From the IMG/VR virus record IMGVR_UViG_3300016665_000824, positions 32,001 to 96,000 of that record: a stretch of 64,000 bases of DNA, one strand, 5' to 3'. The position numbers and the translations under genes are program-made. Shown one piece after another: positions 1 through 64,000 of this stretch. Numbering within the stretch: the first letter of the stretch is position 1; every line of letters starts with the position of its first letter. The notes below the pieces were generated by a model. The model ran no database searches. It had not been told where the DNA came from and worked only from the letters and a program-made list of their open reading frames with translations. This DNA is from a virus.

Positions 1-1756
1 ATATTGAGCTAAATACCTGTGGCTTGCTTGAATCGTAATCATAGACCTTTCGGATCACGCTGTTGTAAGCCTCTTCTCCCGCAAAAATAAATTCAGGACG
101 ATTATCGCCAGCCTTCCTTGTTGTAGTTGGCAAATACGGGTTAAATACAGGGCTTTTAGCAAAAGTAAAACAGCTTTTAAAACTACTCTCACTCTTAATC
201 CAAAAAGGTTCGGAGTCGGTCGGACTAGCAGTAATAATGCCTACAACATATTCAGGATCGATAACCGTAGTGCCATTTTGAGTGATATACGAGGGAGGAA
301 TATTTCCCCTAGCCACAATGTCTTGGGGAATATCAGTGTATTTTTGGACTTCAATCTGAAATGGGAAAGGAGTAGATACGGGATACAGCGATCGTATAGG
401 CGCAATCTCAAAGCCAGACCTCCCGTTAATTGGAATCTTTTTCCAGTCACAAAGCTCGGCTGCATAGCGAGATGTATTGTAAACATTGTCAGAAACTGCG
501 GGTGGAGTACTGTATATGGACTCGTACTTACCTTCCGTCTCTTTTTGGAGTCGGACGTACTTCCATCCACGAATCGTTGTGCCAATTAAATATTTGGCAT
601 TGTCAAGAATGGTCTGAAACCCATTCCCTTTCAGTACATTTGCCGAGTCTGGGTTAATATAAATTGGCGCTACTCTACCTGTGGAGGTGGCGTAAACATT
701 GAAATAGGCAAGAATAGAAGAATATTCATAGGTTACTTCTTGTTCTTCAACCTGAGTCCACCATAAGCTAGGAGAACCATTTAGTTTTAAAACGGTTCTT
801 TTACCCTCGATTGTCCCAAACTCAGCGACATCTACTGCCCTAAATTTATATCCGTAAATACGAGTTAATTCGCTCTGAACAACGCCATCGACAATTACGG
901 TGCGAGTATAAACTTTCTTAGGTCCCGATACGTCAAAATTCATATCAAGCGACTTAAGCGTTCCACTTGCTTCTTTAGATGAAAGTTGACTAGCATCGTC
1001 CCCAGTGTCGCCACCTCCATTCTGGATAACAATTTCTGTTTGAGGGGAAATTGGTAAAAGCAATTTATCTTCTTGGTCGAAAGGATCTTTGGAGAACTTA
1101 CCTGTGATCGCCACGTTGTCGATAATTGGCAGTACAGGACTGCGCTTCCTGCTCCCGTCATCGACGACCAAGTAATCGGGGAAAGCCCAAGAGCCAACCC
1201 CATCTATAGGAAGCATCTTTACAGCATCAACATCAGAAAACCGAACAAAACATCCTAGTCTGCGGCAGTTAGTTTTTAAGATCTCTTCAAAGGTTGTTTC
1301 GAGATTATCTGGGGAGAAAAATATTGCAGGTCCAGAGTAGGCAATACCTAGAAACGCGGCGATCGCTGCCACATTTACGCCAGTGGCATATTTAAACCTT
1401 GAAAAATTATCAGGTTGCACGAACGGGCTAACACTAAACTTTCTCTGGCACTTGGCTTTCCACTTTGAATCAAGGTTGACCACAACCTCATAGGTTTCAA
1501 TATCTCCACGACCATGACGTGATCGCTTGATCGACACCCCACTCGGCATCACGATAAAGCCAATGCCTTCGATATTTACAGTCGTTAAGTTTGGGTATGC
1601 AGTGGCGATCGTATTGGCAAGATCTAAAGTACACCCCTTATAAGTGATCGTCCCCGAAGGATAGTCTTCTAGCTTGTCAGACCACTGCAAATTACCTACT
1701 TGTAGCGGGTAGGGCAATTGAGGGTAACTCGTAAGCTGTTGAGAGATCGTAGGCAT
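1..1756 (-). CDS. Virion structural protein, tail fiber/baseplate-like; 3' partial, continues beyond window start
   Basis: Open minus-strand frame from ATG at 1756 to window edge, not in ORF track because no stop in window; TAATG stop/start overlap with upstream ORF; Ser/Thr/Gly/Asn-rich beta-type composition. Confidence 0.5.
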   Translation of the reverse strand, partial: MPTISQQLTSYPQLPYPLQVGNLQWSDKLEDYPSGTITYKGCTLDLANTIATAYPNLTTVNIEGIGFIVMPSGVSIKRSRHGRGDIETYEVVVNLDSKWKAKCQRKFSVSPFVQPDNFSRFKYATGVNVAAIAAFLGIAYSGPAIFFSPDNLETTFEEILKTNCRRLGCFVRFSDVDAVKMLPIDGVGSWAFPDYLVVDDGSRKRSPVLPIIDNVAITGKFSKDPFDQEDKLLLPISPQTEIVIQNGGGDTGDDASQLSSKEASGTLKSLDMNFDVSGPKKVYTRTVIVDGVVQSELTRIYGYKFRAVDVAEFGTIEGKRTVLKLNGSPSLWWTQVEEQEVTYEYSSILAYFNVYATSTGRVAPIYINPDSANVLKGNGFQTILDNAKYLIGTTIRGWKYVRLQKETEGKYESIYSTPPAVSDNVYNTSRYAAELCDWKKIPINGRSGFEIAPIRSLYPVSTPFPFQIEVQKYTDIPQDIVARGNIPPSYITQNGTTVIDPEYVVGIITASPTDSEPFWIKSESSFKSCFTFAKSPVFNPYLPTTTRKAGDNRPEFIFAGEEAYNSVIRKVYDYDSSKPQVFSSI

Positions 1757-2124
1757 TAGCTAACTTCACCACCTGAAATCTTGACATCGGAAAAATATGC
1801 GTAGCCATGCCCAAGAAATCGACTATCCACAGAGTCAAAGGAATAATAGTCGTCCTGAACTTTATAGCTTGATATTTCTAGTTCAATCCCAGCTTGCCCC
1901 AACTGCTTTTTTTCTGGTACTAAAGCCTCGGAGTCTACTGGGTAGCGCTTAAGCTCGGTGTCCTTGAGTATTCTGAGTTTCAATTTATTTGATAGAGATC
2001 GCTGCATTGATGACCCCAAAATTCTCTTTACAGGCTTGCATATTATGACCACTGCTTTTCTCTTTGTGTCATTCTTGCGATCGCTAAGCATTGTAGGTAA
2101 TACTGCCAACCGTCTGCCTGCCAT
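1756..2124 (-). CDS. Hypothetical protein in structural operon
   Basis: 122-aa ORF coupled to flanking minus-strand genes. Confidence 0.4.
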   Translation of the reverse strand: MAGRRLAVLPTMLSDRKNDTKRKAVVIICKPVKRILGSSMQRSLSNKLKLRILKDTELKRYPVDSEALVPEKKQLGQAGIELEISSYKVQDDYYSFDSVDSRFLGHGYAYFSDVKISGGEVS

Positions 2125-2935
2125 TTACAGGGGAAGGCTGTTCAACCTGAGATCCCGCAAACAATGCCATTGGCATGTATAGCGTCACATATTTTTCATC
2201 GTCGGATAAAAATTCGTAGACTTCGGGCGATCGCATGTTTAAAGCCCTCAAATAAGTACGCCCCGCAAAGTCAGAAACGAGTGTAAATTCTGGTAGTTCA
2301 TAAGTAGCGATCGCGGCGACAGGCTCCAACGTTAAATCTTGATGTAAATGTAGCATTGTTGCGCCCGTAGGGAATGGGGCTGTCGGATAGACAAAGATTG
2401 CATCGGTATCAACACCATAGGTTCCTACTACGCCGAGAGTTGGCGAGTACGGGAACGAGATGCCGTCTACGGCAATGGGGCTGGGACTAGTGAATGTACC
2501 CCATGTCGAAGTGTCGATACGATATACGTTTGCATTGTTTGTGGCGATCGCAGTGGCAGACACTGCCATATCTACTGAGATACTGACTGCTTTACTGCCT
2601 TCATATATGTGGACAGTGTTGGAATCAGTATTGAACCAAAATGAATGCGGTACAGCGAGCTTTGGTTCAACTTCATTTGAGCCAGCCACCGATACCGCTT
2701 CGACGGTGAACGGGAAGGTATGGCGGTAGTGAACACCCGAATAAATAGGGTTGACTGCGTGATAAACGACAGGTTGCAACCCGATCGCATTGGCATAAAG
2801 TACGGTGTAGTTACAACTGGCGATCGGAGCCATGCTGCGTGATGAGCCTTGCCATAACCTCATGACACTAGTACTGGTTTGTGATGGACTAGGTAGTGCG
2901 GTAGTAGGCAAGTCGTTGGACACGAGTTTAAACAT
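2084..2935 (-). CDS. Putative tail/baseplate structural protein
   Basis: 283-aa ORF; 16-bp palindrome immediately upstream of ATG; context downstream of giant tape-measure-like gene. Confidence 0.5.
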   Translation of the reverse strand: MFKLVSNDLPTTALPSPSQTSTSVMRLWQGSSRSMAPIASCNYTVLYANAIGLQPVVYHAVNPIYSGVHYRHTFPFTVEAVSVAGSNEVEPKLAVPHSFWFNTDSNTVHIYEGSKAVSISVDMAVSATAIATNNANVYRIDTSTWGTFTSPSPIAVDGISFPYSPTLGVVGTYGVDTDAIFVYPTAPFPTGATMLHLHQDLTLEPVAAIATYELPEFTLVSDFAGRTYLRALNMRSPEVYEFLSDDEKYVTLYMPMALFAGSQVEQPSPVNGRQTVGSITYNA

Positions 2936-2951
2936 AATTCAGATCTGAATT
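2936..2951. repeat. Perfect 16-bp palindrome AATTCAGATCTGAATT filling the intergenic gap before an ATG
   Basis: Member of ATTCAGATC[TG]GAAT family, also at 28783-28798, 36955-36969, 43314-43329, 53273-53290. Confidence 0.6.
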
Positions 2952-4403
2952 TTAATAATTCCAGTCAAGGGATTCGTAAACCAGAGTCATCGACTCGATC
3001 AGCTTCTCCGCGCCGACAAAGTATTCCTTCCCAGACGGCGTAGCGCCAATCAGGTAACAGTTTCTCAGTGTCGCGCCAAGCAAGCTAATTGTTCTCACTG
3101 CGGGGGTAGATCCTTTTGACAGGGCGGTGCGAGATGCGTTAGCTAGCGATCGCCATGCAATCACATCACTCGCTTTAACCCCTGACAACCCCAATGTTAC
3201 TGATTGGCGAGCGAGGGCTACCTGTGTTTGCACTCCATTGCGATTAAGGAGGATCTGTGAGTTATCGGCATCGGCAAAAGAGATCGAATCAACCTCATAG
3301 CCATCGAAGAAGTTTGCTGCGCCCGCACCCGTTTGATCGTAAGACCAATATTTGCTGATAAATTCAAGCTGGGTTGATGCTCGTATTTCCCGCCCGCTTA
3401 CGGTTACGGTTTCTGAAGGAGTGACATTAGTAAGAATTGCCGAGGGGATTGTGTAGCCAGCAACAGTTAACGAGATGACTTCAGGATTAAGAGCATCGGC
3501 AACATTTTCGACCTTGTGGATATAGTTGACTGCATATTCTGCGGGTGTGCCAATTACCGAGAAGGATATCCGCCGCTTAAAGGTTGGGACTTCGCGACGA
3601 CCCGAACCTGCTTGGTTAATTACAAATATCTTTGTATCAGCGCCAACATTAATATTCGCGATCGGGTAGCCATCGAAAGTCCCCTGAGAGAATGGGACAT
3701 CATAATTTCGAGTTTCATATTCAAGCACCAGTGCATCACTAATTTTGCCCAGCCCCGTAGTAATCGAAGCGGTCGGTGTTACTGATGTCAGTACTGCATT
3801 ACTTAAAGTAATACCGCCAATAGTAATGTCTTCAGTTAGTGGCGCAAGCAGGTCTGTATTCAGTAAGTTTAAAAATTTCTGATAGTCGGCTGGTGAAGTA
3901 CCTTTCAGGGTAATCGTCACCTTGCGGCGCTTAACTACGGCAGTACGAACTATGCCTGCATCGGCATACTGGACGCTAATCGAATCACCATCACCGAACT
4001 GAACCCCGTCTAACTCGACCGTATAACCTTTAAAGTGGTCGAAGGCTACACCATGCGTCCAAGTATTACTTTCGTAGAGCAGTCTTAAAGTCTCAACTAT
4101 TTGAGCTTCACCTACCTGCAAAATACCCGTTATTTCTGCGGAGACAAGGCGACATCCCGACAAACTGCGTCCACCATAGGAGATACTGTCACGGAGATCA
4201 GATCCTGCTTCTGCTGCGGACTGATAGTAAAGAACGTCGGCATCTGAGACCCCAGTAATGGTTATCCCGATGTTTGGGCGATAAGCCTTGAATTTTTGGA
4301 GCGTAGACCCGTCCTGCTTGGTGAATTCCCTAGACTCCGCCTCGCCAAACTGAATACCATCTGGCGCGATCGCAAATCCATCAAATTGTAAAAGCGAAAT
4401 CAT
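2952..4403 (-). CDS. Putative tail/baseplate structural protein
   Basis: 483-aa ORF, beta-rich composition, first large gene after tape-measure-like gene. Confidence 0.5.
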   Translation of the reverse strand: MISLLQFDGFAIAPDGIQFGEAESREFTKQDGSTLQKFKAYRPNIGITITGVSDADVLYYQSAAEAGSDLRDSISYGGRSLSGCRLVSAEITGILQVGEAQIVETLRLLYESNTWTHGVAFDHFKGYTVELDGVQFGDGDSISVQYADAGIVRTAVVKRRKVTITLKGTSPADYQKFLNLLNTDLLAPLTEDITIGGITLSNAVLTSVTPTASITTGLGKISDALVLEYETRNYDVPFSQGTFDGYPIANINVGADTKIFVINQAGSGRREVPTFKRRISFSVIGTPAEYAVNYIHKVENVADALNPEVISLTVAGYTIPSAILTNVTPSETVTVSGREIRASTQLEFISKYWSYDQTGAGAANFFDGYEVDSISFADADNSQILLNRNGVQTQVALARQSVTLGLSGVKASDVIAWRSLANASRTALSKGSTPAVRTISLLGATLRNCYLIGATPSGKEYFVGAEKLIESMTLVYESLDWNY

Positions 4404-4472
4404 TGGCGCATCAAAAAGGCGATCGCTTTATTTAATGTGCGATCGCCTTTTTGATATTTAATTGTTGCGGAA

Positions 4473-4715
4473 TTAGGAAGCCTTGAGACCCTCCAATACG
4501 ATCTGAGATTCTTCGAGCATCTGACGATCGCCTGTTCGCTGGCAGATATAAAAATAGCTGTCAGCATCATAATCATATAAACGCCGCTTGATCGTATAAG
4601 ACTTATTGGCGTACAAAATCCTTGTTCCTAGTTGGTATTTGGGAATTCCAATCGCGTAGCTTGCACTTTTTGCTGTCATATTGTGTTCGTGGGGATATCG
4701 CCACAAATCTACCAC
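4473..4715 (-). CDS. Small hypothetical protein (GTG start, or ATG at 4679)
   Basis: 80-aa ORF; start overlaps CCACAAA operator-like element. Confidence 0.3.
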   Translation of the reverse strand: MVDLWRYPHEHNMTAKSASYAIGIPKYQLGTRILYANKSYTIKRRLYDYDADSYFYICQRTGDRQMLEESQIVLEGLKAS

Positions 4716-4718
4716 AAA
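4699..4718 (+). promoter_or_regulatory. Operator-like direct repeat CGCCACAAATCTACCACAAA
   Basis: Two CCACAAA half-sites 11 bp apart, ~68 nt upstream of 4788 ATG; 19/20 identical to 27933-27952. Confidence 0.5.
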
Positions 4719-4787
4719 AATAGGTTAAAATAATTTATTCGCCGCAGCGTTGTAGCGCTCGGCGTGTGAATCACCAACCATAACTTA

Positions 4788-5321
4788 GTGACTACACATA
4801 TGATACGAGCAATTCGTGCAATCGTCGAGCTTGATGATTTTTCTTTCGATGCGTACCAAATGCCAGACGGTGAAAAGCGCATTGGGTTTTTGGGAGCTTC
4901 CAACGTTTTAGGCTATGCTGACAACTGGTTGGGCAGGTTACATAAAGGCGATTCTCGGCAGCTAAAGGCTATACAGGGTATGGGTTATAGCGGCTTACAA
5001 ACCGAGGTCGAAATCATTCAACGGGGTAGGGAGATTAGCGCCTACGGGACTCGTGCAAATACTATCTCTCTTCGGGATTTTATTAAACTTGTAACTTATG
5101 AGGCTATCAAGAAAACAAATACCCGCGCAATTACTATTCTTGCCTCAATGGCTGAGTTTGGTTTTGAGCAAGTCATTGACATGGCTTTTGCTGGCAACCC
5201 AATGGATGAAATCCTTTCAAAGATCGTTCACTTTAGTCTATGGACTCAAGAAGAATGGGAGCAAGCTTTGGCGGATAACAGGGAAGACTTAGCTAATTTG
5301 CGACTTGGGATGTGGCGATAA
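4788..5321 (+). CDS. Accessory (moron-like) protein, unknown function
   Basis: 177-aa ORF on opposite strand between structural genes; preceded by CCACAAA direct-repeat element; convergent with giant ORF. Confidence 0.55.
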   Translation: MTTHMIRAIRAIVELDDFSFDAYQMPDGEKRIGFLGASNVLGYADNWLGRLHKGDSRQLKAIQGMGYSGLQTEVEIIQRGREISAYGTRANTISLRDFIKLVTYEAIKKTNTRAITILASMAEFGFEQVIDMAFAGNPMDEILSKIVHFSLWTQEEWEQALADNREDLANLRLGMWR

Positions 5322-5352
5322 GGTAACAAGGACTTGAGTCCTTGTTACCTTA
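5319..5352. terminator. Strong hairpin (15-bp stem, 4-nt loop) spanning the stop codons of two convergent genes
   Basis: TAAGGTAACAAGGAC-TTGA-GTCCTTGTTACCTTA; no flanking U-tract. Confidence 0.45.
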
Positions 5353-8300
5353 CTCCGCTAGTAACACCCGCTACTCGTCTCAAGACATTATTAAGCGTGT
5401 CATTAACAGCCTTCTGGACATCATTGCCCACACCCGCCGCAGAACTAATGTTGCTTTGAGTATTGATAGCGATCGGGGCATTAACCGTAATATTTCCACT
5501 TGTACCCAGAGCCGCACCCGTAGGATTGCCCTGTTGCTGAGGAACAAGATCTTTACCGCCAAGACTACCGAAAGCCTGCGCCAATGCCTCCGCTCTTTGA
5601 AGTTGTCCTTCGTCAAGCAAGGCGATCGGCTTGTCGAGTTTCTTCTGGGCTTCCTCAAATGCCTTGTCGTCGATCTTCAATGTCACGGGGTTCTCGGAGA
5701 TTTGCTTCGACACACGGTTAAATTCCGCTTCCAGTCCTGCGGTTAAATCTTTAACCTTGAGATCTGGGGCAACCAACACCTTGGAGAAGCCTTCATCGAT
5801 TTGCTGAGTTAACTTGTCGAACGAAGACGCGATCGCCTGTTCTGGCTTTGCTTCCTCCGTAGGTTTGCCACCGTACTTAGCGTTAAGCTCCTCAAACGAG
5901 TTGGCTTGAGCAGGATACTTCTTGTTAAGCTCCTCAAAGCTGCCTGCCATGCCCTTGTCGGGATATTTCTTGGCTAACTCCTCAAAGCTAGTAGCGAACG
6001 GTGCGTTATCAGGCTTTGGTTCGGGTGCAGCCGTAAATACTCCGCCCTGCTCAACCTGCCCAAGCAATGCCGAGGTGGGGTTCTTAAACGAAGCACCGCG
6101 AACATTAACAGGTTGGCTTGCCGCAGCCACAGCATTACTTACATCCGTGGTAGTCAATGCTGCTGTACCCGTATTTTGAGTTAAGCGAGCAAGCTGCTCT
6201 CGTTGTAGGCGCTCTTGCAGCGCAGGATCTCTAGTTGCGCCAATAACATCGCCGATCGCCGTATTAGTTTCGCCTTGCTGTTTATTGGCAAGAGCTTGAC
6301 GATCATTCTTGTTGACAATCTCGTTAACCTTGGCTTCGTCGGCAATGAAACCCTTTTCTTGCTGCAATCCACCCAATTCAAGAAAGTTCTTCTCCTGTCC
6401 AAGCTTGGCTTGAGCAAGTTTAAGCTTCGCCTCTTCGGACTGGGGACGTAGTTTAACCTCCAACTCGGCGGCTTTGATAGCAGCATCCTGTGAGGCAATG
6501 TCCACCTTCTTCTTGGCGATCGCGATTTCATTTTCGACCTTCTTGCGTTCAAGCAATAGGTCACGCTTCTGGATTTCCCGCTCCAAGGACTCGGCTTCAA
6601 ACTTTTGCTGTTGCTTGAGGGAATTAAGCTTAAGAACGGCAAGTTTTTCCGCAAGAATCAGCTTTTTCTCTTCGAGTTCGAGATCGGCAAAGTTGCCCTG
6701 ACCACCTGCGGCACGGATGGCAGCTTGTTGGCGATCGTAGATCTTGTTGAGAGCAGCAAACTCTGACTCGCGTAATGCCACTGTAGACTGGGCAAGTTTA
6801 TTTGCCGACTCGGATAGGCGGCTTTGATTCTCAAGCCCCTTTTCTAGTGCGGTGAATAATAGTTTTTGACGTTCAAGCTTGAGGTTTTGCTGCTCAATCG
6901 TGACCGCATACTTTTGTGATTCCAAGACTAGGCGATCGCGCACTGCGGAAACTAATCCTTCAATCGCCGCGAGTTCGGCTTCAGCGAGCTGTTTGGATAG
7001 TTCAGCAACCTTGATTAGATTAGCGTTCTTAGTTTCCTTGCTAACACCAACGCCCTTCTTCTCAAGATCGGCGATCGCCTTCTGCTTTTGTTGTTCGAGT
7101 TGCAGCTCTAAAGTGATACTGCGTTTACGTTCGGCAGTTTCTTGAAGCTTAATTTCAGATTCAAGCTTAATTCCCGACTTGCGGAGTTGAGCTATCTGAG
7201 CAAGACGCTGAGTCTCGCCAACCTTTTCGGCGGCAAGGGTCTCCTTAATCTGTGCATCCAATCCCTTAACAAAGCGCTCGGAACGGGCTTTGGCTATTTT
7301 TGCCTCAGCGTCCTTCCGTTTGTTGTCGGCATCCTCTTCTAATCGCGCTTTCTGGGCGGCGGTAGCCTTAACTAGATCAAGCTCTTTTTTGTTTGCGTCA
7401 GCAATAGAGTTTTTCGCCAAGTTTTGACGTTCGGCATCTGGCTTTGCGATTGAGGAAAGTTGATCCCTCTTTGTCTGCAACGTCCGAAGTTCAGACTCTT
7501 TCTTGGCGATCGCGTCCTGTTCCGCCTTGATCTGTGCGGTGTACTCCGAGGAATTAAAAAATGGCGCGTCTTTTACGGTGTTGAATCGCTGTAATGTCTC
7601 CGCATTCCCAGCTTTCAGACTAGACAAGGCTTTTTCCCCATCTTCAATCTGCTTCGTAATTCCCTCTAGCTGTCCCTGAGTATCCTCTGACAACTTTAAG
7701 GTGCTATCCAAGGTTCCTTTCTGGCTCTGGAGGCTATTAAGTCTTGATTGCAACACAGCAAGCTCGTCCGTTACTTTCTTAACGTCCTCGGCAGCGTTAT
7801 CTCCCGCAACACCCGTACTTATAGACTCTTGGAGAGCCTTCTTCCTTGCCTCTGCATCTTTGATCTGTTGACTGGTATCGTCGATCTTTCCTTGCAAGAC
7901 AGGAGCTTGAGCTTCCCTGACCTGCCGTATCTTTGAAGGATCTCCAGTTGCAGCAGCTAACTGCGCTTCCGCCAACTCGCGATCGCGCTTAATCTGTTGT
8001 TTCTGCTCATTAGCGTTGGTCTCCAAGATCTGCTGTCTTGCTCTTAGAGCCTTTTGATCGGCTTCAGACTGGGCTTGAATCTTCTTCTCCTCTAATTGTC
8101 CAGAGAGGGCGATCGATTCAGACTCAGAGATTCGCCCCGTGGCGAGCAAAGCTTGAATCTGGGAAAGTTGAGCGTCATAAATAGCTATGCGGCGATCCGC
8201 CTCCTTTTTGTACGCGGCAGTAATCGCTTCTTGAGCCTTTATCTGTAAATCGCGATCGGCAGAGACATTCGTAGCTACTTTTTGAAACGCTCCCGCAACT

Positions 8301-11300
8301 TCGTCTGCACGGAGAATCCCTGCATCTTGAAGGGCGTTAGCCGTTTCAAGCAACTCGCCCAACTTCGCCTTAAATAGCGCAGGATCTCCCGCAGACTTGT
8401 TTAAAGCGTCAAGGGCTGCATTATATTTTGAAGTTGCCTGCTCGATCGCATTACCAATACGAGGAAGATCAATAGCCTGAATTTGCAGGTTTACCGACTT
8501 GTAGGATTCTTGAAGTTTTCTAAGGGCTTCAAGTTCTCGATCTCTTTCTGCGTCTAAACCTTCTACAGCTTGAACCTGATTAATGATTGCCTCGATATTG
8601 TTGTTTCTTTCGGCGATCTCCTTCTTCTTATTCTCGATCTGAATATCAAAACGCGCAGCACCATCTTTGTCGCTTAGCGCTTCCGCCTTGGACTTTTCCT
8701 GCTCTAATTTAATTAAATCCTCTTGGAGTTTCTTCTGAGCAGACAGTCCTATTCCTAGATCAACCCGCCGAGAAGCTGACTGATTTAAGACGTTTTTATT
8801 ATCTTGCAATCTTATTTGGACGGCTTTCTCTTCAAGATTTCCTGCGCGATCGCCTAGACCTAACTTGTCGGAAGCGCCAAACGTTACCGTTCTTAGCCCC
8901 TCTCTTGCCGCGTCACCTGTAAGAGCAAAACCTTCTGTAACGCGAGTACCAATATTGTCTCTCTCTTTTTTAACCTTCTCCCTCAACGCGTCTTCGGAGT
9001 TGGTTGGTTTGCTTTGTAATCCCCTCAACTCTTTGAGTTTTGCGAGCTGTTGATCATACAGCTTTAAAGTGGGGTCATCTTGGAGGATGCTCTTGTCTTG
9101 GATTGAGGCAACATATTTTTCGCGTTCTGAGGTTAGGTTTGCTAGCTCAGAAGCGGCATCCTTTCCTTGCGATTTGTTTAGGATCGCAACCCTTGCGTCA
9201 CTATCTTTGAGCGCATCGTTGAGTTTGTCTACATTGGCTGTAGCTGCTTTTGTTTCCTGATCGACGTAGCCAACCAAGGTTGTTATTGCGGCGAAAGCTG
9301 CGCTTAACAATAATGTAGGACCAATTTCTGCGGCGAGGGCGGCGAAGGATTTGCTGATACCTTTGACATTCTCGGAAATAAACGAGGTAGCGCCTACAGC
9401 ACCCTTTTTGAGGTTTGAATAAAGTCCACCGACACTAACGTTCGCGTTTTGAGTGAAATCAGCAAAGCTAGACTTAGCTCGCGAGCCAAAATCTTTGACA
9501 CCAGAAAGAGCATCTTGGAAACCTGTCTTTAACCCAGCACCTAAATTTTTGAGGCTTAAATCGGGGAGAGAAATAGACTTGACTTGATTGACAAACTTAT
9601 CTATAGCGATACGAGAATTAGCCAAAGAAGCGGGAATATTTAGCTCTCTAAAGAACTTATCGAGTCCCAGTCTCGCGTTTGCAAGAGAGGTAGGGACGTT
9701 GATCTGGGAAAATGCTTTTTCAACCCCGTTGCGGAGGTTTACCAGCGAGGCAGGAATGTTGATATTTGCAAAGGCGTTCCGAATGCTAGCTTTAGTATTC
9801 TCAATTTGCGCGGGGAGATTTGCAAAGATACCAGTTTTTTGACTCGAATCCTGACTGAACCTTCCCTTAATGTCAGATATAAAACTACCAATAGAGTCGC
9901 CCAAGGACTTCAAAGAAGTTTTTGTCTTTGTGGCGATCGCTCCAATATCTTCTGCGAACTGTTTTGTGAACGGGACGGGAATTGGATTGGCAATAATCTG
10001 ACTTCGGAGCGACTTGATTCTGTCGGTAGTCTCCTGATAACTTTTAAGAGCCGCCGCACGAGCTTCGGGGGTTAACGACAGATCTGTAGAGTCTTTTTGG
10101 CTCACGATCGCCTGCTGTTTTAGTCCAGAGACCTCTCGTTTAGCGGCGACAACCTGAGTAGGATTTAGAGTCGTTGACTGAACTGGCTTGCCCCCAAGTA
10201 TTTCTCGAACACTATCGTTTAGCTTCTTGATGCGCCCAAAGGTTTCGCCAATACTGGCTCCAGCACCGCTAATTCCCGTGTTAATTGTCTTAAATACATT
10301 GGAGATTGTGCCACCAAACAGCTTGGTAACAGCGATCGCGATTAGCAATCCGCCAACTACTTTTTGAAAAGGATTGGAGTTCTCGCCAAAAGTAAAGAAC
10401 GGCAATATCGTGTCTGCAACCACCTTAATTACTGGTGCTAATACCGACCCTACCGTATCCGCAAACTTACGAATAGCTGCGGTTACATCCTGAATGATTT
10501 TTTGTAGACCTTTGTTCTTCAGGATTAACTGATCGAAGAAGACAAAACCAACAAATGTTCCAGCACCCAACAAGGCTGTTGATACGGCAAAAGACCTTGC
10601 CGCAGCTCCTGCCGCTTTTAATGAATTAGAGAAGATGCTGTTTACTTTCTCGGTATTTGTAGCGACATCGGCAAACTTGCCCAAGCTCTTGGCTGCGTCC
10701 GCAATCAACGGGCTAAACGAGCCAAATAGTTGGGACTTACCAACAATGCCTGAGAAAGCTGTTAAGGCGATCGGCGCTGCCTTCGTAAATCCTTGCAGTG
10801 CGGTTCCTAGCGCAGGAAATGCTTGAGTAAGTCCAATCAGTTTTACCCCAAAGCCACCTAGTGTTGGCAAAGCGGCAGTTATAACTCCCGCGAATGGCGA
10901 GAACGCACCGAGAACTTTGCCCAACTCTTTTTGGACTAAGCCAGCAGCACCAGGGATCTTGTTTAGATTCTCCGCCAACAACAGGAATCCAGCAGACCCT
11001 CGACCGACAACCGAACTTAAATTAGCAAAAGTGTTGACAACCCCGTTAGTACGCTTGTCAAGCAGGAAGAGAACTTCTCCCAAACCTGGTACAAGATTAA
11101 ACATCAACGAGAAGCCTTTGTTTAATGCCCCGATCGCGCCCGAAAGAACTTTTGCGCCGACGGAGATGCCGATCCAAATCCCTCCAAGAGGACCTACAAC
11201 ACCTGCAATTTGTTCAAACACATTAATAGCTGGCTGAACAACAGCAAGAGTAAGGCTCATCGCATCGGAAAAAGCCTTTACTGCGCCAGCGAGAGACTTG

Positions 11301-13780
11301 AATAGGTATTCTGGAACCTGCCCAAAGATCTGGAAGAATGGCCCCGCGAGACTTTTTAGGGTCGCAATCACGTTCTTGAATACGTCAAACAGTATTCCTG
11401 CGAGACTCCCTACTTGAGCAGCGATCGCGTCTTTATTCTTTGAGAAATACTGGTAAAACCCGTCAAGTTCCGCTACTAAAGGTGCGAGGAATTTCTCCCC
11501 AGCGAGTCTGCCGATCTCATCAACTAGCTCTTGAATATTGCTAACAATCCCACCCACGGACTGAGCAGCTAGCTTGTTTCCAGACTTAAATGCTTCTAAT
11601 CGACCTAAAAGCTCTTTGACGAAGGTTCCTTGAGACTTCCACTTAGCCACCATCTCATTGTTGAGGTTAAGCGATTTGGCAAGAGCTGAGTTTTGGTCAA
11701 TAGTTCCCGAAGTTATACTAACAACCTCTTGACGGGCTTGATATAAAGGTATGCCAAGCGTTCCGAGTGCGGCGGCGAACGAGGTTGTAATATTAGCAGC
11801 GTCATTCAAGGACGCGCCAATGTTGCTTGCCTGCCCAGCAACGATCTGAAAAACCCCGACAAGATCTTTACTGGTTACGCCGACCAGCTCTAACGAGTCT
11901 TTACGAATTTTATCGATCGCCCCTTCAACCGCAGGGCCAACCGCCTTGATCGCTTGAGTTGGATCTGATACGCGATCGCCATTAACTACGATTCTATTGG
12001 TTGCCGCTAAGCTCGCCTGAGTAGAGAGTAGTTGCTCTTGGAGCCTGATGTTTTGCCCAATCAACAGATCGAAAGGGCCGTTTTGTACAAATCCTTGGAG
12101 TGCCTGCAATCCCAATCCCAAGAAAGCAAGTCTCTGAGATACTTCAAAGATCGCGTTGGTTGCCTTGCCAGCACCTTCGCTAATTAGATTGAATACTTCT
12201 AGTGGTTCCGTCGCCCCCGCCACTGGAGCAACCACTGCGGCGGCAATATCTACAGGTTCTTGCAGCTTCGGGGCTATCTCTTGAGTCTTTTGAAACCCCT
12301 TAACGATAACATCATCAACACTATCGATGACAGTACCGACTTCGGCAAGGATTGTTGATCTCAGTCCATCAACAAAATTCTTACCTGCGATCGCGCCAGT
12401 ATCTTTTAAAAGCGAACTAAATGTTCCGCCAAAAAACTCGTCAATCTTGGTTGCAAGTTTTTGCAGTGAGCCATCCCCGCTTCCGATAGAATCAATCGCC
12501 GCGCCCAACCCTCCGTCAATAGCATCGACAGCTTTTAGGGCTAAATTCCTGAGAGGCGCAAGGATGCTAGTATCTTCTACGCTAAACAAGCTATTGAGAG
12601 CCTGTCCAACGCCTCCCTTTTGAGTCTCTATTAAAGGGCGGAGGATGGCAAAAGCGGATCTTAAATCCTCTGGAATTGCTTTTTCTAGTCCATTAAATAA
12701 CTGTCCAGACAACGCATTTCCAAAATCTTGCAACTCATTAGAGGCAACAATCGACCCCAAATTTGCCACCCCGATCTTGTTGGCAATCAGTTTTGCTAGT
12801 GGTGGTAGTGGCAACTTATCTACAAGCTGAGGGATTCGCCCCGCTAGGCGGTTGATCAGCTCAGATACAGAGCCGCCTAACTGTTCGTCAAGAATTTTAA
12901 ATTGATCGGTCGCCTCAGATCTGCTGCCGACGATTGCCCTGCCGACCGATCCTCCTAAAGCGCTAGATAAGCGCCCTACAACTCTTTGTCCGTCCTCAAC
13001 GTTTGGCGCGATTGCGTTAACGGCAAAAGCTTTAGCAGCACCCGATACCGACCCACCAGCCAACTGCTTCGACACTTCCGACAGCAATCCAGTTTTTGCC
13101 GCAGTCCGAAATGAGTTGGCGACAATTGAGGTTAAATCCGCCCCGAAAGCTTGGTTAACAATACCTTTTAAAGCGTCGGGGAGTCCTCCCCCAACAACGC
13201 CCGAAATGAGTGAGTCGGCGATCGCGTTATCTAGCGTTCCAGTAAAAGCCTCAACTCCCACTCCAAGCTTGCGCTGAATTTCTTGATTTAGCTTTGAAGC
13301 CCTAACATTTGCTTCTAACGCTTTACCGAAACTGTTTGCAGAATCGCTAAGTATCTGCGTAATTCTCTTGCCGTTATCCGAAAATATTGCAGACTGAGCT
13401 TGCTCTGCCGACTGCTTAGATAAGAATCCTCCTCCGACATCTTTTCCTGCAGAGGTAATCCCCTTGATTACCTTTGAGAGCGGAGCTAGTTTTGAAACTG
13501 CACTGTCGGCGACATTCGAGATCTGTTCTAAAAATATTTTGCCCGACTGCGTATCTAGTACATCTCGAACCGACTGAATTGCGTCTCTCAGCCCTCCAAA
13601 CGTGCCAATCGCGGTTGCCCCTACCGTGCTGATCGTTCCGCCAAGGGCTTGTACAGATCCCTTTGTTACGTCCGCAACAACACCAACACTTTTTAGACCA
13701 GCAGCTATCTCCGAAACTTGTTTGCTTGCTTGATCTTTCGCCTGTATTAAGATCTCAACAATATTGGTTTGCGGAGCCAT
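5345..13780 (-). CDS. Giant virion protein, tape-measure-like (tail length tape measure or ejection/internal virion protein)
   Basis: Uninterrupted 2811-aa ORF; Gly/Ala/Ser-rich hydrophobic N-terminal third, long E/K/Q/A/L-rich coiled-coil centre, internal tandem repeats, position between head and tail-fiber genes. Confidence 0.6.
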   Translation of the reverse strand: MAPQTNIVEILIQAKDQASKQVSEIAAGLKSVGVVADVTKGSVQALGGTISTVGATAIGTFGGLRDAIQSVRDVLDTQSGKIFLEQISNVADSAVSKLAPLSKVIKGITSAGKDVGGGFLSKQSAEQAQSAIFSDNGKRITQILSDSANSFGKALEANVRASKLNQEIQRKLGVGVEAFTGTLDNAIADSLISGVVGGGLPDALKGIVNQAFGADLTSIVANSFRTAAKTGLLSEVSKQLAGGSVSGAAKAFAVNAIAPNVEDGQRVVGRLSSALGGSVGRAIVGSRSEATDQFKILDEQLGGSVSELINRLAGRIPQLVDKLPLPPLAKLIANKIGVANLGSIVASNELQDFGNALSGQLFNGLEKAIPEDLRSAFAILRPLIETQKGGVGQALNSLFSVEDTSILAPLRNLALKAVDAIDGGLGAAIDSIGSGDGSLQKLATKIDEFFGGTFSSLLKDTGAIAGKNFVDGLRSTILAEVGTVIDSVDDVIVKGFQKTQEIAPKLQEPVDIAAAVVAPVAGATEPLEVFNLISEGAGKATNAIFEVSQRLAFLGLGLQALQGFVQNGPFDLLIGQNIRLQEQLLSTQASLAATNRIVVNGDRVSDPTQAIKAVGPAVEGAIDKIRKDSLELVGVTSKDLVGVFQIVAGQASNIGASLNDAANITTSFAAALGTLGIPLYQARQEVVSITSGTIDQNSALAKSLNLNNEMVAKWKSQGTFVKELLGRLEAFKSGNKLAAQSVGGIVSNIQELVDEIGRLAGEKFLAPLVAELDGFYQYFSKNKDAIAAQVGSLAGILFDVFKNVIATLKSLAGPFFQIFGQVPEYLFKSLAGAVKAFSDAMSLTLAVVQPAINVFEQIAGVVGPLGGIWIGISVGAKVLSGAIGALNKGFSLMFNLVPGLGEVLFLLDKRTNGVVNTFANLSSVVGRGSAGFLLLAENLNKIPGAAGLVQKELGKVLGAFSPFAGVITAALPTLGGFGVKLIGLTQAFPALGTALQGFTKAAPIALTAFSGIVGKSQLFGSFSPLIADAAKSLGKFADVATNTEKVNSIFSNSLKAAGAAARSFAVSTALLGAGTFVGFVFFDQLILKNKGLQKIIQDVTAAIRKFADTVGSVLAPVIKVVADTILPFFTFGENSNPFQKVVGGLLIAIAVTKLFGGTISNVFKTINTGISGAGASIGETFGRIKKLNDSVREILGGKPVQSTTLNPTQVVAAKREVSGLKQQAIVSQKDSTDLSLTPEARAAALKSYQETTDRIKSLRSQIIANPIPVPFTKQFAEDIGAIATKTKTSLKSLGDSIGSFISDIKGRFSQDSSQKTGIFANLPAQIENTKASIRNAFANINIPASLVNLRNGVEKAFSQINVPTSLANARLGLDKFFRELNIPASLANSRIAIDKFVNQVKSISLPDLSLKNLGAGLKTGFQDALSGVKDFGSRAKSSFADFTQNANVSVGGLYSNLKKGAVGATSFISENVKGISKSFAALAAEIGPTLLLSAAFAAITTLVGYVDQETKAATANVDKLNDALKDSDARVAILNKSQGKDAASELANLTSEREKYVASIQDKSILQDDPTLKLYDQQLAKLKELRGLQSKPTNSEDALREKVKKERDNIGTRVTEGFALTGDAAREGLRTVTFGASDKLGLGDRAGNLEEKAVQIRLQDNKNVLNQSASRRVDLGIGLSAQKKLQEDLIKLEQEKSKAEALSDKDGAARFDIQIENKKKEIAERNNNIEAIINQVQAVEGLDAERDRELEALRKLQESYKSVNLQIQAIDLPRIGNAIEQATSKYNAALDALNKSAGDPALFKAKLGELLETANALQDAGILRADEVAGAFQKVATNVSADRDLQIKAQEAITAAYKKEADRRIAIYDAQLSQIQALLATGRISESESIALSGQLEEKKIQAQSEADQKALRARQQILETNANEQKQQIKRDRELAEAQLAAATGDPSKIRQVREAQAPVLQGKIDDTSQQIKDAEARKKALQESISTGVAGDNAAEDVKKVTDELAVLQSRLNSLQSQKGTLDSTLKLSEDTQGQLEGITKQIEDGEKALSSLKAGNAETLQRFNTVKDAPFFNSSEYTAQIKAEQDAIAKKESELRTLQTKRDQLSSIAKPDAERQNLAKNSIADANKKELDLVKATAAQKARLEEDADNKRKDAEAKIAKARSERFVKGLDAQIKETLAAEKVGETQRLAQIAQLRKSGIKLESEIKLQETAERKRSITLELQLEQQKQKAIADLEKKGVGVSKETKNANLIKVAELSKQLAEAELAAIEGLVSAVRDRLVLESQKYAVTIEQQNLKLERQKLLFTALEKGLENQSRLSESANKLAQSTVALRESEFAALNKIYDRQQAAIRAAGGQGNFADLELEEKKLILAEKLAVLKLNSLKQQQKFEAESLEREIQKRDLLLERKKVENEIAIAKKKVDIASQDAAIKAAELEVKLRPQSEEAKLKLAQAKLGQEKNFLELGGLQQEKGFIADEAKVNEIVNKNDRQALANKQQGETNTAIGDVIGATRDPALQERLQREQLARLTQNTGTAALTTTDVSNAVAAASQPVNVRGASFKNPTSALLGQVEQGGVFTAAPEPKPDNAPFATSFEELAKKYPDKGMAGSFEELNKKYPAQANSFEELNAKYGGKPTEEAKPEQAIASSFDKLTQQIDEGFSKVLVAPDLKVKDLTAGLEAEFNRVSKQISENPVTLKIDDKAFEEAQKKLDKPIALLDEGQLQRAEALAQAFGSLGGKDLVPQQQGNPTGAALGTSGNITVNAPIAINTQSNISSAAGVGNDVQKAVNDTLNNVLRRVAGVTSGVR
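5872..6000 (-). repeat. Three imperfect tandem ~42-48-bp repeats near the 3' end of the giant ORF
   Basis: Encodes SFEELAKKYP / SFEELNKKYP / SFEELNAKYG. Confidence 0.65.
9581..9820 (-). repeat. Four tandem 60-bp (20-aa) repeats inside the giant ORF
   Basis: Encodes NIPASLVNLRNGVEKAFSQI / NVPTSLANARLGLDKFFREL / NIPASLANSRIAIDKFVNQV / NLPAQIENTKASIRNAFANI. Confidence 0.7.
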
Positions 13781-13823
13781 AAGAATAACCGAGAGAGAGT
13801 CTTCTCAGTTATTCTTGTGGGGT

Positions 13824-14171
13824 TTACTTTTGCTTTAGCTTTTCTGGCTCATATCGCGACACCAAGGCGATAAGCAGATCTTGAGACGGCTTTATTTCTG
13901 AGTCAGCCCATTCTTTGAAATACTTGTGATATCTAGAACAGCTAGCCTCGGCTTTAGCGGTTTGCTCTAGGGCTAGCTGCTTCGTGGGGTCGCTATCAGG
14001 GAGGGTCTTTAACCCCTCCTCTTTTCCTAGCAGACTATACGAAGTCGAGCAATACCTGTAATCTTCGGCGATCGCTGTCGCTGCCGACTTGGACTGAAAA
14101 GACCTTACAGCGCCAACTGAAAGCAACGCTAGCACGACTACCGCCCCTAATGTGATTGGATTAAGCTTCAT
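13824..14171 (-). CDS. Small protein with N-terminal signal/anchor sequence
   Basis: Likely start at MKLNPITLGAVVVLALLSVGAVRS (ATG 14171) rather than track start 14288, which overlaps upstream gene; two Cys. Confidence 0.4.
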   Translation of the reverse strand: MKLNPITLGAVVVLALLSVGAVRSFQSKSAATAIAEDYRYCSTSYSLLGKEEGLKTLPDSDPTKQLALEQTAKAEASCSRYHKYFKEWADSEIKPSQDLLIALVSRYEPEKLKQK

Positions 14172-14220
14172 TGATTTTTGTGATTTCTTCACGAAGATTA
14201 TAGCGCGATCGCCTCGCAAT

Positions 14221-16428
14221 TTATCCCTTACCGTTACTGGGTTTTGAGGTTGGCTTATAGACATCATAGAGAGAGCCAATCTTCCCATTCTTCTTAGAGG
14301 CGTATAAAATCATAGGATCTTGACCCTCCATAGGGGCGAAGCCAGCCTTTTCGTAAATACTCTTACGCTTACTGCCAGCCCCATCTTTGTCATAAGCCCC
14401 AGCCGTAAGAATAGAGTTGTCGGGCATAGCCTCAATATGCTTGGCAAACGAAGCCTTTGTCATGCGAATAATTTGTTTTGCTCCAGAAGCCCCAAGGTTG
14501 GCGGACTCCTCCTTGTTATTGGATTCGTTTATGGCGAAAGAAACCTCGTAGACACTTCCTCCAGAAGCTTCTTTTTTGTACACAGTCGTAAAGGTGTACA
14601 AGGCTGGTCCAACAGAAGCTACAGTATAAACCCCACCATTCTTTCTATCCCTGTAAGTGAAGCTGTTCGATTCTTTGTCTACGTCAATAAGATCCCGACC
14701 CTTAATAGACTGAGTTTTTCTTGCCAAGGCGAGCTTGGTCATTCCGATAAGACCTTTTGCTTTGTCTTTAAGGGCTGGGCTTAAATCAGATCTATCCAAA
14801 GCCCGATCCGCCACTTTCCCCAAGGCTAAACTCTGCTTGTAGGTCATAATCAGTGCAACATCTGAAATCTTGTAATCTTTTGTCGCTTGAATATTGCCAA
14901 TACCGACGACTCCAGCTACCACTGAACCTACGCTACCTGCGACGATCGCTGCCTTGCGAGCGCCTTTGTTAGAAAGTAGTCCGATAGCCTTGTCTACTGG
15001 TGTCTCCTTTTTTTGTAGGGGCGGCTGAGGTATAGAGAATTCCGTTTTTGGTTGTTGTGACTCGCTTGGATTACCCCCTTTTGTTGACTTGCCTCGGTTT
15101 GCAGCGATCGCCGCCGCACCACCAACTAAGGCAGCAGCACCTAAACCAGTACCAACATTTCGGGCTAAATTATTCTCGCTTTTTTTCTCGCCGATCTTTT
15201 GACAGGCGTTTCCACGCTGGACATAGCCTTCCTTGCATTTGAGCGTTCTACCCTTGTCGTAGCGCAAAGATACCGACATACGCCCCTCAAGATAAGACGA
15301 ATCATTCTGTAGATCGGCATCAGTCCGCCTTGTAGTTGCACTTTGATAGATGTTGCTAAATAGGTAAAGAACTTCGATATCCTCGTCATCCTCAACCGAG
15401 TCTCCCCTCTTCTCATTTATCTGGGATATCTTCTCGTTTGTTTTAGCCTCTACGTTTTCTCTAAAGTCCTTGAGTCCACCCCTCTTTGTTGCGAGGGTGA
15501 GAGCAGTGCCAAGAAGAATGGTGTCTCGCTCAGCTCTTCTTAGAACCTTCTGAAAAGGAGATAAGGTAGATTCATTCTTACCACCCGAAATCGACTTGGA
15601 CACATATTCTCCCGCAATGCGTTGAATTTCAGGATCTTTAGACCACTCGGAAGCTACGGATGAGCCATATTTCAAGGCTGCGCTACGAGCTTTTGGATTG
15701 GTCAGCACCTCTTTTGCGATAACCATAGAGGCTTTTTTCTTTGCTTCAACTAAGTTTGTTTCGTTACTAAATTCAGGAGCGACAAAAGTTCCGACAGCGC
15801 TGGCTACTTCTGGCTTTTCCGCAAGAATACTCAAAATTGCGGTAGCTTTATCTCTGTAAGCAGGATTGTTTAAATCCTTGATGCGCCTTTTAATCAATAC
15901 TTGAGATAAATTGTCTCCCTCACTTTTGATTTCACCTTTCTTCTCTTTTGACAAAAGGTTTGCCACTACAGAGACAGTCTTGTTCACCGCCACCGAAGCC
16001 GCCTTTTTCGTTGCGCCCAATATAATCTGATTCTTTTTCTGAGAGATCGCAGCCCCAGTTACCGCAACAACGGTACTGGCTCCAGCCGCCAAATACCTCT
16101 TCGCCAGAGGAAGTCCTTTCTCCCCTTTTTTGGAGGCAGTAGAACTCGAAAGAAGGGCAACAGGGGCGGGATCTACGGCTCTGTTTTCTTGCGGAGATCT
16201 TCTCGATGCGATCGCCGCCACACCGCCGACTAAAGCCGCAGCCCCTAGCCCTGCGCTAATATTTCGAGCTAAATCACCCCCAGCCTTCTTCTCGCCAATC
16301 TTCTGGCAAGCAGCCCCGCGCTGTACATAACCTTGCTTACACTTAATCTTCTTCCCCGCATCTTGACGTAGAGCGACAGACACCTGCCCCTCAAGATAAG
16401 CTAAGTCACTGGCTAAATCTCTCGTCAT
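14221..16428 (-). CDS. Cys-motif/hydrophobic-helix protein with duplicated anchor module and GNAT-like C-terminus
   Basis: 735 aa; two copies of CK[QE]GYVQRGxAC followed by GLGAAALVGG-type hydrophobic segment; C-terminal GASGAK...IYEKAGF resembles GNAT acetyltransferase motifs. Confidence 0.6.
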   Translation of the reverse strand: MTRDLASDLAYLEGQVSVALRQDAGKKIKCKQGYVQRGAACQKIGEKKAGGDLARNISAGLGAAALVGGVAAIASRRSPQENRAVDPAPVALLSSSTASKKGEKGLPLAKRYLAAGASTVVAVTGAAISQKKNQIILGATKKAASVAVNKTVSVVANLLSKEKKGEIKSEGDNLSQVLIKRRIKDLNNPAYRDKATAILSILAEKPEVASAVGTFVAPEFSNETNLVEAKKKASMVIAKEVLTNPKARSAALKYGSSVASEWSKDPEIQRIAGEYVSKSISGGKNESTLSPFQKVLRRAERDTILLGTALTLATKRGGLKDFRENVEAKTNEKISQINEKRGDSVEDDEDIEVLYLFSNIYQSATTRRTDADLQNDSSYLEGRMSVSLRYDKGRTLKCKEGYVQRGNACQKIGEKKSENNLARNVGTGLGAAALVGGAAAIAANRGKSTKGGNPSESQQPKTEFSIPQPPLQKKETPVDKAIGLLSNKGARKAAIVAGSVGSVVAGVVGIGNIQATKDYKISDVALIMTYKQSLALGKVADRALDRSDLSPALKDKAKGLIGMTKLALARKTQSIKGRDLIDVDKESNSFTYRDRKNGGVYTVASVGPALYTFTTVYKKEASGGSVYEVSFAINESNNKEESANLGASGAKQIIRMTKASFAKHIEAMPDNSILTAGAYDKDGAGSKRKSIYEKAGFAPMEGQDPMILYASKKNGKIGSLYDVYKPTSKPSNGKG

Positions 16429-16763
16429 TTCTTGCTCCGCTTTTTAATCATCTTGCTAATAGCTTCAGCTCCATTAGCCACTTTAGACTCAACCTTGCCC
16501 GTAGCTCGACCCGTGTTAAAGATTGCCTTACCAGTATTAAAATCCTCTTTCAATCCTGTTTTACCTTTATCGGCAAGTTTGGCGATCGCCACAGCAGTCA
16601 GTCCCGCGATCACGCCACGACCAACTGCGCCAGCAACACTCTTAATCGCTGTTTTAAGTTTGCCTTTACCACAAGTAGCGCCTTGAGGGATGCAGTAGGT
16701 TTTACCATCTTCTCCTTGGCAGGGTTTGCCGCGATCGCACGTTGTGTCTAGTCTAATCTTCAT
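16425..16763 (-). CDS. Small Cys-knot/hydrophobic-helix protein
   Basis: 112 aa; CDRGKPCQGEDGKTYCIPQGATCG then Gly/Ala-rich hydrophobic helix; 4-nt overlap with neighbours. Confidence 0.55.
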   Translation of the reverse strand: MKIRLDTTCDRGKPCQGEDGKTYCIPQGATCGKGKLKTAIKSVAGAVGRGVIAGLTAVAIAKLADKGKTGLKEDFNTGKAIFNTGRATGKVESKVANGAEAISKMIKKRSKK

Positions 16764-18468
16764 ACTTATTTTTCACCGCTTTTTCCACCGCAAGTCTGGC
16801 TGCAATACCAATCGCGATCTTAACTATGGGATGAGAACCTTCTGCGTAAGAAGGAGAGGCTTTTTGTAACGCTGCAAATGAAGCTTTCGTGCCTACATAT
16901 TGCGTTGCCGCGTCAGAAAACATCAATAGCGCAGTTTTTTCTGTCTGACCTAACGAGGAGTCGGACAACGTTCTCTCTGTCGCATCACGAGCAACTTTAC
17001 CTCCAAAGGCTCCAACCAAACTAGAACCAATCTCATATCCAAGCATCTTGAGTTTGTCTTTTTCTTGCCTCCCAATCGATTTTAAGGTGACAAAATCGCC
17101 CACTTGCTGGACAAAGTTCTTTTTCGCTTGCGGAGTTTGAATCATGGCTTGGAGGCTTCTGCCTGCGCTTGAATTGCGGAGTTTTCCAATAGAGCGGGTT
17201 AAGCGATCTCCTAGTCCGCCCCTTCCTTTTACTGTGGATAGAATAGCCTCCCCGACCTGCATCCCGTCCCTAGCCTTCTGCCTTAAGTCGTGTTGCTTCC
17301 CCTTAGGGGCATTAGCGATTAGGGCTAGCGTAGTCGCCGAGGCTGCTGCTACCCCTATTGTTGCCAAGGTTCTTGAGGAAATAAAAGGTTTTCTCTTTTC
17401 TGACCCGCAGGTTGCGTTTTTTGGGATACAGTAAGTCTGACCGTCCTCGCCCTTGCACGGCTTTCCGCGATCGCAGGTAGAATCTATTCTATTTTGAATA
17501 GATCTTGTTTTTTTGTAGATGTATCCGCTAGTCCTCCCCGTCTTAGATCTCAAAAAAGAATCTGTTTCTGTACTGATTTTGCGTGCAAACCCCTGATAAT
17601 CCTGAAAACGATCGGTCACAGTTCTGGGTTGCTTGTCCTGCCATTTTTCTGTTAATTGCCTGTTTAGATTGGCGTGAACGTCAGCCAACTCTTTAGCTAG
17701 TGAGCTACTAGGAGAAAATGCCCCCTCTCTTTTAGCCTGTAATACAGAGGTGGTTTCCGCTCCAGTCGCACGAATTTCTTTGATGTTACTAAAAAACGCT
17801 CCTACTTTTAAGTCGGCGGGACTAAAGGCTGACGTATCTCCAACCCCAGCAATATCTGGGTGATTGTGAGTCATCAGTACTGTGTTTTTTGCGGCTTTTT
17901 GATTATACGCATCGGTTATTCCAAGAGAGACCGAGCCTATCTGCCCTTTTCTGATCAGTGAAGGCTTGCCATCCACGTCAAAAGCAAAAAGAGTCTCGAA
18001 ATCATTATGCTGGATCTTTCTTTCTGCCGCGTAAACACTAATTGCAAGTTCTTTGGGGAGGTGGCTATATGCAGGAGCATCTCTTGCGGGAATGCCATTC
18101 TTGGCTACGTCTTCTCGTTCTTTCGCAAACTCCTTATAGGTTTCAACATCATCAAGCTTCTCTCTTATAACCTTATTGGCAATCATGGCTCCCACCCCCA
18201 GCGCTAAAAACTTAGCCGCCGCCTGAGGATCTTTAGAAGCTAATGCGGCTCCTGCCGCTAGTACAGTCAGTTTTGCAAGAGTTCCAGTTCCATCGCCCTT
18301 ACTAGCTGTGGATAGGGAACCAGTTCTAGATATCGGATGACAGGCGGAGCCTCTTTGGACATAACCTTGCCGACAATTGATTTTTTTGTACTCATCCCGC
18401 CTCTCCACATATCGCGATCGCGACAGTAGATACCCCATTTCGTACTCGTTCTTGTTATCTAGTCTCAC
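16753..18468 (-). CDS. Cys-motif/hydrophobic-helix protein with JAB/MPN-like (JAMM) signature
   Basis: 571 aa; N-terminal CRQGYVQRGSAC plus hydrophobic segment; central THNHP...SPAD (aa 200-219) resembles RadC/JAB HxH...SxxD; C-terminal CDRGKPCKGEDGQTYCIPKNATCG plus hydrophobic segment. Confidence 0.55.
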   Translation of the reverse strand: MRLDNKNEYEMGYLLSRSRYVERRDEYKKINCRQGYVQRGSACHPISRTGSLSTASKGDGTGTLAKLTVLAAGAALASKDPQAAAKFLALGVGAMIANKVIREKLDDVETYKEFAKEREDVAKNGIPARDAPAYSHLPKELAISVYAAERKIQHNDFETLFAFDVDGKPSLIRKGQIGSVSLGITDAYNQKAAKNTVLMTHNHPDIAGVGDTSAFSPADLKVGAFFSNIKEIRATGAETTSVLQAKREGAFSPSSSLAKELADVHANLNRQLTEKWQDKQPRTVTDRFQDYQGFARKISTETDSFLRSKTGRTSGYIYKKTRSIQNRIDSTCDRGKPCKGEDGQTYCIPKNATCGSEKRKPFISSRTLATIGVAAASATTLALIANAPKGKQHDLRQKARDGMQVGEAILSTVKGRGGLGDRLTRSIGKLRNSSAGRSLQAMIQTPQAKKNFVQQVGDFVTLKSIGRQEKDKLKMLGYEIGSSLVGAFGGKVARDATERTLSDSSLGQTEKTALLMFSDAATQYVGTKASFAALQKASPSYAEGSHPIVKIAIGIAARLAVEKAVKNKYED

Positions 18469-21083
18469 TGGCTTTGCTTCCTCGCTTTACGGCGTTGAGT
18501 TAATGTTGCATTGAGTTTTTTGGCGATCGCGTCAGCAGCATTTACCGACAGGTAATCCACTGCGCTGCCGTTAGTTCCTGAGAAGCTATCGGGGTTTTTG
18601 CCCTTGAATGGAGTTCGACTCCAGAGATCGCCGTCCGACCACAGATCGGTCTTTGGAGTTTTTAGCAGATCTGTATCTACTTTTTTCTTATCTACCTTCT
18701 CTCCCCCAAAACCCAGCTCAGGAGTTCCCAAAGTAACAAGGTGAATTTGTTTAGCAATATAAGTCCCAGCAACATTTCCTTGCGAACCTGTTTTTTGCAT
18801 TGACTCCAAGATGTCCAAAGCCCTTTTTGCTGTTTCTCCACCTTGCTTTAGCCCAATAACAGAAATAGCTGGGTATTCAGTTGAGCTTCCCTCGTATGAG
18901 CTGTTTCCGATAGCGTAAAGTTCCGCAGCCAACTTTACAGCTTCAGGGTCTCGTCCCGCTTTGAGGGTCTTACTCATCACGGCTTCGTAGCTTCTTGCCA
19001 TAGTGTCAATAACACCCATAACCCTGCCCCTAGACTGAGGCGGGAGGGTTCGATCAAAAGAAACCACGTCGCTTTGATCGTAGAAGTCTTTCTCTGCTTG
19101 AGACTGAAGCTTTGATCCGTTACTTTTAATTGATTTGCCCAGAACATCGCTAGGAGTTTCTCCATCTCCTATTGCGATAATGACGCTGGGATTTATTGGG
19201 GTAGGCAAAGTCGTTCGTCCACTTGCTACAATCTCTTGAGCCTCAAGAGCAGACTTCGCTATATTGTTGTTGTATTTAACCCTCGCAGCCACAGCAGCAG
19301 TCACCGTTACTTGACCAAGTACGGCTACAGTATTAATCGCTGCTGCTGTGGGATTGTCTTGATATTTATCCTTGATCGCAGAAACCAGATTCCACGTCTT
19401 TCCTAGCGTTGGGTTTACCGCAGTGATCGCCGCCGCTATTTCTTTTGCCCCCTTGTCGCTAGACTTGCTTCCCGCAACAGAATTAGAGAAAAATCCAAAC
19501 GTCTCGCGGATTTTATCTCTGACCGTGCTATCGGTTAAGTAGTCCTCAATCTCATGCCCCTTGACCGAGCTGACAAACTGCGAAAACCTCTTAGGCAGGA
19601 TTGAGAAAGGATCGTTTTTGGAGGTAATAGTGCGGTTGTTAATGTTCGCCCAGTTCTTGTCGTCTTGAGTTGTGCCACCCGTCAAACCGAAGGATGCACC
19701 GCCAAGTCTGGCGATATTGAGGCGCTTCAGAACTTCTCCACCATCAAGCCCCCTAGCAGGCTTGATCCGACTCAAAATTTCGGCAGCTTCATCAACAACG
19801 TTGCCCCCAGAACCGTGACTAACTACGTTCAAAGGCTTGTCACGATACTTAGAGCCATAAGCATACAATTTAGAAGCCAGATCCACCGCAGCTTCGTTTC
19901 TGCCACCGACAATATTGCTTAGATATTTGCCAAAACTTTCTTTAGCTACATACCCCAGATACAAGGGATTGTAGTTCCCGTTTTTATCCTTTGGGAGAAT
20001 ATCGGTTGGAGGAACATTAAACTCCGAATTGTTGAAGGGGATGACCTGCTGGGTCTTGTTAAACCACTGTTCCCGTTTTGAAGTGTCAAGCGGAGTTTTT
20101 AAATATTCAGCGAGCTTATCACCAGAAGAGCCAAGGTTGGAAAATCCTCCTACAGCAAAAGTTAGTTGAGGTTTGGAGGTTGGCTCGACAGGAGTAGTTT
20201 GTGCTCTTTGGTACGCCATTAGCGCCGATTCAGGCAAGCCTTCTTTGTAGCGATCGCGAGCGGTCATCATTACCGATGAGGGAATGCCCAGCAGTACGCT
20301 TGCCGCTAATATGCCTGCCGCAGGGCGATTGTCTCCAAAAAACTTGCTAATCTTTTCGATATCTTTCCATGCGCCAGCAACGGGTTGGGGTAGCAAACTC
20401 TTAAGAGCTTTCTTGCTAGACTCTGCGCGATTCAAGCCTTCACGAACAATCTTCTGGCGATCGGGATTGGCTTTTTGCAGGCGAATTGATTCTCGCAATT
20501 GAGCCTGACTCATATACGAGTAGCGATACACGCCTCGTTTGCGAGCTTCTTCCTTTAATTCCCGAATATTCTTGTTATCAAGATCGTCCTCAACTGGGGC
20601 AACGCCAACAAATTTCGCTTTTTGAACTTGGTTTACCGCATCATTCAGATCGGAAATCTCTTGTCTATTTAAAGCTTCAGGAACGTCAATACGGCAGGTG
20701 TCCGTCTTTGCAATACAAGCGCCTTTGCAGGATAGTCCAACCTTACAGTTCTTGGGCTTAGAAATTTTATCGGTACGTTGACCGATATTGTTTGCATAAG
20801 CAAGTAAGTACTGATCTGCGTCAGTATCTACTGCATCAGTGCGACCATCCTGTACCTGCTTATACTCAATGCGATCTCCTAATTCCAGCCGAATCAGCTT
20901 TTGATCCTTGTCATCATCACGAAACAGACAAGTGATAAGCCCGTCATTACCGATATTGATATTAAGGATCTGATCGATACTCCCGTAGGCGCGAGAAATA
21001 ATGCGAGTTAATAGCCTCGCAATCGTTCTTCTTGCGGCGAGAGGATCTGTGGTTTGAATTGGTGGTGGTGCGATCGCGTACAT
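18465..21083 (-). CDS. Large virion/effector-like protein with possible alpha/beta-hydrolase-like region
   Basis: 872 aa; CKVGLSCKGACIAKTDTC motif; VVSHGSGG (aa 421-428), NDPF (aa 490-493), KGHE (aa 508-511) in the order expected of a Ser-Asp-His hydrolase, not canonical GxSxG. Confidence 0.5.
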   Translation of the reverse strand: MYAIAPPPIQTTDPLAARRTIARLLTRIISRAYGSIDQILNINIGNDGLITCLFRDDDKDQKLIRLELGDRIEYKQVQDGRTDAVDTDADQYLLAYANNIGQRTDKISKPKNCKVGLSCKGACIAKTDTCRIDVPEALNRQEISDLNDAVNQVQKAKFVGVAPVEDDLDNKNIRELKEEARKRGVYRYSYMSQAQLRESIRLQKANPDRQKIVREGLNRAESSKKALKSLLPQPVAGAWKDIEKISKFFGDNRPAAGILAASVLLGIPSSVMMTARDRYKEGLPESALMAYQRAQTTPVEPTSKPQLTFAVGGFSNLGSSGDKLAEYLKTPLDTSKREQWFNKTQQVIPFNNSEFNVPPTDILPKDKNGNYNPLYLGYVAKESFGKYLSNIVGGRNEAAVDLASKLYAYGSKYRDKPLNVVSHGSGGNVVDEAAEILSRIKPARGLDGGEVLKRLNIARLGGASFGLTGGTTQDDKNWANINNRTITSKNDPFSILPKRFSQFVSSVKGHEIEDYLTDSTVRDKIRETFGFFSNSVAGSKSSDKGAKEIAAAITAVNPTLGKTWNLVSAIKDKYQDNPTAAAINTVAVLGQVTVTAAVAARVKYNNNIAKSALEAQEIVASGRTTLPTPINPSVIIAIGDGETPSDVLGKSIKSNGSKLQSQAEKDFYDQSDVVSFDRTLPPQSRGRVMGVIDTMARSYEAVMSKTLKAGRDPEAVKLAAELYAIGNSSYEGSSTEYPAISVIGLKQGGETAKRALDILESMQKTGSQGNVAGTYIAKQIHLVTLGTPELGFGGEKVDKKKVDTDLLKTPKTDLWSDGDLWSRTPFKGKNPDSFSGTNGSAVDYLSVNAADAIAKKLNATLTQRRKARKQSQ

Positions 21084-21085
21084 GA

Positions 21086-22492
21086 CTATTTTTTAGCTTG
21101 CTTCTGGTTTTCTTCTTCCGCCTTGTTTATGGCGTGGGCTGCGAGAGCTAGAGATCCAGCAGTTGCCGCAACGTTCGCTCCGATCGCGCCAGCAACAGAT
21201 GCTCCGCGACCATGACCACGCGATCGTAAAGCTCTGTAAGTGCCGCTACCGATCGGCCCAGCCAGCGCCTGTACCGCCCCCTTTCCAAAAGCTTTGGCAG
21301 TCTCCCCAGCACAATTCTTTTCTTGAGGAATACAGATCTTTCCGCAAGGCTTAGTACCTGAACCGCACTTTGCGTCTTCACGAAGCTGCTCGACGAATGA
21401 GTCGATGCGCTCATCTAAGGATTCGTATCGACGACTTGTTTTATTCCACACTCTATTTGTAGTCATATTCGCTCTTCTAATTCGTTTTGGCATCTCCCTC
21501 CGAGTTGTTTTAACCTCAGATGCTTTTACGTCTACCGTATTATTCTTGTCAACAAAAGTCTGCATAAAACTTCTAGCGAAATTGTCTACGGCGTTAAGAG
21601 TTGATCGGGTGGTAGATCCCGCCTTTTTTGCCGCCTCGTTTAGGTCGATAGTTTTGTCGGCAAGATTCTTCCTCGCGACGCGATCGCGTTCTAGCCTTTC
21701 TTTTGTTTTTCGATACAACTTACCCGCCGCCGCACCTGCGGAACCAGCAGCTCTTGTTAATAGTGGCTTCTGAGGTTCGGCGATCGCACTACCACTACTC
21801 TTGCCCGATTCACTCGCAGCAATAGTTAATCCACCAGTAGATACCTTGGAAGCAGGAGGGTTGTATGGCAGTCGAGTTGGAGGTGGGGGTGTAGGAGTTT
21901 CAGGTTTATTGACGGGGACTAGTGCTCCACCGATTTCTGGCTTGGGCTTGGGTGATGGAAGGCGATCGGGCGGGGCTAGCCTCCTGCTTTCTATCTCGCC
22001 TTGCCGAGCTGCTTCTCGCTCAAGATCTTTCTTAGCCTTATATCGAAAATACTCCTCTTCTGCCGCAGCTTCCTCTGCTCTCCACCGCGCCCTCCGAGTT
22101 TCGCTATCCTTTTCGCCAGCCTTGTTTGCGCCCTTCTCGATAATGGGGCGAAGACCTACGGTGATGGCTTTATTCGCAATTACACCTGCGCCGAGTGATG
22201 CGGCAGTTCCACCGACCTTGATCGCCGCTTTCTTAGCAAACTCACCAACCTTATTGGGAGGTGACTGAGGAAGTATAGAAGCAGGCTCCGTCACAGGGAT
22301 AGGCTTCTGTTCTTCTGGCTTCTTCCTTAGCGCGATCGCTGCTGCCCCCAACCCACCCAAGGCAAGTGCAGCGCCAACACCCGCAGCCCCTTTCTTTGCT
22401 GCACTGGCATTGCGGAAGTATGAATAAGCCTTACGTCCATTTTGCGCTGGGACTTTAACTTCTACCTGTGCGTCCTGTCTTTCAGTACTCAT
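21086..22492 (-). CDS. Low-complexity basic/Pro-rich protein with Cys-knot motif and Gly/Ala-rich hydrophobic segments
   Basis: 468 aa; CGSGTKPCGKICIPQEKNCAG near C-terminus; several GAAGVGAALALGG-type segments. Confidence 0.5.
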   Translation of the reverse strand: MSTERQDAQVEVKVPAQNGRKAYSYFRNASAAKKGAAGVGAALALGGLGAAAIALRKKPEEQKPIPVTEPASILPQSPPNKVGEFAKKAAIKVGGTAASLGAGVIANKAITVGLRPIIEKGANKAGEKDSETRRARWRAEEAAAEEEYFRYKAKKDLEREAARQGEIESRRLAPPDRLPSPKPKPEIGGALVPVNKPETPTPPPPTRLPYNPPASKVSTGGLTIAASESGKSSGSAIAEPQKPLLTRAAGSAGAAAGKLYRKTKERLERDRVARKNLADKTIDLNEAAKKAGSTTRSTLNAVDNFARSFMQTFVDKNNTVDVKASEVKTTRREMPKRIRRANMTTNRVWNKTSRRYESLDERIDSFVEQLREDAKCGSGTKPCGKICIPQEKNCAGETAKAFGKGAVQALAGPIGSGTYRALRSRGHGRGASVAGAIGANVAATAGSLALAAHAINKAEEENQKQAKK

Positions 22493-22875
22493 CTGTTTGG
22501 CATCCTCGTTAAAATAATTTCCCAGCTAAAACTTTTGTTCTCAATAGTCCCCATTACCTCATTACACTTGATCGAACCATCGACAATGTAATACTTGCCC
22601 TTGCCCGTAAGCTGAGCCTCGGTGTATGCCGCAGATATACCGCTCACCTGATAGTCGTCAATACCAACCTTGATATTAGTGCTTTCAAACAAGGCGACAG
22701 TACGAGGGTTAACCCGTAGAATCGTGGGGTGAGGCAATATCTCTAGCCTTGTTTCTCCCGACGTAGTGCGAGTCACTACTGTTAATGGCAGCACATTAGG
22801 CGCACCGATCGCATCTCCTGCTAGGCGATCGCGCAGTGGTTGAAGTTTGGCAATAATCTTTGAGGCTAGTGACAT
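22489..22875 (-). CDS. Hypothetical virion protein (head-tail joining region)
   Basis: 128-aa ORF, 4-nt overlap with downstream gene. Confidence 0.4.
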   Translation of the reverse strand: MSLASKIIAKLQPLRDRLAGDAIGAPNVLPLTVVTRTTSGETRLEILPHPTILRVNPRTVALFESTNIKVGIDDYQVSGISAAYTEAQLTGKGKYYIVDGSIKCNEVMGTIENKSFSWEIILTRMPNR

Positions 22876-22968
22876 ATCGCTATTGTTTGATGCTCACAAG
22901 CAAACAGGCGATCGCTTGATGAATTAGCGATCGCCTGTTAGATCTCCTTGTACACATGGCACATGAGG

Positions 22969-23388
22969 CTAGAAGGCAATGAATGGTGGCACGGCAGGGA
23001 TACTGTCACCCATAAAACCGCCCGTTAGAACCAATTCCTTAAGCATTAGAAATTGCTGCCCATAGGTGGTTCGAGATAGATACACATCGGAGAATCTGCC
23101 ATTACCGTTTGCGGGGGTGGAGGTTCTCCGATTAGACATAGACTCACCAGTGTCGATCGCCTTAGCATTTGACACAGTGACAGTACCTTCCTCGGTATTG
23201 AGCGCCAAATAGTGAGCAGTCAGCAACATTACCGCCATTTCCGCATTGTCACCCCACTCTTCAATCGAGCAAAACCGCGAATAGAAATTCAGCCAGTTCT
23301 GGATAAAGATCAGCGACTCCCCAACAAAGTCAGAGAATGCTGCCTCGGAAGTGAAAGTATCTGCGGAAACGACGGGGTATGTTGCCAT
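22969..23388 (-). CDS. Putative head-tail adaptor/connector protein
   Basis: 139-aa ORF after capsid gene; AEMAVMLLTAHYLAL segment reminiscent of head-tail adaptor families (from memory). Confidence 0.35.
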   Translation of the reverse strand: MATYPVVSADTFTSEAAFSDFVGESLIFIQNWLNFYSRFCSIEEWGDNAEMAVMLLTAHYLALNTEEGTVTVSNAKAIDTGESMSNRRTSTPANGNGRFSDVYLSRTTYGQQFLMLKELVLTGGFMGDSIPAVPPFIAF

Positions 23389-23392
23389 GTAT

Positions 23393-24019
23393 TTAGACTG
23401 TTTCTACGTGAGCTCGTTCAGCACTGCGGAGGCTTTCCAGTTCATCATTCTTGATCTCTTCGAGTCTCGCCTTAATTGCACGGGCAATCTCTGGACGGGC
23501 TTGAGATTCACGACCATGCCAAAGCTCCAACTCAGCCTTGTCGTAGGAAGCCTTAATCAGAGCCTTCGCCTTTTCGGGGGTGAAGTGAATCGACATTGCC
23601 GTATCGTTGGCAATACCTTCAATATCTGCGCGATCGGGGGTAAGGATTTCTAGAACACCTTCTTTAATGAGGCGTTCAAGGTGCTCGGCGCTAGGACGAT
23701 GAGATTGGATGGCGCGAGCTGTTTCGAGAGGGATTTGATTGGGGCCAAAGTTAATCCAGATATCAGTCAAGGGCAAGGAACTCATTCCCTTGGGCACGTT
23801 AATATCGGCAAGAATATCCTTGGCGCGATCGGTTGGAGGGTATTGGAGATTGATTGGCGCGTTATTGCGAGTTTCATTGTGCTTAAACGACCAAACCACA
23901 TAAGCATAGGGATCTTCGGTCTTGTATTCTGGCTCTGCGACAGAAGGGTCCAAGACGGCGGTTGTAGATTTTGCCTTGGGAACCTTAATTTCGGTTGTTG
24001 GAGTAATATCTTCTGGCAT
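23393..24019 (-). CDS. Hypothetical virion protein
   Basis: 208-aa ORF in head-completion position. Confidence 0.4.
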   Translation of the reverse strand: MPEDITPTTEIKVPKAKSTTAVLDPSVAEPEYKTEDPYAYVVWSFKHNETRNNAPINLQYPPTDRAKDILADINVPKGMSSLPLTDIWINFGPNQIPLETARAIQSHRPSAEHLERLIKEGVLEILTPDRADIEGIANDTAMSIHFTPEKAKALIKASYDKAELELWHGRESQARPEIARAIKARLEEIKNDELESLRSAERAHVETV

Positions 24020-24029
24020 GATTTCTTCT

Positions 24030-24467
24030 TTAAGCTGGGAGGTAAAGGATATCTGATTTTGGTTTTTGAAGAGCGTTGCTTTTGGCTACATACTCATAAA
24101 GCTTGGTAATGGGCACTGCTTCGGCATGGGATTGACTATCCCAACCAACGTGCATCACCACGATCGCCTCAGATGGGTTGTAGCTACTTAGCGCTGTATG
24201 AGCTTCGCCCTGAACACCATCTGCCTGCTCTCGTAGTGCTTCTGGGTACATAAACCTTGCAATTACACCGAACTGATCGCTAATGCAGGACATAACAATG
24301 CCCTTCTCGCCAATATGGTTTCTATTGGCGTGGAGCAGGGTTTCAGCGTGGTTCTTGATTACAACATCGAATTCATCGGCGATCGTGCCGACAATTACGC
24401 GATCGCAATAGGCAAAGTTCCGCAGAAGCGGTGCGTTGAGGAGGAGATGATCAGGGTTTTGTTTCAT
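24030..24467 (-). CDS. Hypothetical virion protein
   Basis: 145-aa ORF in head-completion position. Confidence 0.4.
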   Translation of the reverse strand: MKQNPDHLLLNAPLLRNFAYCDRVIVGTIADEFDVVIKNHAETLLHANRNHIGEKGIVMSCISDQFGVIARFMYPEALREQADGVQGEAHTALSSYNPSEAIVVMHVGWDSQSHAEAVPITKLYEYVAKSNALQKPKSDILYLPA

Positions 24468-24528
24468 AATTCAATAGATATAAAAATATCGAGCGCAGGT
24501 ATTCCCACGCTCGATATTGGCGATCGCC

Positions 24529-25440
24529 TTACAATCCGTGCAACCAGAGTACGGAGTAGGGACGCTTGATAATCAAGCCGCCGTACTTCATACGGGCGGT
24601 GCGCTGCATCCCACGAGGAAGCTCAATCCACTTCTTGAAGGAGAAAGGCTCGGTAATGCGGAACTTGATTTTGTTCGGATCGCGCTTGTAGTAACAAGCA
24701 ACGTTAGAACCGCCATCACCAACACCTTCGAGAGGGAGTAAGGGGAAGTAATCCTTAATGTAAGTTGCCTTACTCAAGTAGTAATCAAGAACAGAATCAC
24801 TGTTGAAGTCACTGAGACGACGGAAGCTGATTTCATCGTGAGTTGCCTGAGCAAACAAGATCGTGTCAGGGGTCTCAATATTGCGGGTCAAACGACGCAT
24901 GGCGTTGCCAGTGTTGTTCAATACCGCAAGAAGCTGAGCTACCGTAGCATTGCTGTCAAAAGCGTATGCAGAGTAGGACTTCAAAGTATCAGGATGGTTG
25001 AAGAAACCGCGCAATTGACCGTCACCCAAGAACACCATCTTGTCGAGGTATTGTTGACCTGCTTCAAGCACGATCTGGACTTTTTCCGCCTCAATGCCAG
25101 TACCAAACTTTTGAGAAAGTTCGATTTCTTTGTCATTAAGGGTATAAGCACCAATATGCTCAGAAACTCTTTGGCGGAATTCTCTCGACACGATCTCGAC
25201 GTTAGGAACGTGAGTGGTGTAGTCGCGAGCAGCTTCCCACCGACCGATACCAGTTACCTTGCGATAGCCAGTTTCTTCGAGTTCAGGTTTGTTCCAATCT
25301 TCGCGAGGAAGGAGAGTGCCGTTAGCCCAGTAAAGCTGTTCGTACTCTTCTTTTTCGAGAGACTGTTCTAGTTCGACGAGCTGCTCTTTGAAGTAGCCCA
25401 CCGACCAATCATCATTCTTAATTTCAGTAGCTGTGGTCAT
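24529..25440 (-). CDS. Putative major capsid protein
   Basis: Start reassigned to ATG 25440 (MTTATEIKND), preceded by AGGAGG; track start 25728 runs through upstream gene; ~303 aa, downstream of protease/scaffold-like gene. Confidence 0.45.
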   Translation of the reverse strand: MTTATEIKNDDWSVGYFKEQLVELEQSLEKEEYEQLYWANGTLLPREDWNKPELEETGYRKVTGIGRWEAARDYTTHVPNVEIVSREFRQRVSEHIGAYTLNDKEIELSQKFGTGIEAEKVQIVLEAGQQYLDKMVFLGDGQLRGFFNHPDTLKSYSAYAFDSNATVAQLLAVLNNTGNAMRRLTRNIETPDTILFAQATHDEISFRRLSDFNSDSVLDYYLSKATYIKDYFPLLPLEGVGDGGSNVACYYKRDPNKIKFRITEPFSFKKWIELPRGMQRTARMKYGGLIIKRPYSVLWLHGL

Positions 25441-25450
25441 TGGACTCCTC

Positions 25451-26323
25451 CTAGAAGTTCGCGTAAACTTTGACAACCCTGTTGTTGTTGATGTCGATAA
25501 CAACATCGGAGCGGAAACTGGCGCGGGTCGAAGCGTCGATCGCGCTGTTCGCATTGGTCTTTTGGGCATAACCCTTAGAGCCAGCAGCAACAGAGATATA
25601 AACGGTGTCGGACTCGGCGATACTGGTTTCCAAAGTAGGAACCCAAATACCAGAGAGATCACCCAATCGTCGTTGAACATCAACCGCCAACTGGTTAGCT
25701 TCGTATCCAGCAGTCGCCGCTTCGCCAACCACGTCTTTTTGAACGGAGGTGTTTAGGCGGGTGATGCCGCAGATAGCGGAGATTGCGTCACCACTGTTAG
25801 GAAGGCGAATGCTGCCACCATTGAGAGTTCCAGTCACACGAGGAGTTGTGCCTGCGACCTTGGTGACAAACAATCCAAAGCCAATGCGAGATGGGGCTGC
25901 GGCTGCGGTAGTTGGAGTGGTAGGCACGGTTAAAGGTGCTGCACCGCCACCACTGACGCTCACAAACATCGGGGTATTATCCTTGCGATGAGTGAAGACC
26001 AAAGTTGAGGTGTTATTTACCACCGAGGCAATCTGGCTGGCGCGAAGGTTAGCGCGGAACGCTGCGTACAAGCCTGCGGCAAGGTCGGCGCGAACAGTTG
26101 AAGCGGTGGTAAAAGAGAAGGTGATTGGGTTATCGGAGGTATCAGCATCATAGATAGTGATGCTGTACACAGTGGCTGTAACGGGAGTTGCAGGAGTTGT
26201 AACCGTCCAAACTTCCTTAACGTAGCCACTGTCATTGTGATAGGCTTCAACAGAGCCAACACCCATGCCCTCAACCATTCCAGCGAGAGCCTGTGTGTAA
26301 TACTGGCGATAATTCTTTTGCAT
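25451..26323 (-). CDS. Ala/Thr-rich head structural protein (decoration or capsid-associated)
   Basis: 290-aa ORF between scaffold-like and capsid-like genes. Confidence 0.4.
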   Translation of the reverse strand: MQKNYRQYYTQALAGMVEGMGVGSVEAYHNDSGYVKEVWTVTTPATPVTATVYSITIYDADTSDNPITFSFTTASTVRADLAAGLYAAFRANLRASQIASVVNNTSTLVFTHRKDNTPMFVSVSGGGAAPLTVPTTPTTAAAAPSRIGFGLFVTKVAGTTPRVTGTLNGGSIRLPNSGDAISAICGITRLNTSVQKDVVGEAATAGYEANQLAVDVQRRLGDLSGIWVPTLETSIAESDTVYISVAAGSKGYAQKTNANSAIDASTRASFRSDVVIDINNNRVVKVYANF

Positions 26324-26336
26324 TGTTTAGTTGCTC

Positions 26337-27827
26337 CTATTTTCTAGTGGAACGAGCTAAGGGTTTGGAGTAGTTCTTGCCGTAGCGCTCGTTATTGCGT
26401 TCTGCGGCATCCTTCTTCTCCTCGGAATCTTTACGCTCAGTGCGACCAACCTTTACGGCGGTCTCTAGGCGATCTGCGTAGCTAGGCGCAGGAACAAGAG
26501 TTGCGTACTCAGCCGCGCTATCGAAACGGGCTTCGATGTAGCTATCGTTGCGATCGCTTAAATCAACTTCAGGATGAATAGCCTTCAGTGCAGCGCGACG
26601 AATCTCGGTGGAGTCCATCGTGGTTTCGATACCTGCATCCTCGATGTTGATACCCTTAGAGGTAAGAAGGTCGTGAGCCTTGCCAATTGCATCGAGGCGA
26701 TCGGCAGTCTGGCGATTGATTTCTTCAGCGAGGAATTCACGGACTTCATCGGAGTCAAGAACGACTGCCAACTCAGAAGAGTCCATCTTCTTGCCCTTCT
26801 TCATCTTTTTCTTGATGAAGTCAGGCATCTTGCTTTCACCCTCGGATTCCTCATCGTCAGGCTCGCCTTCGCCGTCTTCCTTGTCACCACAAGAAGCATC
26901 CTGACGGATAGTTTCGAGTTGAGTTAGGGTTTCGGTTAGCTCATCTTCAAGAGCGTCAGCACGACCCTTGGTGCGATTAACTTCGGAAGTAAGGTCGGCG
27001 ATCGCGTCAGCCTTCTCTTTGAGTTCAGCCTCAAGAGAATCCACGCGAGACTTATATTTAGATAGTTCTTCGAGTTTTTGCGACAGGGGGTAGAGCGCGA
27101 TGTCCTCCACCTGAAACTCGCCAGCGCCATCCACGCGCAATGTTTTTGTTTTCAAATCGGACATAGCGGAGCTACCCTCATTTTTAATTGTTGGAATAAC
27201 GACAACGCTGTTCGGAGCAGAGGCTTTAACTTGGATCGAGTCAAAGCGAACTAGCTCAACAACCTCATCCCCATCGGCATCGGCACTATCGAGGTGCATC
27301 CTCACAGTGCTCCCCCCGCGTGGGTTGTCAGTTGCGGCGCAATGGTCTGGTCGAATCTTGGTTTGAACACGGTCAAAATCGCCCCGATAGGTGATCTGGT
27401 CGATCGCGTCGAACCATTCGCCATTCGGGGCTTCTACGATTTCGCATTCATATCCAAGAGAAAGACCGTTCTTTTTGCCTGCCTTTACGGACTGGGCAAA
27501 ATCGGGGTTAGAGATTCGGGCAATATTCTGTACAACCCCCTCGTTATCGTTGTACTCACCCGCCCTTGTTAATTCACCAACAGCGCTATCTCGTTTTCCC
27601 CGCAATAGCGAAGATGGATGCTCGACAGTCATCGGCAATCCTTTTAGGGACTCAAGGAAATCGCGATCGCGGTTTGCCGAAGCAGGTCGCAATTCACGAA
27701 CTCGCTTTCCGTCACCTCGAAAGTATGTCAATATGCCGTCTCGACAAACCGTGCTGTACGCATACAGCCCGTCCGCACGTTCTTCAGTGCGGGTCGCGAA
27801 ACTTACGTCATCAAAACGAAATGCCAT
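26337..27827 (-). CDS. Putative head maturation protease/scaffolding protein
   Basis: 496 aa; globular N-terminal half, coiled-coil and strongly acidic C-terminal half typical of scaffold; precedes capsid genes. Confidence 0.45.
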   Translation of the reverse strand: MAFRFDDVSFATRTEERADGLYAYSTVCRDGILTYFRGDGKRVRELRPASANRDRDFLESLKGLPMTVEHPSSLLRGKRDSAVGELTRAGEYNDNEGVVQNIARISNPDFAQSVKAGKKNGLSLGYECEIVEAPNGEWFDAIDQITYRGDFDRVQTKIRPDHCAATDNPRGGSTVRMHLDSADADGDEVVELVRFDSIQVKASAPNSVVVIPTIKNEGSSAMSDLKTKTLRVDGAGEFQVEDIALYPLSQKLEELSKYKSRVDSLEAELKEKADAIADLTSEVNRTKGRADALEDELTETLTQLETIRQDASCGDKEDGEGEPDDEESEGESKMPDFIKKKMKKGKKMDSSELAVVLDSDEVREFLAEEINRQTADRLDAIGKAHDLLTSKGINIEDAGIETTMDSTEIRRAALKAIHPEVDLSDRNDSYIEARFDSAAEYATLVPAPSYADRLETAVKVGRTERKDSEEKKDAAERNNERYGKNYSKPLARSTRK

Positions 27828-27932
27828 TGGCTAATTCAACTTAGGTCAATGGCATTACTTTCTTGTTTTGTCAAGATGAATATTCGGTTTTATGGAAATT
27901 AGCGATCGCTTTTCTTTAAATACGCTCAATAC

Positions 27933-27952
27933 CGCCACAAATCCACCACAAA
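27933..27952 (+). promoter_or_regulatory. Operator-like direct repeat CGCCACAAATCCACCACAAA
   Basis: Same element ~38 nt upstream of 27991 ATG. Confidence 0.5.
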
Positions 27953-27990
27953 GCCACGTTTCAATGCGAAAATCCGAGTAGAGTTACCAG

Positions 27991-28554
27991 TTGAATATGG
28001 CAGTAAAAAGTAAAGTCAAGCTCGGCGCGTATATCGGGCGAAGGCTGGAGCAGGAACGTACCGATGCCGATTACGGTCAGCAAGAAGTCATTAATGAGAT
28101 CCACAGAATAACGTCATCCCCAGAAGTTATTGCTGCGCTAGAGATATCTGTCGCCGCAAACCTAACCAAGTTTCGAGAGTTTCGAGGCAAACGCCAGAAA
28201 GATTTAGCCGCAGATCTAAACAACTTGCGCGATACCTTGCATGGCGTAGGTATAGATACTGAAGTGTCTGGCGATGTGTCTTGGATGTCTAAGGTTGAGA
28301 ATAGCGATCGCATCATGCAGGCGGTCGAACTACGACTCTTTAGCCTTGCTTTGGGTGTTCCGATGGAGGCATTTTTCCCTAATGAGTTAAACGTACTAGC
28401 AGAAAGTAATGACCCGTTCGCCCCTTACCGATATCTGGGACGCAGTATCGAGGGTATTCAAAAGTATCGACATGTCAGCGATCGCAACAAAATTGCGATC
28501 GTTTATTGTTCAGAAGGGTTGTCTTTACCTGATGGTGTGGGGAAATATCTATGA
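27991..28554 (+). CDS. Hypothetical protein, first gene of accessory island
   Basis: 187-aa ORF; CCACAAA direct-repeat element ~40 nt upstream; ATGA overlap with next gene. Confidence 0.5.
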   Translation: MNMAVKSKVKLGAYIGRRLEQERTDADYGQQEVINEIHRITSSPEVIAALEISVAANLTKFREFRGKRQKDLAADLNNLRDTLHGVGIDTEVSGDVSWMSKVENSDRIMQAVELRLFSLALGVPMEAFFPNELNVLAESNDPFAPYRYLGRSIEGIQKYRHVSDRNKIAIVYCSEGLSLPDGVGKYL

Positions 28555-28784
28555 GTGTTTATTCAAGCCCCGAATTCACTGGTACAATCATTCGAGAAAG
28601 CCATGAGAGTGGCGTTTTGCTAGTCACGGTCGTAGAGTTACCAGGGCTAGTCTTAGTGCTCAACTCCCATAGCGAAGAAGAAATCGTATTGCCCCAAGCT
28701 ATTAGATCGTATCTAAGTCTTGAGGAGCAATTGAAGATTAAGCGATCGCGACCCAAAGTCACAGCAGTAAAAATATCCATCTAA
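28551..28784 (+). CDS. Small protein with HicB-like (UPF0150-type) features
   Basis: 77 aa; VTVVELPGLV resembles the PELPGC motif of HicB-type antitoxins (from memory). Confidence 0.35.
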   Translation: MSVYSSPEFTGTIIRESHESGVLLVTVVELPGLVLVLNSHSEEEIVLPQAIRSYLSLEEQLKIKRSRPKVTAVKISI

Positions 28785-28812
28785 TTCCGATCTGAATCAC
28801 CACGAAGAAATC

Positions 28813-30786
28813 ATGTCCTATGAAGCCCTGCCGTCGGGAAGCTTAGTCAAAGCTCCCATCGATCTGATCGAAACTCATCCACAGAACCCCGCCCCTACAT
28901 CACAGAGGTATAGCGAAATATTGGGGTATCCCGTCAGGGTTGAGGATGCTCAGGTCGAGTCCCTGATTGAACTACTAAGGGCGGAGGGCTACAACCCCAA
29001 TAAGCCTATGCTGCTCAGACCAGTTGGCGATCGCCTCCAAGCCGTTGAGGGCAACCACCGTTTTGTGGCAATGTGGATGCTCACCAAGGTACTCAGAGAG
29101 TTTGAACAGGACTATATTCCCGCGATCGTGGATGAAGATCTATCCGAAGAGGACGCTCTGATTAAGTTGAGTACTCTTAATACTCAGCGCAGGATGGAGG
29201 GTTGGCGGTTAGCTCGATTGGCTTACTACACTTGCGTTGAGAAAGGCATGTCTCAGCCTGAGTATGCGGCAAAGGTGGGATACGTCCTTGAGGGTGGAAA
29301 GCCAAATGGTCCACGGATTTCTAAGTTGATTCAAGCCTGTCGATTTGTTGACTATATTGCTGCCAACTCACCGATTGAAGAACTGCAAGACGTTGAGGCT
29401 TTAACCGAACCTAAGAACGGTTTGTTTAGGTCAGTTGATCGCGTCGTTGAGTTTATGTACCTCGACCAAGAGGACTGGTTATGGATTGCAGAGTTCTACC
29501 TCCGTCATCACATGCAGATCTCGGCAAAACAACGAGTCAACCTAGCCAAGGCGATCAAAGATACAAAGGATTTGCTCAACAGATCTACCTCGTATCCCGA
29601 TCGCTGGAGTCAATGGTTGCGCTGGGAGTATATACGCGGAGAGGTCGCTAGTCAGTGTGCGGCAAACGAGGAGTCCCAATTAGCCAAGAGTTTATTACCC
29701 CAACTAATTTCTGAGGCGAATAAAACCTACGAGTCGGACGACTTGCCATTCATTCACAACTATCACGAAGTTACTGGTAACAGGGTTGAAGAGAAAACTG
29801 CCAATCTCAAGGAGGAATTTCGTGCTGAGTTAATCAAGCAGATCGAAGGGCGTAGTGCCAAGTTTTACAGGCTTGTTGATGTTGCTGAAGCTGCGCGGAC
29901 TGTGATCGATCGCTATGCGTTTATCGATCAGAAGTACGAAAACTTCAAAAAGATCGAAAACACGGTACATATCGAGCAAGAGATTGTTGCGATCGCACCT
30001 CCGACGACCTCAAAGTCAAAATCTACGCCAACAACATCTACGCGATCGCCTGTTGCAGAAACAAAGCCCAAGCTTGATACCGAAAAGCGAGTGTGGATTG
30101 AGGAACAATATCAGCCAAAAGGCATGGTTTCTTCTCTAGAAGATTATGCTTTCCACGGCGGCAAACAGTACGGGCTGATATTCTCCCGTCTTGGCAATAG
30201 CGGCATGGAGGACTTCTTTCAAAATACCGACTATATCTATAGAACGCTTACCGAAGATGGAGTATTCGCACTGATATTGCCGCATAAATATTCCTTCGCG
30301 GTAATTGAGGAGCTTGAGTATAAGGTAGCTAACTCTAGTCGCTTACACCTTCGAGGGTTGGATGGCGGCATATATTCCGATGATGAAAAGCCGAGATTGG
30401 CGATCGCCGCATCAAACCGTACATTGATTCATCAAGAGTACGAAGAATTATTATTGTTCACCACTCAAGACGATACTCCTCTGCCATTGCGATCGCCTCT
30501 CCCTCGGATGGCGCTGGAGCCAGTTCACGATATTCTGACCGCTTTTGGCGACCTGAGCGAGCCGTTCTTAGATCCGTTCGCCTTCAGTGGTGAGGTCGTA
30601 GTCGCAGCAAAAAGTCTTGGGTATCGGTGCGACTATCTCGTACAGACTCCAAACCAGTTGGACTTGGTTACGCGCTGGTGCGATCGGACTGAGTTTCCTG
30701 AGAGTCTACTTAGATTTGCGGAAGAGTTTACTCATTTTGATGAGGCACTGTTTAGTGATCGAGCAACTACTCGTGCAAGATCCTGA
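28813..30786 (+). CDS. ParB-like nuclease domain protein with degenerate methyltransferase-like C-terminus
   Basis: 657 aa; N-terminal LLRPVGDRLQAVEGNHRFVAMW fits ParB/Srx fold; C-terminal LDPFAFSGEVVVAAKSLGYRCDYL aligns to MTase motif I (DPFxGSGTT) with glycines replaced; no DPPY motif. Confidence 0.55.
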   Translation: MSYEALPSGSLVKAPIDLIETHPQNPAPTSQRYSEILGYPVRVEDAQVESLIELLRAEGYNPNKPMLLRPVGDRLQAVEGNHRFVAMWMLTKVLREFEQDYIPAIVDEDLSEEDALIKLSTLNTQRRMEGWRLARLAYYTCVEKGMSQPEYAAKVGYVLEGGKPNGPRISKLIQACRFVDYIAANSPIEELQDVEALTEPKNGLFRSVDRVVEFMYLDQEDWLWIAEFYLRHHMQISAKQRVNLAKAIKDTKDLLNRSTSYPDRWSQWLRWEYIRGEVASQCAANEESQLAKSLLPQLISEANKTYESDDLPFIHNYHEVTGNRVEEKTANLKEEFRAELIKQIEGRSAKFYRLVDVAEAARTVIDRYAFIDQKYENFKKIENTVHIEQEIVAIAPPTTSKSKSTPTTSTRSPVAETKPKLDTEKRVWIEEQYQPKGMVSSLEDYAFHGGKQYGLIFSRLGNSGMEDFFQNTDYIYRTLTEDGVFALILPHKYSFAVIEELEYKVANSSRLHLRGLDGGIYSDDEKPRLAIAASNRTLIHQEYEELLLFTTQDDTPLPLRSPLPRMALEPVHDILTAFGDLSEPFLDPFAFSGEVVVAAKSLGYRCDYLVQTPNQLDLVTRWCDRTEFPESLLRFAEEFTHFDEALFSDRATTRARS

Positions 30787-30822
30787 TCGGTTAAGCGTGG
30801 GTAGCCACGACGCTTGTTCAAG

Positions 30823-30863
30823 GCAATAAAAAAGGAGTCCAATTGAGACTCCTTTTTTATTGC
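30823..30863. terminator. Bidirectional intrinsic terminator
   Basis: 17-bp perfect stem GCAATAAAAAAGGAGTC / GACTCCTTTTTTATTGC with 7-nt loop, A/T tracts on both sides, between convergent genes. Confidence 0.7.
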
Positions 30864-30869
30864 TGTAGT

Positions 30870-31595
30870 TTAATCAAAGAATTTTCTAACCGCCGCTTCT
30901 ACATCCTTGTTTGGCATCGGGTAGCACCAAATCGGCATCATCCGACCATTGCAAATCCTTTCTTCTTGTTTGCCAAGAGCCTCGCAAGTAGCTTTGACAA
31001 ATTTTCCTAATGTGGTGCGGTTTTTAGCTGTTACGGGCAAACTCAAAGATTCAGCAATTTCTACGGCTCCCATCCACTTTGTCTCCGAGGCTGGAGCGAT
31101 CGCCTTGATAACAGCCATTGCGTCGTTGATCGCAACATCTACAAGCATTTGACATAAGCGAGGGTCGGAATCAGCAAGCATATCCTTGATCTCAAAGACT
31201 GACTTCGCTGTTTCGAGTGCTATTACACGAGAGGGCAATGCGGGAACAGGAGTGGGGGTAGTAGGCACTGATTGTAACAATGCCTTCGCCTTAGAGAAGG
31301 CTTCAACCAGATCGAGCTTGCTCTGAACAACGGCTACCGTGTTTCGGCTCAGGGTCATTAAAGCGGTCGCTTGGTCTTCGTTGAGTAGCGCAAATTTAGG
31401 AGGGTTCCCTGTCGCCTTTTCGGGGACTCCGATTTTAAATCGGATACCCGCGAACCTTGCTTCAATCATGTCTTGGTACTTCTTGATGTTCCGCATAAAG
31501 CTCTCGTGATCAATCCCAAGTCGCTCGGCAATCAGTCGAGAGTCAACAAGCAATTCGCCATCTTCATTGATGATTGGTACAATACTTTCGGACAT
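30870..31595 (-). CDS. Rha-family phage regulatory protein
   Basis: 241 aa; N-terminal LLVDSRLIAERLGIDHESFMRNIKKY matches Rha domain pattern. Confidence 0.6.
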   Translation of the reverse strand: MSESIVPIINEDGELLVDSRLIAERLGIDHESFMRNIKKYQDMIEARFAGIRFKIGVPEKATGNPPKFALLNEDQATALMTLSRNTVAVVQSKLDLVEAFSKAKALLQSVPTTPTPVPALPSRVIALETAKSVFEIKDMLADSDPRLCQMLVDVAINDAMAVIKAIAPASETKWMGAVEIAESLSLPVTAKNRTTLGKFVKATCEALGKQEERICNGRMMPIWCYPMPNKDVEAAVRKFFD

Positions 31596-31678
31596 ATAAT
31601 CTACCTTTTCTAGGTTATGTGTTACGCGATCGCACCTTCAAAAACTTGCGATCGCTATCCTTAATATTATACCTTGAT

Positions 31679-31697
31679 CTTGTGGCGATTTTGTGGG
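31679..31697 (-). promoter_or_regulatory. Operator-like CCACAAA-N4-CCACAAG dyad, inverted orientation
   Basis: Reverse complement reads CCCACAAAATCGCCACAAG; between Rha gene start and 31727 ATG. Confidence 0.4.
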
Positions 31698-31726
31698 AGT
31701 ATTAATAAACGTCACAGGAATTTTTT

Positions 31727-32686
31727 ATGTCTGAATACTATTTATACGGCGATCGCGAAGGTAATGCTCTTGATCGGTTAAAAGCTTCTCGCCCTCAGCT
31801 AATCAATAAGCTTTACTACTGGGCTGGCAAACGGCTTGACTATCGGGTTAAGCATTCGCTTATGGCGGAGCAGGATGTTTCCAAGCAGGTTGATCGATAT
31901 CTAGAGGCGATTGCATTTGCTTCGTCGGAAAAGGATCTGCTAAACACGCTCAACAGTTGGAACCTCCTGTCACCTCAAGAGAAGGCGATTATGGCAAAGC
32001 TGTTCCCCTTCAAACCAAATCATCGGTTTGATCCTACAAATTTACAGTTTGAAGGATGGTTTACTGGGTGTAATTGGTACGAATTGAGAAAGGGCGAGTA
32101 CATCACCGCAGAAGAGGAAGTTCTTGACGGCATTGCCTATCAAGGACAGGAAGTAGCGATCATCACAAAGAATGCTTACGAGGCAGAAGTTTTGAACGCC
32201 AAGAATATGATGATTGTTGACGTGGATCTTGAGGGTGATCAGGCGATCGTGCAGAATGCTCAGTTCGCTCTTGACGTACTTCGATCTTTTATTAGCAACA
32301 CAAAAAATTGGGATCTAGGCTTTAGGGTTTACAAAACTGCGGCAGGTTTGAGATATATCTGCACGACCCATGAATTTGAAGCGACAGATCCTCTTAGCGA
32401 CAAGATTATGCGTAATTTACTCGCTGATGATCGCTACCGAGCTTTGTGTAAATTCCAAGATACCTATCGCGCTCGATTAACTCCAAAACCTTGGCGAGCT
32501 TCTGACATTGCGTGGCGTAATCGCGGAGTGTGGGATGTTTCAGGCGAATGGGTGGAATATTTCAGGGTGTGTGACTCGCTTAGCCTCTACGGAAATACTA
32601 ATATCCTTCCCCAGTTCGCCAAGGCGATCGAATACCATGATCGAATCACAAATGTCTTTGCCGATCCAAAACTAATCCTCGCGTAG
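31727..32686 (+). CDS. Hypothetical protein
   Basis: 319-aa ORF; inverted CCACAAA dyad ~30 nt upstream. Confidence 0.5.
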   Translation: MSEYYLYGDREGNALDRLKASRPQLINKLYYWAGKRLDYRVKHSLMAEQDVSKQVDRYLEAIAFASSEKDLLNTLNSWNLLSPQEKAIMAKLFPFKPNHRFDPTNLQFEGWFTGCNWYELRKGEYITAEEEVLDGIAYQGQEVAIITKNAYEAEVLNAKNMMIVDVDLEGDQAIVQNAQFALDVLRSFISNTKNWDLGFRVYKTAAGLRYICTTHEFEATDPLSDKIMRNLLADDRYRALCKFQDTYRARLTPKPWRASDIAWRNRGVWDVSGEWVEYFRVCDSLSLYGNTNILPQFAKAIEYHDRITNVFADPKLILA

Positions 32687-33109
32687 ATACTCTTCCAGAA
32701 TAATCCCGATCTCTACCTCATCCTCTTTGGATACACCCAAGAACTTACGCACGGGTAAACCCTCTAGTCCTAATTGATGCTTCCGCATATAGTCCACATT
32801 AGTACCCACAACCACGCGATCTTTAGTTGCCGCATAGTTAATCGAAGCTCGACCTCGACCTGACGCTTGGAGGATTTTATCGATATACCCCTTAGCCTTC
32901 TTTAGTCGCCTTGTATAGGGCGTATTAGCCTTCCAAGGGTTTCCGTCGGGGTCAACCTCTTTCTCGAATCTCTGGTCTGTACTCAATAGAAGTTGCTGTC
33001 CGATCTCATTCATTACTGGAGTGAGGTCGGATGTTTTTTTGATCAACTTTCGGAGTTGCTCTTGGATGGCTTTGTCATTATAAGTGAGCGAGATGATTGG
33101 ATCAGCCAT
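32672..33109 (-). CDS. Phage virion morphogenesis protein (Mu G-like)
   Basis: 145 aa; DPDGNPWKANTPYTRRLKKAKG...VVVGTNVDYMRKHQLG resembles Mu G-family pattern; adjacent to Mu F-like gene. Confidence 0.55.
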   Translation of the reverse strand: MADPIISLTYNDKAIQEQLRKLIKKTSDLTPVMNEIGQQLLLSTDQRFEKEVDPDGNPWKANTPYTRRLKKAKGYIDKILQASGRGRASINYAATKDRVVVGTNVDYMRKHQLGLEGLPVRKFLGVSKEDEVEIGIILEEYLRED

Positions 33110-33812
33110 TGACTTTCGCCTTGATTTGCTTCTTGACTTGAGTTCTCAGGTCTGGGGATAGTCGCTTCAGTCCCTGATTCAATATTTGCTGAGTTGTCTT
33201 CGCGTCTGTACCGCGACGAAAGTTGACACCCATGATCGTGTCGGGATCTGGTGGGTTTTCCAAGATTTCAATACCATTTCGCTCGCAGTAAGCGCGAGAC
33301 ACAGCGATCGCAGTACACTTGCAATTCCAATCACATGGAAATCCTATTCGCCTCCAGAAAGGAGAGGCTGCGGGAATCCCTTTATTGTGTAAAGCCTTAT
33401 GTGCTGGACGAGGCACTACCGAGTCGCGATGTCTCCATACCCATATATCGAGTTTCGCCATCACTTCAGGACTCCGCATCACCTTCTCCCTACCCTGCCA
33501 ATAAGACTTGTTGATATTCGTATCAAAAATCAACTTAATCTTCTGACCATTCGGCTGATATCCTGCGCGACCGATACGACGGTTAAAGCTACGAGTAAAT
33601 TGCTCGAAGGACGTGCCATCTTCAAGGGCTTTACCGATTAACCACTTAGTTGCTTCAAGTAAATCTGCTCGCATTAATCCAGATACCATAAAAGCGTGGT
33701 CGTGGATACGGGCATCTAAACCTTTGTAGTCGGATATAGGTAGAGCTAACCGATCGCGTAAGGCTGCGATCGCATCAACAGGTTTTAACTTCAAATACTC
33801 AGGGGTTGCCAC
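33102..33812 (-). CDS. Phage head morphogenesis protein, Mu F-like / SPP1 gp7 family
   Basis: 236 aa; WVWRHRDSVVPRPAHKALHNKG matches Mu F-like signature. Confidence 0.65.
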   Translation of the reverse strand: MATPEYLKLKPVDAIAALRDRLALPISDYKGLDARIHDHAFMVSGLMRADLLEATKWLIGKALEDGTSFEQFTRSFNRRIGRAGYQPNGQKIKLIFDTNINKSYWQGREKVMRSPEVMAKLDIWVWRHRDSVVPRPAHKALHNKGIPAASPFWRRIGFPCDWNCKCTAIAVSRAYCERNGIEILENPPDPDTIMGVNFRRGTDAKTTQQILNQGLKRLSPDLRTQVKKQIKAKVNG

Positions 33813-36394
33813 TAGCTCACCCTCCGAAACTTGTCGCGGGTTTCCCAGTAGGCTGCGAGGTAGACTTCCGATGTGGCGATCGCGTCGTTATTGAGTTGAC
33901 TGTCAATGAAGTCGCGTCCCTCCTTCTGCTTTTTCTGGATTTGCTCTTGTTGATAGGCGATCGCTTTTTGTAGTTTTGAGATCTGCTTCTCAGGGGTTAG
34001 TGTTCCAAATCCAGTTATATCTATCCCCATATTGGTTAGTGCTGTTTGAGATGCAGCTAGCGGCTTCTTCCCTGACTGAATTCGAGCAAGGGTCGCCTCT
34101 AAGGTCTTAGTGGTTGCCTCCATCTTGCTGATGTTGTTTTGAAGCGTTTTCAAGTCTATAGGCGGAGTAGCAGTCTTTGATTCAGTACTTGCAGCAGTAT
34201 CCACTGATTTATTTTTACGCGATCGTTTTTGGGTTGCGGTAGTACTGGTTGCAGTACTTACTGATTTACTGCTAGGCGATCGCGTAGAACTTTTTGAAAG
34301 GGGTGGCGCGGCGGAAGACTTAGCTCCGTAGTTTTCGGGATATCGGGCTTTGTTTTCTTGCACCAGTGATTCGTAGTAATCGGCGAATCCGTCTGCCGCT
34401 TCTTTTGCCTGTTCAAGGGAAAAGAAGCGGGTTTTATCTCTGTTCCTACCGCTAAACATATCGGCTAAATCTTCAGGTTCGTGCTCTTCGGTATAAACCA
34501 TCCACCCATCATCTTCTTTTTGGATGGAAATAAAGAGTGATGCGTCTTTGTCTGAAGCCTTTTTTCTTGCGTTGGAGCTGTATCTGTCAGCAGAGTCTGG
34601 ATCTTTAACCCACTCTCCAGCAATAACCTTGTCCAGCTTTTTATTGTATGTTTCTCGTGCTTTCTGTCTTCTCTCTGCGGCTTTCTGTTTTTTGGCAAAC
34701 TCTGCCAGTGTTTTTTCGGCGCTAGATACTAAACTGTTGGACTGACTTGAAGTCAAGTTGTCGGGTTTGCTGCTAGGCGATCGCTCTTGAGGGGTTTCGG
34801 GTTCTGCTTTAGGTGGTTTCGGAGCAACATACTTTTTACCAATCATCGCCTCATGCAGCAGCATTAATTCCTTGGCTTCAGAAGTATCAACACCTAGTGT
34901 CTCGATATCCCTAGCAATGACGGAGGCAAGCTTAGACTTTTGTTCTGGGGTAGCCTTGTCCGCAAACACCTCCTGATCCGACTGAGGAAACTTCTTGGTG
35001 TTTCTCAGCTCGTAAGCCGCATTTATGTTTGCTATCCCATCAACAGCCTTGGAAATCCTAACAGCTTCTTCCTGTGCTATTTCTTTCTTGCTTTTAGGTT
35101 TGACTGGAACATTCGCCTCCTGAGCGATCGCCGCTACTGGCTGGATAACTTCTTCAGTTTTTGGTTTTACCGCCCTGCTGCGACTCTTCTTAGGCTCGCC
35201 CTCTACGGGGTTTTTGGTTGATCTTTCTGTGTTAGGAGTCTCGTCTACCTGAGTTTTTGGAGGCTTAGCCGCTTTCTCTGTCGATCGAGACTTCGCCCGT
35301 GGGTTCTTGATGTTCTCGGCGATCGCCTCTTGAATCTTGTCTTGATTACGAGTAAACCGCATCTCGCCTACACGAATAACTCCTTTCCCATCCCTAAGAT
35401 CGATAGAGTATTGATTTGCACTCTCGGCAAGAGGAGTTCCTTTTTTCTTGTCAATGGCTCCACGAAACTGGATAGAGTCCTCAAGTCCATGTTCTTTAAG
35501 CTTGTCGTATAGTCGCTGCAAATCGACAGACTGTTTTTCGCGAGCAACCTTGTTTACAATACCGTTTCCTGCGCGAGCCTTTACGTCGTCGATACGGACA
35601 TATCCCTCATCATCAGCTAACTCAAGGTTCTGCTTCTTCCTCTCGATCTCTTCTGGGAGGAGTTGCTTACGTTTCAGTTCCGCAGCTAGAGCTAGTTCAT
35701 ACCCCCTCTTTTGGGCGGGGTAATTAACCGAAACTAGCTCCTTCAGGGCTTGAATCTTGGGTTGCTCAGCTTCGTATGCGGACTGGGCTTCTGGAGTTCT
35801 AACCTCTTGAGTCTTCTGCGGTTTTGTTACAGGAGTAGACTCAACCTGTTCAACTATGGGTTCAACCTCTTTAATATCTGTGTTTGCGGGTGGAGTTGAC
35901 TTGTTTGCGATCGCCGCACCAACACCCAATCCAACAGTCGCAGCCGCACCAACACCTACCGCAACATTTCTTGAAGTATTAGAGGGCGGAAGAGTTGGTC
36001 TCTGCCTAACGGGTTCCTGATAAGGTTCACTAGAACGCCCTGCGTTCACCACTGCGCCAGTCAAGGCTAGTCCGCCAACAGCTAATCCCGCACCGATCGC
36101 CGCTTTACTAAGAAAGCCCATCTCAGATTTTGGTGGTTCCTGCGATCGCGCCAATGCTCGCTCTAATTTTGATGGTGGTAGTACATTTACGCCCTGTCCT
36201 TGTGGAGCTTTCCGATAATAAAAACCACCCCTAACACGTCTATCCTGAACGCAAACATAACCTGCCCGTGGAGCGCAAGCATCGTAGCGCAACTTAACTT
36301 CTAGAGCCGCATCAATATACTCTTGAGGCATTACATCAAGAGTAATTTCGTCTAGATACAGACCAGCAAGGTAGTTCTTATCGAGATCTGGCAT
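33812..36394 (-). CDS. Large virion protein with N-terminal Cys-motif/hydrophobic module
   Basis: 860 aa; CAPRAGYVCVQDRRVRGG motif then AAIGAGLAVGGLALTGAVV and NVAVGVGAAATVGLGVGAAIA segments; Pro/Lys-rich low-complexity remainder. Confidence 0.55.
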   Translation of the reverse strand: MPDLDKNYLAGLYLDEITLDVMPQEYIDAALEVKLRYDACAPRAGYVCVQDRRVRGGFYYRKAPQGQGVNVLPPSKLERALARSQEPPKSEMGFLSKAAIGAGLAVGGLALTGAVVNAGRSSEPYQEPVRQRPTLPPSNTSRNVAVGVGAAATVGLGVGAAIANKSTPPANTDIKEVEPIVEQVESTPVTKPQKTQEVRTPEAQSAYEAEQPKIQALKELVSVNYPAQKRGYELALAAELKRKQLLPEEIERKKQNLELADDEGYVRIDDVKARAGNGIVNKVAREKQSVDLQRLYDKLKEHGLEDSIQFRGAIDKKKGTPLAESANQYSIDLRDGKGVIRVGEMRFTRNQDKIQEAIAENIKNPRAKSRSTEKAAKPPKTQVDETPNTERSTKNPVEGEPKKSRSRAVKPKTEEVIQPVAAIAQEANVPVKPKSKKEIAQEEAVRISKAVDGIANINAAYELRNTKKFPQSDQEVFADKATPEQKSKLASVIARDIETLGVDTSEAKELMLLHEAMIGKKYVAPKPPKAEPETPQERSPSSKPDNLTSSQSNSLVSSAEKTLAEFAKKQKAAERRQKARETYNKKLDKVIAGEWVKDPDSADRYSSNARKKASDKDASLFISIQKEDDGWMVYTEEHEPEDLADMFSGRNRDKTRFFSLEQAKEAADGFADYYESLVQENKARYPENYGAKSSAAPPLSKSSTRSPSSKSVSTATSTTATQKRSRKNKSVDTAASTESKTATPPIDLKTLQNNISKMEATTKTLEATLARIQSGKKPLAASQTALTNMGIDITGFGTLTPEKQISKLQKAIAYQQEQIQKKQKEGRDFIDSQLNNDAIATSEVYLAAYWETRDKFRRVS

Positions 36395-36953
36395 AATGTC
36401 TTTTCACTTCTAGATAGGCGGCTTGGTACTCAAGGGGTTTGGTTGAGTCAACTCGTTTAGATTTTGCGAGTGGTTTCTTATAGTTCGGAGCCTTGTCTTG
36501 ACCACCACAAGCGCATTGAGCTTTAGTCAACCCTTTCTTCTTGCAGTCCGAACATCCGCATTTATCGTTCATACCCATAGAATCCACCTTGTATTTATTA
36601 CTGCCGTTAGCAGGAAGGCTCTTTGACCACAAATCTTTCCTTGCCCAATGATTGGGACTAAACACGTCGTTTGCTGTGGACTGCCCTGATTTGTTTTTAA
36701 TCCCCGCCGATCGCGCTAAGTAGCTCTTCTTCGCCTCGGCGCTGTAGTTGTTCTGATATCCAGTTGCGCCATAGTGGACAACCTTGATGCGATCGCCTTT
36801 TTTCACGAGTACAGCCCGTTTCTTGCCTGGTCGCCATGACTTGATGGGTTTGTTAAAAGCGGGAAAGGTATGCCCAGCATAGTTAATACCGCCACCTTCC
36901 TTCTTGAGGCAGCGCTTGCCTGCCGAGATATATCCTTTGCCGCATTGAGCCAT
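36378..36953 (-). CDS. Cys-rich basic protein
   Basis: 191 aa; CGKGYISAGKRC motif; C-terminal CGCSDC...CACGG cluster; near-palindrome directly upstream of ATG. Confidence 0.5.
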   Translation of the reverse strand: MAQCGKGYISAGKRCLKKEGGGINYAGHTFPAFNKPIKSWRPGKKRAVLVKKGDRIKVVHYGATGYQNNYSAEAKKSYLARSAGIKNKSGQSTANDVFSPNHWARKDLWSKSLPANGSNKYKVDSMGMNDKCGCSDCKKKGLTKAQCACGGQDKAPNYKKPLAKSKRVDSTKPLEYQAAYLEVKRHYARSR

Positions 36954-37039
36954 GATTTAGATCTGAATACGTTGTCCGATAATAAGCGATCGCCAATTCA
37001 GCTTCATTTAAAATCTCCGAAGGCGCGATCGCTAAGATT

Positions 37040-38593
37040 TTGGCATTTAGTTGTGCGATCGCTATGGCAAAATTTACAACAGGAGATCAGGCTTCAACTG
37101 CTGCTCTGTCGCGAGTTGACACTCTTCTCCAAACTATAAATACCGACGCAGACTATGCGCTTTGGCGGGAATGGATTTATGACAGGGCGATCGCCAAACT
37201 AGCACTAGGCTTAACTGGCGGAGGTGGAAGCTCCACTTCAATTCTTGCGGGTTTCAAGGCGATCGCTAATGGCACTGGCTACAGTATTGGCGATTTGATA
37301 TTTTTGCGGCAAACAGGAACTAACCAAACCGAATATTACAACGGTACTACAGGTTTAGTTATTACACCTGCCCCACCTAGCAGCGATCTTGGCTCTATTA
37401 TCTCTTCTAGTAATGTTGCTGTTACATCACTTCCTCCATTGCCGTCTGGCGCAAATACCATTGGCGCTATATCAAATGCTAGTTTTGGTATTAGTGGTAG
37501 CTTGCCAGCATTTGCTAGCACACCCACAGTAAATATTGGTACTACTGGCGCGATCGCCACTGATAGCACCTTACAGCAAGTAAGGGACGCGATCAAAGCA
37601 CAGATCGATATCGCCTCAACAATTTGGACAGATAACACAGATACTTTTTATGTACGACGAGATCTGGTAAACGAAGGAACGGGAGTAATCACTGTATCTT
37701 TTACTTTGCCAGACGGTACGGCGGCTACACCTAGCGCTGGACTTAGACCTCTAGCAACCGTAGATAAAGATGTTCTTAGTGATTATTACGATGTATTGAT
37801 TGCGGGTACTGGCTATGCGATCGGGGATTTATTAGCAAGGGTTGCGATCATTGATGCAAACGGTGCTTCTCCAACATCAACATTTATCTGGCTGAATTTG
37901 ACGGCAGGGACAATCCTCGGAACAGCACCTAGTTCTGCAAATATTGAAAGAGCGAACGAAACTATCGGTGCTAGGCAAAGCGGTACATGGAATATCACCA
38001 ATATTAGTGGTACGGTATCACTACCTACGGGAGCCAGTACATCGGCTAATCAGGCTACAGCGATCTCAAGCCTTGGCAGCATTGACGGAAAACTCCCTGC
38101 GAGTTTAGGGGTAAAAACTGCTGCTAATTCACTTGCTGTAACGCTTTCAACGGATGGAATCGCGAGTGGAATTGACACAAAAATTGGCGAAGTCCAAACA
38201 ACTCCAACTGCTAATACTGTTTTGGCGAGATTAAAAAATATTGCTGATGCGTTGGTGTTTGGGGCAAAATCACCAGCTAATAGTATTTCAGTTACCCAAG
38301 CTTTCGCCGCAACATCTACCCTAGCGAATGTGGCTAGTAGTGCGACATCAGTTAGCTTGTTAGCTGCCAACAATAACCGCAAAACAGCAATCATTCTAAA
38401 TGATTCGACTTCAGATTTATACGTTACTCTCAACGCAAGCGCCGCCAGTACGACGAATTATTCATTATTTTTAGCCGCTAAAGTTGGTAACACGCCATCA
38501 TTTTTAGCTATAAATGGTGATGATTATTCGGGCGAAATTCGTGGAATTTGGAGTAGTGCTAATGGTTTCGCAAGAATTACGGAGGTCGTGTAA
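37040..38593 (+). CDS. Tail fiber-like protein
   Basis: 517 aa, Ser/Thr/Gly/Ala/Asn-rich beta-type composition; precedes second fiber-like gene. Confidence 0.55.
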   Translation: MAFSCAIAMAKFTTGDQASTAALSRVDTLLQTINTDADYALWREWIYDRAIAKLALGLTGGGGSSTSILAGFKAIANGTGYSIGDLIFLRQTGTNQTEYYNGTTGLVITPAPPSSDLGSIISSSNVAVTSLPPLPSGANTIGAISNASFGISGSLPAFASTPTVNIGTTGAIATDSTLQQVRDAIKAQIDIASTIWTDNTDTFYVRRDLVNEGTGVITVSFTLPDGTAATPSAGLRPLATVDKDVLSDYYDVLIAGTGYAIGDLLARVAIIDANGASPTSTFIWLNLTAGTILGTAPSSANIERANETIGARQSGTWNITNISGTVSLPTGASTSANQATAISSLGSIDGKLPASLGVKTAANSLAVTLSTDGIASGIDTKIGEVQTTPTANTVLARLKNIADALVFGAKSPANSISVTQAFAATSTLANVASSATSVSLLAANNNRKTAIILNDSTSDLYVTLNASAASTTNYSLFLAAKVGNTPSFLAINGDDYSGEIRGIWSSANGFARITEVV

Positions 38594-39498
38594 TGATTAT
38601 TGTTAATAATTCCACTAGTGCTGCTGGCATTGGGAAAAACTATTTTAAGAATCCCAATTTTCAAGTAATCCAAGGCACTGCATCAGGGACGCTCGCCAAT
38701 TCCACAGCATTACCCACAGCATCACTAGGATACCTAGGTGAGACTGAATGGGGTATTGCGGCGGCGGGTGGCACTCCTGCTTATGCTTTTAGCTCAGCGA
38801 ATGAATCTGTTACCTTTACGGGTGCAGCATCAACTACCGCTATTTATTTGCTTCAAAGACTTGAAAGCAGAGATATTACTACTCTAGCCAACAAACTGGC
38901 GACAATTACTTTTAGTGCTGAGATATCTAATTCGCTGCTTACTTCGGTAATTTGGGAAGTATTTCGCCCTACTACCACTGCTGACACTCATGGCACAATT
39001 GGCACACCTACGCAGACATTGATTGCTAGTGGAACGTTCACCGTAAACTCAACGCTGACAAAGTATAGCGCCACATTTACCCTTCCTGCATTAGCTGCTA
39101 ATGGACTGGAGGTAAGACTAAGAGTAGGGGCGCAAACTTCTGGAACTTGGGTGGTGTCAAGGTTGCAATTAGAAGAAGGTAGTGTTGCTACTAACTTCAT
39201 TTGTGATGATTATTTGACTGAATTGAATCAATGTCAAAGATACTTTAGAAGATTATCAGATTATCTATATGTTTATTTTGGTACTACTGGTGTATTAAAT
39301 AGTGAACGAATGCATTTAAATATGTTTGGTACTACTAGAATTAGAAATTTAATAGCACAAAATTCAATAGGTGGAACTGGAGTTACTATATCAGCAGGAC
39401 TTAATGAAGATTCAACTAGAGCTAATTATATAAATAATGCTGGAGCTGGTTACTATGGTGGCAATCCATTATATACAGTGTCAGCACACATCCCTTAA
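38593..39498 (+). CDS. Tail fiber protein (receptor-binding candidate)
   Basis: 301 aa; [11 protein letters not shown]...LNQCQRYF motif typical of phage tail fibers; AT-rich 3' third. Confidence 0.6.
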
Positions 39499-39515
39499 AA
39501 ATACAAATAAAAACA

Positions 39516-39896
39516 ATGGAATTTACATATAAACTAATACAAAATCAACCAAACTCCATCATAAGACTTGAAGATGGAGCAATTATCCCAGAAGGGCATA
39601 ATGGTGATTGGCAACTTTACGAGGCATGGTTAGCTGAAGGAAATACGCCTGAAGCCGCTGATGCGCTGCCTATTGTAGTGCGGGAAATCGATGCTCGTAA
39701 ACTGCGATTAGCTTTGCTTCAATTAGGGCATCTATCTACCGTCACTAGCGCTATTTCTAGCCTTGGTGAGGCTGCAATCATTGATTGGGAATATGCCACA
39801 ATCATTCGCGAAGATTACCCTTTGGTACTGGCTTTGGCAAGCAATTTAAATTTGGATATTAAAGCAATATTTGATTTAGCGAATTCATTGGTGTAA
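39516..39896 (+). CDS. Hypothetical protein (possible fiber chaperone)
   Basis: 126-aa ORF immediately after fiber gene. Confidence 0.4.
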
Positions 39897-39898
39897 TT

Positions 39899-40444
39899 GT
39901 GGCAGGAGATCTAATCCCAATCTTAAAGAGCTATTTTGATTTTGCGGTGATCGCGCAAATATCGGACAATAGAGGTACGGTTGGGATACCTTCTCAATCA
40001 AATCCCCCCGACAGCAGCATCAGCCAGATCAGCACTGCTGCTGTCGGTAGTGCTGTCGTTGTTACTGCTCTTTTTAAATTGTTTGAAAAATTTGGAACAA
40101 ATGTAATTGATGGGCAAAAAAGCAGGCTTAGCCTTGATTTAAAGGCTAAAGAGCTAGAGCTAGAATTTGAAAAGGCTGAAAAGTTGGCAGCCAGAAAAGA
40201 GGAAGAGCGCAAAACTGAACTAATCGAACAAATACTGAATAACGCACTGTCACACGTTTACAGCACAGCCAAAGAAAACAAAGAAATTTACCATGAATTG
40301 CTTGAAAAATTCCAAAAAAGTAACGAAATTAACGAGAAAGCTTGGAGCAAAATAGAAGAACAAAGCCAAGAAATCCATTTGTTAAACCAAACTTTAAAAG
40401 ATGTTTTAGCGACGCTAAGTTTGAAAGATCGTCAAAAAACCTAA
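39899..40444 (+). CDS. Hypothetical protein with hydrophobic segment and coiled coil
   Basis: 181-aa ORF; AAVGSAVVVTALF hydrophobic stretch then K/E-rich coiled coil. Confidence 0.4.
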   Translation: MAGDLIPILKSYFDFAVIAQISDNRGTVGIPSQSNPPDSSISQISTAAVGSAVVVTALFKLFEKFGTNVIDGQKSRLSLDLKAKELELEFEKAEKLAARKEEERKTELIEQILNNALSHVYSTAKENKEIYHELLEKFQKSNEINEKAWSKIEEQSQEIHLLNQTLKDVLATLSLKDRQKT

Positions 40445-40510
40445 AACAAAAGCCCAACTCAAGCTATGGCAAGAATTGGGCGTAGGTTACGGACAGGGGT
40501 GGCTATGGGG

Positions 40511-40930
40511 TCAGGCCATTCCTACTTGATCTTGACCAGATAACGTAGCGATCGCCAACCACTCCGCTAGTCCATCGGCAAATCCTTTGTCACTGTATTC
40601 GTCAAGGCTGTAGATAGAGTCGATGCGATCACGCACCTCTTCTAGCGTCAAACCTTCTTTTTGCCATTGTTTTAGCTTTCGCCCAATCACTTGATTGAAC
40701 TTCTCGATTTGTGGCGCTAGATTTTCTCTCGCCAACTCAGAAATGCGATCGCGCAAATCATTCTCTTCGATTTCGGAGATCTCATCGTCAAACCGTTGCA
40801 GATATTCGGGATTTTCTTGAGCAATGCGAACGCGGAGTAGCTGTATCGCATCATCGAACAGGATGTCGATTTCGTTAGGTGCGATCGCGTCAGTCCTATA
40901 GCCAAGCTTTTCTAATACTTCGAGTTTCAT
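40511..40930 (-). CDS. Hypothetical protein
   Basis: 139-aa ORF, ATGA overlap with upstream gene. Confidence 0.45.
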   Translation of the reverse strand: MKLEVLEKLGYRTDAIAPNEIDILFDDAIQLLRVRIAQENPEYLQRFDDEISEIEENDLRDRISELARENLAPQIEKFNQVIGRKLKQWQKEGLTLEEVRDRIDSIYSLDEYSDKGFADGLAEWLAIATLSGQDQVGMA

Positions 40931-41337
40931 ACCTCTACCGCCTTAACACCATAATCGAAACTGAGAAGCTTGATCAAAAAGCTTGGCAACTCATCTTCAA
41001 GTCTAGTAAATCCAGTCTCTGACTGCCCTTCAAGATACGTGTAAACGTAGTAGGGAGCTTCTTCTTGGAGTAAGAAATAAAATTGATATCCTTGATGATC
41101 GTAAAAAACAATAGCTTCGTCAGGAAGTTCCTTTAAAAACCCATCCTCTTTGAGCAAAGATTTAAAAGCTGCTTTTACTTCGGAGCAAGAGTGAACAAGC
41201 AGGGCTATCAACTTGTTGTTCTCGCCTAGTAGTAGTTCTGTACTCATAGACTGATGGAGTCGCTCAAACTCTTCGGTAGGAGCGTCGGAAAAATTTATTC
41301 TTAGGAGATCCTGAACCTTATCGAAAACTATATACAT
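40927..41337 (-). CDS. Hypothetical protein
   Basis: Start reassigned to ATG 41337 (MYIVFDK); track start overlaps upstream gene. Confidence 0.4.
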   Translation of the reverse strand: MYIVFDKVQDLLRINFSDAPTEEFERLHQSMSTELLLGENNKLIALLVHSCSEVKAAFKSLLKEDGFLKELPDEAIVFYDHQGYQFYFLLQEEAPYYVYTYLEGQSETGFTRLEDELPSFLIKLLSFDYGVKAVEV

Positions 41338-41552
41338 TTTAATCCTAAATCCTTGGTGGCTTTGATAGCGTCCTTTTCTGAGTCGGCGGCGTACAGGCAA
41401 AACTTGTCGGCGATCGCCTGTACCTTCCATAGCCCTGCCCATCCCTGCTCGATCTCAACTGGTTCCTGTGTATTCACAATGTTGGTGGCACGAATCAAGG
41501 TGTTGCTGAGCAGGTGGGAGTTTTGAATATCTTCGAGTGTTAATTTTGCCAT
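41328..41552 (-). CDS. Small hypothetical protein
   Basis: 74-aa ORF directly after portal-like gene. Confidence 0.4.
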   Translation of the reverse strand: MAKLTLEDIQNSHLLSNTLIRATNIVNTQEPVEIEQGWAGLWKVQAIADKFCLYAADSEKDAIKATKDLGLKCI

Positions 41553-43208
41553 TTATTTGAGTCGTCCCTCAACCCACATCTTAGCAAAGGGAGAGTCCAA
41601 ATCCTTAAACAACCGAGAAGCAATTTCTACAGCCGAAACGGAATCCTGTTTAACACCTTCTTCGGGAGGTGTATCTGCTTGACCCTGATCTGCACCTTGA
41701 TCGCCAAAGTAGTCGCCACCTTGATCGCCGCCATATCCCTGTAGAGCTGCAAGCTCTTGTTGCTGCTTGGCTAATTCTTCATCCTGCTTCAGTTTTTCCC
41801 ACGCTTCCTTATCGAGAGAGACCTCATAGGAGTACTCTGTTCCACCGTAGAGGCTAGCGCGAACTTCATCCTTAGTAATTGCTCCCGACTGGGTTTGCAG
41901 AGCGATAAGCATATTAGTGTGAGCAGTTTGGTTGGCTACTTCATCTTTGCGACTCTCTACATAGAGGGGTTTAAACTTATAAGACCATCCTTCAGGGATC
42001 TTACCCTTCGTAGGGCCATCTTGAGCGAGCCAAATATACTTGTAAAGCATATCCAACTTGCGGTGGCGATAATTCTGCTCTTGATAGGCAGCAACGGTCT
42101 TTGACCAAACCTGATCTTCGGTTTCTCCAGTACCACCTGCCGCTAACCCTTTTGGTCCACGCCCAAAGATCATTGTGTAAGGAATCCCCACCGCAGCAAC
42201 CAAATCTTCTTGAAAGCTCGCTTTCATGTCGGACAAGCCTTGGTAGTTCCGCACTAGATAAGTAAGGTCATCTTCCGAGTCTACCGACACCGCCCCCAGC
42301 TTCCGCATCTGCATCTTCATGGCGCGAAACTGTTCTGAAAGAATGGTTAAAGCTTTTGGCACTCCATTGGTAGTGGCAGCTCCACCAGCAGCTTTTTCTT
42401 GGGCAAGATTTTGTTTGATCAGGTTTTGCAGGTTCTTCATCTTGTGGAGAAGAATCGTGTGATCTTGAATCATCTCCGCCATTGCGTCGGAGACTTTTGT
42501 GTAGCGAGCAATTTCTTTGAGTGCTGAGACGATTAGCGGATCGCCCCATCCACCCGTCGATCGCAACAATCTTGGAGGTAATCGAGAACCATCAAATCGA
42601 ATAATCCGCGATTTGTGAATTAAGTTGAACGAGGTGTAGTTTGAGCCTAACTTATCTATCTTGGATTTCGATTCTTGGGAGTAAAAGACCTGATAAAAGT
42701 CGGGGTCATCAGAGGGTGCATCAAGGTTTGGGAAATACGGGCGGATATCCTGCGGGTCAAGCTCGTAGATACCCTTGATGGTTTTAATTTTTGCCGTGTT
42801 AACTGGCTCGTTTGGGGGTAGCCCATCATCGATATTGACGAGAATAGCTGCGCCGCCATAAATATTCGCTAGCCAGTCAGCCTTATTAAATTTGTATTTC
42901 GCTTCTATCCTTTCTTCGTACTGTTCAAAGGCTGTGGCAATCTTGCGATCAGTGTCCTTAACTAAGCTAATCTCAGTCCATTTTCTTGTTGCCTCGTCAG
43001 GAAACACCGAGACAATTTTCTTTCCTAGCCAGTCCCTAGATAGTTCTTCGAGGGCTTTGTAGCTTAGTCTGCGCCGATCGCCTGTGCTATTCATCCCCAG
43101 ATCATTCTGAGCGAGCAGGTTGTTGTTGTACTCAGCCTCATAGAGCGCATCGATAATGGCTCCGTCTTGTCTCACATAGACTTCGGGATAATCTGTTTCT
43201 TTGGACAT
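41553..43208 (-). CDS. Putative portal protein
   Basis: 551 aa; no Walker A, so not terminase large subunit; Gly/Asp-rich acidic C-terminal tail; AVGIPYTMIFGRG segment; structured 5' leader. Confidence 0.45.
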   Translation of the reverse strand: MSKETDYPEVYVRQDGAIIDALYEAEYNNNLLAQNDLGMNSTGDRRRLSYKALEELSRDWLGKKIVSVFPDEATRKWTEISLVKDTDRKIATAFEQYEERIEAKYKFNKADWLANIYGGAAILVNIDDGLPPNEPVNTAKIKTIKGIYELDPQDIRPYFPNLDAPSDDPDFYQVFYSQESKSKIDKLGSNYTSFNLIHKSRIIRFDGSRLPPRLLRSTGGWGDPLIVSALKEIARYTKVSDAMAEMIQDHTILLHKMKNLQNLIKQNLAQEKAAGGAATTNGVPKALTILSEQFRAMKMQMRKLGAVSVDSEDDLTYLVRNYQGLSDMKASFQEDLVAAVGIPYTMIFGRGPKGLAAGGTGETEDQVWSKTVAAYQEQNYRHRKLDMLYKYIWLAQDGPTKGKIPEGWSYKFKPLYVESRKDEVANQTAHTNMLIALQTQSGAITKDEVRASLYGGTEYSYEVSLDKEAWEKLKQDEELAKQQQELAALQGYGGDQGGDYFGDQGADQGQADTPPEEGVKQDSVSAVEIASRLFKDLDSPFAKMWVEGRLK

Positions 43209-43257
43209 ATTCAGTGGCGATCGCGTATGTCCATCTGACAGGCGATCGCCACTGAAT
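43209..43257 (-). promoter_or_regulatory. 16-bp-stem hairpin directly upstream of the portal-like gene start codon
   Basis: ATTCAGTGGCGATCGC...GCGATCGCCACTGAAT ending 1 nt from ATG at 43208. Confidence 0.45.
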
Positions 43258-43281
43258 CAGGAGTATTTGCTAAAAAAGCAA

Positions 43282-43307
43282 AACAGGACTGCGTTGGCAA
43301 TCCTGTT
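43282..43307 (-). terminator. Intrinsic terminator, minus strand
   Basis: 11-bp stem (one G-U) with CAAC loop, then U-rich tract on minus strand; between 43329..44063 and portal-like gene. Confidence 0.55.
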
Positions 43308-43328
43308 TTAGGTGATTCAGATCGGAAT

Positions 43329-44063
43329 CTATTCTGGGATGTCTATATCCCCAAGCGCTCTTATCTTCTCTCTAAACTCTATAAATGTCCTTACCACGCC
43401 TATGTAGTCACTAAATCGAGTCTTAAGCTCAGAGACTTCTTTCTGGCTTAGCTGTAGAGACTCAATATAGTTTTGTTCTCGATCCTTGAGGTTCGCGTTC
43501 TCTTCCTTAAGATCCGCAATCTGTCTGCGTAGATCGGCGATCGCTATTAGGATCTGATCAATCTCCTCCTTTGTTATTGCGCTTGGAGGATCTTCAAACT
43601 CCCCATTCTGTAGGGCGATCGCGCCAATCTTCCGAATAGCTTCGCGGTACTGAAGTCTTTCTTTCTGGAGGTCGTAGGCACTTTTCTCGATCTTTGTATA
43701 CTCTGCGTCAGTCACGTATGGAGGGGACTCCACTTCGACACACAGAAAGTTCGTGCCAATTCTTGCTAATCTATACCCAATCTCGGACTTAGCTCGACGG
43801 ATATGATTTATCTGGGATTCCAGCTTTGTATAGAACTCGTCGGTCTCAACGTCGGACGGAGAAAAACCTTCGTCTAGCAAGAGCCTGCCAAGATAATCAA
43901 TCTTTTTAGCGAATAGCTTCTTGGTTTCTACTGCTCGTTCGTAGTCTTCTAGCTGCTCAACATAGGTCTGTGCAAGCGTCTGAATACTCTCGTACTGCGA
44001 TCGCGGAACGAACCACTTGGAAAGGATGTCGTTAATTAGATTCAAATCAATCCTCCAGCTCAT
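43329..44063 (-). CDS. Coiled-coil hypothetical protein
   Basis: Start reassigned to MSWRID (ATG 44063); followed by minus-strand terminator. Confidence 0.4.
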   Translation of the reverse strand: MSWRIDLNLINDILSKWFVPRSQYESIQTLAQTYVEQLEDYERAVETKKLFAKKIDYLGRLLLDEGFSPSDVETDEFYTKLESQINHIRRAKSEIGYRLARIGTNFLCVEVESPPYVTDAEYTKIEKSAYDLQKERLQYREAIRKIGAIALQNGEFEDPPSAITKEEIDQILIAIADLRRQIADLKEENANLKDREQNYIESLQLSQKEVSELKTRFSDYIGVVRTFIEFREKIRALGDIDIPE

Positions 44064-44736
44064 CTGCGTCTGGGGGTGCGGGAGTGCTAACCACAGTAAG
44101 CCAATTAGCTTTTTGCTCAACTAAAGCCGCTTGATAGTCCTGCTCCTCAAGAGTGGAGAGATCGGGGCGCAACTCGGCTAGTTTTTCGTCAGGAATGGCA
44201 ATCAATTTTTCGGCAGTTTTGACTGCGGCGATTTCTTCGGGAGTTACTTGCTGCCCAGTGAGATCTTCTAGGGTTGGCGCTTCAGGAGTTTTTTCGCCGA
44301 AGCCTTTTTTCTTGCGAGATTTCTTTTCTGGTTGAGGCTCCTCCACTGCGGCTTCCGTATTTTGAGGTAACACCGCATTGATAAATTCAATCAGTTCAGT
44401 TGCACCCAAACTTGCTGGCAAGGTGGGGATTAGCTTTCTGAGATTATTCTCCAATGCTACGCGGGGATTCTTGGCGGGGTCTGGCTCGATTTCAGGGTCT
44501 AGGTTTAGAGAGAACAAGAAAGCCGAGTCGCGATCGCTAGATTGTGTTTCCACCATTAGATCCTGAAAGGCTTTTACGGGATCTTTGGTTGTTAGCGCCG
44601 ACTCATAGGCTTTGGCGGACGAAATTTTTAAAAGCGACCAAATAATCTTGGTGGCAGGATCGATCGCGGCATCGCCAGAAACGAAGGGGTACTCAACGCC
44701 GCGCACGGTGATAGTGTTACTCAACGAATTCTCCAT
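44047..44736 (-). CDS. Acidic hypothetical protein
   Basis: 229-aa ORF, coupled to neighbours. Confidence 0.4.
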   Translation of the reverse strand: MENSLSNTITVRGVEYPFVSGDAAIDPATKIIWSLLKISSAKAYESALTTKDPVKAFQDLMVETQSSDRDSAFLFSLNLDPEIEPDPAKNPRVALENNLRKLIPTLPASLGATELIEFINAVLPQNTEAAVEEPQPEKKSRKKKGFGEKTPEAPTLEDLTGQQVTPEEIAAVKTAEKLIAIPDEKLAELRPDLSTLEEQDYQAALVEQKANWLTVVSTPAPPDADELED

Positions 44737-45247
44737 AAATATTTAGGTTTGACTGATATCGAAAAATCACGCCGAAGGGGATATCGACTATCCATGCAGG
44801 TGACTGCTCATACTGCGTCCTTATGGGCTGTCTTGGTACAGGGGTAATATCCCGTCCGTCCCATTCGACTCCTAAGAAGTTTTTGCTGGGGATTTTAAAT
44901 CTGTTGTACTTCGCGATCGCGTGAGAGATGAACGCCAGTTCGACAGGAACTTTTTGTTTGTATTCAGTCTCGTTGGCATATCCTTTGATCGCCAAAACCT
45001 CAATCCTTTGCATTCGATAAGCCCTGTTTGGGCTGTCGGGACGCTCAGAATCTTTGCCGTGGTCGCCAATTGAAGCTATGCCGACGGTCTCGCCTTCGAT
45101 CACGTTGTAGTAATCCCCACTAGTGTCTAAGTGCAGCTCACTGATAATGTGTGCGACAAAGTGATTTATCGACTCGGTTATAAGCCCTTTGTAATAGTCT
45201 TCAAAGTTCATCGTGGCGATCGCAAAATATTGCCTTGATATTACCAC
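44717..45247 (-). CDS. Hypothetical protein
   Basis: 176-aa ORF. Confidence 0.4.
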   Translation of the reverse strand: MVISRQYFAIATMNFEDYYKGLITESINHFVAHIISELHLDTSGDYYNVIEGETVGIASIGDHGKDSERPDSPNRAYRMQRIEVLAIKGYANETEYKQKVPVELAFISHAIAKYNRFKIPSKNFLGVEWDGRDITPVPRQPIRTQYEQSPAWIVDIPFGVIFRYQSNLNIYGEFVE

Positions 45248-45262
45248 AGAAATGCGTTATGG

Positions 45263-45805
45263 TTGTTATGCGATCGCCAAGTCTCAATTGGCAGGAAGAA
45301 TGTCACTGGCGACAAACATAAGGATACGCGGCGAGATACTGGCGATCATCTTAAAAGAAATCGTAAAAACCACATGAAAGAACTTGAAAACAATAAAGAT
45401 CTTGAATCTTTTCTAAAAGAGCTGCGAGAGCAGGCGGTTGCGGGTGACTTTGGTGTGGATGCTCTGCTTAACGAAGTAAGGAAAGCCGCAAAAAAGTGTG
45501 AAGAATTTAGGAATACAGAGTCTAGTCAGCCCAAGGATATTGAGTTTATTCAAGCTCTAATGCGATTTGCCGCTAACCAGCCCAGTCTTGCATTTCTAAC
45601 CCCTTATTTTGGCAAACAAAAATCAGAAGAAGAAGTTCAGGCTATTTTTAAATCGTTGCTGCTTAGGGAGTTAGGAGAACTCAAACTCTCTGCTAATCAC
45701 CACAAAGCCAGTATTCAGTTCTATCAATATGAACTAAAAAGGAACGAGAGATATCGAGCAGACATAGAAGAAGCGATCTCCAGAAATTATCCAAACCTAA
45801 AATAA
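45263..45805 (+). CDS. Hypothetical protein (plus-strand insert; start may be ATG ~45376)
   Basis: 180-aa ORF followed by small membrane protein. Confidence 0.4.
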   Translation: MLCDRQVSIGRKNVTGDKHKDTRRDTGDHLKRNRKNHMKELENNKDLESFLKELREQAVAGDFGVDALLNEVRKAAKKCEEFRNTESSQPKDIEFIQALMRFAANQPSLAFLTPYFGKQKSEEEVQAIFKSLLLRELGELKLSANHHKASIQFYQYELKRNERYRADIEEAISRNYPNLK

Positions 45806-46050
45806 TGAACTTGTATATTTCAATTCTGTCGTACCTATCCCTTGGAGTTGCCTATACTCTTCTGAGGTACAAATACCTTGAAGACAACTGTATTAGGGCT
45901 TTGCGAGACAATTTTTCTTATCTGGATTCACGAACTCAAAATCTTCTGCTAAAACAGGTTCTTTTCTCCGTCGTCTTGACTTATCCTCTGTTTATTCTTG
46001 GAGGCATTTGGGACTGGATATGCGATCGCTTTAATCCGCCCGAAGACTAA
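45805..46050 (+). CDS. Small membrane protein (two predicted TM helices)
   Basis: 81 aa; hydrophobic segments ISILSYLSLGVAYTLL and VLFSVVLTYPLFILGGIW. Confidence 0.45.
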   Translation: MNLYISILSYLSLGVAYTLLRYKYLEDNCIRALRDNFSYLDSRTQNLLLKQVLFSVVLTYPLFILGGIWDWICDRFNPPED

Positions 46051-46781
46051 AACCCATCGGGGAAACAAACTCCCCGATCGCGCAGAATTCCCGCAATATC
46101 ATCCTTAACCCCTTCCCAGTATTCCCGATCAATCTTGCCGACTGCGACAGTCCGAGAAGTGGTCGGGAATTTTTGATCTTTCTCGGCATCTTTAGGATCT
46201 CGCTGGAGGTTAGCAGCTTCCTCAAGAATATCCATGACCATGCCCATGCCAAAACTCTTAAGCACCGTATCGCCAGAGCCTTTGAAATTTAGATGTACTG
46301 CGGCAATGATGCGAGCGTCCAAATTGCCTGTCGAGAGCGGTGCGGAAGGCTTGTCTTTGGACTGTTTGGGTTGACGACTTTGCTTGGCGGGATAGGTCAA
46401 ACCCATCAACAATTGCAGTTGTGATAGACCAGGCATTTCCTGCTCGTAGCCAACGGGTTTAACTGGCTCGGTACAGAAGAAAAAGTTGTGGCGGGACTTA
46501 GTGGTGAGATTGTCGATATTTAGGAGGCAGTCTGGCTGGGTGCGGCGAAATATCAGCGCGATCGCCTCTAAATGTTTGCGCGATCGATATACCAAGAACT
46601 GATGCACCGTAATTTCATCCTTTAATACTGCGTCGGGCGGATATACTGGTACACCCCTGATGAGTTCGAGCATGTCGTCGATAACAGGGATTAACTCGGA
46701 ACGGGTATGAAAAGATGGTTCGCGAATAAATTCCCACGACTCGTCTTCATAGTTAATTTTCTGAGGATAAATTAAGGGCAC
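46047..46781 (-). CDS. Hypothetical protein
   Basis: 244-aa ORF. Confidence 0.45.
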   Translation of the reverse strand: MPLIYPQKINYEDESWEFIREPSFHTRSELIPVIDDMLELIRGVPVYPPDAVLKDEITVHQFLVYRSRKHLEAIALIFRRTQPDCLLNIDNLTTKSRHNFFFCTEPVKPVGYEQEMPGLSQLQLLMGLTYPAKQSRQPKQSKDKPSAPLSTGNLDARIIAAVHLNFKGSGDTVLKSFGMGMVMDILEEAANLQRDPKDAEKDQKFPTTSRTVAVGKIDREYWEGVKDDIAGILRDRGVCFPDGF

Positions 46782-47508
46782 TTACGGCTAAATTGTTGTT
46801 ATCGAAAGCTAATCTCAAGGTGATGTTCTGCGCGTCGGCATCAAAAGCCTCAATTACGGGCAAAACATCCTTGATGACAACATGGTACGGCACTTCGCTT
46901 TTTATTGCCACAAGATTTAATTCGATGGGGGGTAAGGGCTGATTAGTGTTAACAACAACATCGTCCACCAAAACAACTGCCATTTGAGAGACGATCCGTT
47001 TGCCATAAAAGCTCCTGTTAACTTGAAAAGTACCATCGGGTGCGATCGCCACATCATTCCCATCGGTGTATTTGTCAGCAATCCGTAACGAAATATTGTC
47101 GCAAAGAACTTTGGGCTGGTCGGTTGTATCGAGCTTATAGTTAGCCGTCAATCGCTGAGTTGGTTCTAGCCTGCCCGTACCATCTTGATTGACGTTGGCT
47201 TGAAACAAGTAGCGTTGGCGGTAGTTTTTGTGGACTTTGTAATCTGAGCCAGAGGCGATCGCCACAATCTCCGCGCTATTAACAGTCTCAAATGACAATG
47301 CGACCACAGGCATTTTTACTGGCGTACTTTCCTGTGATCGCATCTTACCGAAAAACATTTTGTCCGAGCAGGCATCTCGAAAGATCTCCTGCTCGGAGAT
47401 GGCGATCGCGCCCAAGGACGGATACGCCGAAACTACTCGGCTTGGCTCCAATACAAGCCAAGCGCGGTAGAACACCATATCGTCGAGACTAGACTCCACG
47501 GGCAGCAC
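46753..47508 (-). CDS. Hypothetical virion protein
   Basis: 251-aa ORF. Confidence 0.45.
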   Translation of the reverse strand: MLPVESSLDDMVFYRAWLVLEPSRVVSAYPSLGAIAISEQEIFRDACSDKMFFGKMRSQESTPVKMPVVALSFETVNSAEIVAIASGSDYKVHKNYRQRYLFQANVNQDGTGRLEPTQRLTANYKLDTTDQPKVLCDNISLRIADKYTDGNDVAIAPDGTFQVNRSFYGKRIVSQMAVVLVDDVVVNTNQPLPPIELNLVAIKSEVPYHVVIKDVLPVIEAFDADAQNITLRLAFDNNNLAVSALNLSSEN

Positions 47509-48202
47509 GTAAAGCCTTGATAGACTTGGCGTGTTTAGCAGGTGCTAGGGTAACAACACCACTAGCACTTGCGGCGGTGGGTTGAGCACCGTCGAAGGAC
47601 TGGAAGTCCACGCTGACTTGGAAGTAAGCATCGGCATCACCAGAAACACCAGCATTGATATTGGTGGTAAAGATCTTGCCGTAGTTGGGTACACCGCTCG
47701 CAGCCGTCGCAACGGTCGTACTGGAAATTGTAAAAGATGTGCCAGTCTCGGTAACAGCGATCGTGTGGGCTTGACCAGGAACTACCGAGGTTACGGTAAT
47801 CGTGTAAGGACTAGCGACAGAAGCGGTGCTGGCGTAGAGATAAGGATTGAGGTTGATTAGAGCCAAGACAATTTCGATTACATCAGCAAGGCTGTCGCCA
47901 GACTGAACCGTGTAAGTCAACTCGCGAGTCTTGGGAGATCCAGAACCGTCGGTTGCCGAGACAATAACAGTGTCGCCTGCGGTAGGAGATGTTGCGGCAA
48001 TAGTAAAGGTGGAAACTTGAGCGATCGCGCTAGGGTTGAAAGATAGGTAGTGGTCAACTGTGTTGCGCTTGTTGGAGCCTACAAAGTTGACACTAGTTTG
48101 AGCGGTCAGAGGCAGTGTTGTAGGGGTCGAAGTGGTCGCGGTTTGACCGTAAGTAATCGAAGATACTGCTTGAGCCGAAGCTTCGGGGCTGTAGGAAGGC
48201 AT
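47489..48202 (-). CDS. Thr/Ser/Ala-rich putative virion structural protein
   Basis: 237-aa ORF, first gene after 150-bp intergenic region. Confidence 0.45.
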   Translation of the reverse strand: MPSYSPEASAQAVSSITYGQTATTSTPTTLPLTAQTSVNFVGSNKRNTVDHYLSFNPSAIAQVSTFTIAATSPTAGDTVIVSATDGSGSPKTRELTYTVQSGDSLADVIEIVLALINLNPYLYASTASVASPYTITVTSVVPGQAHTIAVTETGTSFTISSTTVATAASGVPNYGKIFTTNINAGVSGDADAYFQVSVDFQSFDGAQPTAASASGVVTLAPAKHAKSIKALRAARGV

Positions 48203-48351
48203 TGAAAGTAATCCTCATGAGGGAATCCCCCGATACTTTCAGTTAAATAAGAAGGCTGTTTTTTTTTAGAGGAATTAGCGAATGTTATTCCCTATTTACC
48301 CTCGTTCTTGAGGTAGAATTACTTCAATCGATAACAAGCAGGGGTCTTCAC

Positions 48352-48630
48352 TTGGTGATTACGCAACAACTACGGGGGCTAGAAAGCTTCCTGTCGGAAC
48401 TATGCCCGTCACACGGATCTGGAATTGAATTAACTTCGATAGGCGATCGCGTCGTTAAAATTGCGTGTCAATACGAGGGTCACGCAAGAATTATTAGTGA
48501 TCTGCTAAAGCTGCAAAAAAACATAGCCAAGCTCGAAGGGCTTGGCTATGAAAAAGCAATAATTGTCTTTGCCAGCGCGACAAAGAAAGAAGTTATCTTG
48601 ACCGTAGAGACCTGTGACTATCTTCCCTGA
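48352..48630 (+). CDS. Small hypothetical protein
   Basis: 92-aa ORF. Confidence 0.3.
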   Translation: MVITQQLRGLESFLSELCPSHGSGIELTSIGDRVVKIACQYEGHARIISDLLKLQKNIAKLEGLGYEKAIIVFASATKKEVILTVETCDYLP

Positions 48631-49471
48631 TTGGCTCAAAGCCTAGTGGCGTTGCTAGCAGCTCCGCCACTGAATAGGGATCTCCATTCTCTTTCTTAAG
48701 GACTTCGAGCTTTGCTAGTTGCTTAACAATGCTCCTGATTTGTCCTAGATAAGAGCTTTCAGAGATTTTGTTTATGATCAGTTCTAGCTCCATCCTCACA
48801 AAGTTTTGTCCATCTTCGTTCATCTGATCGACTAGCGATCGCAGAACCCCGTCTTGAGTTATTCCTCTTAACGTCATTTGCTCTCTAACGTACTTACTCA
48901 GCAAGTCAGAGATGGTTGTCTCGGATTCCATGCGGTTTTCTTTTGTAGGTATTGTCTTCGACTCTATAGCCTCGACCTTCTTCCGCGAGTCGGCGGAAGG
49001 CGCTTTACTGGCAACTATTAGCGGGATCTCCTTCCTTATCCACGCATTTTTGGGTAGTTTGCCATCATCATTCGTGTCTAAATAATCAAAAACGTTGTAA
49101 TCCGAATCCACACTTCCCGTCATACAGAAGAGGAGGAATAATTTAGTCCAAGCTTCGTTCACTTTCGAGTCAGAATATCTTTGTTCTATTTCAAATCCGC
49201 GAGCCATCTCAGTAAGCTCCCCCCGCAGCCTTTCCTGAGCGGAAAATCTGTCCTTAGCTGTCAAGTTTGTGCCGTCTAGTTTGAGCAGATAGATAATAAA
49301 CTGCTGCATGTAATTACCAAACTCCGCTTGGCTCATTACCATTACATCTTTACGATAGCGCGAGAACCATCTTGAAAATGCCTTAGATCGAATTTTTGTT
49401 CTAGGGTCGTCCTTCCCCTTCTTGAGACTGCCTTGCTTTTCTTTGTCTTTCACCATAGTTGCCGAAGGCAT
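48593..49471 (-). CDS. Hypothetical protein with basic N-terminus
   Basis: ATG at 49471 (MPSATM) preferred over TTG at 49495; divergent from plus-strand genes. Confidence 0.45.
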   Translation of the reverse strand: MPSATMVKDKEKQGSLKKGKDDPRTKIRSKAFSRWFSRYRKDVMVMSQAEFGNYMQQFIIYLLKLDGTNLTAKDRFSAQERLRGELTEMARGFEIEQRYSDSKVNEAWTKLFLLFCMTGSVDSDYNVFDYLDTNDDGKLPKNAWIRKEIPLIVASKAPSADSRKKVEAIESKTIPTKENRMESETTISDLLSKYVREQMTLRGITQDGVLRSLVDQMNEDGQNFVRMELELIINKISESSYLGQIRSIVKQLAKLEVLKKENGDPYSVAELLATPLGFEPIREDSHRSLRSR

Positions 49472-49487
49472 AATTTTCCTCTTGTTT

Positions 49488-49498
49488 TGCCACAAAAT
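49488..49498 (+). promoter_or_regulatory. TGCCACAAAAT half-site motif
   Basis: One of three exact copies of the 11-mer (49488, 49613, reverse at 61932). Confidence 0.4.
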
Positions 49499-49522
49499 TA
49501 AAACATTTTTACGTTATATATG

Positions 49523-49573
49523 GTATCCTTATGAGGTGTCCATATATTGGATCAAATCCTAGTATAAGGATAC
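49523..49573. promoter_or_regulatory. Nested palindromes in divergent intergenic region (candidate operator)
   Basis: GTATCCTTAT...ATAAGGATAC 10-bp inverted repeat around TCCATATATTGGA and GGATCAAATCC palindromes. Confidence 0.4.
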
Positions 49574-49595
49574 ACCAAAAAACGGAAAAACGAGT

Positions 49596-50051
49596 ATGTC
49601 TAACTCTAGTTCTGCCACAAAATTGGCGATCGCAAGATTAAAAGGATCTGACCTGCCTATTTTTGTTCCAGTTTCAGTCTCTGAGAAAGTCGCAACCCTA
49701 GTCAGGGAGTGTATTTTACAGTCCGACAGTTTAAAGATATTAAAAGTTACTACTACAGTTTACAACGAGCTTACTAAGCATTTAAAGCAGTACGAAAAGC
49801 CAAAATATACCATTCCTCAGTATCTTTTGATGCTCCTATATACGGTTTCTACTACTTCAGAATTGATCGAAAAACACAACAAGGGTTTAATTTCAGATGA
49901 CGAGTTTATTAACTGTATCAAAAACAACAAAAACGCAAACGGGACTAAAACCTCCCGCAAAATGGGTCGGAAGAAAGCAAGCGTTGATGCCAGCGATCGC
50001 GCAGTACTTCCCCGCGAGGTTCACAAAAGAACCAGTTCCAAGGTTTCTTGA
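49596..50051 (+). CDS. Hypothetical protein; 3' end overlaps methyltransferase start
   Basis: 151-aa ORF; ~155-nt overlap with next gene in another frame. Confidence 0.35.
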   Translation: MSNSSSATKLAIARLKGSDLPIFVPVSVSEKVATLVRECILQSDSLKILKVTTTVYNELTKHLKQYEKPKYTIPQYLLMLLYTVSTTSELIEKHNKGLISDDEFINCIKNNKNANGTKTSRKMGRKKASVDASDRAVLPREVHKRTSSKVS

Positions 50052-50814
50052 TTTCAAAAAGGGTGTCGGCAATTTCCACGACCCTTTCGTTGGTACTGGT
50101 AGTGCATTTTTGTATTTTGCGGATGGATTTCGAGGCGATCGCAAGATTTTTATTAGTGACAGTAATCCTGAACTCATTAATATTTGGCTGTGCATTCAAG
50201 CCGATCCTCTAAGGCTTTTAAGATCCTTGCTTGAATACAAGCGCCCTGTATTTAACAGCGCCGAATCGTACTATCACGAAAGGCAGATCTTCAATCAGCA
50301 GTTTAAAGGTTCTTACGACTACGAGCTAGCAGCAAGAATGATCTACTTAATTCAGGCTGGTTTCAATAGCCTATGGAGGGTTAACAGCGACGGTGAAATG
50401 AACACGCCTTTTGGCTCTCAGAAGCAAATTGCCCTTCTTACCGAGAATGATTTGACCGCGCTTTCGGTTCTCCTTCAAAAAGCGACAATCAAACATCAGC
50501 CTTTTGAAGAGTCGCTAAAAGATGTACAACCCAATGATGTCGTCTATCTCGACCCGCCATACATTGAAGTCAAAAAGAATTCCTTCAATAAATACACCAC
50601 AAAAGGTTTTAGCAGAGAGCAGCAGATACTCCTCCGCCAAGAAGCCGATCGCCTGCACGATCTAGGCGCTTATGTATACGCCAGTAATAGCGATACCCCC
50701 TTGAGTCGCGAAATTTGGTCGGGCTGGAAAATCGCAGAACTGACGAGATCGGGCTGCATGAACTCAGATGCAACCAAGCGTCAACGGGTTGGAGAGTTGT
50801 TATTTTATAAATAA
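49897..50814 (+). CDS. dam: DNA N6-adenine methyltransferase, Dam (D12) class
   Basis: KWVGRK N-terminal motif, FVGTGS motif I, VYLDPPY motif IV. Confidence 0.8.
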   Translation: MTSLLTVSKTTKTQTGLKPPAKWVGRKQALMPAIAQYFPARFTKEPVPRFLDFKKGVGNFHDPFVGTGSAFLYFADGFRGDRKIFISDSNPELINIWLCIQADPLRLLRSLLEYKRPVFNSAESYYHERQIFNQQFKGSYDYELAARMIYLIQAGFNSLWRVNSDGEMNTPFGSQKQIALLTENDLTALSVLLQKATIKHQPFEESLKDVQPNDVVYLDPPYIEVKKNSFNKYTTKGFSREQQILLRQEADRLHDLGAYVYASNSDTPLSREIWSGWKIAELTRSGCMNSDATKRQRVGELLFYK

Positions 50815-51418
50815 AAAAAGCCAGTCGCGGGACTGGCTACAGGTAAAACAACAAAAGACAACTAAGCGGAAATCAACATATACCGAGCATTTGTGGAGAA
50901 CAGCTCAGGCACTTATGGATATTAGCACAGAATTAAAACAAATCACTGTGAGATCGATGCGAGGAGGCAGCTTTTCGTTCGGTCCTCACGATATTCGAGT
51001 CGATCGCGGGTCGATCTTAGGCAATCCCTACGAGATGGCGAAAGATGAATCCAATCGCGATCGCGTATGCCTTGCCTACAAGCACTGGCTATTTGCAAAT
51101 ATTCGGTACTGGCTGGACATGAAAGAAAAAGGCATTGCAAAGGCTCTCTGGTGGCATATCGATCCAAAGAGCATAGCGATCGCCTCGGATTTAAGAATTG
51201 CTCCGTCGTGGAAGCAGTTCACTGTTGCTCAGGTGGAGAGTGAATTTACTCGCCTCTGCTATGAAGCAACCCAGCACGATATCAACCTCATTTGCTGGTG
51301 CTTTCCAAAAGCTTGCCATGCGGATGTACTGCGAGCAGCCTTGATCTGGTACTACGAGGAGCATTACTTAAAGGAGTGCTCACGGATTGAAACGACTATT
51401 AAAGAATTTTTTAGGTAA
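50768..51418 (+). CDS. DUF4326-like small protein (real start probably ~50908-50956)
   Basis: GSILGNPY and LICWCFPKACHADVL motifs recalled from DUF4326-type proteins; N-terminal part of track ORF spans a hairpin. Confidence 0.4.
   Translation: MQPSVNGLESCYFINKKSQSRDWLQVKQQKTTKRKSTYTEHLWRTAQALMDISTELKQITVRSMRGGSFSFGPHDIRVDRGSILGNPYEMAKDESNRDRVCLAYKHWLFANIRYWLDMKEKGIAKALWWHIDPKSIAIASDLRIAPSWKQFTVAQVESEFTRLCYEATQHDINLICWCFPKACHADVLRAALIWYYEEHYLKECSRIETTIKEFFR
50819..50838 (-). terminator. Terminator-like hairpin oriented for the minus strand
   Basis: AGCCAGTC-GCGG-GACTGGCT preceded by A7 on plus strand (U7 after hairpin on minus); directly after Dam stop. Confidence 0.35.
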
Positions 51419-51423
51419 ACACT

Positions 51424-51690
51424 ATGAGAAAACAAGTCCACTATGCCGTTCGCGCCGTTAAAGCCTTGATGGATGGCGATGTTGTAACAATCGATGGGAT
51501 GGATTATATCTATCAAGACGGGCAGATACTGATAAGGGCTACTCGCATTGAAGACGGCGTTGAGTCTGAAGTATGGCTGGGAGGAATGTGCTCCGAAATG
51601 AGTCTCGACTACTTTTTGAATTACTGCGCCAACAAAACTTTTGAAGATCAAGTTCTCGATTTTCCCGTAAAAATTCCATCACGGTACTAA
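51424..51690 (+). CDS. Small hypothetical early protein
   Basis: 88 aa, tightly packed array. Confidence 0.45.
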   Translation: MRKQVHYAVRAVKALMDGDVVTIDGMDYIYQDGQILIRATRIEDGVESEVWLGGMCSEMSLDYFLNYCANKTFEDQVLDFPVKIPSRY

Positions 51691-51691
51691 T

Positions 51692-51901
51692 ATGAATACA
51701 CAAATTAAGCTCAGGCATTCCGTTGTTTTACCTACACCCCTAAAAGTTGGCGATCGCGTAGAAATCGCAGGTCCATCTCGCCACGTTGGAATTATTACGG
51801 AGATTAAAGATAGTCCATATTCGGGGCTATCCTACAGCGTCAAGTTTGGCAGCAATATCCGTCTTGACCGTATCGCCCCAGAAGCCTTGACAAAGTTATG
51901 A
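51692..51901 (+). CDS. Small hypothetical protein (SH3/KOW-like composition)
   Basis: 69 aa; GDRVEIAGPSRHVGIITEI. Confidence 0.45.
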   Translation: MNTQIKLRHSVVLPTPLKVGDRVEIAGPSRHVGIITEIKDSPYSGLSYSVKFGSNIRLDRIAPEALTKL

Positions 51902-52230
51902 TTAAGAAGCGTCCAGCGATCGGGCGGCTAGTAAGGTTGCCAAGTAAAATCGTCACTGTTGTGGGGTATAAGGATGGGGTTTTTCTAGTCCGCGTCGGCA
52001 CGGGAAAGACTCAGAAAATCACGGAATCGTTTCTTATGGCGCACGGCGTTCTTGTCGAGAAGGAGTGGCGCGAGGAGAAGAAGTCTGCACCCAAACAGGA
52101 ATACGTGAACCGAGAGTTTAAACGCTTCTTTGAGGAGCGAGCCGAAAGGGACTACCAAGAAAAAGTTCTTAAGGGCTTTAAGATTGAGGATGAAGTTATC
52201 GAAGGATTTGAGGCGATCGCGGAGGAATAA
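51898..52230 (+). CDS. Small hypothetical protein
   Basis: 110 aa, ATGA overlap with previous gene. Confidence 0.45.
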   Translation: MIKKRPAIGRLVRLPSKIVTVVGYKDGVFLVRVGTGKTQKITESFLMAHGVLVEKEWREEKKSAPKQEYVNREFKRFFEERAERDYQEKVLKGFKIEDEVIEGFEAIAEE

Positions 52231-52437
52231 ATGGATATCGAAGAACTTGTTGCCGCAGCATCCGTAAGTCGGCATATATATCTTGAGCGCGTCGGCAAAG
52301 GTAGGCTACCAAAAGGATTTCCCTGTGGTGAGCTAATGTGCGTTAATTCGGACGGCAACCGAACTTATTTATTTGATTCGGCGAAAGTCTTAAAGTGGTG
52401 TCGAAAGCAAAATAATCAGGCGATCGCGGAGGAATAA
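52231..52437 (+). CDS. Small hypothetical protein
   Basis: 68 aa, abuts neighbours. Confidence 0.4.
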   Translation: MDIEELVAAASVSRHIYLERVGKGRLPKGFPCGELMCVNSDGNRTYLFDSAKVLKWCRKQNNQAIAEE

Positions 52438-52703
52438 TGCGAAAAATAGACAAGGACTACAGTTTTACAGAACGAGAGATTCAGGCGTTAATGTTGATAT
52501 GCACTATTGGACGAGAAGACTGGCTCACTAAAGAGGTGAAGGAGATATTGTCGCAATACATAAGCAGAAAGATGTATCACAGGACTGCTTCTCAAGTCTT
52601 TGCTCACAGAAAAAGAGTTCTGGGTTCTTTCCCTAGCAATGCGGGTAAATACTTACTTGAAAGGCGAACTAGCTTTATTGAGCGATCGCGGAGGAGTGAG
52701 TAA
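52437..52703 (+). CDS. Small hypothetical protein
   Basis: 88 aa; stop lies in bidirectional terminator. Confidence 0.4.
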   Translation: MRKIDKDYSFTEREIQALMLICTIGREDWLTKEVKEILSQYISRKMYHRTASQVFAHRKRVLGSFPSNAGKYLLERRTSFIERSRRSE

Positions 52704-52753
52704 AAATATAAAAAGACGATCCGACGTGAGATCGGATCGTCTTTTTATATTTT
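52703..52753. terminator. Bidirectional intrinsic terminator
   Basis: 22-bp stem AAAATATAAAAAGACGATCCGA / TCGGATCGTCTTTTTATATTTT between convergent small-gene array and primase. Confidence 0.65.
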
Positions 52754-52874
52754 GGTAGGCTGTGAAACAACTAATACAAAAGGGTTTTAGGGTATTGGAA
52801 GGAATTTTGGTAAGGTGTGAATCTCGCTGCTTTTTAATTACGCGAATACACGTAATTCATATTTACCAATACCT

Positions 52875-54632
52875 CTAGCTAGCGATCGCCATTAATTTAG
52901 TCAACCCAGCCTTCCGCAACATCTCTTGCTGGAGCTTGGTTTGAAAATATGGCTTATCCTCAGCACTTGCTACTCGATACAGTTCCAGCCAGTATTTCTC
53001 CCGCTTCTCGCAGTGTATATGCTGAATCTTGGCGATCGCACGGTCAACCACTGCCTTGACATCGCCAGCGATCGCCTCTTGCATTGCGTAAGGTATGTCC
53101 GAAAAGTCATCGTTCAGGAATTTATCCCACAGCGCACAGTGATCGTCATGGGCAAATTCGATCTCTTGAAGCAGGATATACCCCCGCAAATCGGGATGAT
53201 GGACAAAGGCTTTTAGTATCTGCATTTCGGCTAGTTGCAGAGCAGTATAACTGGGTTTTGCGGCAACCTGTGGTGATTCAGATCGGAATACCGATCGCGC
53301 AAGTCGATGTAAATCCTCCTCAATGCGTACGGCAAGGCGAGCATTTCCCTGAGCTAACTTCTGAGCACACTTATGGGTATAGTGGCTACGTCGGGCATCC
53401 ATCGGCAATGGGGCGAGTATTTGCGCGATCGCTTGATTAGCTCGCTGGAAGTCGGCAGAATTGTTAAGGTCTTTGCCCTTAATCTCAAGGTCAATTAACC
53501 AGTCAAGGTATAGCGGCGCTTCGCGGAGCAGCGATAAGTACGCTTCAGAACCATAAGTGGTTAGGTACTCGTCGGCATCTTTTTTGCCCTCAATGGTTAG
53601 TATCCGTAGATTTACCGTACCATCCAGAACTAGCTCTAGGACTTGACTTACGGCTTTTTTAGTTGCCGTAACACCTGCTTTGTCCGAGTCGAAGTTGCAA
53701 ACTATACGCTTCGACTCAGTATGGCGTAAAACCTGTTTAATTTGAGCGGCGCTAAGCGCTGTGCCCATTGAGCCGACTGCATGGGTAATTCCATTTTGGT
53801 GCAGGGAAATCACGTCGAGGTGTCCTTCGACAATTACCGCCTCGTCGTTCTTGGCGATCGCCTCACAAGCTTTGTCTAGTCCAAACAGTAGTTCACCCTT
53901 TTTGAACAACTCGGTTTCGGGCGAGTTGATATACTTTGCGCCGTCGTCCTCACCGCTTAGCGATCGCGCAGAAAATCCAACCACGCGACCACGGATATCG
54001 GCGATCGGGATAATCAGGCGATCGCGAAATCGGTCATAGTAGCCTTCGTTTTCTTTGCGAGGTATCGCCAACCCCAATTCTTCAAGAGTTTGAACGGGGA
54101 TATTTAACTCGGCAAGGTTACTCCACCCCGCAGGCGCGTAACCGAGCTTGAACTTATTGCAGGTATCTCTGGTGATTTTGCGTTTTTCTAAGTAGGCAAG
54201 GGCTTTGGTGTTGAGCTGTTGCTGGTAGTAACGAGTGACTTTAGCTATTTGATCGAAGAGGTATTCCCTGTGCGATCGCTCCTTAACGATTTGCTCGGCA
54301 TGTTCTGGCTCTTCGGTTCTTACTTCAACCCCGTAACGACCAGCCAAATCTAGTACGGCATCTGGGAACGATTTATGACCAATCTCCATCATAAACTTGA
54401 TCGCACCACCCGACGCACCGCAGTTATGGCAGTAATACATGCCTTTGCTGGGGTCTACCGAGAGGGCGCTGGGATTCGTGCCGTTGTGAAATGGGCAAGC
54501 GCCACGAAATGAGTGACCCGACCGCTTAAGTACGACGTTTTCGCTAACGACATCAACGATGTCGGCTTTGTCGTTTACTGCGGCGATCGTATCAGCATGG
54601 ATTCGGAATGATTTAGGTTTGGCGGATTGCAT
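52875..54632 (-). CDS. dnaG: DNA primase, DnaG-type
   Basis: N-terminal CHC2 zinc finger (CPFHNGTNPSALSV...YYCHNCGASGG), central polymerase region, TOPRIM-like EGHLDVISL and DSDKAG. Confidence 0.85.
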   Translation of the reverse strand: MQSAKPKSFRIHADTIAAVNDKADIVDVVSENVVLKRSGHSFRGACPFHNGTNPSALSVDPSKGMYYCHNCGASGGAIKFMMEIGHKSFPDAVLDLAGRYGVEVRTEEPEHAEQIVKERSHREYLFDQIAKVTRYYQQQLNTKALAYLEKRKITRDTCNKFKLGYAPAGWSNLAELNIPVQTLEELGLAIPRKENEGYYDRFRDRLIIPIADIRGRVVGFSARSLSGEDDGAKYINSPETELFKKGELLFGLDKACEAIAKNDEAVIVEGHLDVISLHQNGITHAVGSMGTALSAAQIKQVLRHTESKRIVCNFDSDKAGVTATKKAVSQVLELVLDGTVNLRILTIEGKKDADEYLTTYGSEAYLSLLREAPLYLDWLIDLEIKGKDLNNSADFQRANQAIAQILAPLPMDARRSHYTHKCAQKLAQGNARLAVRIEEDLHRLARSVFRSESPQVAAKPSYTALQLAEMQILKAFVHHPDLRGYILLQEIEFAHDDHCALWDKFLNDDFSDIPYAMQEAIAGDVKAVVDRAIAKIQHIHCEKREKYWLELYRVASAEDKPYFQTKLQQEMLRKAGLTKLMAIAS

Positions 54633-54861
54633 CTTGATCTTCCCTATCTACGCGAGCTTCTCCCTCTAAAACTTTTTGCAGGTCTAAAACTCTGAAGCCG
54701 ACTGGGTTGCACTGAGTTAACTTGGCTGCGTCATGGATGGCATGACCATACTCTTCGTAAATCTTTCCCTCTTCTACCCCCGCTTCGGCGCAGGCAGGGC
54801 CAGAATAAGGCTCGGAGGTGTAACGACTCGATTTATTGATGATGTACTTAGGCATATTCAC
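54613..54861 (-). CDS. Small hypothetical protein
   Basis: 82-aa ORF upstream of primase. Confidence 0.4.
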   Translation of the reverse strand: MNMPKYIINKSSRYTSEPYSGPACAEAGVEEGKIYEEYGHAIHDAAKLTQCNPVGFRVLDLQKVLEGEARVDREDQDAIRQT

Positions 54862-54896
54862 CTCTTGAGAATCTTTTGTACGATCGCTTGTTGTCG

Positions 54897-55199
54897 TTAA
54901 ACAAATAGGAAGGACTGAACTTCATCAGCCTTGGTTGCGACCAACGGCAAGTGCTGACGCAGTATCTTGTACCCTTGCATCTCCCAAGTCAAAGCAATCC
55001 TCTCCGCTAGCTCTAAAGCGTCATAACAAGGATTTAATCGATGAAAAACACCGCTCAGTAATTCGTACCCACACTCAGGGGGGAGTTGCTCAAGATCTTG
55101 GATTAGCTGAGTAATTTTAGTACTTACCGTGATACCACCTTGATTAACAAAAATAGTCGCGTCAAATGTTTTGCTTAGACCTTTCAAATTGATTGTCAT
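54897..55199 (-). CDS. Small hypothetical protein
   Basis: Start at MTINLKG (ATG 55199) with AGGAAG 6 nt upstream. Confidence 0.45.
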   Translation of the reverse strand: MTINLKGLSKTFDATIFVNQGGITVSTKITQLIQDLEQLPPECGYELLSGVFHRLNPCYDALELAERIALTWEMQGYKILRQHLPLVATKADEVQSFLFV

Positions 55200-55209
55200 T
55201 TTGTTCTTC

Positions 55210-55674
55210 CTATATCTTTTGCGCGATCGCTTGCTTATGGATGCGATCGCTATGTGTTTGCACTGCCGCCAATTCCCGCTCAAGCTGATCGAATGTCACT
55301 CCATCCCTCTTGTCGCCGTCAACCACTGGGGTTAGTACGGGGTTGATAACTGGGGAGTAGACACACCAGCAGATAGCGATCATGTCGAACTCGGAAGACA
55401 ATCCTTCAGCCTTAAAGACCTCTACCGAATCAACAACCCAATCGGACTTACGAGAATGTGTAGTCCCATCGTCACGCTGATGGGACTTGAGAGACTCGGT
55501 TACTGTTACTGGGTGGATAGGTCGATCGCCTTTCTTTGGCACGGGTTTTGATGAGTAGCTAAGAACCGTGTAGAGGATGTCGGTAAATAGATTGCAGTGA
55601 GTTAGCTTGCGATCGCTAGCACCCTCAGTTTGTCCCACTTTTGCCTTATAGATAATATATTTACTCACTGTCAT
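55210..55674 (-). CDS. Hypothetical early protein
   Basis: 154-aa ORF. Confidence 0.45.
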   Translation of the reverse strand: MTVSKYIIYKAKVGQTEGASDRKLTHCNLFTDILYTVLSYSSKPVPKKGDRPIHPVTVTESLKSHQRDDGTTHSRKSDWVVDSVEVFKAEGLSSEFDMIAICWCVYSPVINPVLTPVVDGDKRDGVTFDQLERELAAVQTHSDRIHKQAIAQKI

Positions 55675-55882
55675 TGTCTCCGTATGTTCTGGGGAATTTT
55701 GCTTCGCCTTTGTAGAAGCAGTTGTGTGTCAGGATTGGATCTCTTGTCAGCTCGTAATGAGAGTAATCCCAATCGTATTTCTTAGCCATTTTTATACATC
55801 TTTCTTCGCTTGACGCGCTGTGAGTTGTATAAAACTCCTGTTCTTCGTCGTCGTCATTCTGTGGCAAAATCTCGTTAGCCAT
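55661..55882 (-). CDS. Small acidic hypothetical protein
   Basis: 73-aa first gene of leftward early operon. Confidence 0.4.
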   Translation of the reverse strand: MANEILPQNDDDEEQEFYTTHSASSEERCIKMAKKYDWDYSHYELTRDPILTHNCFYKGEAKFPRTYGDNDSE

Positions 55883-56027
55883 TAGACCTCTCAGATAGGT
55901 TTGTTTGGTTAGAGGTGATTGCTTGTTGAGAGCAGGCGATCGCCTCGATAGAAATATTATTGCAGAAGTATTGCCAAAACGTCAACTATTGTTTTACACT
56001 TAGAGCATATTAATTCGGTGTAGCGAT

Positions 56028-56261
56028 ATGACTAGTTCTACTTTTGTTGTTGAAGTACCTGTAGAGGTCGGAGACCTACCCCAAAAAATATGGGAGGCTC
56101 GGAGACTTTGCCGACGCAATCATGTTGATTTGTGTAGGGATGCTGGCATAACCCGACAATATTGGACACAAATTGAGAAGGGGCAACGCAAATCAATCCC
56201 TTTACACACACTAAGAAAAATAGAAAAAGCTTTAGGCGTTGATTTTGGTATTCAGGCTTAG
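56028..56261 (+). CDS. XRE-family helix-turn-helix transcriptional regulator (Cro/CI-like)
   Basis: 77 aa; LCRDAGITRQYWTQIEKGQRKSIPLHTLRKIEKALGV HTH pattern; heads rightward operon. Confidence 0.75.
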   Translation: MTSSTFVVEVPVEVGDLPQKIWEARRLCRRNHVDLCRDAGITRQYWTQIEKGQRKSIPLHTLRKIEKALGVDFGIQA

Positions 56262-56266
56262 AAATT

Positions 56267-56623
56267 ATGAAAAAGTTAGACCCCGATGAAATTATCAACA
56301 TCAGCTTTGGCTGGTGCTACTTACTTAAAAATGGCGATCGCGTCTGGGAGCAGGACGACGAAGCTATCTGGGCGCATGATGGTGAGGGTGAAATTCGGTG
56401 GGATCGTGTCAAGGATATTGAGGCGATCGCTGCTCAAGACCCCACCGCCAGATACTTGCTAGTTGTAGACGGAGCCATGTATTCGCGAATATACGAGCGC
56501 TTTGCAACTGGCTGGGTGCAGATTAGGCAGATGCTCGGATTTGCGGATGACTACAGCGCTGAGCTTTTTCAAGAAGAGTTGGAGCGGATTGTTCGTGAAA
56601 AGACATTGTGTTTTGTTGAATAG
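56267..56623 (+). CDS. Hypothetical protein
   Basis: 118-aa ORF. Confidence 0.5.
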   Translation: MKKLDPDEIINISFGWCYLLKNGDRVWEQDDEAIWAHDGEGEIRWDRVKDIEAIAAQDPTARYLLVVDGAMYSRIYERFATGWVQIRQMLGFADDYSAELFQEELERIVREKTLCFVE

Positions 56624-56655
56624 GCTGCGATCGCATAAAAATCGAGGAGAAAACC

Positions 56656-57102
56656 ATGAGTTACGACGGGAACATTTACGAGGATGCTATGGAATCAATT
56701 TCACAGTTATCCTCAACGGAAAATCTTTTGTCTTGGGCTAAGAAACTGCGAGAGGCGGCTGAAGTCGAAACGTATCGCAGTCAGTTTTTGATAAATACAG
56801 CGTGGAATCTTGAGGAGTGCGCGTGGATGCCTGAGCTATTACAGCAGCTTGAGGATATGGGGATCAAAAGAAACACAATGTTTGGCGGCGCTCCGACTGG
56901 GAGGGGGCAGACAGGATACTGGACCCATTTAGCCCCCAAGGACTGCGATTTCGATCCTTGTATCTCACCCGTGTTTGGTAAGACTGAGTATGAGTCACTG
57001 AAAGAGGCGATCGCGCTGGAGGTACAAATCCGAGAGTATATGACTGGTTGGAGCAAAATACCCTTTGCTTGTTCTATACCTGCGGAAGTAGGCGATCGCT
57101 AA
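56656..57102 (+). CDS. Hypothetical protein
   Basis: 148-aa ORF. Confidence 0.5.
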   Translation: MSYDGNIYEDAMESISQLSSTENLLSWAKKLREAAEVETYRSQFLINTAWNLEECAWMPELLQQLEDMGIKRNTMFGGAPTGRGQTGYWTHLAPKDCDFDPCISPVFGKTEYESLKEAIALEVQIREYMTGWSKIPFACSIPAEVGDR

Positions 57103-57397
57103 TTTTTAATCCGCAACGTAATTTTGTTGTGCTATTGTTGTAATCACCAAAGAAGCAAATGAGAGACCCACCTGCTAAAAATAAGCAAAAAATAAAAGAG
57201 CCAACCGCCAAGTCGCTCTTTCATTCTTTGAAAATGATTGTTTGTTTCACTTCAGTTTCGGTTGTTCCTTCCACCTCGTCGTTTACACGCCTTGGCTGTT
57301 TGTGTTCAACACGACACTAATTTCCTGAATACTCTAACACATGGCGATCGCTTTGTGAAGGGGAATTTACGGAATTGGTGAAAAAACTGGAAGACAA

Positions 57398-57997
57398 GTG
57401 GTTTCTTGGGAATCTCAAGAACGCTTTGGTTGTTTTTTACACTTTAGTTTCGTAGGAAATTTAGTTATGCTCTCAAGCGAAGAATACATACGCGACAGAC
57501 AAGACTTCGGTTGCTGGGAAGCCCGTATATTTTACTCCCCAGAATTAGATGCCGTTGTTGCGGCAGGTTTTATGGATGGGTTGATCTTCAACAAGGAAGA
57601 ACTCTTCCAGCTAGGCTCATTACTCCTTGATGCCTCAATTAACGTTTCGGGTAAAGACATCTGCCACCTCAATAATCGGACATCGGCGAGAGGTCGTTCT
57701 GACAAGGATTTTTGGCTACAGCGCAAGAATAGATCTGGACTCGTGTATCTAATCAAGGCGATCGGGACTAACTACTACAAAATTGGTAGAACAAAAGATA
57801 TTGAGACTAGATTAGAGACCCTGCAAAAGTCATCTCCATTCGACCTCTCGCTGATTCTTGCCATAGAAACATCAGACTCTTTGGCTCTAGAGAGGTACTT
57901 CCACGATAAGTACAATGATTGTCGAGTTAGGGGTGAGTGGTTTGAGCTAGATGAGTATGCGATCGCTGAATTTATGAGCTACGAGGAGGTCGCGTGA
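57398..57997 (+). CDS. T5orf172 (GIY-YIG-like) domain protein
   Basis: GLVYLIKAIGTNYYKIGRTKDIETRLETL matches T5orf172/MUG113 pattern; start may be internal. Confidence 0.6.
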   Translation: MVSWESQERFGCFLHFSFVGNLVMLSSEEYIRDRQDFGCWEARIFYSPELDAVVAAGFMDGLIFNKEELFQLGSLLLDASINVSGKDICHLNNRTSARGRSDKDFWLQRKNRSGLVYLIKAIGTNYYKIGRTKDIETRLETLQKSSPFDLSLILAIETSDSLALERYFHDKYNDCRVRGEWFELDEYAIAEFMSYEEVA

Positions 57998-59220
57998 TGA
58001 AAGGATACGAACAGACCTGCCCCAAAGTCGAAGCGATCGGGCAAATCAACTTTCACGGCGACGGTGTTTTTACGCCAAACAACTGGTATCACAACATCTG
58101 TCACAAGAACGGTAAACCCTATCTCGAAGCAATAATTCTTCTTGCGGATATTGTTTCTTGGTATTTGCCCATCTACGAAAGAGATGAAGTCACTGGCAAG
58201 ACGATTGGGGTCAGGAAAAAATTCAAGGCAGACAAACTCCAGCGAAACTACGACTCTTTTGCGGACCATTATGGCATGACCAAAGATCAAGCTAGAAATG
58301 CTCTGAAACACCTAGAAAGAGACGGACTCATAGACCTAGAGCTAAGAACAGTCGAAACTTCAGTACAAAAGCTTGGAAATGTTTTGTTTATCGGTGTTTA
58401 CCCAGAAAAAATCAAGGATTACACTTTCACCCTCTCGCCAAAAGAACAGACCCCTGTGCTCACAGAAACCGATAGGGGTATCGACAGAAAAGCAGAGGGG
58501 TCTGCACAGAAACAGACAGCACTCCCCACAGAAGCCCAGACAAATACAGATCAATCTACAGATCTTTCTACTGATCAATCTACTAAAAATATAAGAGCGG
58601 ATGAATTTTTTGCGATCGCTCCTTCGTCGCAAATCCAAGAAAATTCTTTTCCCGCACAAACAGAAAATCCGAGAATTGAAGAAACCCCAACACCCCCTAC
58701 CCCCTCTTCCCCTTCCGCGCCCGAAAATATCGGCAAGGCGATCGCGCCCTCGGTAGCCACCTCAAAACAGGCAGAAGCGTATATGCAGTTTGAGCAGCGC
58801 TTTAGCCAACCAAAACCTCAAAACCGCCACGTACCCAAACTGCTTGTGGAGGCTGGCTATGCAGAATGGCACAACGGCAAACACCCGAACGACTGGCGCA
58901 AATCCTTGATAGATGTTTGCATCCAAAGGAAGAAAAAGCGTGGCGATGAAGCGACTGTAGGTGCAGCCACCGACTTTATTTTTAACGTAATGAAAGACTG
59001 TATTTCCCTCGGATTCTGGGGTAAGTTCCAAGAGCTTGTTGATCAAGCCCTAAAGCTCGAAGCCGTCGAAGCGATCGCCGCACAACAAAAACAAATTGAA
59101 GATCAGCGATTCGAGCAACAGCCAGTTGAATCTAACGCCCCCACAATGACTCTTGAACTTCGCAAGCAATATGCTGCCGAATTGAGACGTAAAGCCAACA
59201 ACATGAGACTAATTGCTTAA
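57994..59220 (+). CDS. Putative replication initiation / replisome organizer protein
   Basis: 408 aa; globular N-terminal domain, Thr/Pro/Ser-rich linker, C-terminal domain; immediately upstream of DnaB-like helicase. Confidence 0.45.
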   Translation: MMKGYEQTCPKVEAIGQINFHGDGVFTPNNWYHNICHKNGKPYLEAIILLADIVSWYLPIYERDEVTGKTIGVRKKFKADKLQRNYDSFADHYGMTKDQARNALKHLERDGLIDLELRTVETSVQKLGNVLFIGVYPEKIKDYTFTLSPKEQTPVLTETDRGIDRKAEGSAQKQTALPTEAQTNTDQSTDLSTDQSTKNIRADEFFAIAPSSQIQENSFPAQTENPRIEETPTPPTPSSPSAPENIGKAIAPSVATSKQAEAYMQFEQRFSQPKPQNRHVPKLLVEAGYAEWHNGKHPNDWRKSLIDVCIQRKKKRGDEATVGAATDFIFNVMKDCISLGFWGKFQELVDQALKLEAVEAIAAQQKQIEDQRFEQQPVESNAPTMTLELRKQYAAELRRKANNMRLIA

Positions 59221-60952
59221 AACTATGAAAGACCCACAACAGATCCAAAGACTCAACGCTCAGATCGAACCTAGCAACGTTGAAGCCGAACAAACGATCA
59301 TTGCGGGGGTTTTTGAAGGTGGAAGCCTTCTTAGCCTAGTCGCCGACGCAATCACACCTGAGATGTTTTTTTCGAGCCTTCTAGGGGCATTTTTTAGGGC
59401 ATCGTTGTTTTTGAGAAATAGCGATCGCGACATAAACACCCTAACCTTAGCCGCCGCGCTACAGGAGATGGGTTTTAAAGACTTTTACGGCTTTGACAGT
59501 ATCTCGGCGCTAGTCCACAACACCTATGCCGACATTATGGGCAGCACGTATATTCAAAGTCCAGCCCACTACGAATCTGCCGCCGCCCTAATCCGTGAAG
59601 CCTCCGTAAGGCGAGACCTGATTAAAGCTGGCAGAGCAGCGATCGCCGCAGCCTACGATCAAGAAATATCTGTGCTTGATGCCTGTACTAAAGCTCAAGA
59701 TTTGATTGGGGATGCTATGACATCATCTCAGGTTCGTAGTACCGTGTTTGAGGTTGGTACAACCTACACAAACATGTGTGCGGAACTTCTCGATCCTCAA
59801 ATTGGAGAGTTCAATCCCGTAATCCCCAGTGGTTATGCGGCGTGGGATGAAATGCTTGAAGGTGGTTTTCGGGGTGCTGAACTCGCGGTTATTGGTGGAG
59901 ACTCGGCGATCGGTAAGTCGATGCTCTTGTTTGGTGCGGCATGGAATATGGCGAAATTCCTTTCGGATCAAGGTAGGGTGGGTTATATCGGCTCGATGGA
60001 AATGTCCACTCGTAGCGTTGTGCATCGCTGGATTGCTTCCGAAGCGCAAGTGGCTTTATCTCGGATGCGTCGCCGAGAATTAAGCGAAGCCGATTGCGAA
60101 AGGATTATGAAGGCATCTAGCGCTGGCGAAATGTTGAATAACCTTGTAATTGACGAGGACAACAAGGCTACTATCCCCCAAATGCTTAACCGAGCCAAAG
60201 AATTTGCACGTAAACATGCTAGAAAATATGGCGGTAGCGGCGAGCTTGGCTTTATGGTTATCGACAACATCAAGATCGCCGAAAAAGGTGGTGACGATTT
60301 CAACTTGGTTAACCGATACCTCAAAGATCTCAAGGGGATTGCAAAGGATTACAACATCCCGATAATCTCTTTGTCTCAGCTAACTAGAGAATCCCTGTTA
60401 AAAAGTTCTGACAAACGCCCTACTGTTGAGGGGTTGTATGGCGGCAAAGCGATTGAAGAAAATGCTGACGACATTTTTGGCTTGTATCGAGGTGTTAAGT
60501 ACGACGATTTCTCTATCCCCACAAACCGAGCTGAGATTATTCGTCTGAAAGGTCGAAACTCAGACCAGTCAAAGGAAAATAGAACGATTTTGCTTGGCTT
60601 CAATGGCGCTCTTTCTACTTTTTACGACCTTGGCGAACCAAAACTAGCCCAAAAATCGGAGCAAAAACAAGCGATCGCCACACCAGTCACCGAAGACATT
60701 AACTACTTCGGCGATCTCGAAGATGGATGTCAAGTTGTTCTGGATATTTCCTACTCAACACCTGAAGAAAAATCGGAGATCAGCGATCGTATCAACGCAA
60801 AGCAGCTACCAAAGCCCAATGAAGTCTGTGGAGTAACCCGCCTAAGCGTTTGCGAAACTCCTGAAGTAGGTAAATTTGGGGTTGCCCACCTAATACTGCC
60901 CGACAACTCCGAAATGAAGGTTGCAGTAGACGAATTGCGCCGAGTCAGTTAG
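59213..60952 (+). CDS. dnaB: Replicative DNA helicase, DnaB-type
   Basis: N-terminal IEPSNVEAEQTIIAGV motif; Walker A GGDSAIGKS; RecA-like C-terminal domain. Confidence 0.85.
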   Translation: MLKTMKDPQQIQRLNAQIEPSNVEAEQTIIAGVFEGGSLLSLVADAITPEMFFSSLLGAFFRASLFLRNSDRDINTLTLAAALQEMGFKDFYGFDSISALVHNTYADIMGSTYIQSPAHYESAAALIREASVRRDLIKAGRAAIAAAYDQEISVLDACTKAQDLIGDAMTSSQVRSTVFEVGTTYTNMCAELLDPQIGEFNPVIPSGYAAWDEMLEGGFRGAELAVIGGDSAIGKSMLLFGAAWNMAKFLSDQGRVGYIGSMEMSTRSVVHRWIASEAQVALSRMRRRELSEADCERIMKASSAGEMLNNLVIDEDNKATIPQMLNRAKEFARKHARKYGGSGELGFMVIDNIKIAEKGGDDFNLVNRYLKDLKGIAKDYNIPIISLSQLTRESLLKSSDKRPTVEGLYGGKAIEENADDIFGLYRGVKYDDFSIPTNRAEIIRLKGRNSDQSKENRTILLGFNGALSTFYDLGEPKLAQKSEQKQAIATPVTEDINYFGDLEDGCQVVLDISYSTPEEKSEISDRINAKQLPKPNEVCGVTRLSVCETPEVGKFGVAHLILPDNSEMKVAVDELRRVS

Positions 60953-60958
60953 TAAAAA

Positions 60959-60983
60959 GCCCACGAGACCCATTCTTGTGGGC
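60959..60983 (-). terminator. Terminator-like hairpin oriented for the minus strand
   Basis: 9-bp stem GCCCACGAG / CTTGTGGGC with A-tracts both sides; directly after DnaB stop. Confidence 0.3.
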
Positions 60984-61559
60984 AAAAACACACAAAATTA
61001 CAACAAAACTATGCAAGAAGAAATCTCACAACAGGAAATCGCTGCGATCGCAGCCGCAAAACTGAAAAGAATGCAGCGATCGCAACAACAAGAGCCGATA
61101 ACGAAGGTCGAGCCAAAAACTCCAAGTCCCGCACCAGCAAAACAGTCAAAATCAGCAACAAACAGCTACTGGAACAAACCTCAAAGCAGCATCGACATCG
61201 TGAAAAACCCCAAGCACGTTGCCGATATTTACACCATGACCCCGTGGATACCCCAGCCACAGGTAGATGATATCTGCGCGATCGCCGAAAGACCCTACGG
61301 CGACTGGATAGACCTCGAAGCGCAGCATATCGAAGGCAAGTGGGATAGGCAAAGATTCATTGAGTCAGCCTATAACTGGCCTTTCCGCGCCAAGATGCGA
61401 TGTGTTGAAATTTCTGAGGACGGACTGATGGCAACAGTATCCGTCTCAGGAGTCCGCAAACGATTACCACTAGTGTGTTTATGGGAGATGAATGAAATAG
61501 TTGACACTATGACTAATAGTGAGTATGATGAATCTTGGTTTCAGGTAAGACAATTATGA
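60978..61559 (+). CDS. Hypothetical protein
   Basis: 193-aa ORF; 3' end contains consensus promoter for next gene. Confidence 0.5.
   Translation: MGKNTQNYNKTMQEEISQQEIAAIAAAKLKRMQRSQQQEPITKVEPKTPSPAPAKQSKSATNSYWNKPQSSIDIVKNPKHVADIYTMTPWIPQPQVDDICAIAERPYGDWIDLEAQHIEGKWDRQRFIESAYNWPFRAKMRCVEISEDGLMATVSVSGVRKRLPLVCLWEMNEIVDTMTNSEYDESWFQVRQL
61501..61529 (+). promoter_or_regulatory. Sigma70-type promoter, consensus TTGACA-17-TATGAT (copy 1)
   Basis: TTGACA 61501-61506, 17-nt spacer, TATGAT 61524-61529; ATG at 61556. Confidence 0.6.
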
Positions 61560-61870
61560 CAAAGACTTTAATCTGTAGAGAGATTAAGTGCCTGTATTTC
61601 GACGTTTCAGACCCAATGAGTTCTGGTTGTAAATTCTACGAAAGCGCTCGTCAATGTCACCTACTGTCTGGGATGCTTTCTACTGAAAAGACAGCACTGG
61701 CGACTGACTACGAAATAATTGCTGAAGATTTGTATACGGCTGAAGACCTGATCAGGGTTGAAAACGATTTTTACATTAAATGTTCTGAAAAGTATTTACG
61801 CGATTGTGAGCTTCAGGGGCTTACACCTGAACCCGTAAGAGAAAATGTTCGAGCATGGTTTCGTAGATGA
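61556..61870 (+). CDS. Cys-containing small hypothetical protein
   Basis: ATG at 61556 preferred over TTG at 61535. Confidence 0.5.
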   Translation: MTKTLICREIKCLYFDVSDPMSSGCKFYESARQCHLLSGMLSTEKTALATDYEIIAEDLYTAEDLIRVENDFYIKCSEKYLRDCELQGLTPEPVRENVRAWFRR

Positions 61871-61957
61871 CTCCAGCAACTAAAGCAAGATTCACAAATA
61901 GGCGATCGCCTTCTCTGCCTCGTTTTTTAACATTTTGTGGCAGTTAAAAGAAAATGT

Positions 61958-61986
61958 TTGACAGTATGCCTAGTAGTGTGTATGAT
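61958..61986 (+). promoter_or_regulatory. Sigma70-type promoter, consensus TTGACA-17-TATGAT (copy 2)
   Basis: TTGACA 61958-61963, 17-nt spacer, TATGAT 61981-61986; ATG at 62012; ~65 bp similar to copy 1. Confidence 0.6.
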
Positions 61987-62011
61987 GGTATTTAGTTTCA
62001 GGTAAAACAAT

Positions 62012-62530
62012 ATGACGAATAGCTTGGCTGTGACCTACCAATCGCTCCCACAGAAAGAACAGCTTGAGATACTAGCAGGAGTATCACACCTTATGATAAA
62101 GGTAATGGCAGGTAAAATCCCAACAACAGAAGAGATGGACTTGGCTTCAAAAGCCCAGACCCATCCAAGCCTATTTTTAAAATGCTTCTCTGCCGAACTT
62201 ATGGGAGAGGAGTGGAGACCAAAGCTATTGCCTCAAGGCGGAGAAGGGTATATTATTCGCTGGAAATCCGATGAATACGAAGAGGTAGAGACCGACTCCT
62301 ATCCCTTTAAAAAGAGGGTTTACAAAGAAGAGGGCAATGGACTTGAAATCCAAAGCTACGAGCAGGCGATCGCCAATTGTGAATTTCTAAATAAGCAATA
62401 CCCAGAGAGGACTTACTGGCACTTCTGGGTAAACCAAGACATCCTCAACAACGCAGAAAGCGAGGGTCTTCAACTCATAGACACTGTTGCTCAGCATCTC
62501 TTTGAGGCTCTATCACAGGCTCATGGTTAG
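62012..62530 (+). CDS. Hypothetical protein
   Basis: 172-aa ORF preceded by duplicated consensus promoter. Confidence 0.55.
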   Translation: MTNSLAVTYQSLPQKEQLEILAGVSHLMIKVMAGKIPTTEEMDLASKAQTHPSLFLKCFSAELMGEEWRPKLLPQGGEGYIIRWKSDEYEEVETDSYPFKKRVYKEEGNGLEIQSYEQAIANCEFLNKQYPERTYWHFWVNQDILNNAESEGLQLIDTVAQHLFEALSQAHG

Positions 62531-62533
62531 TTT

Positions 62534-62824
62534 ATGACCCCAGAAACTAGAGCGCGATTCAAAGAATGGGCGATCGCCTACTGGAAGAAAAATCCAAAGT
62601 TACTGAAGCCACCCGATGACTTTCTCACGCAAGGACAGCAGTTGGCGATCGCTATCTACCATGCCATTCCCGCCGATGGGAAGTTTATTAAAGCTGATGC
62701 GATCGCTACTAAGCTCAAACGCAAAACCAGACAAATAGAAGAGATTCTGGGGCTAATCAAAGAGCCGTGGCATCTCAAGTCAAGTAAAAACAACAAGGAA
62801 GGAGGATATACGAGAAATGAGTGA
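62534..62824 (+). CDS. Small hypothetical protein
   Basis: 96-aa ORF. Confidence 0.5.
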   Translation: MTPETRARFKEWAIAYWKKNPKLLKPPDDFLTQGQQLAIAIYHAIPADGKFIKADAIATKLKRKTRQIEEILGLIKEPWHLKSSKNNKEGGYTRNE

Positions 62825-63089
62825 CACAGTTGGTTTGATTTTTGGTAAGGAAGATAGCAGGACAGAGCAGGAAATCTCTGAGCTTGCGGAGGTCGTAAAA
62901 GCGGCTGGAATTAAGAGAAACCCTGCCATGTTTGCAAGATTTATTTACACACTCGACAAGACAAAAACCTGTCACCCGTCGATTGACCGTGAAGCCTTTC
63001 TGCTAACACTTCAAGAAGTATGGGAAGAGAAGGGACTCCAAGGACTTTCTCTCGCTGAAGAAATATATCAAAGAGGTTTTACAAGATGA
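62817..63089 (+). CDS. Small hypothetical protein
   Basis: 90-aa ORF. Confidence 0.5.
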   Translation: MSDTVGLIFGKEDSRTEQEISELAEVVKAAGIKRNPAMFARFIYTLDKTKTCHPSIDREAFLLTLQEVWEEKGLQGLSLAEEIYQRGFTR

Positions 63090-63823
63090 TTGAAAGGCAA
63101 GTTAAACTGCTGGTTCTAGACAAAGACGGTACACTCGTTCGCCCCAAATCTGGCAATACCTTCGTCCAGCACCCCGAAGATCAGGAGCTAATCGAAGGAG
63201 TGGCTGAAGCTATTCAGAGGTATGTTGCTGATGGATGGCAGTTGGCGATCGCGTCAAATCAGGGTGGATGCGAAGTGCGATGGTGTCACCCCGCCGAATT
63301 ACCTGTAGGTAGTTACTGCAATGTAGATAACATTGCCATCAAGGTTGAATACCTTCAAGACACTGGTGAGTTTATACTCGTAAATGGGCATCACCCACTA
63401 CCAAAAACTAGGTTTGCGAAGTTCCAATACAAGACTCTCGGCATAGCGATCGCAGAGATGCAGTATGCGATGAAGCTGATCGGCATTCAGTATCATGGTC
63501 TATTCTGTCCAGACATGCAAGGGAATGAATGCTACATGACTTCGGACTTTGCTGCTCCGCCATTACACAAGGTTGATAGATACAAACACTTAATAGGCTC
63601 GTTCCGTAAGCCCAGTGGTGGAATGTTGCTAGCATTAAAGCAGCACTTTGAAACACATCTTGATGATGTTGATCGGCTGCTCATGATCGGCGATCGTCCC
63701 GAAGATTTGGGATCGGCTCAAGCCGCAGGATTCGATTTTGTGTGGGCAGAAGACTGGCGAAATAACGAACTAGACAAAGTTCTGCCCTACAGGAGCGAAG
63801 AATGGATCGCTCTGAACTCCTAA
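63086..63823 (+). CDS. HAD-superfamily phosphatase (polynucleotide 3'-phosphatase/GmhB-like)
   Basis: LVLDKDGTL (DxDGT motif I), IASNQ, MIGDRPEDLGSAQAAGF. Confidence 0.7.
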   Translation: MIERQVKLLVLDKDGTLVRPKSGNTFVQHPEDQELIEGVAEAIQRYVADGWQLAIASNQGGCEVRWCHPAELPVGSYCNVDNIAIKVEYLQDTGEFILVNGHHPLPKTRFAKFQYKTLGIAIAEMQYAMKLIGIQYHGLFCPDMQGNECYMTSDFAAPPLHKVDRYKHLIGSFRKPSGGMLLALKQHFETHLDDVDRLLMIGDRPEDLGSAQAAGFDFVWAEDWRNNELDKVLPYRSEEWIALNS

Positions 63824-64000
63824 CTCGCATCCAAGTCCAGCGAATGTGGCTAGAGGACATCCGTGGCAAGTCTCTAGCTCCTCAGTTGGAGATTTGGAAG
63901 AACAAATACCTTGCCGCAAATAATCTCACGCATCTGGATGCTCAGGGGCTGGAGCAACTGCTTAAGGCTCTTGAGTCTATGACTAAGGCTACGGTGAGTA
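63812..64000 (+). CDS. Hypothetical protein, 5' partial view (continues beyond window end)
   Basis: ATG at 63812 overlaps previous stop; open to window end. Confidence 0.35.

Follow-up and report, generated by a model that had tools for sequence, protein, structure and literature searches.

Pho boxes, which are recognized by members of the PhoB/OmpR family, consist of two 7-bp direct repeats in an 11-bp register that replace the −35 element, and the CII sites of phage lambda (TTGC-N6-TTGC) straddle the −35 of pRE, pI, and paQ. To our knowledge, the transcriptional control of freshwater siphovirus-like cyanophages remains almost entirely uncharacterized. In the 64,000-nucleotide stretch of viral DNA analysed here (hereafter, the window), a tandem element, CCACAAA-N4-CCACAAA, presents an organization similar to that of pho boxes, i.e., 7-bp repeats that are 4 bp apart and located directly upstream of a −10-like hexamer, with no recognisable −35. 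This element also resembles the lambda CII sites in being a phage-specific direct repeat, on one helix face, at putative promoters without a usable −35, and in serving a limited set of phage genes, one of which encodes a regulator. The same heptamer is contained in an 11-mer, TGCCACAAAAT, which is present in the window as single rather than tandem copies, and the core sequence CCACAAA, as judged from its distribution and its retention in relatives, looks like a genuine gene-control motif and a real cis element.

The window belongs to an uncultured, HIP1-rich cyanophage of a lineage without a cultured member; this assignment is based on the abundance of HIP1 together with the phage genes, the lack of a nucleotide match, and a portal with only distant relatives. 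The phage gene set includes genes encoding a major head protein, a head protease, a portal, a tail-fibre-like protein, a DnaG-type primase, a DnaB helicase, a replication-initiator/DnaD-like protein, and a Dam-class methyltransferase, as well as two regulators, a Rha-family protein and a small Cro/CI-type HTH protein. The window lies within a 134-kb metagenomic contig. A nucleotide search of the region against phage and plasmid collections gave no match, and the portal shares only ~30% identity with its counterparts in the cyanosiphoviruses S-CBS4, CL131, and PaV-LD. The HIP1 octamer GCGATCGC occurs 139 times in 64 kb (~1 per 460 bp) against ~1.3 copies expected; this density, unusually high for a virus, implies that the phage has long been adapting to a HIP1-rich cyanobacterial host, or to the methylation system of such a host, and the phage has both Dam-class and C5 methyltransferases. 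A 2811-aa ORF (5345–13780, − strand) at the end of the structural module had no Pfam match and may encode a giant tail or tape-measure-like protein. In addition, a perfect 22-bp inverted repeat (52703–52753) is located between converging gene blocks.

The initial annotation of the window had reported three exact copies of TGCCACAAAAT, and exactly three are present:

49488–49498, + strand: copy 1, in the 124-nt divergent spacer between a 292-aa gene (ATG 49471, leftward) and a 151-aa gene (ATG 49596, rightward)
49613–49623, + strand: copy 2, codons 6–9 (S-A-T-K-L) of the 151-aa ORF, 14 nt past its ATG
61932–61942, − strand: copy 3, read as ATTTTGTGGCA on the + strand, upstream of the −35 of a promoter designated P2 and centred near −57

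Dinucleotide shuffles yielded 0.04 expected copies for TGCCACAAAAT as a pre-specified word. This word was picked post hoc, however, and a total of 73 different non-HIP1 11-mers (strand-collapsed) presented at least three occurrences in the window, as compared to means of 21, 35, and 58 in Markov simulations of order 1, 3, and 5, respectively. Because many such 11-mers recur, threefold exact repetition carries no statistical weight, and the annotation's argument that three exact 11-mers are not expected by chance fails. That the three copies agree at all 11 positions is partly a coincidence, superimposed on a conserved core of 7–9 nt. The earlier reading of the 11-mer is partly supported, its observation being correct and its statistical reasoning wrong. 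Nothing relevant was found in the literature on CCACAAA or TTTGTGG in connection with cyanobacteria.

Evidence for a gene-control motif comes from an unbiased comparison of intergenic and coding k-mers across the window and 7 kb of its source contig (71 kb in all). In this comparison, CCACAAA/TTTGTGG was the top intergenic-enriched non-HIP1 heptamer, with 11 of 24 copies being intergenic against 7.4% expected (p = 3.7e-7); among the other 34 A4C3 permutations, i.e., heptamers of matched composition, 27 of 408 copies (6.6%) were intergenic. Across 260 kb of related loci, which are partly redundant, 41 of 94 core copies were intergenic against 8.9%. Part of this enrichment comes from duplicated cassettes (A/B, P1/P2, and 64366/65107), whose sites are not independent. 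The longer pattern TGCCACARAWT, which was derived post hoc, was found at five sites in 71 kb (0.16 expected), all of which are either intergenic or ≤17 nt from a start codon. Sites of the motif are found in both orientations relative to genes, as expected of a DNA-binding rather than an RNA-level signal. HIP1 is also strongly over-represented in the window, and one GCGATCGC directly follows copy 2; however, HIP1 is spread in coding DNA at roughly its genome-wide rate, whereas the CCACAAA core is concentrated intergenically, and the 11-mer contains no HIP1 sequence. The initial annotation had noted that the 11-mer shares its core with the direct-repeat element, and both do contain CCACAAA. Its further suggestion that these words represent half-sites for the same regulator divides into two parts: a common regulator is reasonable, since the core is concentrated at intergenic and 5′-end positions and is retained phylogenetically at copy 1 and at other sites, but half-sites are unsupported, the position that a second repeat would occupy beside copy 1 being unconserved.

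Homologues of the 292-aa protein (53–82% identity) gave access to ten related loci representing six further lineages. Copy 1 is separated by 16 nt from the leftward ATG (49471) and sits 20 nt upstream of an invariant hexamer, TATGGT (49519–49524). The 13-nt sequence TTGCCACAAAATT, which includes copy 1, is exactly conserved in four further lineages (L003/4, L005/6, L007/8, and L009), with flanks that vary; the corresponding block in L001/2 is TTGCCATAAAAGT (CCATAAA), and the block is missing from L010, the most distant relative. Copy 1 has a mean pairwise identity of 0.84, which ranks it 35th of 240 windows, and the spacer has 0.74; on this alignment, copy 1 is a discrete conserved footprint between variable flanks. 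Within copy 2, CCACAA is invariant in seven lineages, down to the synonymous third bases of the GCC and ACA codons, although this synonymous conservation is weakly significant (9 of 34 codons have invariant third positions; roughly p = 0.07), and the last four bases (AAAT) vary in relatives with the choice of Lys/Arg and Leu codons. Copies 1 and 2 have the same orientation and are 125 bp apart (~12 helical turns), a distance of 123–126 bp in relatives; no gal-like second site was found near the other strong sites at up to two mismatches. The initial description of these copies as flanking divergent promoters reflects the gene arrangement, as no consensus promoter is present in 49472–49595 and copy 2 is coding sequence.

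The spacer between these divergent genes also contains other conserved sequences:

49507–49578: blocks TTTTACGTTnTATATGGTATCCTTAT, CCATATAT, and TAAGGATACAC, with nested inverted repeats, all better conserved than the 11-mer

The nested inverted repeats (ATATATGG/CCATATAT and GTATCCTTAT/ATAAGGATAC) are kept in all relatives and exceed the 11-mer in conservation, as do the blocks neighbouring copy 1, TATATGGTATCCTTAT and TAAGGATACAC, from which nested inverted repeats are formed. Folding of the control-region alignment gave invariant hairpins only, with one compensatory pair (RNA fold z = −2.66), and no Rfam match was found in the window, the sole hit in 49380–49720 being a chance hairpin (E = 0.33). 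These inverted repeats could serve a dimeric repressor as operators or could form a hairpin in a leader. The 151-aa gene is followed by the Dam methylase gene in a rightward operon, and a strong intrinsic terminator (48522–48550, − strand) is located directly 3′ of the 292-aa gene, which makes the latter a monocistronic unit. Neither the 292-aa nor the 151-aa protein matched Pfam, PHROG, NCBIfam, or PDB entries, and structure prediction for the 292-aa protein (seven sequences) gave an unusable model (pLDDT 40).

Copy 3 is associated with a strong promoter:

61958–61986, + strand: promoter P2, TTGACA-17-TATGAT, with a paralogue, P1, at 61501–61529

The initial annotation placed this copy 16 nt upstream of a consensus −35, which is right within one base; the gap to TTGACA (61958–61963) is 15 nt, and the promoter matches the sigma70 consensus at 11 of 12 positions. 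P2 is part of a duplicated cassette (61495–61554 and 61952–62011) that comprises TTGACA-17-TATGAT and the leader TTTCAGGTAAxACAAT-ATG. The P1 cassette lies within the 3′-terminal part of the preceding ORF. It is shared by four relatives (L011–L014), in which it is conserved, and three of these four present TTTGTGGGA inside that ORF, 16 nt upstream of TTGACA. Homology between P1 and P2 begins exactly at TTTGTGG, which reads TTTATGG in the P1 of the window itself. No orthologue of P2 was found in L011–L014, and copy 3 is without an orthologue in the available relatives; as read from these alignments, it forms the 5′ edge of a second, lineage-specific version of the older P1 cassette that arose by duplication. 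A perfect 8-bp inverted repeat, AACATTTT-N14-AAAATGTT (61929–61958), shares sequence with copy 3, directly adjoins the −35 of P2, and represents an alternative operator candidate.

A search for CCACAAA-N4-CCACAAA with no more than one mismatch identified three tandem sites (A, B, and C), to which a weaker family member (D) can be added:

4701–4718, + strand: site A, CCACAAAtctaCCACAAA, followed after 7 nt by TAAAAT (4726–4731), with no −35
27935–27952, + strand: site B, CCACAAAtccaCCACAAA, followed after 7 nt by TTCAAT (27960–27965)
31679–31696, − strand: site C, CCACAAAatcgCCACAAG, followed after 7 nt by TATAAT (31671–31666)
45244–45263, + strand: weak member D, CCACAGA, followed after 7 nt by TATGGT

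At all four sites, the proximal repeat is followed, at a distance of exactly 7 nt, by a hexamer of the form T(A/T)NNNT, and the same was true for nine of ten tandem instances when relatives were included; a tandem in L003 (1253–1270), which ends 3 nt before an ATG, does not fit this geometry. No −35-like hexamer was found at the tandem sites except TTGATA (45235–45240), which is located at site D in place of the distal repeat. Each tandem site points to a gene oriented against the adjacent structural operon, one of these genes (30870–31595, − strand; downstream of site C) encoding the Rha-like regulator. Orthologous tandem sites keep the repeats and the 7-nt geometry, while spacers and flanks change; for example, site C orthologues present 7 nt and then TACAAT (L016) or TAAATT (L019). 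Site B is retained with changed spacers in L016/17, L018, and L019, where TTCAGT or TTCGGT follows (L016, L018, and L019), and has relocated by ~1.1 kb in L018/L019. The segment with site A, a variable cassette, is missing from L021/L022; the cassettes of sites A and B are both mobile or variable. Sites A, B, and C thus show the two 7-bp direct repeats in a 10–11-bp register that are typical of PhoB/OmpR-type sites, and none of the three 11-mer copies does, all being single. A scan of genome contigs for the tandem pattern gave taxonomically random matches (one cyanobacterium among ~80 matches listed) and was uninformative with regard to a host factor.

Further single sites were found at the 5′ ends of other genes:

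55856–55866, − strand: one-mismatch copy TGCCACAGAAT, 13 nt past the ATG (55882) of a 73-aa leftward gene
L015 16744–16754, − strand: near-copy TGCCACAAATT, just beyond the window (the 65956 site), 26 nt upstream of a 212-aa gene
50890–50896, − strand: intergenic copy of the core, read as TTTGTGG on the + strand, 18 nt from the downstream ATG (50915) of a DUF4326 gene

The 55856 site lies beside a second divergent control region, close to an HTH gene (56028–56261). L003 keeps ATGgctaaccagattTTGCCACAAGAT at this site, as ATG-N13-TGCCACAAGAT, though the downstream protein differs. The 55856 site and copy 2 are located 13 and 14 nt past their respective ATGs and hence in different reading frames, which argues against a shared peptide; together with the retention in L003 before a different protein, this suggests constraint at the nucleotide rather than the peptide level. 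The second divergent control region itself (55883–56027), between the 73-aa leftward gene and the 77-aa Cro/CI-type HTH gene, contains promoter-like elements on both strands (TTGACG-18-AATAAT, − strand, and TTGCCA-18-TACACT, + strand) and, from its sequence, looks like an early genetic switch. At the 65956 site, TGCCACAAATT is conserved in L011 and L013 inside a block of ~45 nt, and the 212-aa gene precedes a C5-methyltransferase gene. Kinship between the 151-aa and 212-aa proteins, both of which are encoded in front of DNA methyltransferase genes, was considered and rejected, as the two are not homologous. The 50890 core is conserved in L001, and L007/8 have TTTTTGTGGC 7 nt before the ATG. 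By eye and in both orientations, the single sites presented no common distance to a −10 or −35 hexamer.

A second intergenic-enriched word, GATCTGAAT or the palindrome TTCAGATCTGAA, was also observed; 7 of its 12 copies are intergenic, mostly 0–25 nt upstream of start codons and in sense orientation:

Window: 2938–2949, 28789–28797, 36960–36968, 43311–43328, and 53272–53289
L015: 15141–15153 and 15886–15894

An 18-mer, GGTGATTCAGATCGGAAT, is present three times. This element may represent a translation-initiation or terminator-like cassette, and in two places a CCACAAAA word directly follows it.

We propose, with about even confidence, that this cyanophage lineage has a specific cis-regulatory motif, (Y)GCCACAAA(W), whose single-site form is matched best by the 11-mer; this motif would be the putative binding site of one regulator and would be used in two architectures. 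Positions, enrichment, conservation, and geometry are observed, and what we infer from these is the binding of a protein, its activating or repressing effect, any cooperation of copy 1 with copy 2, and the promoter geometries at all sites. The putative sequence-specific DNA-binding regulator, probably phage-encoded, would read GCCACAAA. At tandem pairs, with their 11-bp register, the bound protein would recruit host RNA polymerase, in a class-II activation like that by PhoB or lambda CII, and the tandem form thus most plausibly marks activator-dependent promoters; these would drive accessory genes in partly variable cassettes against the structural operons, as well as the Rha-like gene. The single form fits operators or auxiliary sites better than promoter elements, because it shows no common distance to promoter hexamers and occurs in both orientations, and single TGCCACARAWT sites would accordingly represent operators of early or middle transcription units, at whose 5′ ends they are located. 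Occupancy of copy 1 could repress leftward and favour rightward expression, since this copy is 16 nt from the leftward ATG and centred ~−38 relative to the rightward TATGGT. Copy 2 would be a weaker auxiliary site just inside the ORF, ~12 helical turns from copy 1, and cooperation between the two over this distance is possible, although the other sites lend it no support. Copy 3 would represent an upstream element (~−57) of a duplicated strong early promoter. A more elaborate version of this scheme, which we consider unlikely as a whole, has one phage regulator acting through three architectures, i.e., −35-replacing tandem promoters on partly mobile cassettes of accessory genes, single operators in early control regions, and sites 13–14 nt inside unrelated genes and in differing frames, with promoter, leader, and first codons forming portable modules that would persist when the gene behind them is exchanged, as observed in L003, and with copies 1 and 2 forming a looped switch between the regulator-like 292-aa gene and the Dam-methylase operon.

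The three copies may alternatively not represent a functional set at all; in that case copy 1 would be part of a conserved control region with the nearby palindromes as its true operators, copy 2 would simply reflect Ser-Ala-Thr-Lys-Leu codons, copy 3 would have hitch-hiked on a duplication, and the identity of the copies would be coincidental. This explanation is unlikely but remains substantial, as it accommodates the 73 recurrent non-HIP1 11-mers (against 21–58 simulated), the variation of the last four bases of copy 2 in all relatives, the restriction of copy 3 to this genome, where the overlapping AACATTTT-N14-AAAATGTT could be the true operator, and the palindromic blocks at 49515–49578, which are more conserved than copy 1. 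It does not, however, account for a core enrichment that is specific and survives composition matching, for copy 1 being a discrete footprint amid variable flanks, for the location of all five TGCCACARAWT sites at gene 5′ ends, or for the 55856 site being kept in L003 before a different ORF. A signal at the RNA level, with the C/A-rich sense word acting as an unstructured, downstream-box-like translation enhancer or as the target of a T4 RegA-type repressor, would explain why sense copies lie 13–14 nt past an ATG (copy 2 and the 55856 site) or 3–10 nt before one (L015 15156, L015 18376, and the L003 1253–1270 tandem), and why the offset from the ATG is fixed in relatives. We regard this signal as improbable, as copy 1, copy 3, and the 65956 and 50890 sites are antisense to the nearest downstream gene, the tandem sites are fixed relative to −10-like hexamers and not to start codons, and neither an Rfam family match nor covariation was found.

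Slightly less probable again is that CCACAAA represents a −35-type element for an alternative sigma factor, either a host group 2/3 or a phage-encoded one, with no separate activator. The distal tandem repeat is indeed 18 nt from the −10-like hexamer, i.e., in −35 position, and site D has a TTGATA −35 in the place of the distal repeat, but this leaves the proximal repeat, 7 nt from the −10, without a role; moreover, single sites lack a fixed −10 spacing, the orientation of copy 3 and of the 65956 site is opposite to that of their genes, and no sigma-factor gene was found among the ORFs scanned. A sigma54-type reading (TGGCA-N-TTGC) was rejected, as there is no −12 element. It is very improbable that the sites are DnaA-box-like (TTWTNCACA) or iterons of a phage replication initiator. 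Copy 1 reads TTTGCCACA, an 8/9 match to TTATCCACA, and direct repeats phased by 11 bp resemble iterons, with a replication module nearby; the part that is conserved, however, is CCACAAA(A) and not TTWT, the other copies match at 6–7 of 9 positions, so that copy 1 is the only copy to reach 8/9 and no DnaA boxes with a conserved TTWT were found, and the sites are scattered in pairs over >60 kb rather than clustered at one origin. The dispersal of the sites and the conservation of a part other than that of the DnaA box leave this reading poorly supported.

As a putative transcription-control motif of a phage, the element is an ordinary sort of feature, found here in a lineage that is unstudied; it is not surprising and poses no challenge to the way in which phage gene regulation is currently understood. 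With its two architectures and its several conserved instances, such a defined motif is nevertheless a concrete starting point and may be used for mapping early, middle, and late regulons, for finding the regulator, and for annotating related metagenomic contigs.

Among the described systems, pho boxes differ from the tandem sites in sequence, as these are unrelated to CTGTCAT, and in the gap to the −10 (7 nt here versus ~10); in addition, no response-regulator (winged-helix) gene was found among the ORFs scanned. Lambda CII sites differ in repeat unit, in period (11 bp here versus 10), and in position, and no CII homologue was detected. The MotA boxes of T4 middle promoters are similar to the elements described here in that a phage-specific word occupies the −35 place before a sigma70-type −10; however, a MotA box consists of one 9-bp word with its centre at −30, and no MotA or AsiA homologues were seen here. 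Copies 1 and 2 resemble the operators OE and OI of the gal operon, through which repression by DNA looping is exerted, in being identical, in flanking a control region with one copy in the first ORF, and in lying ~12 turns apart; unlike the gal operators, which are palindromic and bind dimers, the words here are asymmetric and in direct orientation.

Follow-up and report, generated by a model that had tools for sequence, protein, structure and literature searches.

In the PeSLs (promoter-early stem-loops) of T4-type phages, a strong sigma-70 promoter is accompanied by a stem-loop terminator, a Shine-Dalgarno motif and a start codon; these modules flank orphan genes in hyperplastic regions and have been proposed to mediate gene shuffling (PMC2839356, PMC4122927). 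A gene that carries its own promoter and terminator and lies between two genes that are adjacent in relatives is known as a moron, and, in the Hendrix/Hatfull model, phage mosaicism results from illegitimate recombination followed by selection (both as summarised in PMC3029335). As for the promoters themselves, the group-1 (primary) sigma factors of cyanobacteria recognise E. coli-type TTGACA/TATAAT sequences (PMC2758279). Here we describe a cassette, consisting of a putative promoter and a short leader, that is present twice within a few hundred nucleotides in an uncultured phage, and compare it with these systems. The overall best explanation of the locus, and one that we consider probable, is that a host-type promoter module was duplicated by illegitimate unequal recombination of two related phages.

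The window analysed, by which we mean the whole stretch of 64,000 nucleotides, belongs to a tailed phage, with the major head protein, the head protease and the portal encoded on the minus strand; a Rha regulator and a Dam-type methylase are also encoded in it. An early/replication block on the plus strand comprises an XRE-type HTH protein, a GIY-YIG/T5orf172 protein, a Rep/DnaD-like protein, DnaB and ORF-A, and is followed by genes B, C, D and E and then by F, a HAD/PNK-type phosphatase. The abundance of the HIP1 motif (GCGATCGC) is a hallmark of cyanobacterial DNA, and its 139 sites in the window, against 0.7 expected, point to a cyanobacterium as the probable host of the phage. A 134-kb metagenome contig in ENA (lineage L002, ERZ27292652:k141_20893) is identical to the window across the overlap, and a sister strain of this lineage (L003) keeps both cassette copies as well as the gene D relic that is described below. 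No match was obtained in a DNA search of the INPHARED phages or in a plasmid search, and the DnaB protein is less than 28% identical to that of any cultured phage. Searches of the GTDB representative genomes, by protein and by cassette pattern, returned nothing, cassette-pattern scans of IMG/VR returned nothing except one contig that was already known, and scanning metagenomes with the ORF-A profile contributed just two more loci.

Comparison of the window with itself aligns positions 61495–61554 with 61952–62011, with 48 of 60 positions identical at an offset of 457 nt, and the string TTGACA-17 nt-TATGAT is present exactly at 61501–61529 and 61958–61986, which is where the initial annotation had reported a duplicated promoter cassette. 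When both strands of the 64 kb are searched with up to one mismatch allowed, just these two sites are found (0.23 expected), and a 30-nt degenerate consensus, at up to three mismatches, has no occurrence in 100 shuffles. The next best ungapped match in the window to the 48 shared positions reaches 26/48, and in the 64-kb window together with the adjoining 8 kb the cassette is present in two copies. In a scan of the 64-kb window for TTGACA-16..18-TATAAT, with at least 11 of the 12 positions matching, the two copies are the only plus-strand sites; there is one minus-strand site, at 39237, and about one is expected. The copies had been described as near-identical, which overstates their likeness, as they are 80% identical and the longest exact run that they have in common is 11 nt. 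The similarity breaks off sharply at the start codons. In the other direction, a homology extending more than ~6 nt upstream of the −35 was considered and dismissed, the 17/27 identity found there being equalled by 16% of shuffles and thus not significant, and the suggestion that copy 2 has ~25 nt of ORF-A tail in front of it was rejected on the same grounds.

Copy 1 (P1, positions 61495–61555 on the plus strand; −35 TTGACA at 61501–61506, 17-nt spacer, −10 TATGAT at 61524–61529) lies, as had been noticed, within the 3' end of ORF-A (60978–61559, plus strand), of which it occupies the last 20 codons. ORF-A is a conserved gene that follows DnaB and encodes 193 amino acids from the GTG at 60978, or 182 from the ATG at 61011. 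Copy 2 (P2, 61952–62011, plus strand; −35 TTGACA at 61958–61963, −10 TATGAT at 61981–61986) is non-coding. In both copies the −35 matches at 6/6 positions and the −10 at 5/6, with the 17-nt spacer between them. The sequences that follow the −10, GTTTCAGGTAAGACAAT in copy 1 and GTTTCAGGTAAAACAAT in copy 2, consist of a short variable stretch, then GTTTCAGGTAA[G/A]ACAAT, and then an ATG; the two ATG codons, at 61556 (ORF-B) and 62012 (ORF-C), stand 26 and 25 nt past the −10, so that the earlier description of similar leaders, each with an ATG about 25 nt later, is borne out. Transcription is predicted to start about 7 nt past the −10 (~61536–61538 in the case of P1), which would leave a leader of ~18–20 nt. 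Within this leader an AGGT (61543–61546 in P1, 62000–62003 in P2), complementary to the 3' end of 16S rRNA and placed 8–9 nt before the ATG, would serve as the Shine-Dalgarno sequence. We infer that the cassette as a whole is a host sigma-70/SigA-type ('type 1') promoter joined to a short Shine-Dalgarno leader.

The contigs of 12 ORF-A homologue clusters were taken as relatives, and the 12 distinct cassette sequences were compared. A search with a cassette profile finds exactly one copy per relative, always at the 3' end of ORF-A, and in the 12 related lineages this site is just past the replication genes; two copies are present only in the window lineage, in L002 and in its sister strain L003. 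Copy 1 corresponds in position to the one cassette found in every relative; it is the ancestral, conserved element of the family, which had gone unnoticed in the initial annotation. TTGACA and the spacing of 17 nt do not vary among the 12 lineages, ten of which have TATGAT as the −10 and two TATCAT; in copy 1 of L003 the −35 reads TTGATA. The leader sequence TAGTTTC[A/G]G...AAAC.. precedes the start codon in all except cassettes of the L001 type, where the spacer is different and the ATG comes just 8 nt after the −10.

The same stretch encodes the tail peptide of ORF-A, VD[TI]xANSVYD, in which the VD codons are GTTGAC and the YD codons are TATGAT. The stop codon of ORF-A nonetheless falls at different places: L017 and L001 end the frame immediately past the −35, L019 ends it past YD, and L004, L007 and L018 end it past YDG[ND]. 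In the window, the TAG that is usual for the family is TGG (61536–61538), and ORF-A therefore reads through to end at a TGA that overlaps the ATG of ORF-B. Since the position of the stop varies in this way, the hexamer bases are kept whether they are coding or not; the cassette bases downstream of the ORF-A stop are kept in all lineages, and also in the non-coding copy 2. Third codon positions are invariant in 8 of 33 codons upstream, as against 4 of 4 inside the hexamers, for which a rough estimate of the chance probability is 0.24^4, or about 0.003, and the TATCAT variant replaces Asp with His and keeps the TAnnnT core. Coding constraint, as judged from these comparisons, does not account for the conservation of the cassette. 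It is this conservation beyond coding, together with the recognition of TTGACA/TATAAT by cyanobacterial primary sigma factors, that leads us to read the cassette as a promoter for the host RNA polymerase. The idea of a promoter-like pair ahead of two small genes, put forward in the initial annotation, thus stands up well, the sigma-70 matches being very good and correctly placed, with hexamers and spacing that are invariant in the 12 lineages apart from the one-base −10 variant.

Each copy would then constitute a transcription-translation start module, with a strong primary-sigma promoter followed by an AGGT leader, and P1 and P2 would both be used by the host RNA polymerase. A scan for terminators between ORF-B and P2 gave no plus-strand site, and the fold of this interval has z = 0.11. 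As no terminator intervenes, transcripts from P1 would run through ORF-B and P2 into C-D-E-F and those from P2 would add to them, so that ORF-C and the later genes would be fed by both promoters and ORF-B by P1 but not by P2, with a further contribution from whatever transcription reads through from the replication genes. That ORF-B and ORF-C are co-regulated, as had also been suggested at the outset, is plausible.

Among the relatives, the stretch that extends from ORF-A to the conserved gene G is hypervariable. Directly behind the cassette, the 12 lineages have genes from 10 unrelated families, so that the cassette stands where the conserved replication genes (Rep, DnaB, ORF-A) give way to a variable block of small genes. 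ORF-B, which occupies this place in the window (61556–61870, plus strand; 104 amino acids with a Cys-rich N-terminus), is absent from most relatives. A word-index search for ORF-B homologues found none; a distant homologue, with 34% identity over 89 amino acids, an E-value of 2e-12 and a common Cys motif, is located directly behind the single cassette of L026, and a search of IMG/VR yielded no further ones. ORF-C (62012–62530, plus strand; 172 amino acids) has a homologue, P0002, with 63% identity at 99% coverage, which supports the start at 62012, and L004 encodes an ORF-C homologue (C') directly behind its single cassette. The ORF-B and ORF-C proteins are unrelated to each other, with no paralogy on comparison. 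Searches of Pfam, PHROGs and PADLOC gave nothing on the function of either protein, the AlphaFold models are poor (pLDDT 44 for ORF-B, which is unusable, and 62 for ORF-C) and Foldseek found nothing significant; weak PsaD-like matches that appeared in the course of the function search have no backing from sequence and were set aside.

A second repeat of the same event, which had been missed earlier, is found at 61867–61916 (plus strand), where blastn and alignment identify a relic, or pseudogene fragment, of the 5' end of the gene at 62534. This gene, the intact gene D (62534–62824, plus strand; 96 amino acids), is a conserved member of the variable region. The ATG of the relic overlaps the stop codon of ORF-B (ATGA), and in the relatives the genes directly behind the cassette abut intact D in the same way. 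The relic is identical to the resident D at 40/51 positions and to the D gene of L007 at 42/51, with 0/1000 shuffles as good; compared with every intact D gene it has a 1-nt deletion and TAG in place of TGG, which makes it a dead fragment. Between the relic and copy 2 there is a junction of ~35 nt (61917–61951, plus strand); its similarity to the part of D that would come next (11/35) is not significant, and neither is that to the ORF-A 3' end (19/39, equalled by 32% of shuffles). Copy 2, when translated in the ORF-A frame, reads MFDSMPSSVYDGI*, in which the ORF-A tail and its TAG stop (61993–61995) survive as a relic, and it is 86% identical to the cassette of L018 as compared with 79% to copy 1. 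The same arrangement is present in independent ENA, Logan and JGI assemblies, by which an assembly chimera is excluded, and the frameshift and stop carried by the relic agree with this.

Because relics of both flanks, the 5' end of D and the tail of ORF-A, survive, the event can be pinned to an out-of-register join of two variants, which we infer to have taken place in one step. One parent would have had the order A-P-B-D and the other A-P-C-D; a break ~50 nt into D of the first parent, joined to one just upstream of P in the second, would give the product A-P1-B-(D relic)-35-nt junction-P2-C-D. Both parental-type arrangements are still present in metagenomes. L004 has the order A-P-C'-D'-F' and a single cassette, which is like copy 1 upstream of the −35 and like copy 2 downstream of the −10, and L026 has the order A-P-B', again with a single cassette, where the gene after B' is not D; a search of IMG/VR for the exact parent A-P-B-D found none. 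Two diverged parents are favoured because copy 2 is nearer to the cassette of L018 than to copy 1, although between two diverged parents and an old in-place duplication identity alone is not statistically decisive, since few positions differ (12/60 between the copies and 11/51 between the relic and D). The initial annotation had raised the possibility of a recombination-prone repeat. With a longest exact run of 11 nt, and with both copies kept in the sister strain, we would regard the repeat as left behind by an earlier unequal recombination of two phage variants and not as an established hot substrate.

Other readings concern the nature of the cassette as well as the origin of its second copy. 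It is very improbable that the string is not a promoter and has been kept as the C-terminal peptide of ORF-A, as the site of a phage regulator or replication protein, or as an RNA element. The conserved tail ...VDxxANSVYD that the stretch encodes in most lineages would agree with the peptide, but the string is conserved also where it is non-coding (in L017 and in copy 2) and alongside variable stop positions. A protein site could be suspected from the adjoining replication genes and from the 3' half of the spacer (GCTAATAGTGTG), which is unusually conserved across the lineages; as this exceeds what promoter function alone needs, a regulator site may be superimposed on it. The motif is, however, not reused in the window beyond chance, with 7 matches at up to two mismatches against 3.9 expected, so that a reused operator was rejected, and the window contains no iteron-like array. 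The RNA element was rejected as well: Rfam covariance models give no match to the cassette at E ≤ 1, the RNAalifold consensus fold of seven lineages, at −1.9 kcal/mol, amounts to no consensus RNA structure, and the hairpins in folds of the −35..−10 region (−4 to −10 kcal/mol, z from −1.9 to +0.5, none in copy 2) are no better than those of shuffles.

With regard to origin, the one-step join of two variants has to be weighed against two other routes. The cassette might be a mobile regulatory module of the PeSL kind, itself the substrate of recombination, with ORF-B inserted by homologous cassette exchange, for example from a promoter-gene mini-circle, in line with what has been proposed for T4-type phages. 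Such a route is suggested by the topology, which is the same as in RB49, where ORFan192 lies between two PeSLs as against one PeSL in phi1 (PMC2839356), by the make-up of the cassette, with its AT-rich upstream stretch, sigma-70 boxes, Shine-Dalgarno motif and start codon, and by the adjoining hypervariable region, where the first gene comes from 10 unrelated families and the junction is right at the leader/ATG. It is nevertheless unlikely. The right junction of the insertion is not cassette-to-cassette but illegitimate, since it falls within gene D, with 35 nt of unrelated sequence after it; 10 other lineages have one cassette per genome and not many dispersed copies; a stable stem-loop or terminator is missing; and the two copies share no exact run beyond the 11 nt already mentioned. 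The other route has two steps, an in-place tandem duplication from the tail of ORF-A to the 5' end of D and a later replacement of the first copy's gene by ORF-B through homologous exchange, and it yields the same final map, the cassette and the 5' end of D being available as homology arms for the swap. Tandem duplication by illegitimate recombination between sister genomes is common in phages, which counts in favour of this route; we still regard it as quite unlikely, as two events are needed instead of one, and the closer resemblance of copy 2 to the cassette of another lineage than to copy 1 fits two diverged parents better. A simple in-place tandem duplication was rejected, because the repeat units are not homologous, ORF-B and ORF-C being unrelated, and copy 2 is closer to L018. 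Finally, it is conceivable, if doubtful, that the promoter-leader module and the conserved 5' end of D together form a dedicated gene-exchange slot, a PeSL-like hotspot without the stem-loop, of which the double cassette would be an intermediate, caught in the act and resolvable either way if its two copies recombine. If such a slot exists, recombination would bring in new small genes immediately after a strong promoter of the host type.

The double cassette, understood as the product of an out-of-register join of two variants, is ordinary phage mosaic evolution and not a new mechanism; the case is clean, instructive and unsurprising, and current understanding is not overturned by it. What the locus offers is a well-supported candidate promoter and leader for a family of uncultured freshwater cyanobacterial phages in which no regulatory elements had been described before, and a very legible molecular fossil of gene gain by phage genomes. 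The 60-nt cassette, a compact and strongly consensus promoter combined with a ribosome-binding module, is in addition a candidate part for expression in cyanobacteria.

In comparison with SigA-type promoters in general, the cassette has the same TTGACA −35, a TATAAT-like −10 hexamer and the 17-nt spacing, and differs in that it is phage-borne, overlaps the end of a coding gene and has an activity that is predicted. The likeness to PeSLs extends over the stop codon of the upstream gene, the AT-rich stretch, the consensus sigma-70 −35 and −10, the Shine-Dalgarno motif and the start codon, and includes the setting, with hypervariable regions, orphan genes, and an orphan located between two modules where a relative has one. 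At the sequence level, promoter, Shine-Dalgarno motif and start codon are thus all present as in a PeSL, whereas a stable stem-loop or terminator is absent and the genome of each relative has one cassette as opposed to about 50 dispersed PeSL copies. The duplication junction here is, moreover, an illegitimate one inside gene D, and the phage is an uncultured cyanobacterial phage as opposed to a T4-type myovirus. The cassette therefore appears to work like the promoter half of a PeSL, yet it is not a member of the PeSL family.

ORF-B resembles a moron in that, with a promoter, it stands between elements that are adjacent in L004, where the cassette directly precedes C'. A reading of ORF-B as a moron fails, as there is no terminator of its own after the gene; furthermore, what would be its own promoter is the resident promoter of the family, the extra promoter copy arrived with the neighbouring allele, and the route of the insertion is revealed by the D relic. 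An integron platform consists of a Pc promoter and an attI capture site, and the cassette is reminiscent of it, having a fixed promoter and, behind it, a slot in which the first gene varies between lineages. Integron-like capture was rejected, given that no integrase is encoded next to the cassette, the variable genes are not followed by any attC-like repeat, and the genes behind the cassette abut D directly. The comparison with the Hendrix/Hatfull model, in the form summarised in the source cited above, reveals no essential difference: the join is out of register and without homology, a truncated gene fragment has been left behind, and the surviving junctions respect gene and regulatory boundaries. 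With remnants of the two flanks preserved and the two parental-type arrangements known from metagenomes, this locus is a particularly legible instance of phage mosaicism.

ORF-B (61556-61870), the small gene downstream of the first copy of the promoter-leader cassette (P1), has a single detectable homologue, encoded at 814-1137 of the related phage contig L026, and a word-index protein search returned no ORF-B homologues. The two proteins share an N-terminal motif, ICxxIxCxYF-(8)-GC-xxY-(5)-CHL, which is suggestive of a small metal-binding domain. Just downstream of ORF-B, the decayed 5' end of gene D is still open as a 26-codon frame (61867-61947; MTPATKARFTNRRSPSLPRFLTFCGS followed by a stop), which is coupled to ORF-B through an ATGA overlap and ends 5 nt before the second cassette copy; a meaningless peptide may be translated from it. 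ORF-B is also bracketed by the two arms of an inverted repeat, each 13 nt long, that pair with a single mismatch (TGAATCTTGGTTT at 61529-61541 and AAAGCAAGATTCA at 61882-61894), the left arm being the copy-1-specific stretch directly 3' of the -10 element and the right arm lying within the gene-D relic. In the predicted fold of 61530-61935 this repeat forms the closing helix. The repeat is probably coincidental, since most of its left arm precedes the predicted start of P1 transcription and, on a rough estimate, chance alone would produce about five such pairs in 4 kb.

The copy 1 -35 element differs in the sister strain L003, where it reads TTGATA (L003:3742-3747, equivalent to 61501-61506), a change that is synonymous in ORF-A, the gene overlapping P1. 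Over 3755 aligned bases L003 departs from the source contig at just 16, and 11 of these fall in a single cluster. The TTGATA substitution is one of the few scattered differences; it could reflect either chance or a down-tuning of P1. Elsewhere in the window, only one site other than the two cassettes has 11 of 12 matches to the sigma-70 consensus: TTGACA-17-AATAAT at 39237 on the minus strand, within the plus-strand ORF 38593..39498. The cassette spacer motif, GCTAATAGTGTG, has three matches with two mismatches each at 38210-38344 (plus strand), inside ORF 37040..38593. These are 66 and 57 nt apart, on the same strand and in coding sequence, and probably represent a peptide repeat (ANS/ASS...) rather than regulatory elements.

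In several relatives a gene of ~324 aa, with faint matches to CoiA-type nucleases in Pfam, lies between DnaB and a shorter ORF-A (L003:2419-3800, L023:1596-2944, L024:61-1424). ORF-A is 123-136 aa long where this gene is present, versus 164-193 aa otherwise; there are therefore long and short forms of ORF-A, linked to the additional gene. In the window, a gene for a GIY-YIG/T5orf172 (MUG113) protein (57398-57997) is located directly 5' of the Rep-like gene and overlaps it, possibly a homing-endonuclease-type element within the replication module, whereas L001-type relatives carry HNH domains on the Rep-like protein instead. The HAD/PNK-type phosphatase gene (63086-63823) is cut down to a fragment of ~61-63 aa in some relatives (L018:1482-2382, L024:2433-2624); in L018 an HNH_3 endonuclease gene comes after the fragment, and the phosphatase gene looks to have been disrupted by a homing endonuclease. 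The 64-kb window contains 139 copies of the HIP1 octamer GCGATCGC, where base composition would predict 0.7, and all related contigs have a similar density of it (13-36 per 5-14 kb).

Downstream of the second cassette, ORF-C (62012-62530, L002:9920-10438 in the source contig) begins at an internal ATG in public gene calls, giving 145 aa. The start adjoining the cassette (172 aa) is likelier, because the homologue P0002, 63% identical, aligns over 99% of this longer form. No sequence-level support was found for a likeness of ORF-C to the photosystem I subunit PsaD, chains of which were the best, weak Foldseek matches to a mediocre structure model, far below significance (E 0.09-1, TM roughly 0.25-0.3, 20-28% identity across ~75 columns). 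If true, a resemblance to PsaD would be of interest in a cyanophage.
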